DNA from: Ascoidea asiatica JCM 7603
Taxonomy: Eukaryota; Fungi; Ascomycota
Length of the DNA stretch: 34,963 nucleotides
Direction of reading: 5' to 3'
NCBI GenBank assembly: GCA_001600695.1
Contig: BCKQ01000007.1
Span: 530,625-565,587, forward strand
The translations under genes were made by a program, and so were the position numbers. The notes beneath the pieces are model-generated. The model worked only from the letters and a program-made list of their open reading frames with translations, was not told the DNA's origin and did no database searches. Positions within the stretch are counted from its first letter, which is position 1. Every line of letters starts with the position of its first letter. Positions 1 through 34,963 of this stretch are shown here, in pieces.

Positions 1-234
1 TTCTGGGTCTGCATTATTTATTCTTTCTTCGAAGTTCTGTGTGCATCTCGAATGTACTGGAATCTTCGTGTTTGTTCTTAGAATGACGTAGTGTCTTCTA
101 GAACAATACTTTATTTTATTTCTTTTCTTAAGTATGGGAAGTGAACTTTCACATACTAAATTTACAAATTTATTCTTAAGATGGGTTACCCGCTCCTATT
201 TTCCACTAATATAAACAGGGTACTTACCTCCCAT
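1..234 (-). CDS. Candidate 7-nt first exon (ATG GGA G, 234-228) plus intron start of a gene running off the left edge
   Basis: Minus strand reads aaaaatATGGGAG|GTAAGT: A-rich leader, A at -3 and a consensus donor at 227-222. No downstream exon could be confirmed inside the window. Confidence 0.3.
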
Positions 235-630
235 ATTTTTTATATAATTTTTATATATTTTATATTTTAATTAACAATTGTTTATAATTTGAATTAGATA
301 TCTTCTTAGTAATAATTAGATATTTCGTTCGAACTACAATCAGTCTCGCCGTCGGCCCAACAGCACGAATAACAAGCCCAGCATTACCAACACTAAAATA
401 ACCACAAGAACCGGTTCAGGGCCACCGAAAAGCAGACATGGCATGTGATATGTTTATCTGGAACTCGTGGATTGAAATGTGGCGTTTGTCGGAGTTAGCT
501 TTTCTTAAATGGCGCAGAAGACACCCAAAGGAATGGATTTAATTCTAAATTAAATTTGAGACCATGTTAGTGGATCGAGTTTTGAAAAAATCAGTTCCAT
601 GTTTATGGATTCAGTTTTTATTTTTTATGC

Positions 631-649
631 TGACGTAATCCCTGACTCA
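631..649 (+). promoter_or_regulatory. Adjacent CRE-like (TGACGTAA, 631-638) and AP-1/Gcn4-like (TGACTCA, 643-649) bZIP sites upstream of MRPL44
   Basis: Exact motif matches about 190 bp upstream of the ATG at 831. Function is inferred. Confidence 0.35.
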
Positions 650-830
650 GTCTTGGTTTTTTCAAAGAAAAAGAAAAAGCATAATTTCAACACACATGCA
701 AGATTGAATATTGATGAATTTGATGAATTGATGAATTGATCAACTAGTTGATAAATAGAAGTTGTCTTATTTAGGTCAAGTGTTATTATTCTTGAAGTAA
801 GAAACATCAAATAATATTCAAATTACAGCA

Positions 831-1252
831 ATGATAACTAAATATTTTGCCAATGTGGTGATTAAATTCAATCCTTTTGCTCCAGAAGGTAAACCTTCAA
901 GATTATTTCTTTCTTCAATACCACCTTCTTTAAAAACATCTTGTAAAATAGATCATGAAATATTATCCGATAACTCAAAGATTAAACCAATTATAAAAGT
1001 TACTTATAGTATGTAGAACATATATTTAATATTCATAAATGTAAAAACTATTTACTAGTTCACTTTATTCATTCAATCAACATTTTTTAACTAACAATCT
1101 TTTTACCTATTTACCTATTTTTCTTTCTTTTTCTTTCAGAGGATAAAAAAACATTGGAAGTTAATCCATCAAATATGAAATTTAATGAAATTAGAGCCAT
1201 TTTCGATCATCATTCCAGACAATTGAAATTAAAAGAATCAATAGAAAGTTGA
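831..1252 (+). CDS. MRPL44: Mitochondrial large-subunit ribosomal protein mL53 (Mrpl44), 96 aa; exons 831-1008 and 1140-1252
   Basis: Spliced product MITKYFANVVIKFNPFAPEGKPSRLFL...KPIIKVTY|KDKKTLEVNPSNMKFNEIRAIFDHHSRQLKLKESIES* matches yeast Mrpl44 (MITKYFSKVIVRFNPF...VKVTYKDKKEMEVDPSNM). The ORF track shows only exon 1. Confidence 0.95.
1009..1139 (+). other. Spliceosomal intron of MRPL44 (131 nt)
   Basis: GTATGT donor at 1009, AACTAAC branch at 1089-1095, pyrimidine tract and CAG acceptor at 1137-1139. Splicing restores the conserved VTYKDKK. Confidence 0.92.
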
Positions 1253-1334
1253 TTATTAAAAGATACTAATATGTTGTTTATGTTAAACTCTTTTTATACT
1301 TTATTTTATTTATATACACAATTTTAATGAACAT

Positions 1335-1344
1335 CCTGTAAATA
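1335..1344 (+). promoter_or_regulatory. Puf3-binding element in MRPL44 3' UTR
   Basis: CCTGTAAATA matches CNUGUANAUA, about 85 nt after the stop of a mitoribosomal gene. Confidence 0.7.
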
Positions 1345-1540
1345 TTTCTTTTTACTATTGTTGGGTGCTTACGTAATTCAGCCACCGTTTAACAAACAAC
1401 TCCTTTAATTTTAACCTTTATTTTTTATCTCCATTTTATCTCTATTTTATCTTTATTTTGATTGATATATGAATATTAGAATACTGGTTTAATTATTTAT
1501 TTGATTCTTTGATTCTTTAATCAGTTACTAAAGTACTTCA

Positions 1541-1595
1541 ATAATTGAATAATTGAATAGCAATTGAATAAATGAATAATTGAATAACTGAATAA
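1541..1595 (+). repeat. Imperfect 8-bp tandem repeat (AATTGAAT)n, about 6 copies
   Basis: ataattgaataattgaatagcaattgaataaatgaataattgaataactgaata. Confidence 0.6.
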
Positions 1596-1895
1596 AATTC
1601 TTTTATCACATTCATTATTCAATATCTTTCTTTCTCTTAACAATATCTTAATTCAATTTTTGACTTCTCATTTAGGGGAAAGTAAAAATATTTATTATTT
1701 ACTTTTTTTTTTTCATTAACAACTAATCATTATTTATCATAAACATTATTTTATGACTAAATATTATTATATATATAAATCATTTATCAATTATCACTTA
1801 TCACTTATCACGTATACTTAAATTCAACTTTGCAATTACATACAATTTACATATAAACAATCAAATATTATATTAATCAACAATACTAAAACATA

Positions 1896-2096
1896 ATGGA
1901 AGATCATAATATTTGGAATACTTCTTCTTTATTGTATAATGATGAAATTAATAAATCCATAAACAATACTTTATATTCAAACCCATTTGCTGATTCAAAC
2001 AATATTTTATCAAATAATTCATCTACTCAATCACCTTCTCAATCTCAATCACAATCACCTTCTAAATCTCCTATTCAACCAAATAATACTATTAAC

Positions 2097-2131
<35 letters not shown>

Positions 2132-4508
2132 TAATAATAATAATGATAATAATAATAATGATAACGAATTAGAAAATGATGATTCAAATAATTCAAATAA
2201 CTCAAATAATCTTAATGAATTATCTTTTAGTTCTTCAATAAATTCAAAAAAAGATAATTCAATAAATATAAATTTATTATCCTCTTTAACAAATGATTTA
2301 TCAATTTCAAATATAAATCAATCAAATGATAATCAAATTAATAATTTAAGTATTAATTTAAATAATAATTTAAATGATAATATACCAAATAAAAATGATC
2401 CTTTATTCAGTGATATTGATCCAATTTTTAATTCAAATAATAATTTATCTCCAATTAATAATCAATCTTCTCCCATCCAATCTAATTATAATCATAATTA
2501 TAATTATAATCTTCAATCTCAATCTCCAAATAATATTACCAATCAATATATAAATCAATTAGATTCTGATCCATATTTAAACTCAAATTCTACAAAAATT
2601 ACTTCTTTCAATCATTCACCTAATCATTCAATCAATTTCAAATCAACTCCAATTAAAATGTTCAAAGCTAAAAAAAAGAAACAATCAAAAAAAACTAATC
2701 TATTAAATAATGACAATATAAATGTTAATATAGATAATAATATTATTAATAATAAACATACTAACAATACTGTTAATAATACTTCAAGTAATAATATTAA
2801 CCAAAATCAAAATCAAAATCAAAATCAAAGTCAATCTATGAATAACAATAAATCTAATAATTTCACTAAACATCCGAACATCTCTATTGATCCATTAGGT
2901 GTATCTGCCTCAAATCAATTGACCAATAATCATAACTCTTCAAATACTTCTTCGAATTCAAATTCAAATAAGCAAATTATTGATAATAAAAATTTAAGTT
3001 ATACTATAGATAAAAATAATTATGTTAAACTAGATATCAGAAAAATTAAAAAAATTTTATTCAAAGTTGAAAATAATATTGATAATAATAACAATAATAA
3101 TGATAATAATGACAATGATATTTATAATTTAGATAAAATTTTAGATAATTATCAAATTTCAATATATGATCCAATTAGAATTAATGAGCTAACTTCTTCG
3201 CATATTTTATATTCTGTTCAATCTTCTTCAAATTCAAAAGATTATTTAAATTTTAATTCAAATAAAGATTTAAATTCAATTGTTGTTCCAAGAAGATATA
3301 AAGATTTTAGATGGTTATATAATAATTTATTAATTAATCATCCTGGTATAATTATTCCACCTCCACCAATAAAACAAGCAATGGGCAGATTCAATTCTGA
3401 ATTTATTGAAAATAGAAGATTGAATTTAGAAAGAATGTTAATTAAAATTTCGAAACATCCATTATTGCAAAATGATTATGATTTCATTTTATTTTTGAAA
3501 AGTGATAACTTCAATAAAGATTCAAAAGAAAGAGATAAAGAAAAATTTTATAATATTGGTCAATCTCAATCTCAATCTCAAACAAATGCAAACAATGCAA
3601 ATCCTAATTCAAGTAATATAAGTACTAATACTGATACTGATGAAGATTCAAATAATTCAAATAATCAAAATAATACAAATATTTCTAATATTAATAACAC
3701 GAATATAAATACAAGCAATATTGATCTTCTGAATAATGAATCATCTTTTTTCAATAACTTGATACTATTTTCAAATTCTACTTCAAAATTTTCTTATTTC
3801 TTAAAAGATGAATATGATGAAGAATTTAAAGAAATTATTATATATTTAGACAAATTTGAATTCAATCTAAAAACTTTAAATAAGACTATGGAAAATGTTA
3901 TAGGTCAAAGAAAAGAATTAAGTAATTCAATCAATGAGTTTTCTCAATTTTTAAATATTTTCTCAGAGAATTTATTAATTGATGATTTAAAAGATTTAAT
4001 ATCTGATAACTTATCTGAAATAGTTTTCGAGTTTTCTAAAATTCATTATAGAATCAAAGAAATTACTGATAGAAATTCAATATCTGAGTCTTTAACTTTA
4101 AACATTATTGTAGAGGAATACATTCGGAATCTAAATTCAATTAAAATAATATTAAATCAAAGATTTAAAATTTATCAGAATCTAAAAATCATTGAAAATG
4201 AATTCATCAAAAAAAATTTCAATTTCAATAATTTCCGAAGATATCATAAAAATCAAATTGACAAACTATCAATAATGGAGAAGGAGTTAAATATTATCAA
4301 AGATAAAAAGAATTTTTTTTCTGAAGAATATACTAAAATTTCATTAACAATTAAAAATGAACTTAAAAGATTTGAGTTTTTGAAAATTGAAGACTTTAAA
4401 AACTCAGTGGAAACTTATTTAGAAAGTCTAATTGAGAATCAAAAAGAATGTATAGAAATTTGGGAAACATTTTTTCAAAGACAAAATTTAGGAAAGTTGG
4501 TCAAATAA
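1896..4508 (+). CDS. VPS5: Retromer sorting nexin Vps5 (PX + BAR), 870 aa, with long Asn-rich N-terminus
   Basis: PX motif VPRRYKDFRWLY...HPGIIIPPPPIKQAMGRFNSEFIENRRLNLERML; Vps5-type C-terminus DFKNSVETYLESLIENQKECIEIWETF. Confidence 0.93.
2097..2165 (+). repeat. Coding (AAT)n microsatellite (poly-Asn with Asp interruptions) in VPS5
   Basis: About 22 AAT/GAT triplets visible directly. Confidence 0.85.
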
Positions 4509-4840
4509 TTCCCTGTATATTTTTTTTTATGTTTGTTTTTTGAGAAATCAGCTTTCACTTTATATAGATTTTAGTCTTTTGAATACTAATCACTATAATA
4601 ATAATAATAATATTAATAATAATAATAATAATAATGAGTCATTGATCATTAGTAACTAATAATTAATCATTAATATCTAAATTGAAACTAATTTAAAGTA
4701 GGTTTTAGTAATAACTACATATCAATAAATAATGCATATTAACAATGAAAATTTTGAATAGAACTATTGACATTATAAACGAAGCTTAATACAAGAATAA
4801 AACAGGGTATTTACATAAATTTTCAATTCTTCCAAAAGAC

Positions 4841-6370
4841 TCAAACAATAATTTTAGCATCCACACATAATAGACCATCTTGATTTTCAATCCATATATC
4901 ATATTCACCCTGCCTGCTATCTACAATTTCTTTTGGTAAAAATTCCTCAAGCTTAAAAGGGGCATTGTCTTCATTACGAGATTCTAAGTCTGTTTCCGAC
5001 TCTACATCTAGCTGTGACAGATTTGTTTCTTTTTCAGTTTTTGATAAAGATTGTGAACTTATGGGTTTCGAATTTAGAAGTTTTTCATTATTCAATGGCT
5101 TATCATCCAATTTAGAGCTATTATATTTGTCCGATTTTTGGTCTTCAATGGATTCATTGTTTTCGCCCCCTTCGAATAAATCTTGAGCCTCTTCATTCAC
5201 GTTTTGCTTTTTGCTTTTATTATTCTCCAAAAGATTTTCTTCGCTGGGTTCCCTTTTAAGAAACTTTATAATTAATTGATCATTTACAAACAAAGGATGC
5301 CTATTCTTATATTCAATTGATTTAACCAAATTTTCAATGTTCGTATTTGACGTTCCACTAGAGGGTATATTTAGATTCAATTTTTGAACAAAAAATCTTA
5401 GCATTAGTACAACTAATAAAGGACCATGAATTAACAAATTTGGATAATTTTCAACTCTAGAAGTATATTTTGAGTCATAATGAATTTTATGGGAATTGAA
5501 AGTCAAAGCTGAAAATCTAAATAAAAAAGTTTTTGATAGCTTAATTGAAATTGAGTTGATTTTATTGTTATTGATTGGTTTACGATGAGTTATTGAAGGA
5601 GTTTTATAATTTAAATTATTTGAATAATATATAGATCTCAATTCAGTTATTGATAAATCATTTGAATTAAATAATTTTCTATTTATAGTAATGATGAAAT
5701 CATTCTTATTATTAAAAGTTTTTAAAGTCGAAACTTTCTCAATACAATTACTTATATTATTCAAAATTAAACTATTATTGTTATTAAAAATTAGTTTTCC
5801 TCCAGTCCATAACCTTTTTTTGAAAAATTGATTAAATTTGCCTGTTTTTAAATTTTTTGATATTTTATTGAAATTAAAATTTATTGGAGATTGATTATTA
5901 TTATAGCCATCCGAACCTATTAAATCCTCTTCAATGTACTGATTAAAAAAAATAAAATGATAACCAATCGGTAAAGGATCATCTGGCAGTAATAACTTCT
6001 GTTCGTTTGATTTATTCTTATAGTTTAAATTGGATAAGTTAATATCAGTTAACATCAAATTTAATTTGTTTGCATGAGTTGATGATAAATCATCATCGAT
6101 TAACCATGATTTGTGTTTAAAGTATTTAGTTAAACAAGATAAATTAGACTCTGATATTATATTATTCTCTTCTTGTTTTTGGTTCGAATTTTCATTTTCA
6201 TTAGAACTGTTAGTTACGTTTGCATTATTCAAAACTATTGATGTAGAAAAATATCTTGCAGTATTATGGGACAATAAGATGTAATTAGGTTTTTCCAAAA
6301 TCAATCTTCTTACTGACAGTAAACTATTTACAGGAGTATGATAGAATTTTATTATTACTCGATGAAACAT
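4841..6370 (-). CDS. HTD2: Mitochondrial hydroxyacyl-thioester dehydratase type 2 (double hot-dog fold), 509 aa
   Basis: Presequence-like N-terminus; motifs PLPIGYHFIFF, IGSDGY, RLWTGG, LFRFSALTFNSHKIHYD and YPNLLIHGPL. Confidence 0.88.
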   Translation of the reverse strand: MFHRVIIKFYHTPVNSLLSVRRLILEKPNYILLSHNTARYFSTSIVLNNANVTNSSNENENSNQKQEENNIISESNLSCLTKYFKHKSWLIDDDLSSTHANKLNLMLTDINLSNLNYKNKSNEQKLLLPDDPLPIGYHFIFFNQYIEEDLIGSDGYNNNQSPINFNFNKISKNLKTGKFNQFFKKRLWTGGKLIFNNNNSLILNNISNCIEKVSTLKTFNNKNDFIITINRKLFNSNDLSITELRSIYYSNNLNYKTPSITHRKPINNNKINSISIKLSKTFLFRFSALTFNSHKIHYDSKYTSRVENYPNLLIHGPLLVVLMLRFFVQKLNLNIPSSGTSNTNIENLVKSIEYKNRHPLFVNDQLIIKFLKREPSEENLLENNKSKKQNVNEEAQDLFEGGENNESIEDQKSDKYNSSKLDDKPLNNEKLLNSKPISSQSLSKTEKETNLSQLDVESETDLESRNEDNAPFKLEEFLPKEIVDSRQGEYDIWIENQDGLLCVDAKIIV

Positions 6371-7457
6371 TTATATGAAGTAATTTAAAGGAATATAGGA
6401 CAATAAATTGAAATTATACAATAAGTTTCAATGATTTTAAAGAAGGACTCTGAATAAGCTCTATACTTGTGCTTTTGGAATAAATTGTGGTTTGAGCAAA
6501 TATTTTTGAGGATTGTCAATTCATCTATTCTTGTTCATTTATTGTTTAGCTATCTGAATTTGTTTCAATTTGGTAGGGATATAAGAAAAAAAAACTAATA
6601 TTGGTTGTTTGAACAAAATCTATAGACAATTTTCTTAGATTTGCAAACATATTTATTTATGGCTGTAAAATGATAAAAAAGGAATAATCGAAGTGTGTAT
6701 GGGGCTCTTAAATGGGGAGAAGACGTGGAATTAGGGCTCTTATATACTAAAAAAAGGAGTACTGTGAACATGGTCTCTAATCCAATGACTTGATCAAAAA
6801 CACTTTTATTTTGTATGATGTTTTATAGAATACATAAAATTTTGAGAAAACATACTCAATTTAACTGTATTGTGGTAAATGTAAGGTTAAATAAACTTTT
6901 AAATATTTTTTATCTTTTTTCTTTTGGGGCTATAAGCGTTTTTTGCAATGCCCGAAATCTCTTGACGATTCTTTTACAAATTAATTTCTAGCTTTTTTTC
7001 AGCCCCTGAATTGAAATATATTTAGTTTAGAAAATCTAAAAAATAGATCGTAAAATGTTAACCTATTTATGATCATGTTTTAATTGATATTTTTGTCTGA
7101 AAAATTTGGAACGTATTTATCAATTTAAGGTTTAGAACTCATTAGATTGAAAAAAAAGCATTCGTGCATACACCTGCATTGTTTAGAGCTTACAACCTAA
7201 ACATGTTTGTTTTCTAAGACTTTACTTAGTTACAAAAACAACGATTAAAAGAAAGCATTTAAATTAAAGGAATGATCAAGGCCTAAACAACGTTTCCATC
7301 ATTCTTTCGCCAAAGCAATTATTCTATTTACTAATACACAGTCTATTTTAAGTCAATTATTTTTGATGAAAAGTCAGCTAGAGAATTAACTTTTATTATT
7401 CGTAACCCGGAATATAAACAAATACATTTTTAGTTCGTCGTTTATATATCATAGAAT

Positions 7458-10400
7458 TCATTTAGATCCGGTTTGATACCAACTATCTGGGACCATTAAA
7501 ATATATCTATTCATAGCAGCTCTAAATCTAGTTTTATATTGTTTGGGTGTTAAAATTGTTGGTTTTTTACCACCGCCGCCACCGACTAAACCCTTTTCCT
7601 TAACCCAGCTTTCAAGCTTTTTATCCCATGTAAAAGTACGGATGTAGTCAATTATTCCTACAACTAGTTCTCCATTTCCGTCCCGATCTTTATGTTCAGT
7701 ATCAATACCAATTACCAAAGAATAATCCATTACGTTCATCTTACTTAAAAACAAAGTATCATTGAATAGACATGCAGTCAATAAACTTTTATCATGGTCT
7801 CTTAAATACAAAGGTGAATCTGAAATATATTCAACCATATTTTCATCTAAGAGAACTTGATTTTTTTTATCCACTTGAACTTGAACATGCCTATTTCTCA
7901 TAGAACCTTTTAAGTCAAAAATTTTCAAGTTCTTTTTGTTATAAAATAAATTTTCCATTATTAAGACATTCATTTTAAAACTCTTTCCAGTTATTGAATT
8001 TTTGATTTGAATTTGATAAAATCCAAATATTTTCGATAATGAGGTTAACAAATCATGATATAATGCTTGTCCCATGTATTCAAAGTAATTGGGAGCAATT
8101 TTGACAAATGCTTCAAGCTCGGCATGTGATAATTGTTTTATAATAAATCTATCATCTAATGTTTTCAAAAAAGCTGATCCACTTTTACCACCATTAGAAT
8201 CCCATTTAATACATCTAGAAATGCTTTGAATAAAATTTTCATCACAGCCGCATTTTTGTCTAAAAGCATCAAATTGTTCAGCATAAAATATTTTACATGA
8301 AAAAGTAGAACCGTCTTCTAAGAATAAATACTTAAGATGCACAGCAGTTGTTTTCAACATAATGGTTTTCAATAAAATATCATCGTTCAATTTTTTCTCG
8401 TTACCTGTTGAATCATCAGCAAAAGTAAGAGCAATCTTGAGATTATCAATTTTTTCTTTATAGTCAGTGGAGCTTAAGCAAAAAGCAATCACAGAGCATG
8501 GCTCATCTTCACGAACAATAACATTACTATCGGCAAAAACATGCTCGGATGGAGATAATGGGTATTCTAAAGGTTTCCATAAAGTAGCAGATCTGTCTGC
8601 CCAGAAGGTTTTTAAAGTATCTATCAAGGTGTTCTTTTCCCTTAGATCATCTGCCCTATCCTCCAAATTTGGATGTTTTTCATTATTTGCGTCTTCTTCA
8701 TCAGAACCACTGTCATTACTCAGAGTATCACTTAGCTCCGGAGTTTCGGTGTTATCATGATGGGTATAATCTTGTTCAGTATTGAAATTGTTCTGAGATT
8801 CTGATGTTTTAGTATCAGTATCTCCACTAAAGGCGTCACTGCTTTTATTGCCATTTGCAAATAAATTTGTCTCTTGAGAAGAAGTAAAATTGGTAACCTG
8901 GGTGTTTTCAGATGTTTTAGATGAATCAACAGCGTCTTTTACAGTTTGATTGAGTTGAGTATTTACCCCTGATGAGGAGTTAATATGACTCCTAGAGTCT
9001 GTATCAGTTACTGAATCTAAAACAATCATTTTTGGATTATCATTTACTCTTTTATTCATAGCGTCAGCAATTTCGCTTCTAATATTTTGGACCTTTTTGA
9101 AATTTTCCATTTCTGTTTTCTTAATATCCTCTTTTGAATCTTCATCATCGGAAAGTTCTTCGACCGCATCTTTAGCACTTTCATAGATCTCGACTACTGG
9201 CTTCGATTGAACAACTGGAATTGCCCTGTAATTATTTCTATAAATTTTTCGCCTTTCACGTTCTCTTTGTAATTTGAACTCGTTAGAAAGTTGATCAAAA
9301 TGAATTTGATCAAAAAATTTACTTAATTGCAAAACTTTTCCATCCAGTCTTCCTTGTAATTGCCTAGGTCGTGCCTGTCTTAATTGTAATTCAAGCTGTT
9401 TTGTACTTAAGCCTGAAAGTTTTGGAATTTTAGAAGGAATGTTATAGGCAGTGAGAGAATCCTTTCTTGGTGGGAACGATTCTATCCTAAGAGAAGATTT
9501 TCTAACAGGAATTCTAGTAGGTATTTTGGATGGTAAAACTTTTGGTTTTACTACAATTTCTTCAGGTTCTTTCTCCTTTTGTTTGGAATCGCTTTTATCT
9601 GGGGAGTCGTGTATAATTGCTTCCATCATACTAACTCGCTCTAAAACTTTAGATTTTTCCCTTGGTTTAGCCAAAGTTGATGTGGAATTTGATTGCGAAA
9701 GCTGTTGGCTGTTTTCAGCCTCATTATGTGGCAATTCTAAATTTTCTAAAGATGTCAAATCTTCTTGTTTGACAGCTTCTTTAGTACTTTTTTTTTCTAA
9801 AGTGTCTAGGTCTTCACTAATTCCACTTCCTTTTACATCTTTGTTAAAGAGTTTCCCTGTTTCTAATGGGGATTCATTTGCTATATCAACTACCTTTTCA
9901 TTGTTTACACTCTGTGGTAATTGGCATTCATTATTATTTTCCTTTATAGTTTCTAATTCTAATCCTAAATTGTCAGTAGATGGACAAGTCTTGTCATCTA
10001 ACACAATTTCATTCAATTTGAACGAGGGATTACTGGAAGTTCCTACTAGATTAGGCTTTTGCTCCAATTGTAGTTTCTCAGTTTCAACTGTACTCGAGCT
10101 TGGAGTTAGTTCTTCCATTTCCACATCTTCCTTTGATGTTTCCATTGTGTAAAACAAGTTCCTCATTATTGTTGAGATATCTTTTTCTGATGGCAAAAAG
10201 TTTTTTGAAAATACTGAAAAAGTATCTTGCCAATCTACTCCCAATGCTTGAACTTTCCTAATAATCAAGTTTAGTTTTAAATATTCATTAGGGGCAGTAG
10301 TATCATATATTGTTTCTATTTCATTCTGAATTTGCTTATGCTGTTCCTGACAAATTTTTTTCAAATCTATAAGTTTTTGCTTACCCGCTGTTAAATCTAC

Positions 10401-13400
10401 TTTAACACGATTTAATCGATTCAAAACACTATCAAAAAATTTGTTTGTCTTGTCTGTCACTTCCTTATAAAGTTCAATTTTGAGCCGAATATCAACCTCC
10501 CCAAGAAATGAAAAAGAAGATTTTGGTATAGAAAGACTAAGAGTCTGAATTCTAGAATAATCCATTTTTACAACCATTTTATTGAATCCAAAATACTTGG
10601 TCCTATCTTTGAAAAAATCATGTTTGCAAGTTAAAGTAGAAGTACAGTTATTAGACAAAAAGCTGAGCTCAAAATATTTACTGAGAGATATATTCCAAGT
10701 ATTCTGGTTCATTGGAATAGCTGGTGTTTTATGCAGGCATACTTTACAAACACTCCACATAAATATCATATGCTCGCATCCAGGAATTGGACTTGGATGC
10801 TTTTCTACACGAACATCTATTCTTCCTTTTCCATGAATATAACTTCTATAGTGATCATCTAAGGCTCTACCACAATCATTACAAAGTTGATGGGATGAAT
10901 ATATTAAATCTTGTATGTACAGTCCCAAGGAGCTGTCACTTTGCCAATAAAACTCAACTTGTATGGGCATGGGCCCAAAACAAGTTGAATTTTGAGATGA
11001 AAGGGAATATAAAATCACAATATTTTGATGAATAGCCGGTTCTAGCAACAAATAAGGAGAAGATTGACAAAAAATTTCCCATTGTTTTGATTTGACCATA
11101 AATGAAGACTCATAATCTTCAATTCTTGAAACAACTAGCTGTCTCGCTATCTTTAATAAATTCTTTCTCGATAAAGATGTTAAATCGATGGCTATATCGA
11201 ACTGCTCTTGTATCTTCTGTGGGCTTATTTCATAACTATCATTAGATATAATCTCTTTTGTGCTCTCTTTGAAATTTAGCAAATCCTTTTCGATATTTCT
11301 TGCTTTCAACAATATATAAGGTAACGTAAAGTGGACAGACGGTGATACAGAGATCAACCGTTTTTGAAAATACTTCACAAATTCATAATAATAAGAAGAT
11401 TTGTACAATTTTTCATTAAATTCATTTTTCGTTTCTATTTTAAGATATGAATCATAAACCAAATAGGTTTCAAGCTTTAGATTAAAAACTAAAAATGTCA
11501 TAAATTCAGCAATATTTTTAATAATTCTCAACTGTTCTTGACTTCCTCCTCTTAAAACTAAAGTGCATCCTAAATCTTTTCTACAGCCGGAGAAGAAAAA
11601 AAAAGATTTCCGGACATTCTCATATAAAAATGTTCTAACTTCAAATAGTTCACATATTCCCAACTTGGGATTAAGTGAAAGTTTATCCATAGAACTAATA
11701 ACATCTGCTTCCGTCACACGGGCTAATTTCTCTATGACCTGAGGTTTAACATTATAAGCAGTTGCAATGCCAGCATCACTTAATAACTTCAATGCTACCC
11801 CGCTACAATTTGCTCCGATTAAAACAATATCTGGTTTCAATGCTATAATTCTTCCAACCAATTTCTCAAGATATTCTTTTTCTTGAGCAAAAACCTGCTC
11901 AAGACTCATGAAATGATGTTCTGATTTATTATATTCTACCGAAAAAACAATCAAACAGATTTTGGGATTTTTTATTTTTGAAGCCATATTCTTCAAAGCC
12001 AACGTTTTGGAAAAAACCATACCATCTACATAAAAAGAATCCTTAGGTATACCACCTTCTATTCTTTTTATTTTGACGTATCGTCTTATATCCAAATCTA
12101 CGGGTCTCATAATTCTGGGGTTCAATGATTCAATTCCCACAATTATCTTATTTAAAGTTTTATACCAATCTCTTTTGACATTATTGGAAAGAGTTTCATC
12201 ATTCAATAATTGCTTCAAAAACTTTTTGGAATATTCTTCATTAACTTGACTAATGAGATGCTCTAATTTTTTTGATTCTTTGATAAACTTGTGATTACTA
12301 TTAAATGAAAAAGTAGGTGCTCGACTTTTTACTATTTTATTATTAATAGGCTTTAATTGCCCATATTTCTTATTATTATGATTGTTATTATTATTAATAT
12401 TATTTCCTACTGTTGTATTACTAAGAGCCAGATTATTACTACTATGCCCAGATGCAAAATTGAAGTTGAAAGATAAATTTGGTATTGAACTTGAGTTCTT
12501 TATTAAAGAAAGTAATGTACTGTTTGCAACATTGTCATCTGCATGATGAGCAGTATTATTTCCAAGTTTCTCTGTTTTACTATAACTTATGTTTGAATCA
12601 TCAAGTGAAAATTTGCCTTTAGGTTTTCTATAACCTGATCTATTTAAGCTTTTACTTCTTTTCAACCTCTGAAGAGAAGCACTCGCTCTTTCATCTGATC
12701 TTAAGTAATTTGTCCTTGCTTTTCGTAGGTTTGAAGTGGGTTCTGATTGCAATCCAGGAATATTCAGACTACTTGAAAAGCTAACACTGGAGTTAATAGG
12801 ATTAGATGGCTTAAATGAAACAGTTGGTAATGGTATATTACTTGAAGTAGTAGTATTTGGAACATGGCCATGGAGAGCTGTATATAATGACATTGACTGT
12901 TCATCTTCGTCTTCCGACTCGTCGGAATCAGAATCAGAATTATAATTATGATTATGATAAGCGGAATTATGCTTATTTTCACCATGCAATGAAATTGTAC
13001 TGTAATTATTTAAATTGCTGAAACTTAAATTTGAATGTATTGAGGGTAATTTTGAAATATTTAAAACTGATAAGTTTTTATTCAGCTGAAAACTTTTCAA
13101 AGATGTTGAAGTTAACATTTCAGCTTGATTTTCTGGAGAAAGGTTATTTTTTTGGTGACCGGAATTCATGTTGGAGTTTTCAGAAGAGATTATAGGAATA
13201 TTATTCAAATTTAGTTCATGTTTGTTACTGGTTGCACTATCTATTATTGAAGGTTGTTGATTATTCGGCTGATCGATATCCTGATTTAAAACTGAATTGT
13301 TCTCATCAGAAGAGTCATCATCGTAGGAATCCACATTTATTGAACAATCTTTGCACACTCGAAGTTTCCCTTTATAATTGTATTTTTCGCCTGACACTAA

Positions 13401-13982
13401 CATCGTACAATTACTACAGAAAATTAATCCACAGAATCGACAATGATGTTTTCTTCGGAAAGTATTAAAAGATTTATTACATATAAAGCATTGAGAAGAG
13501 CTATCATCATCCATCCAGAACTCTTTTGAAATTAAATTAGTTTGTTTACTCTTTGACTTTTTGCTGGAATTGAAATTAAATAAAAAGTTTTTCGAAAAAG
13601 ATGAAGTTGATATTGACTCATTGTCGTTTTCAGTGGTTGAATTGGAATTATGGCTATGATGCTTTTTTATTTTTGTTTTATGAATCGAACCCTGACCTTT
13701 ATTGGAACCAATCGATTGACTTGAAAGTGAAGCACTAGATGAAAATTTACTTAAATGACGGTTTAGATTTGTTATGCTTGGATCTCTTTTTAAATTACTT
13801 GTAAATACGTCTGAATCATGTGTAATATTGGGAGTTAATTTATCTTCTATGATAATTTGGTTGTTAAATTTGGTTGTTGATAAATCTGGTTTGACCTTTG
13901 AGTTTAAATAAAGTAGTTTAAGACCACTCCCATCGACTTTAATACTATTTCTCTTTGTTGGTTCTCTTGTAGGTATCATCAT
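7458..13982 (-). CDS. FAB1: 1-phosphatidylinositol-3-phosphate 5-kinase Fab1/PIKfyve, 2174 aa
   Basis: FYVE domain (WMDD...CFIC...RRKHHCRFCGLIFC), CCT-like domain (YVKIKRIEGG, KNPKI), Cys-rich domain, and PIPK domain (GGKSGSAFLKTLDDRF, FDLKGSMRNR, MDYSL, GIIDYIRTFTWDKKLE). Confidence 0.97.
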   Translation of the reverse strand: MMIPTREPTKRNSIKVDGSGLKLLYLNSKVKPDLSTTKFNNQIIIEDKLTPNITHDSDVFTSNLKRDPSITNLNRHLSKFSSSASLSSQSIGSNKGQGSIHKTKIKKHHSHNSNSTTENDNESISTSSFSKNFLFNFNSSKKSKSKQTNLISKEFWMDDDSSSQCFICNKSFNTFRRKHHCRFCGLIFCSNCTMLVSGEKYNYKGKLRVCKDCSINVDSYDDDSSDENNSVLNQDIDQPNNQQPSIIDSATSNKHELNLNNIPIISSENSNMNSGHQKNNLSPENQAEMLTSTSLKSFQLNKNLSVLNISKLPSIHSNLSFSNLNNYSTISLHGENKHNSAYHNHNYNSDSDSDESEDEDEQSMSLYTALHGHVPNTTTSSNIPLPTVSFKPSNPINSSVSFSSSLNIPGLQSEPTSNLRKARTNYLRSDERASASLQRLKRSKSLNRSGYRKPKGKFSLDDSNISYSKTEKLGNNTAHHADDNVANSTLLSLIKNSSSIPNLSFNFNFASGHSSNNLALSNTTVGNNINNNNNHNNKKYGQLKPINNKIVKSRAPTFSFNSNHKFIKESKKLEHLISQVNEEYSKKFLKQLLNDETLSNNVKRDWYKTLNKIIVGIESLNPRIMRPVDLDIRRYVKIKRIEGGIPKDSFYVDGMVFSKTLALKNMASKIKNPKICLIVFSVEYNKSEHHFMSLEQVFAQEKEYLEKLVGRIIALKPDIVLIGANCSGVALKLLSDAGIATAYNVKPQVIEKLARVTEADVISSMDKLSLNPKLGICELFEVRTFLYENVRKSFFFFSGCRKDLGCTLVLRGGSQEQLRIIKNIAEFMTFLVFNLKLETYLVYDSYLKIETKNEFNEKLYKSSYYYEFVKYFQKRLISVSPSVHFTLPYILLKARNIEKDLLNFKESTKEIISNDSYEISPQKIQEQFDIAIDLTSLSRKNLLKIARQLVVSRIEDYESSFMVKSKQWEIFCQSSPYLLLEPAIHQNIVILYSLSSQNSTCFGPMPIQVEFYWQSDSSLGLYIQDLIYSSHQLCNDCGRALDDHYRSYIHGKGRIDVRVEKHPSPIPGCEHMIFMWSVCKVCLHKTPAIPMNQNTWNISLSKYFELSFLSNNCTSTLTCKHDFFKDRTKYFGFNKMVVKMDYSRIQTLSLSIPKSSFSFLGEVDIRLKIELYKEVTDKTNKFFDSVLNRLNRVKVDLTAGKQKLIDLKKICQEQHKQIQNEIETIYDTTAPNEYLKLNLIIRKVQALGVDWQDTFSVFSKNFLPSEKDISTIMRNLFYTMETSKEDVEMEELTPSSSTVETEKLQLEQKPNLVGTSSNPSFKLNEIVLDDKTCPSTDNLGLELETIKENNNECQLPQSVNNEKVVDIANESPLETGKLFNKDVKGSGISEDLDTLEKKSTKEAVKQEDLTSLENLELPHNEAENSQQLSQSNSTSTLAKPREKSKVLERVSMMEAIIHDSPDKSDSKQKEKEPEEIVVKPKVLPSKIPTRIPVRKSSLRIESFPPRKDSLTAYNIPSKIPKLSGLSTKQLELQLRQARPRQLQGRLDGKVLQLSKFFDQIHFDQLSNEFKLQRERERRKIYRNNYRAIPVVQSKPVVEIYESAKDAVEELSDDEDSKEDIKKTEMENFKKVQNIRSEIADAMNKRVNDNPKMIVLDSVTDTDSRSHINSSSGVNTQLNQTVKDAVDSSKTSENTQVTNFTSSQETNLFANGNKSSDAFSGDTDTKTSESQNNFNTEQDYTHHDNTETPELSDTLSNDSGSDEEDANNEKHPNLEDRADDLREKNTLIDTLKTFWADRSATLWKPLEYPLSPSEHVFADSNVIVREDEPCSVIAFCLSSTDYKEKIDNLKIALTFADDSTGNEKKLNDDILLKTIMLKTTAVHLKYLFLEDGSTFSCKIFYAEQFDAFRQKCGCDENFIQSISRCIKWDSNGGKSGSAFLKTLDDRFIIKQLSHAELEAFVKIAPNYFEYMGQALYHDLLTSLSKIFGFYQIQIKNSITGKSFKMNVLIMENLFYNKKNLKIFDLKGSMRNRHVQVQVDKKNQVLLDENMVEYISDSPLYLRDHDKSLLTACLFNDTLFLSKMNVMDYSLVIGIDTEHKDRDGNGELVVGIIDYIRTFTWDKKLESWVKEKGLVGGGGGKKPTILTPKQYKTRFRAAMNRYILMVPDSWYQTGSK

Positions 13983-15051
13983 GAAATGCTTTTATATCGC
14001 ACATAATGCAATGCACTCCAACAATTGAATGAATCGGATATGATAAAAATATATCTTGCGGTAATATCAATTCTAAATGTTTTAACTTATTTCATCCAGG
14101 CTTTGCCATAAATTCAATTCTTCTTCTTGAGATTAAAGGTTTATTTTGGTTTTAGATACATTCTGCTTTTAAATTGTCTCTTCTTATGTTTCAGGAATTC
14201 TCAGTGCTGTCACGTTTATTATCAAAACAATATGCCAAAGATGAAGATCTCAAAGCGGTATTAAAGTGCCCATATTAAGAAGTTCTTAATTAATTCCAGA
14301 AAATGTTCTGGTTTCACAGGGACTTTACAATGGTCAGATGTGTGAATAGACGATCGGATACACATTTTAAATTGATACCATAATACTTTACAAGAAAAAC
14401 ATGATAAGAGAATATAATAAACGATATAAAGAGAAAAAGAGATAACAAAAATACTAGTAGAGGCAATCTAAACCTTATAAGAATGGAAAAAAAGATAAAA
14501 TAAAGATGATATGAGAGTATGAGATTTGTTGTCTGAAAAGCAAGAATAGGACAATAGAAACTTTAAAAACACCATGAAACTAGAATGAAACTAGCATAAA
14601 ACTAAATTATTTGAAAGTAAGAACAAATATGGAAAAAAATCAGATAAAAAAAATTGATATACTTGTATATAAACAGATTCTCCTTTACAAAGGGATTATT
14701 TAAAAGGCGAAAGAAAAAAAAAAATTATAGAACAAAAGCAAAAGTTACTAAAGCCTACCAATGAGTAAAAGAGAAATTTATAAGCATAAAATGTTAAAAT
14801 TTAGTGAAAGCACAACGTATCATACAATTTGAAATAAGGAATAAAAAGCCATAACTTTAATATATTTCTCTTTGGATTCAAAACAATCCAATAAAGCATA
14901 TTATTTGAAAAAGCAATGCAGAAAACCAAGGCAAGAATTTGCCAAAAATTAAAAAAAGAAAAAGGGAATAGTAAAAGGGTGGATGGATTATAATGAGCTT
15001 TATATCTAATAAGCTCAGAAAGGTTTTTTTAATAAAGATTACTGGCCTGAA

Positions 15052-16416
15052 TCACCAAGCTGGATTAGCATATCCTGTATAACCTTGATAACTAGTGCCA
15101 GGAATTCCTCTATCAGGAAAACCAGTCATTAAATTGTTTGGCATACCACTATTCATTTGCATATGATTTGAAGGTGGATGAGGAACTTGAATACCCATTC
15201 CAGTAGAATTATTTGGATACATATGACGAGAAGAATTTTCATTTACTTGAATGCATTTCCAACCATCTTTATTTACCACATATGTTAAACTTGTACCTAA
15301 ATCTCCTTCAAGATTTTCACTTGGTAACCCAAATAATTCACGACTTTTTTTCAAACAACAAGAAGGTGTCACTTTCTTATTTCTGTTTCTGGATAAATTC
15401 AGCAGAACATGTTTCCATTTGAATTTTTCACCGGATATTAATAAAGTTTTAAGGATTTTAAAATCTCTATCTGTAAAATCGGGAATTGGTTGTTGAGAAT
15501 GTTCATTCATATGTTGTCGATTACTAATTAGATTGTTATTATTGAAATCTTCTGGGTTATTGAATCCCATTGAAGCATTTGAATGAAACATATTTGGAAT
15601 TTGAAAAGCATTGTTTTGATTTCCTTGTGAATTCTGGGTCATAAACGATGGTGTAGTATTATTGATTCCTTGATTAGAATATGGATAATTTATTGTTGGA
15701 ACAATGGATGTTTGATTATTTGTGTTAAACAAATTGGCAGTAGGAACATTAATATTCTGATTATTCAAATTATTAGTATTATTATTATTGTTATTACTGT
15801 TATTGTTATTGTTATTATTACTGTTATTATTCATATTATGATGACTTTGTGATCTATTGAGTAAAGGGGCATAATCAATATTAGAGTTATTATTTGAATT
15901 AGTAGAATTTTGAGGAAGAATATTGGCTGCAGCTTTCAATTGACCATTTGGATTGAAAAAATTGCTTGGATTATTACGATTTAAATTATTGTAATTTGAG
16001 AAATATGTTCCTGGTGGTGAACTTGTATCTGAACTTGAAATTTGATGAGGAGATAAATATGTTGCAAAACTAGAATTTGGATTGGAATTAATTAATGGAA
16101 TTCCAGTGTTAGAATTTGGCATATTGTTGTTCATTTTTGGTTCAATTAAATCAGGGCTTGAGTTGTTCAAATTATTGAGATTCATATTATTTAAAGAAGA
16201 TAAATAAGTATTGTTATTATTGATATTATTATTGAGAAATTTTTGAGAATGATTACTGCTTAAACTTGTTGCAGTTGTATTTGTATGAGAACTGTACTCT
16301 GAAATATTATCTAAAGAAGGTGAAAGACTAGTTGAAGCTGGAGATACCAAACCGTTTTTATTTTTTGATTCTTGAAGTGAAGTTTTGATTTGATTATTAT
16401 AAAGCAGATACGACAT
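15052..16416 (-). CDS. Asn/Ser-rich putative regulator with a C-terminal Myb/SANT-like domain, resembling Candida AAF1/ADF1 adherence-factor proteins, 454 aa
   Basis: About 310 aa of low complexity, then FTDRDFKILKTLLISGEKFKWKHV...LFGLP...LGTSLTYVVNKDGW. This resembles the conserved C-terminal block I recall from AAF1-like proteins (recall only, not searched). Confidence 0.6.
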   Translation of the reverse strand: MSYLLYNNQIKTSLQESKNKNGLVSPASTSLSPSLDNISEYSSHTNTTATSLSSNHSQKFLNNNINNNNTYLSSLNNMNLNNLNNSSPDLIEPKMNNNMPNSNTGIPLINSNPNSSFATYLSPHQISSSDTSSPPGTYFSNYNNLNRNNPSNFFNPNGQLKAAANILPQNSTNSNNNSNIDYAPLLNRSQSHHNMNNNSNNNNNNNSNNNNNNTNNLNNQNINVPTANLFNTNNQTSIVPTINYPYSNQGINNTTPSFMTQNSQGNQNNAFQIPNMFHSNASMGFNNPEDFNNNNLISNRQHMNEHSQQPIPDFTDRDFKILKTLLISGEKFKWKHVLLNLSRNRNKKVTPSCCLKKSRELFGLPSENLEGDLGTSLTYVVNKDGWKCIQVNENSSRHMYPNNSTGMGIQVPHPPSNHMQMNSGMPNNLMTGFPDRGIPGTSYQGYTGYANPAW

Positions 16417-17971
16417 AATTTTATTAATAATCGAAATTGAAACAGGGGATTAACTGAGTTTATATCAAATTTGAGTAATTTTTGAAAAATTTAATATAAA
16501 CCTTTTAATTAAAAAATAAATATTAAAAAATATTTTAGAATTGATAATAAAGGAAAATTAATGTGAAGTAAAGTAATTTTGAGGATGAAAAAATGTAATT
16601 TATTTTGAAGTATTAAACTTTGTTTGAAGGTGAGAGAAGTTCTTTTTTATAAAGGATGATCTTATGGAAGGAAAATGTAATAAATGAACTTAATAAAGAT
16701 GCTTATTATTGATAGAATTTTAATGTAGATAGAAATAATAGTAACTAAGGTACATAAGAAATATAAAGTAAACAAAGCAAGTAAAGATGTAAGGCTTTTT
16801 GGAATTAAAGTTAATAATTGAAGGTGATTTAGAAGAATAGTAATTATTAAGTAGTATAAGATTTATTGAATAGAATGTAGTATAATAAAATGAAAAAAAA
16901 ATAAGATATTTGATGTCAAATTTTTGAATATGGGAAGAACTGCAGTTATATATGGGTATAATATATGTATATTGAAAGTGAATTAAATTAAATGTAAGTT
17001 TATTATTATACTGTACGTAATTATAATTTTTTAAATATGTTAAAGGAGCCGATTAGTGTTTTTTTTTTATTTTACTTTTAATCTTTAACCCAGGCTACCA
17101 AAAATTAGAAAGATAAAATAATTACACTATTGAAAAGTTTGTAATAAGTTTGATAAAGATTTGCAAAATAAATTTGATAATTTGAATAAATAGAATTTTA
17201 AGTTGAAATCGAATCTATTATACCCTTAAAATAATTAATATTTGTTTAGCCTTTCTTTAATTGTATTCGGTGTTTTTAAAAGTAAAAATTTATATTCAAT
17301 TATAAACTTGAAGTTTTTTTGACTTTGGATGTTGAGATGAATAAGGATATGAAGAAATATACCGAAGAAGTTTTTAAATTATATTCAGATAAATTTATAA
17401 TATTATGAGAATATGTGATATATATATATATATATACAGTGTATATATTTATATTTATAATTATGTTTATGTTATTATTATTTGAATATGAATATAAAGT
17501 TTACTTTAATTAGATAATTTTTAAATAATAAAAGTAAAAAATTACTTGTATATTAGATTAGATTCAAAAGTTTAATAGACTTTACTTAGTTATAAAAAAA
17601 AAAAGAAAAAGAAAAAGAAAAGAAAAGAAAAAGAGTAGGAAATAAGCAGAAATGAAAGAGTAAAATTCAGATTCAGGTTCAAAGGGACAAGATGAGAATA
17701 GATTATGCTTATATAACAAGGAAAGGAAAAAAATAGTTTTTTTTTGAAAATGATGAAAATATCAATTAATACAAGTGTTTCTTGCAGAGACTGATTATTA
17801 TTGGAAAGTTTAAAACAGACAGAGTTAATATTAGAATAAAACAATGAAATCAATTTGACGATGATAATAATTAATGTTATGTAAGATAATTAGAATTTGT
17901 GTTCTTATCATTTTATATCATATTATATTATCCTTATGTCAAATTTACTATATTTCTATCAATAATAACGT

Positions 17972-17973
<2 letters not shown>

Positions 17974-18001
<28 letters not shown>
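17974..18001. repeat. Perfect 28-bp palindrome at an (AAT)n/(ATT)n microsatellite junction
   Basis: ataataataataat|attattattattat; the ATT run continues to about 18017. Confidence 0.8.
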
Positions 18002-18017
<16 letters not shown>

Positions 18018-18334
18018 GTTATAATTAAATAACTTAAGATAATTTTCTCAATAATACGATAACATCTTTAAAATTACAAATATTTGAGTATTGATAATAA
18101 TAATAATTAAAGTAAAATGGGATAATTGAAAATTTATTATAAGGGAGGATAATAGAAGGAATAAAAAGTTTATTGGTAACAATAATAATTAACAATAATA
18201 ATTAATAATAACAGTAGTTAATATAATTATTTGAGCTATTTAAGGGATTTGCAGTACTGGAGTCACGGATACTCCATATGGAGCAGTGTAATGAATAGTG
18301 TAATTTTAACCATATATTAATATATTTAGCACTG

Positions 18335-18384
18335 TAAAATACAAAGTAAAATACAAATAAGATACAAATAAAATACAAATAAAA
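18335..18384 (+). repeat. 11-12 bp tandem repeat (TAAAATACAAA-like), about 4 copies
   Basis: taaaatacaaagtaaaatacaaataagatacaaataaaatacaaataaa. Confidence 0.7.
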
Positions 18385-20469
18385 GATATTTTGACTATAG
18401 AAACATCATTGCAAAATTGTTTATTAGTAGGTTATAAATAGGCTATTAATAGGTTCCTTTTAAAAACTAGATTTCATGAATGCCTTTGGCTTTGTCATCT
18501 GAAGCAAACTGAATTGAAATGAATCGAATTCAATCGAATTGGAATGGGTTGAATTGGTTCGAAATTGCAAGAGTGGATTGAAACCGCACAATTAATTCAT
18601 GCTCAAGCAAACCAAACATGCAAAAAAAAAAATAAAAAGCCGGATCAGAAACTGGTTTGGTTGGCAAGTTTGGCCAAAATGTAAGAGTTTTAAAAAAAGA
18701 AAACAGATCCTCATTACGTAACAGTTACAAGAACTTTCTCGAATCTGATCTAATTCAAGGTCTTAAACAAGATCTCGAGTATGTATGTATGTGGTGGTGA
18801 ATTTGATTCAGATTCAAATTCTTGTGAAGTCCGATTTCAACATGCTCCTATTCAAAAGAACCAAAGGAAAAACAGCAAAACATACATCTTTTCTGATCAA
18901 GTCATGACTATTTCTTTTATTATTATTATTATTATTATTTGATCTTGTATCAAATATGATATCAGATCGTGTATCAGATTGAACCAAGATTCATGATTGC
19001 ATATTTCTTATTTTACCATATTTTTATATTTATTTTTTTCTACGTTTTTTCTTCATGTTGAAAACATTTACCACCACTGAAACTGTGGATCTGTGAAACT
19101 GCGCGGGTGCTTTTTTGGCCAGCGGCAACGTTAAATGAGAAAACTGGCGTGCTGTGCTGGGGCACGCCGGTGAAAACCGTTAAGACCCAGAAAGGTTAAC
19201 GTTTGGTACCAAAGAAGCGGTGCGGCCAGGTTCTGCCGTTACTGCCTCGACTGCTGTTGGTGGGGTTACTCCTATTTGGCCGGAAACTGGAAGAAATACG
19301 ATGATTTTTTTTGGAAATGCACAGTGTTTTCCCGCGTTTTCCACTTTTTTCTGCCGTATTTTCTCAAAACCCGCAGCTTTTTTTTGCGGATCGGGTATGT
19401 TGTTCGTTTGTTCGCTTGTTCGCTTGAGCTTTTGCTTAGATATTCTGGTTCAGGTTATCCATTTCTTCCACGCCTGATACAGAAACTGTTAACTTGTTCA
19501 CATTGATATTTTGACCAGGTTTCACATTTTAATTTGTATAATACAGATTTGTTTGTTATTTTTGTTTCTCAGTAATTTTTGATTCCAATCATCTTTTCAA
19601 AGACTAAACAAGATGTAGATTAGTGTACAAAATTGAAGAATGTTAGCTTTGAAGTTTTAGCTAATATCCTTTATTTCGCCTGTATCATCAGTTTTATCAA
19701 TATTATCACCTTTCAAATAGTACCGTCACTACTAAAATTCTAAAAATACGAGAGCAATAATTTCTTTAACTAGCCACTTGCATTTCAAAAATTATTACGA
19801 CACTTTTTCCACCTGATTTATTTGAAATAAACTTGAAATTGAAAACCTTTTTAGTTTTCTTAGTTACAGTCCGATGTTATAATTTTTATTTTTATTTTAT
19901 TTTTGTTTTTGTGATGGGTAAATTCTTTGAGCTAGTCTTTTTTTTTTTTAAAAAAAAAAAGCCGTTGAAAAACCATAAAAAAGCTAAATTTATTTCAAAA
20001 TTCTTTTGTAACTTTTTATGTAAAAAAAAAAAACATTTGGAAGTTTCTGTCTGAAAATTAAGTTGTTTTTTTTAAAAAAAACTAACATTGCGTTAAGTGA
20101 TTATTAATTATATTAGTCTAAGTCCAACGGTTAAAGAATCTTTTTCTTCATAAATTTATCAATTTGAAATAAATCAGATTTATTCAATTTTCAAACTAGC
20201 TTGTTGATCTAAATTCAAGTGTTTTTTTCAAATATTAGGATTATCCTTGCAATTAATATTTCACTACTGATAGCAAAAAATTAAAATACTTTTTTCTCCA
20301 TTTGGAAATGCGCCACTTTCTTTTAACTGTACCGAGAAATTGTATTGAAAAGTTATTTTTAATTTCTAAATTTTCTCGGGGCTTTACAATTTCTTCAGTT
20401 TTGAGAAATTGCGTACCGTAGTGCAAAACACAAAATGCAAAACGCAAAATGATTGTTATTTTCATCTAC

Positions 20470-20592
20470 CGCGCGCGCGTTTACGATAGCTGATAGCGAT
20501 AAGAAATTGCCACCAAATAATGCACGCGCCATGTGTTCTGTTCTTTGTGCTTTGTGATGTTTTTCTGTGTGTTTATTTTTCGTGTTTCGCGT
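20470..20592. promoter_or_regulatory. Cluster of SCB/MCB-like CGCG/CACG elements
   Basis: CGCGCGCGCGT at 20470-20480, ACGCG at 20524-20528, and TTTCGTG (reverse CACGAAA) at 20578-20584 abutting TTTCGCGT at 20585-20592. Confidence 0.5.
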
Positions 20593-22979
20593 TTTAAAAA
20601 AATTTGAAATAGTATCGGTATCCGGCCGATATTACCGTGCCGTAATTATGATAAATAAATAAAAAAAAAGGTCTGGATTGCCTATCTCAGAATCTCAAAA
20701 TGTACTTTATTTGAATAAAGTAACCTTTGATGTTATCAATTAATCTACTTAACAATTCAAAATCTCAACATTTGAAGGTAAGTTACAATAAGATGTCTAA
20801 AGGTATATATTTGAAAGTATACCTTTAAATGTATACCGTACTTTTTATTCAGTTCAATTTTAAATCAAAAAATTACCTGTTATTTGGAATTGTTTTGCTC
20901 AAACAAATCATCTTTCTTGTTCAAAGTAAATGTTGCATTTTTTGAATTCTAAATGTTTTGGATAGGTACATATATGAATAAAAGGCCAATATCAGATTTA
21001 GTTCAAATATGACTTGATCTTAGATTAGATTTCAACTTACTTTCTGATCTTAAATTAAATCAAATTTTACGTCAAAGATATTCATTTAAGATAACATATT
21101 CATTAAAAAAAAATAAAACTAATTAACCTAGTTGTTTAATTCTCCTAGCCTAACTTACAACTTTTTAAAAAATGCTCTTTAATAGAATTAATCTTATATT
21201 TTCTTAAATTTATTTTTAATATTCTTGTTAAAAAATAAGCCCATCAAATCCCAGAATCAAGCTCATTATTCTACATATTCAAGTCAAATTATCCTAAGAA
21301 ACATGAAAAAAATAAAATTACTTAACTTTGGTATAAAAATAAATAATTATCAAAAAAGTAACTTGAAAATTTCTTACAGTTTAAAATTTTTATTTTTTTT
21401 ACTTATTATAATAACTATGGTTTCAGTATTTATCCCTCAAAAAAAAACACATTGAGGAAAAATTCTGCCATTAATCACTTAAAATAATAATAAATAATTA
21501 TGTAATTATAATTTTGATAGATTTCTTGATCCTCTACAGTACTTTACAGTACGAATGAGTTTTTTTTCTTATTATACGTAAAACTCTCGTTAATTTTATA
21601 ATTTATGGCTGAAATTTGAAGATTACTTACCCAATATTTGATTTATAATTATTGATAGCTTTTAAAAGATGATATCTTTCAAAAATTCTGCTCACATTGA
21701 AATAAGGTAGTTAGTTAACCTTATAAAGCCGTTAATAGATTTTGAGAAAATTGATTAACAGTTATTTCAATAGTACTGGCATTATATAAAATTCACATTA
21801 TTATGTACTGGCAAGTTTTAAGATATATTTATATTATTGTTTACAAGAATTTTTTTTTGAAAATTCAATATTTCTACTTGAAAACATAAACTTTTTCCAT
21901 CTATTATTTAATTCTAACATAATTCTCATGATTTTTTTACATCTTATTAAACTTTTTGATTACCTCCGAAATACGGTATTCTTTTAAAATTCTTCTTCAC
22001 ATCTGTAGAGTAATAATTAATAATCATAGATAAAAAATATTTTTCAGACATTACGTAAAAGAAGATCTAAAATCACCTTTTTTATAAATGCTAGTTGTAT
22101 TCATATTTGTTCGGTCCGATTCAAAATTTCAAAAATAAATGTTTAAAAAAGAATCAGAGTTACCGTGGACCTTACCAAAATTTCTTAAAAACTGGGCTGA
22201 AAACTTTAAATTTCAACAATTACGTACGCCGGTTTCTTAAGCCCTAATCCCGAAATATCTTACTTTTCACCTGTCTAATCCAGAAAGCGATTGGAAACTT
22301 GCCACATTTCTCTATTATCGGGATTATTTTCTAAATCCATGCATAGCGTTGCCACTCAATGTATATTAAATATAATAAACTTGAATAACATCAACTATTG
22401 TTGCATACTTAAATTGGAGTGGAATGGCAATTTTCCATCAAAATGGGTAAATTTACTTCTCATAAACATTTATCTTTGATTCTAAAATCTTTTTCATTAA
22501 AAAAAAAATATTTTGATTTAAACAATCTTTGAAAACTGAAAAAATAAGCGAAGAATATTTTATTAGATTCACTTTTTTTATTCAACTGTTGAAGTTGATT
22601 ACAATTTCTTCTTTTTTTTTTTTTTTTCTTTCTTGAATTTTGTAGATATTCAGTCAACTGAATTGAATCCATTTACATAGAATCTCAGAATATTAACGTT
22701 TATAAAAAATTAACATAGCATTATAATATACATAATATAACAAAATTTAGGTATGATATAGGGGGAAAAAATAAATAAATAACATAATAGCCTACTCTAA
22801 TTAAACCCCCGTCCCCAATTTGTGAAAGAGGTCCATTAATTTTCTCATAAGTTTCCACATCTTCATCACTCACTAAAGTAGGGACAATGATTTCATTTTC
22901 ATCCCCTTCCAATAAAATTTCAGGGGAATTTCGATTTATTGTTTCCTGATATAAAATTGAAGAATTTTTATTAAAATCC

Positions 22980-25900
22980 TTAGTATTGTGAATCACTATT
23001 GAGTTTTTTTTTTTGTTTTGGCAGCGAATAAACAGGTTGAAAAGATATATCACTTAAATTGGGAGGAGAAATTTTACCTTGAGAAGAATGAACCGTTGAA
23101 ACTTTTTCATGATCATATAGCTGAAAATCTGATTGATCTTTAGATATATTAGAATGTATTTTTTCCTTTTGTTTAAGATGTCGGGGATGAATGGGCTCAG
23201 AAGAAAGTTTTCTTAAATCCTCCTCCACATTTGAATATGAAGGTTTTTCAGCTGAAGAAAAAACTAAGGCAGAATCTTTCCATAAAATTTCCTTAATTGA
23301 TTTTTTTGCTTCTTCTCTATTTATTTTCTTTGTTTCTTCAGTAATTTCGGTTTCATCTTTGTAACTTATATGGACACTTATATCAGTTAAATCAGGCTGA
23401 TAAGCTCCATTCAAAAATTCATCCTCACTATCTAATACAAATAAATTTGACTCTTCATTTGTTTTGCTAGATAAATCTTCATCTCTAATTTGCGTTGCCC
23501 TTTTTCTTTTAGCAGCTGCAATAAATGCATTTCGAAGATCATTCTCATTGTAATGTTCGTTAAGTTCAATGACTGTATTTTCCATATTAGGCAACTTATT
23601 ATTGACCATATTATTTGAAACTCTATCAAAATTTTTATCAGTGAAATCAAACTTGTCATTATCATTATCACTATCAAGAATTTCAATTGCTTCATTTTTT
23701 TGTTTATCTATATTAACAGTGTCTCTAATTATTTCAGGTACAAATTTTTTTACAACTGTCAGGGGTTCTCGTGCAGGTATCCCTTTTGGAGAAAATAGGC
23801 TTTCAAGATCATCTTCACTTTCACTATCTTCAATTTCTATTGGAGAATTTATCCTCTCAAGATGACTACTACTTTTATTGTTTATACTCTTTTCGTAATT
23901 GTCAGCATCTATTATTAGACAATCATCACTAGAAGAGTTGTTTTCTGTCAAGTTATTTTCTTTTTTATCAGCAGTAATCAAAAGCTGCTTATTATCAAGA
24001 GTCTCCGACTTTTTAGGCTCTATTTCTTTCACATTTGAAGTATCTGATTTTTTGTGTTTTCCAATACTTGAAAAATATGATTGACTTTTTTTCCTCTTTC
24101 TTTCTAACATATTTAGTTTTTGAGAATCCTCTATTAAATTATTCACCCATTGGTCTTTAATTTTTTGGATTCTTTCATAGAAATTTTTTCTAGGAAATCT
24201 TTGTGAGAGTCTTTCAATAAAACGAGATTTCTTCAAGACTTCAATCACACTGGAAATACCTGTTTGATCTAATATTGCTTTAGTCATTAATTTGAAATTT
24301 CCGAGCTTTTCTAGACATTTATCAAATAAAATTAATTCTTTTTTACTGATTGTCTTCAAGTTGATAAATCCTTGAATTTGCTTTTTTGCATATTGAACTC
24401 TTCGAATTCTATTGATTGAATCTTCAGATCTATTATTTTTTCGATTCCTTGTTAAATTATTTCTTTTATTACCCAGTTCCACTAATCTGCTTTCTTTGCT
24501 TTCAGAAACATTAAGAAGATCATCCCGACTTTTAACCTCCATTATATCTTCATCAGAAAAATCAGAATAGCTATTATAATCACTATCAACACGAGAATTG
24601 GTTTTCTTTTTCCAAATAGAGTTAAAATCAGTGTCAGATGAATTTTTTCTTTTCTTTCTAGGCTCAAAGGACTCGTCAGAATCGTTCAACAAGTCTCTTT
24701 TATTTATACCATTGGCATTGTTCATCGCAATCAATTTGTTTAAGGAAACATCAGATATATTTGCATCAGAATCTATTCCCTGATTTTCAGCTAGAGCATC
24801 GCTACTATTAATAAATAACGAATCAAGAGAAGATGATGAAATCTCACTTCCAAATTCATCATATTTTCTTTTTCCTTTACGTTTTTTTCCAAAACAAGAA
24901 TTTTTATTTGTTCTTCTATTAGCCAATCGAGAAGTTCTTGTCAACATTTCAGCTTTATTTCTTCTCTTGGAAGTATTAATCTCTTCAATAGGCTCAAAGG
25001 ATGATTCTGAACTCGAGTTTGAATCTGAGACTTCAAATATTTCGGTGGACATGTTTAAATTTCTGTGAATACTTCTTGGCCTACCAACTTTACCTTTCCT
25101 TCGAAAAGGTGTATTTGTAAAAATTGTTTTTGTTTTTTTCGGTCTTCCACGAGGACGCTTTTTTTGGGTTTTAATTATATTTTCTAAGGAATCAGAAAAA
25201 TCGTCATCGGATATTGATATTGCTTTACTACCTACACTCAAATTATCACTATCAGTTTCACTACCAGAAATATCTATAACAGAGTTGTCTTGACTTTCAT
25301 TAGATTTTAAATTTTCCTCAACTTTTGAGGAAATTTTTGCTTTATTATGTGTATTTGGTTCACTATTAAATTCAGAGCTAGAATCTGAGCCAAAATAATT
25401 TTGAAGATACGAAGAAGACAACATAGAATCTTCTTTTGCTTGGAATTCTCTCATTTTATTGTCTTGATCTTTTAGCTTTTTATTCTCAATTATAGAAGGG
25501 CCTTTATTATAAGGACTAATTGAATCTAAATCCGCTGAGACATTATTATTGAGTAAGATTTTTGAAGGATCAATAGTACCAGGAATATTTAGGGGTTCAG
25601 GTATATTTGAAGTTTCTTCTAGGTTTCCATTAGTCAGATTATTGGAATCATTATTTGAATTTTCTGGAGGATCTAATTCTAATCTGAAATTTTCATCAGA
25701 TTTTAAAGGACCATTAAAAAGATTATTTATAGCCGAAATTCTACCTACCTCTAAATTTAAAAAATTATTTAAATCTCTCCAATTTTTTAATTGACATTTT
25801 TCTAAAAAGAACTTAGCATAGTCAACTGAAGTCCATTTTCCTTTTAAAAAATCATTGTTGAGATAAAAAAACTTATTCTTTTTATCAGTCACAATATATT

Positions 25901-27245
25901 CTTTTGTAATATCTACAGTCAACAAATCTCTTATATAAAGTTCTTCTTCTATTGACCAAAGTTTTGCATTTTGCATTCTTTTATAGGACAAATAACCAGA
26001 AATGATTGAAGACATGTTAACAAAGCCATCAGAAAATCTTCTATATATTAAAAATGGTTGAGGTAATTCAGAATTCAAATGGTTTGGAAAAGAAACTTTA
26101 AAACTACACCCAAGAATTTCACAAATATCAACTTTCATTTTTTCTTGATCATTTAAAATTCCTCCTATAGCGGAAATCTTAAAACTTTCAGGAAAATCTT
26201 GATAAGAAAAAGCAACATTTTTTGAATTACTTGAATTATTATCCAAGGAATTATCAATCTTGTTAATAGTATTTCTGTTTTCTACATTTTGATCATTTTG
26301 ATTATTATTTTCAGAAGAAATTGTAAAATTTTGTATTTCCCTATATTCCCATATATTTAAGGGAGCTTCGGTTCTTAATTGATTTAGATTATCACCAGAA
26401 GTATCAAATTCTAATAATGGTTTTAAAAAAACACCAATATGAAATTTTTTACAATAATCAATTCCAGAGGAAAGTTCAATATAATGTCCATGATAAACTT
26501 TATGATTTTCAATATTTTGAATTATATTAAAAGATTGAACAATTGATGATCTTTCTTTTTCTAAATTTGATAAAAAAGATTTATCATCAGCTTCATTATA
26601 AGAAAAATTGGAAAGATTTTGTAAGTGATCATTATCATCATAAAACTTATCAAAAATAATCTTTGCTTGAAACAAATGATCAAGATTAATTAAATTTCTT
26701 TCGTAAGTTCTTAGAATTCTCAAAGTAGTATTTTTTTCAAAATGTATGAAAGATTCCAAAAACACATTTTCATCATAAGAAACTTTTGCAACACGATTAA
26801 AAGATAATATTGGGGATAATAATTGATCTAAGTTATAATATTTTGCAAATTTATTTGCAACAAATAATGGAACCCAAATACCTTGAAATAATCTTGAAAT
26901 AGATGAATTAACTTGTAATAAGAGATTTTGATTATATTCAAAAATTAAATTTGGAGGTATTCTTTTAATATTTTCATTTAAACTTTCAATAGTCGAGTTT
27001 GAATTTTGTAATTTAGATCCAATTGATACTAAAGTGTGAATTGAACTAAGATTAATCCAACCACCAATTTTTTTTCTAAGAATTTGAACAGGTCTTTTTG
27101 AGCCCGGTAATTTTGTTTTATATATATAAAATTCCTCTTTTTCGAAAACTATTGAATCTAAAGATTTATAGCTAGTTATTTCAGGTTCTGCAAGCAGACC
27201 ATTTGAATCATCGAAATCTAAAGAAGGAATAAACATAGAATTCAT
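22980..27245 (-). CDS. Large nuclear protein (1421 aa from first ATG): 3 tandem KilA-N/APSES domains, AT-hooks, TFIIS-N/IBD-like domain, multiple SIM-like motifs
   Basis: Open frame of over 4.2 kb; first in-frame ATG at 27245 (the track's 27302 start is not ATG). Three blocks follow the Mbp1/Swi4 pattern (I)MxRxxDxW(V/I)N...(Y/F)QGxW(V/I)PxxxAxxxAxxxxxxxxLxP(L/I)xxF. AT-hook RPRGRPKK. The true 3' end is uncertain (see findings). Confidence 0.85.
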   Translation of the reverse strand: MNSMFIPSLDFDDSNGLLAEPEITSYKSLDSIVFEKEEFYIYKTKLPGSKRPVQILRKKIGGWINLSSIHTLVSIGSKLQNSNSTIESLNENIKRIPPNLIFEYNQNLLLQVNSSISRLFQGIWVPLFVANKFAKYYNLDQLLSPILSFNRVAKVSYDENVFLESFIHFEKNTTLRILRTYERNLINLDHLFQAKIIFDKFYDDNDHLQNLSNFSYNEADDKSFLSNLEKERSSIVQSFNIIQNIENHKVYHGHYIELSSGIDYCKKFHIGVFLKPLLEFDTSGDNLNQLRTEAPLNIWEYREIQNFTISSENNNQNDQNVENRNTINKIDNSLDNNSSNSKNVAFSYQDFPESFKISAIGGILNDQEKMKVDICEILGCSFKVSFPNHLNSELPQPFLIYRRFSDGFVNMSSIISGYLSYKRMQNAKLWSIEEELYIRDLLTVDITKEYIVTDKKNKFFYLNNDFLKGKWTSVDYAKFFLEKCQLKNWRDLNNFLNLEVGRISAINNLFNGPLKSDENFRLELDPPENSNNDSNNLTNGNLEETSNIPEPLNIPGTIDPSKILLNNNVSADLDSISPYNKGPSIIENKKLKDQDNKMREFQAKEDSMLSSSYLQNYFGSDSSSEFNSEPNTHNKAKISSKVEENLKSNESQDNSVIDISGSETDSDNLSVGSKAISISDDDFSDSLENIIKTQKKRPRGRPKKTKTIFTNTPFRRKGKVGRPRSIHRNLNMSTEIFEVSDSNSSSESSFEPIEEINTSKRRNKAEMLTRTSRLANRRTNKNSCFGKKRKGKRKYDEFGSEISSSSLDSLFINSSDALAENQGIDSDANISDVSLNKLIAMNNANGINKRDLLNDSDESFEPRKKRKNSSDTDFNSIWKKKTNSRVDSDYNSYSDFSDEDIMEVKSRDDLLNVSESKESRLVELGNKRNNLTRNRKNNRSEDSINRIRRVQYAKKQIQGFINLKTISKKELILFDKCLEKLGNFKLMTKAILDQTGISSVIEVLKKSRFIERLSQRFPRKNFYERIQKIKDQWVNNLIEDSQKLNMLERKRKKSQSYFSSIGKHKKSDTSNVKEIEPKKSETLDNKQLLITADKKENNLTENNSSSDDCLIIDADNYEKSINNKSSSHLERINSPIEIEDSESEDDLESLFSPKGIPAREPLTVVKKFVPEIIRDTVNIDKQKNEAIEILDSDNDNDKFDFTDKNFDRVSNNMVNNKLPNMENTVIELNEHYNENDLRNAFIAAAKRKRATQIRDEDLSSKTNEESNLFVLDSEDEFLNGAYQPDLTDISVHISYKDETEITEETKKINREEAKKSIKEILWKDSALVFSSAEKPSYSNVEEDLRKLSSEPIHPRHLKQKEKIHSNISKDQSDFQLYDHEKVSTVHSSQGKISPPNLSDISFQPVYSLPKQKKKLNSDSQY

Positions 27246-27470
27246 CTCCCGAGACTCATTGAAAGAGGACAAATTAATCCAGCTATATGAGATTCCAATC
27301 AATTATACTTTAGCAACTATTTTTTTTATTGGAAGATGATTAATTGATTGATTATTTGATTGATTTGAATAATAACAATTCTATTTTTATTCTTCTTTAA
27401 CCAATTGTACAAATCTTTTGATGTTTTGAATTGAAGAAGACTCGAAATCTCAGCGTCAATAAAAACAAAG

Positions 27471-27476
27471 ACGCGT
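27471..27476. promoter_or_regulatory. MCB element (ACGCGT) about 225 bp upstream of the KilA-N gene
   Basis: Exact ACGCGT in the divergent promoter 27246-28065. Confidence 0.45.
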
Positions 27477-28065
27477 ATAGATAACGTGTTTGATGCTCCT
27501 TATTTTTGGCTACACGCAAAACAAACGCCAAACCTTTCAATGCGCTCCAGTTCAATTTCCGCATCTCCGTGCTTTCTGATTCCTGATTTCCGTATTTTTG
27601 TCTTTGATTTGTTTTGTGTGTTGGAAACTGGAAAAAAAAACACAGAAACCAGAACAAAAAAGAAGAAGAATTAACAAAAAGAAGCAGAAGAAGCAAAAAT
27701 AAATGAATGAGATGGAGTTTTATCACTTTGGGCCACAAACAGAAGTAGGGTTTCAATGGTTTGAAATCCAAGACTATATATTCACTGACTATAAATGTTG
27801 ATCTTTTCAAAATGGAATTGATATTTTTATGGGAATTAATTTTATCTTTTTTTGATATTGAATTCCTTTATCAATTAAATAGAATTATCAATTGACCAAC
27901 ATTTATATTTATAAAAAAAAAAACTAGTTTTAAAAATATTATCATAATAGCATTTATATCTATATAGATATACAAGGTTATTTATACTTATATGAACATA
28001 TACAAAATAATAAAATCTAGCTACTTTTAACTTTAAGTTCAAATTCAAATTTAATCCTTTTCAAA

Positions 28066-28812
28066 ATGCCAATCTTTGAAGCTCCTGCTGTTTATGCAAG
28101 TAGTGCTTTAACAACTGTTAATACTTATCTTATGCAACATTTAGGTTTAAATCAATTTATTAATTTAAGAATTAATGATGCCAATATTGCTCCTTTAACT
28201 ACTTCTCCAACTGTTTTCTATATTCGTAGAGATAGATTTAATAGACATAGAGCTGTTAATGTTTTTGATTCAAATGGTAACAAAATTTATGTTTTCGAAA
28301 GAGAAAGTCCTTTGAATCCAATGTGGGCATTGAAAGATTTACCAAATAGAAAAGAAATCTCTTCAATTAGAGCCGGTTTTTTTTCAACTTCTGTTGATTT
28401 TCATACTGTACCTGATGTTCAGCACAGAGAATTAAAACAAAATTGGTCTTTAGCTAGTGGTAATCATCGTTCTTTTTATTTGGCTGATGGTTTTGAATAT
28501 CAATGGATTAAAGGTTCAAAATATCTTGAAAGAATAAGCAATAAAGGTGCAGGTGATGAAGAATTAAGAAGTAGAATTGCAAGAGTTAGATTAATGAGAC
28601 AATTTAAATTTGATTATGAATTAATATTTGATGCTCTTCAAGTTGATCCAATTGTTGCTTTATCAACTGCTTTTATTTCAATGATGGTAGATTGGGGTGT
28701 AGGTGATATAACTGAAACTAGAGGTCCATATAATTCAACAACTAATGATACTCCAATAACCAATGATACTCCAATTACTACCGATTCACCTTTAAAAGTT
28801 ACAAAAGCATAA
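28066..28812 (+). CDS. Conserved-looking uncharacterised protein, probably tubby C-terminal/LURP/scramblase-like fold, 248 aa
   Basis: Good start context (caaaATG) and biased codon usage. Beta-rich pattern (VNVFDSNGNKIYVFE, SFYLADGFEYQW, RIARV, YELIFD) followed by a terminal hydrophobic helix (DPIVALSTAFISMM). The C-terminus has an 18-bp repeat (TNDTPI, about 3 copies, 28741-28791). Confidence 0.7.
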   Translation: MPIFEAPAVYASSALTTVNTYLMQHLGLNQFINLRINDANIAPLTTSPTVFYIRRDRFNRHRAVNVFDSNGNKIYVFERESPLNPMWALKDLPNRKEISSIRAGFFSTSVDFHTVPDVQHRELKQNWSLASGNHRSFYLADGFEYQWIKGSKYLERISNKGAGDEELRSRIARVRLMRQFKFDYELIFDALQVDPIVALSTAFISMMVDWGVGDITETRGPYNSTTNDTPITNDTPITTDSPLKVTKA

Positions 28813-29015
28813 CATTTTTGAAACAATTTTGAAAACAGCTTTTTCAGAAATCTACTTAAGACAAGAAAAGGATGAATAACATAAAAGAAAAAAAATCTGC
28901 TTTTGTCGTGCTAAAATCTCGACAAAAATTCATTTAAAAAAATAAATATAAAATTATCTCCGTCTGTCTTTTTTTGTTTTATTTCCTTTTATTTCCTTTT
29001 TTTTTTCATTATTTT

Positions 29016-29540
29016 TCATGGAAGTATTATATCTAAATTGAATATTTTTCCATAAATCGAAAACCATGTAATTAATGTAGTTAATTTTAAATTTTTTAAA
29101 TCAAAAAGATTCATTACTGAAGTTGTATTACAGGGATGAATAAAAAACCATATTTCATTATTTAATAAGGAATGATTATCAATTGTAATATATTCATATT
29201 TTAATTCAATCCCATTTATATTATTTATATTAATATTTTCTTTTTTGATTAATTCATCTAAATCCCATATAACTTTAGTTTCAAGAATATCATCTTGAAA
29301 ATAATTTTTAAATCCTTTGAAATATATAACTGGAGATTGATATGAGATATGAAAAGAGATAGTAATCTCAAAATAAATTCCATATGAATTCTCTTTAGTT
29401 CTTATTAAAATAAAAGGTCTGTTGGGATTTATTTGAGAATTAACTGAAATTGAAAAAATTTTATTTTCATTCGTTTTTATTATTGATTTCATTAATGACG
29501 GTAATTGAGCATTGAAAGTATTTACATTGAAAACACTCAT
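29016..29540 (-). CDS. ATG10: Autophagy E2-like conjugating enzyme Atg10, 174 aa
   Basis: Motifs SFHISYQSPVIYF, TIDNH, catalytic WFFIHPCNT and C-terminal WFSIYG. Confidence 0.88.
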   Translation of the reverse strand: MSVFNVNTFNAQLPSLMKSIIKTNENKIFSISVNSQINPNRPFILIRTKENSYGIYFEITISFHISYQSPVIYFKGFKNYFQDDILETKVIWDLDELIKKENININNINGIELKYEYITIDNHSLLNNEIWFFIHPCNTTSVMNLFDLKNLKLTTLITWFSIYGKIFNLDIILP

Positions 29541-29775
29541 ATTGATTAATCATTTACTAAGGTTTCAAAGATCTCAAATATCATACGAGATAATCCTATC
29601 AAATTTTTCAAATTTTACTGGATCAATAAGGTCTGAATTTTAATCTTTGAATATTTTTTATAAAAAGTGAGTAAACTTTTTATATTTATTCAAACATTCA
29701 AAAAATAATATCGTATGGGGCAAGTAATTGTACCGGTGATAATAATAGTGATGAAAATAGTCAATAGTAATATAC

Positions 29776-29783
29776 CACGTGAT
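29776..29783 (-). promoter_or_regulatory. Cbf1-type E-box (ATCACGTG) in the ATG10/MRPS18 bidirectional promoter
   Basis: CACGTGAT on the plus strand within the 395-bp divergent spacer. Confidence 0.5.
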
Positions 29784-29935
29784 TTAATATATTTGCTGAA
29801 TTTAATTTCAAAAAGATTTCGTTGAAATTCATGGCTTTATTACTTTTTTTAATGGGAATTAAAAGAAGAAGAAACTACTGAAAGAGCATAAGATACTAAC
29901 AGGATATAAACCCTAGTAACATATAATAAGTAAAG

Positions 29936-30577
29936 ATGTTTAGACCTTTAGGTGGTGTAGGAGGCATTTTATCTCAATCTTTAAGAGAAAGATCTCCTTT
30001 TCAAATTTCAAGAAGTTTTACTTCGACAAATTCTGTTTTCAATATTACATCAGAATTAGAAAATTTAGCAAAACAAAATCAAACATCATCATTGGCATCT
30101 GCATTAAATAAAAATCCAAATAAACCTAGTGAAAAAGTGGTTGTATATATATTACATTGTAATTTTGGTAGAAATAATACTCATTTAACATTATCAGCTA
30201 AAGTTGAAGATGAAAATTTTTTAAAAAATAATTCAAAATTATCTTATAATAAACAAGTTTTATATTATTTACAATTACCTGAAAAGGTTAAAATTTCATT
30301 GAGTGCAGGAAATGTTGGTTTTAGAAAAGCAGCAAGAGGTGAATATGAAGCTGGTTTTCAGGTATCTGCAAGAATGTTTTCATTAATGGCACAAAAAGGT
30401 TATTTAGATAAAGACTTAGAAATTGTAATGAAAGAATTTGGAAAAGGTAGAGATGCTTTTATTGCTGCTTTACAAGGTAAAGAAGGTTTAAGTGTAAGAA
30501 ACAAAGTCAAAAGAATTAGTGATAATACTAAAATCAAATTTGGTGGTGTTAGAGCTCCAAGAGTTAGAAGATTATGA
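29936..30577 (+). CDS. MRPS18: Mitochondrial small-subunit ribosomal protein uS11m (Mrps18), 213 aa
   Basis: Presequence-like N-terminus; [41 protein letters not shown] and C-terminal [12 protein letters not shown]. Confidence 0.93.
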
Positions 30578-30667
30578 ATGATAATATATTTTTTTAAATA
30601 TATTCTCTTTTCTTTTACTTATATTTATTTTCTGTTTCATTCATTTTATCATAATATTAAATTGAAT

Positions 30668-30677
30668 CTTGTATATA
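30668..30677 (+). promoter_or_regulatory. Puf3-binding element in MRPS18 3' UTR
   Basis: CTTGTATATA matches CNUGUANAUA, about 90 nt after the stop. Confidence 0.7.
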
Positions 30678-30941
30678 ATATTGTTTTTCATTCTATTGTG
30701 TTTCATTTTTTTTATATTTTTTATAATTTTTTTTGCAGCTTTAAATTAAATAAACTCATCAAAGCTAAATTATTTATTAAAGATAGTATTTTATAAGTAG
30801 ACTAAATTATACTAAAGTATATTTATATATATATAGTATATAAAAGCAGATAGATACATTTAAGTTGAAACAAAAAGCAAAGGAATATTATAAATAAATT
30901 ACAAATGAAATAAAGACAAGTAATGAAAGTTATTGAAATGA

Positions 30942-32077
30942 TTAAATTAAAGTATCACCAAATGCACATTTTGCAATAGCTATACCAGCACCAACAGTAT
31001 CAATAGCATGATATTCAGTTCTTGCTAAAGAAGGGTTAACTTCAACAATATCTAAAGAAGCTAAATTTCCAGTTTCAACAACAGCTTCAACAATAAATAA
31101 ACCTTCTCTTAAGGTTAAACCACCTCTAACAGGAGTACCAGTTGCAGGAACATAAAGTGGATCCATTGCATCAACATCATATGAAAGATGAATTGGTCTA
31201 TCATTATTTGGATTAATTTTTTTTAAAGCCATTTGAATAACATTATTAATACCAAATTTATCAATATGATACATTGAAAAAGCAGCAATATTATTTTCTT
31301 TTAAAATTTTTTTTTCAGAATCATCAACATCTCTTAAACCAATATATGCAATTCTATCTTTTTTTAAACAAGATGGTATCCATTTTAAAGAATCTGGATA
31401 TGAATTTGAATCAAGACCCATTAAAAAGGATATTGGACAACCATGTAAATTACCAGAATATGTTGTTAATGGAGTATTAATATCAGCATGAGCATCAATC
31501 CATAATAAACAAGCATCTGGAAATTTTGTGAAAAAAGCAGAAACAGTACCAATTGCAATTGAATGATCACCACCAATAGTTAAAGGAAATTGATTTAATT
31601 CAATTGAATTTAAAACAGAATTATGAATTTTTTTATTTGCATCACTAACTAAAGTAGCTTTTTTACAATTATCATTAAATTCATTTAAATCATAATTATT
31701 ATAATTTAAATCTTTTAAAGGTTCTTTTAAAGAAATATTCCAACCTAATTTTGATAATTCATTTTGAATATTTGCATTAATTAAATGTTGTGGACCATGT
31801 TCAACACCATTTTTATCTTGACCACCAGAAAATGGAGCTAATATTAAAGCAACTTCTTTTTGTTTATAAAAATTATAATGAGCTTAATTTAAGAAAAAAA
31901 AAAAATAATGTTAATAAAGTTGTAAGAAATAAATAATTTATATAAACAAAGGAAATTTATAAGTTGTTTATAGTTTATGAAATTTGTAAGACATCAATAA
32001 CATCCGTAATAGAATATATTTGAATAAGTAAGTGAAAGACTGAATAATATTTATAACATACCTGAAGAAAAAGTCAT
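30942..32077 (-). CDS. CAR1: Arginase, 318 aa; exons 32077-32062 and 31882-30942
   Basis: Spliced N-terminus MTFSS|AHYNFYKQKEVALILAPFSGGQDKNGVEHGP matches yeast Car1. Motifs GGDHSIAIG, WIDAHADINTP, SGNLHGCP, SYDVDAMDP, PATGTPVRGG and EVNP. The ORF track shows only the last 159 aa. Confidence 0.96.
31883..32061 (-). other. Spliceosomal intron of CAR1 (179 nt)
   Basis: GTATGT donor at 32061, TATTAAC branch at 31916-31910, T-tract and AAG acceptor at 31885-31883. Splicing joins the ATG exon in frame. Confidence 0.88.
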
Positions 32078-32731
32078 ATTAATAGAATATAGAAGATAAA
32101 TTTAATTATTATTTGATTATTTAATTATTTAGATTATAATATATATTGTATATATACATATATTATTATGTATGAAAAGGATATTGGGTGTGGAAGTATT
32201 AAAATTTTTCTAAGTTTTTTTTATTTTCTTTAGGAAACTTTTTGAATAGATTAAATTTTTCGAGAAAGAATTGTAATAAATTAAAGAGAAAATCAATGGC
32301 TTTTATATTATTATGAATTGATTTGAATTGATATGAATTGTTGTAATTTTTTTGTAAATTGTAGTGGATTGTAGTGGGACTATGTGGATTGTGGTAACTT
32401 CGCTGAATAAGTAACTTAGGGGAAATATATATAAAAATTTGAATGAAAATTTGAATGAAAAAATATAAATTTAAAAATGAGATCTGGATTATAAATCTGA
32501 TGAAAGAAATTTGTTTATAGATTAAATATATAAAATACCAGCATCTTTACACATAAACTGTTAATGTAGATTTATTAAAGTAACGATTTTGGTTATGGTT
32601 ATTCAAAATAGCAAGCTCATAAATAAACTTTTAGAGAGCAAGCGATGAAAGTATATTTATAATTGTAGATTTTTCATAGAGCTTTTTTGAATTTTTCAAT
32701 CTGGAAAAAATGTGAAAAGCATAATATGATG

Positions 32732-32733
32732 AA

Positions 32734-32772
<39 letters not shown>

Positions 32773-32773
32773 A
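32732..32773 (+). repeat. (AATA)n microsatellite, about 10 copies
   Basis: Directly visible. Confidence 0.9.
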
Positions 32774-32970
32774 CAAATATAATGAATATAAATACAAAGG
32801 ATAAAGATGTAAATTAAAATGAAAACAAAAATAAATTTCAAGTCAAAGTTTTTATTTCGAGATATGTGAATAACCGAAATTCTGAATATTCTCTTCCAGA
32901 GTTCTTTTCAATAAGCGATAAGCGATGAGTCGAAACCAATTCGAGATTATCCACTTCAATTCACTTCAAA

Positions 32971-33032
32971 TTCAATTCAATTCAATTCAATTCAATATCT
33001 TTATCTTTATCTTTATCTTTATCATCATCATC
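32971..33032 (+). repeat. Compound microsatellite (TTCAA)5-(TATCTT)4-(ATC)4
   Basis: Directly visible. Confidence 0.8.
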
Positions 33033-33230
33033 ATAAGTCTCGATTTCAATTTCGATAATAAATCCAAACCCATACAGTCAACACATTCAGTCAACTAACA
33101 TTTCTACTTCTATCAGTATGTTCACTGCCTTCACCCTCAGTATTTTCATTCATTCCTTATCCACTGCCAGTCAATTCTCTTCCAGCAACAAACACAAAGA
33201 GCAGCAGAGGCGAGCAAGCCTTATTCCGGC

Positions 33231-33260
33231 GACTTCCGCTGACTTCCGCTGACTTCCGCT
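33231..33260 (+). repeat. Exact 10-bp tandem repeat (GACTTCCGCT)x3
   Basis: Three perfect copies, preceded by a degenerate one (TATTCCGGC). Confidence 0.9.
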
Positions 33261-33284
33261 GCTGGGTTTCAATTGAGATACGGC

Positions 33285-33328
33285 CACGTGATCACCGCTA
33301 AGTGAAAGAAAAAGCGAATACGCACGTG
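33285..33328. promoter_or_regulatory. Two CACGTG E-boxes (33285-33290 in Cbf1-type context, and 33323-33328)
   Basis: Exact motif matches between CAR1 and the tRNA gene. Confidence 0.45.
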
Positions 33329-33388
33329 TAACAGCCAACTAGTATGGTAACCTTAGATTCATCTTTATTTTTTAAAATTCAAGAAGTT

Positions 33389-33460
33389 GGCCGTGTGGTC
33401 TAGTGGTATGATTCCTGCTTTGGGTGCAGGAGGCCCTGGGTTCAATTCCCAGCTCGGCCC
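33389..33460 (+). tRNA. tRNA-Pro(UGG), intronless, 72 nt
   Basis: GGCCGTG/CTCGGCC acceptor stem, A-box TGGTCTAGTGG, anticodon arm CCTGC-TTTGGGT-GCAGG and B-box GGTTCAATTCC. Confidence 0.97.
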
Positions 33461-33473
33461 TTTTTTTTTTTTT
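33461..33473 (+). terminator. RNA polymerase III oligo-T terminator
   Basis: T13 directly after the tRNA discriminator base. Confidence 0.9.
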
Positions 33474-33678
33474 GTGTTTTTTTTATGCTTTACTGGTTAA
33501 TAATTTGTGATTTGTTTTAGGATTATTTCAAATTATTAATATCAAATTAACATTACAGATATTAATCATGAAAATAATAAAACTTCTATTCAATTTCATT
33601 CTATATAAACGTTACTTAGATGATTAATTGATTTTATTTACAACATGCAATATAAATTATAATTTATAAATTATAATT

Positions 33679-34149
33679 TCAAATTTTATCTTTTAAAAGT
33701 TGAATAAAATGATTTAAATCATCTTTATTTAAACTAATTTGATGTTTTTCTTTAAATATAAAATTTAATTTTTTAAAGTTATTTAAAATTTCAGTATCTG
33801 TAAAAATCTTAAATTTATCCATAATTGATAAATTATTTAAATTCATTAAGTTATTTTTATTAATTGAATGTTTCTCATTTAAAATATTAAAAATATTTTT
33901 AAATAATAATAATATTTCTTTATCATTTTTAATTATATTGGAAAATTCATTAAGTTTATTAATTGGTTTATTATTATTATCATTATTATTATTAGCTTCC
34001 TTGGAATTATTGGAATTGAATTTAATTGAATTTATTGAAAAATATCTATTTGATAAGTTATATCTCTGTTTATTATAATAAATTGATTTGAATATAACTT
34101 TTTTCAGAAGAAATTTGGTTTGCATTCCAACTAACCCAACAAACACCAT
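33679..34149 (-). CDS. Uncharacterised, probably mitochondrial, helical protein, 156 aa
   Basis: First ATG at 34149 (caaaATG). Basic, acid-free N-terminus ending in RYFS (R-3 cleavage-like), amphipathic helical C-domain, and Puf3-core TGTAAATA at 33642-33635 in the 3' UTR. Confidence 0.65.
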   Translation of the reverse strand: MVFVGLVGMQTKFLLKKVIFKSIYYNKQRYNLSNRYFSINSIKFNSNNSKEANNNNDNNNKPINKLNEFSNIIKNDKEILLLFKNIFNILNEKHSINKNNLMNLNNLSIMDKFKIFTDTEILNNFKKLNFIFKEKHQISLNKDDLNHFIQLLKDKI

Positions 34150-34633
34150 TTTGACTGGAAATATCAATATATTGTGATACAATTCAACTAATAGATAGAT
34201 TATTATATATTGTTACTTTTATATATATTTCTTATTTTATCTTGATTCAACTGATCACTTCAATGGAAATTATTCAAATATATTCATTCTCATTCTTACA
34301 AATTATCGAAATTAATTTCAGTATTTGCTCAATTTCGAATCACAAGAAAAAAGATAATCAAAACCACAGTTGTGGGACATGTATCCGTACGTATACTATT
34401 ACAGCTTAATACATGACCCAGAGATCTGGATTCTACAGCCATCTTCAATTGAAAATAACAAATTAAATTACACTACGATTACACTACGATTACATTACTA
34501 CAATTTACATTACTGAAATTATTATCTCATCGCTTTAATTTCCTAGCTTTTATCTCATAGCTTTCTTAATCAATTTTAAAATTTTTTTGAGCTTTTATTA
34601 ATTTTATCATCTATTTACTTACTTATTCACCAG

Positions 34634-34677
34634 TTATTAGATTATTAGATTATTAGATTATTAGATTATTAGATTAT
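34634..34677 (+). repeat. 8-bp tandem repeat (TTATTAGA), about 5.5 copies
   Basis: ttattagattattagattattagattattagattattagattat; an 11-bp repeat (TTACACTACGA x2) lies nearby at about 34468-34490. Confidence 0.85.
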
Positions 34678-34727
34678 TTGATTTATTTGAAATTTATTTA
34701 ATTGAAATTCGAAATATAAATATAATT

Positions 34728-34963
34728 TTAATGTAATTGAACACTACTATTTTTATTATTAACATTTATTTGACATCCACAAAATAATAAAAATGCAAGA
34801 TAAACTAAAGCTGTTGTCCATAATGTTTTTGCAACTCTTTAATAATAATAATATTAATAATTATAAAATTAATTTAATTTATATTAGTAAAAAATTATCC
34901 AATTGTAAAAATGTATTGATAATTAAGTGAAAAAAGTAAAAAAAAAAAAAAAAGAACTTACTC
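34728..34963 (-). CDS. 3' end of V-type ATPase V0 subunit f (RNASEK/YPR170W-B homologue), partial; last exon 34836-34728, upstream exon ends at 34962
   Basis: Spliced translation E-VAKTLWTTALVYLAFLLFCGCQINVNNKNSSVQLH* matches yeast YPR170W-B AVAHTVYLAALVYLVFFVFCGFQVYLARRKPSIELR. Absent from the ORF track. Confidence 0.88.
34837..34961 (-). other. Spliceosomal intron of the subunit f gene (125 nt)
   Basis: GTAAGT donor at 34961, TACTAAT branch candidate at 34889-34883 and AAG acceptor at 34839-34837. The phase-2 join gives GA|A = Glu in frame. Confidence 0.8.

Follow-up and report, generated by a model that had tools for sequence, protein, structure and literature searches.

Proteins with a KilA-N/APSES domain are central regulators of the fungal cell cycle, of morphology and of nuclear architecture. 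So far they fall into four single-domain subfamilies – SMRC, APSES, Xbp1 and Bqt4 (PMC10375492, PMC4862756). In the SMRC proteins PCG2 and Mbp1, the CGCG sequence is read by a wing with the pattern QxGxGxxQ, and the N-terminal domain of Swi6 has the APSES fold without DNA binding (PMC4333399). The N-terminal domain of Bqt4, in turn, is a peptide-binding module, whose basic strand patch binds helices of the form [acidic x3-4]-x-F-x-x-x-hydrophobic (PMC6379675).

Here we describe a budding-yeast gene whose product carries three such domains rather than one. It lies on the minus strand of the window – the whole stretch of 34,963 nucleotides of Ascoidea asiatica DNA that was analysed – in a frame that is uninterrupted and needs no intron (mechanical open reading frame 22980-27302); the likely ATG at 27245 gives a product of 1421 residues. 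Its five CTG codons all lie outside the domain cores, so the ambiguity of CUG decoding is immaterial for this gene. The features to which we refer below are the following:

22983..27245, minus strand: region encoding the triple-APSES protein of 1421 aa; the stop codon follows at 22980-22982 (open reading frame list, homologues)
26796..27182, minus strand: D1, first APSES/KilA-N domain, aa 22-150 (Pfam KilA-N, family profile, AF2 model)
26397..26795, minus strand: D2, the second APSES domain (aa 151-283), which follows D1 without a gap
26211..26396, minus strand: linker between D2 and D3; contains a low-complexity stretch rich in Asn and a conserved segment that includes a Trp (alignment)
25752..26210, minus strand: D3, third APSES domain, aa 346-498, consisting of the first strand FSYQDFPESF, an insertion and then the core
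25674..25700, minus strand: acidic-hydrophobic motif SDENFRLEL just after D3, of putative function (regular-expression survey of 21 proteins)
25071..25157, minus strand: two AT-hook-like motifs, RPRGRPKK and GRPRS (Pfam AT_hook E 0.16, below cut-off)
24096..24440, minus strand: helical domain in the C-terminal half, aa 936-1050 (weak collinear hhalign match)

The preliminary description had proposed three tandem KilA-N/APSES blocks from the sequence, and single-sequence searches recover little of this: Pfam KilA-N matches D1 with E 8e-4 and 19.7 bits, under its cut-off of 23.8, and neither D2 nor D3; a single-sequence search of the PDB reaches Mbp1 at only E ~1. With profiles built from 15-18 homologues per domain, the DNA-binding domain of Mbp1 becomes the top match among PDB sequences for each block – for D1 (1bm8) at E 1.2e-13 over 89 residues, for D2 at E 5e-7 over about 97 residues and for D3 at E 1e-4 in two collinear stretches. 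The likeness to Mbp1 is thus highest in D1. The three profiles also match one another in hhalign (D1/D2 98.3%, E 1e-14; D1/D3 95.7%, E 1e-8; D2/D3 94.2%, E 1e-7), and the domains of the window's protein score 77-92 bits on them. Structure comparison finds the winged-helix APSES fold for D2 and D3, with D2 filling the match list of the D1-D2 model (pTM 0.77); matches in an Atlas shape search likewise fell mainly on D2, while the scores of an Atlas feature search all stayed below 0.8 and serve as leads only. In the AF2 model, D1 lies inside blocks of pLDDT 86-92, except for an inserted loop.

That only one block might be a true KilA-N domain, the other two being chance resemblances, would fit the single-sequence Pfam result, which detects D1 alone and below threshold; yet we give this reading next to no credence and regard it as refuted, as the profile matches of D2 and D3, their hhalign matches, their folds, the family-profile scores and the tree described below all contradict it. 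The N-terminal module therefore almost certainly consists of three APSES/KilA-N winged-helix domains that arose by internal triplication and are nearest to the Mbp1 type. The limits first proposed for D1 and D2 needed slight adjustment, whereas the start given for D3 (26135) was too late, its first strand lying upstream. Because D3 is now taken to begin at this strand, the linker listed above is shorter than the gap between the HMM envelopes of D2 and D3, which measures 102 aa in the window's protein and 62-128 aa across the family; its pLDDT is below 50.

The D1-D2...D3 layout is common to all of the 21 proteins compared, four of them paralogues in this genome and the others including proteins from Ascoidea, Komagataella, Cyberlindnera and Wickerhamomyces. 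Searches returned 16 representative homologues at E 2e-20 to 1e-6, these budding yeasts among them; assembly JXWR01 / GCA_000960405.1 holds three paralogues, and two paralogues of this genome that had been kept out of profile training score 46-98 bits per domain. A word-indexed protein search with query residues 1-520 gave no matches; with the full-length family alignment it was swamped by low-complexity words but returned four known members, and with the N-terminal region of the Cyberlindnera member, five close relatives. To our knowledge, the family is absent from Saccharomyces and Candida. A domain tree places all D1 sequences in a single clade, and likewise those of D2 and of D3 (SH-aLRT 96, 93 and 100, respectively), and therefore the triplication is ancestral: judged by these sequences, the domain was triplicated within one protein ahead of the family's diversification. 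Rooted on Efg1-type domains, the tree joins D1-D3 to Mbp1-type domains, against the Efg1 type (100). Family genes stand head-to-head with a canonical MBP1-type gene, encoding ankyrin repeats, in four genomes (Komagataella, Cyberlindnera, Wickerhamomyces and one JGI assembly); the family appears to be derived from an Mbp1-type domain, and this adjacency is consistent with such an origin.

Comparison with the described systems bears this out in sequence while setting the architecture apart. The SMRC proteins Mbp1, PCG2, Res1-2 and Swi4 are the closest sequence match for all three domains and the structural match for D2 and D3; however, they carry one domain followed by ankyrin repeats, whereas the family has three, followed by a long disordered tail and a different helical domain. 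By Pfam, ankyrin repeats are missing from the window's protein, from its C4 paralogue and from nine other members; together with the absent QxGxGxxQ wing, this agrees with the initial view that the protein lacks such repeats and is not an SBF/MBF subunit. Swi6, too, has a single copy of the domain, along with ankyrin repeats and a partner-binding C-terminus, while D1 and D2 of the family are basic. Efg1, Phd1, Sok2 and StuA – the APSES proteins proper – and Xbp1 belong to the same superfamily as single-domain transcription factors, and on the proteins of this genome the D1 profile gives Mbp1/Swi4-like sequences 42-45 bits versus 20-23 bits for Efg1-like ones, an order that the D2 and D3 profiles share. 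Bqt4 and MtgA combine one domain with a C-terminal membrane helix, unlike the family, in which no such hydrophobic segment follows residue 500: past this point the highest 19-residue Kyte-Doolittle mean is 1.0 in the window's protein and does not exceed 1.6 in any family member, the peak there falling within D3, which rules out a Bqt4-like tail anchor. The D1 profile matches Bqt4 marginally (E 0.9), over the C-terminal third only. Similarity to viral and phage KilA-N domains is far weaker than to fungal ones; we saw no sign of a recent viral origin, and the family gives the impression of an internal duplication in fungi.

The features by which Mbp1-type domains read DNA have largely gone. The QxGxGxxQ wing, whose loss had been noticed at the outset, is absent from D1, D2 and D3 across the family alignment; the sole invariant residue of the wing region is the Gly before Trp, and the second wing Gln is retained in three of 15 D1 domains, including that of the window's protein; in its place D2 has Gly and D3 Asn. 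A basic recognition helix had also been described as lost, which holds for D1, whose helix B has not retained these basic residues, but only in part for D2 and D3, where K/R partly persists at one position. More generally, the DNA-contact residues of PCG2 and Mbp1 are mostly unconserved in D1-D3. The median pI is nevertheless 9.5 for D1 and again 9.5 for D2; D3 is near neutral family-wide, and D2 of the window's protein is acidic (pI 5.8), with an acidic insertion and a Tyr replacing the conserved Trp. The peptide-binding groove of S. pombe Bqt4 includes F46, R48, K50 and F61; an R-x-K pair is invariant in D1, on the putative counterpart of the Bqt4 binding strand.

Beyond D3, variants of SDENFRLEL occur in most of the 21 family members surveyed. 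The AT-hook-like motifs are peculiar to the window's protein: the remaining three paralogues gave no match to a regular expression for AT hooks, and the RGRP core is missing from every other family member, four of which have lone GRP tripeptides. The helical domain aligns weakly with the helical block that the Phaffomycetaceae members of the family conserve (hhalign probability 52%, E 1.4e-4) and has no match in Pfam or among PDB sequences. In these sequence searches, no Pfam match pointed to a TFIIS_N/Med26 or LEDGF IBD-like identity of the helical block, and no TND chain was among the PDB sequence matches to the block or to its family profile. Basic NLS-like runs are visible in the translated protein.

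How might such a protein work? The preliminary description offered two options, a changed DNA specificity or peptide binding like that of Bqt4. In the reading we favour, the triple module would anchor the protein to DNA or chromatin in the nucleus, a location suggested by composition; most members keep D1 and D2 basic, and the long Ser-, Asn- and acidic-rich disordered region, with its SUMO-interaction-like motifs and helical domain, would recruit partners. Since the CGCG-reading wing motif is gone, the target would be something other than the MCB element. The AT hooks may add binding to AT-rich DNA in the window's paralogue, but they cannot explain the function of the family, because all other members lack them. 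Such a chromatin scaffold is a best guess from sequence, weighed down by the lost DNA contacts, by the acidic D2 seen here, by the near-neutral D3 and by the existence of APSES folds that do not bind DNA; the statement as a whole – an Mbp1-type triple-APSES family acting as a nuclear, chromatin-bound scaffold with non-MCB binding – could equally well prove right or wrong. Its main rival, which we hold possible but rather doubtful, casts the three domains as protein- or peptide-interaction modules like those of Bqt4 and Swi6, making no DNA contact, and the protein as a multivalent adaptor, for which acidic-Phe or SUMO-like motifs are conceivable ligands, its own conserved motif after D3 among them. 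The loss of the wing, the poorly conserved helix A/B contacts, the precedent of acidic/Phe helices held by a basic strand patch in Bqt4 (PMC6379675), the invariant R-x-K pair of D1 and the acidic-hydrophobic motif of most members all speak for it, although the sequence of D1 resembles Mbp1 (E 1e-13) far more than Bqt4, and the strongly basic D1 and D2 of most members fit nucleic-acid binding as well.

A third possibility, improbable in our estimate, is that a lineage-specific expansion left the window's copy as a paralogue in decay or without function, its oddities being drift. On the family tree its branch is the longest, with 2.02 changes per site and no resolved position; it is the fastest-evolving of the four paralogues, shares at best ~26-29% identity with any member, and shows both the Tyr and the acidic insertion in D2; moreover, an A-run close to the stop codon may hide a frame problem, and downstream of this run no frame gave a significant match to the C-terminal motif of the family. 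Decay is hard to square, however, with an open frame of 1421 codons at 27.8% GC (for a stop-free run of 1440 codons to arise by chance, ln P ~ -125), with the continued recognition of all three domains by the family profiles, with confident structure models and with the gain of AT hooks. Going further than the chromatin scaffold, one may picture a new use of the APSES fold, in which D1 and D2 form a rigid tandem reader with D3 tethered to it, all three together recognising a composite target on DNA or chromatin, or being gated, Bqt4-fashion, by the acidic-Phe/SIM-like motif after D3; the family would work with its chromosomal neighbour MBP1 at G1/S and form a fifth, functionally distinct branch among the fungal KilA-N regulators of viral descent, one that was lost in Saccharomyces; this we consider unlikely as it stands.

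The literature searched holds no description of a multi-APSES family or of the triple architecture, in line with the early suggestion of an undescribed subfamily, albeit several members are auto-named 'HTH APSES-type domain-containing protein' in UniProt. The family is small, conserved, unnamed and so far unstudied, and standard domain searches mostly miss it: with seven of the nine members scanned whole falling under the Pfam cut-off, two passing it and none showing three matches, Pfam-based surveys are largely blind to it. Beside the four one-domain subfamilies it stands as a fifth branch, in which the domain is triplicated. Here nature offers an example of a winged helix for reading DNA which has shed its reading motif and been retained in three copies over long evolution. 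The family is present in Komagataella, a yeast in which knock-outs, ChIP and binding assays are routinely done.

As a separate observation, the sole ACGCGT (the MCB core) of the 35-kb window lies at 27471..27476 on the plus strand, which puts it some 230 bp upstream of the gene's ATG; it is a candidate site, this one occurrence comparing with 0.37 expected.

The triple-APSES gene is a single long open frame on the minus strand (window 22980-27302), readable without an intron, in which the ATG at 27245 – the first start codon fitting the homologues – gives a protein of 1421 residues. At 27.8% G+C in its coding DNA, the chance of an open frame this long is ln P ~ -125. CTG codons number only five and all fall outside the domain cores, which means that decoding CUG differently would leave the result unaltered. 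The assembly that carries it comprises 71 contigs and 20.3 Mb, and other products of the window include a Vps5-like protein, a Fab1-type kinase, an Atg3/Atg10-type protein, mitochondrial S11 and an arginase fragment.

Three successive KilA-N/APSES blocks had been proposed for this protein, and homologue profiles and their mutual similarity bear this out for all three, as do fold models for D2 and D3, although comparison with Pfam KilA-N upholds it only in part: the protein alone yields D1 below the cut-off (E 8e-4; 19.7 bits against 23.8), while D2 and D3 have no match by single sequence. A single-query sequence search of the PDB likewise reaches Mbp1 only at E ~1, and the paralogue on contig C4 gives sub-threshold KilA-N matches for D2 and D3. 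When 1.84 billion representatives were searched exhaustively with HMMER, 16 homologues emerged (E 2e-20 to 1e-6; 823–2130 aa), most with three matched stretches, from which one alignment per domain was cut. For each of the resulting profiles, the best solved structure is the Mbp1 DNA-binding domain: E 1.2e-13 over 89 residues for D1, E 5e-7 over ~97 residues for D2, and E 1e-4 in two collinear stretches for D3. The three profiles also match one another pairwise (hhalign 98.3%, 95.7% and 94.2%).

The AlphaFold2 model of D1-D2 has a mean pLDDT of 80.6 and a pTM of 0.77, and the domain part of the linker-D3 model lies mostly at 73–91, with a single dip to 55. For both models, the leading Foldseek hits are APSES structures exclusively; within D1-D2, all Mbp1 rows are taken by D2 and none aligns to D1, whose assignment as an APSES fold is supported by a sequence match stronger than those of D2 and D3 and by a predicted order of strands and helices parallel to that of D2. 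D3 had previously been placed too far downstream: it begins with the strand FSYQDFPESF (26181-26210), separated from its core by an insertion.

This architecture was found in 21 proteins from several budding yeasts, in every one of which D1 abuts D2 and D3 follows 62–128 residues further on. Four of the paralogues lie in this genome, on contigs C7 (the window's copy), C4, C2 and C1, and three in assembly GCA_000960405.1.

Further three-domain paralogues in the genome of A. asiatica
C4:956150-957565, locus L008
C2:602728-603870, locus L012
C1:2688608-2689735, locus L013

The C2 and C1 copies score 46–98 bits per domain on family profiles built without them, and across the N-terminal module the C4 paralogue shares 60% identity with the protein of Ascoidea rubescens. 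The other named members come from Komagataella pastoris, Cyberlindnera jadinii, Cyberlindnera fabianii and Wickerhamomyces ciferrii; none of the named members has been characterised, and several are auto-named 'HTH APSES-type domain-containing protein'.

In the domain tree, each of the three domains makes up a single clade (SH-aLRT 96 for D1, 93 for D2 and 100 for D3), which places the triplication before the spread of the family. D1 and D2 are sisters (83), and all three group with Mbp1-type against Efg1-type domains (100). In the family tree, no branch is longer than that of the window's protein (2.02), which has no firm placement. Among Efg1-like genes of this genome, two on different contigs are nearly identical (L005 886-2148 on C8; L006 898-2133 on C18) perhaps because one was recently duplicated from the other, or because the assembly keeps two haplotypes on separate contigs.

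The triple-APSES gene stands head-to-head with a KilA-N-plus-ankyrin gene (714–782 aa) in Komagataella, Cyberlindnera jadinii, Wickerhamomyces ciferrii and a JGI assembly; this neighbour opens with a canonical Mbp1-type domain bearing the QGGYGKYQ wing.

Head-to-head loci with a canonical MBP1-type gene
L017, 7491-12472
L018, 7232-12775
L019, 499-7083
L021, 5072-11132

The opposite flank of the triple-APSES gene is occupied by a PSA1-like gene in three of these genomes. PSA1 and MBP1 are directly adjacent in Saccharomyces cerevisiae, an arrangement that would fit loss of the triple-APSES gene there. The copies of A. rubescens and of the window have no adjoining Mbp1-type gene.

Pfam adds no further domain to the window's protein or to nine members scanned whole; ankyrin repeats are among those absent, as the preliminary description had held from sequence alone. 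In PCG2/Mbp1, both glutamines of the QxGxGxxQ wing read the CGCG core, and basic side chains on helices A and B assist them (PMC4333399). The reported lack of this wing extends to the whole family: the first Gln and both Gly are absent throughout, the second Gln persists in 3 of 15 D1 domains (the window's included) and gives way to Gly in D2 and to Asn in D3, and the sole invariant residue of the region is the Gly before the conserved Trp.

The preferred reading is a scaffold held on chromatin, with a triple module that would bind DNA or chromatin in a non-MCB manner. Most members have a basic D1 and D2 (median pI 9.5) beside a near-neutral D3; in the window's protein, D2 is acidic and Tyr replaces the conserved Trp. 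Two AT-hook-like motifs occur in this paralogue alone. The chief alternative is a protein-binding role like that of Bqt4 or Swi6, for which the loss of DNA contacts from D1-D3 argues, as does a conserved acidic-hydrophobic motif after D3 in most members (for example DDLEII, DSLEVL, EDNFEII; here SDENFRLEL, 25674-25700), similar to SUMO-interaction motifs and also to the motif bound by Bqt4 (PMC6379675). Phaffomycetaceae members carry an extra E-x-D-F motif a few residues beyond it. The triple-APSES protein has no membrane tail.

The papers found divide fungal KilA-N proteins into SMRC, APSES, Xbp1 and Bqt4 subfamilies, each with one domain (PMC4862756, PMC10375492), and a literature search turned up no relevant account of APSES domains in tandem or in multiple copies, in keeping with the suggestion of a possibly undescribed subfamily. 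Only two of the nine members scanned whole pass the Pfam threshold, which would explain why Pfam-based surveys overlooked it.

Towards the C-terminus, a helical block (24096-24440) is only weakly related to one conserved in the Phaffomycetaceae members (hhalign 52%) and has no TFIIS-N or LEDGF match by sequence. The family shares a C-terminal motif, K-Y/F-R/K-K-L..HFE..T.QDL...GVP..., whose profile has no significant match in any frame of window ~22700-23020. In that same stretch, an A-run just precedes the stop codon; the +1 frame there runs on without a stop for ~85 more codons and has a hydrophobic end. Upstream, the divergent neighbour (28066-28812) encodes a 248-aa product with no Pfam match at E 0.001; the intergenic region common to both genes holds, at 27471-27476 and ~230 bp from the triple-APSES ATG, the one ACGCGT (MCB core) of the whole 35-kb window, where 0.37 are expected.
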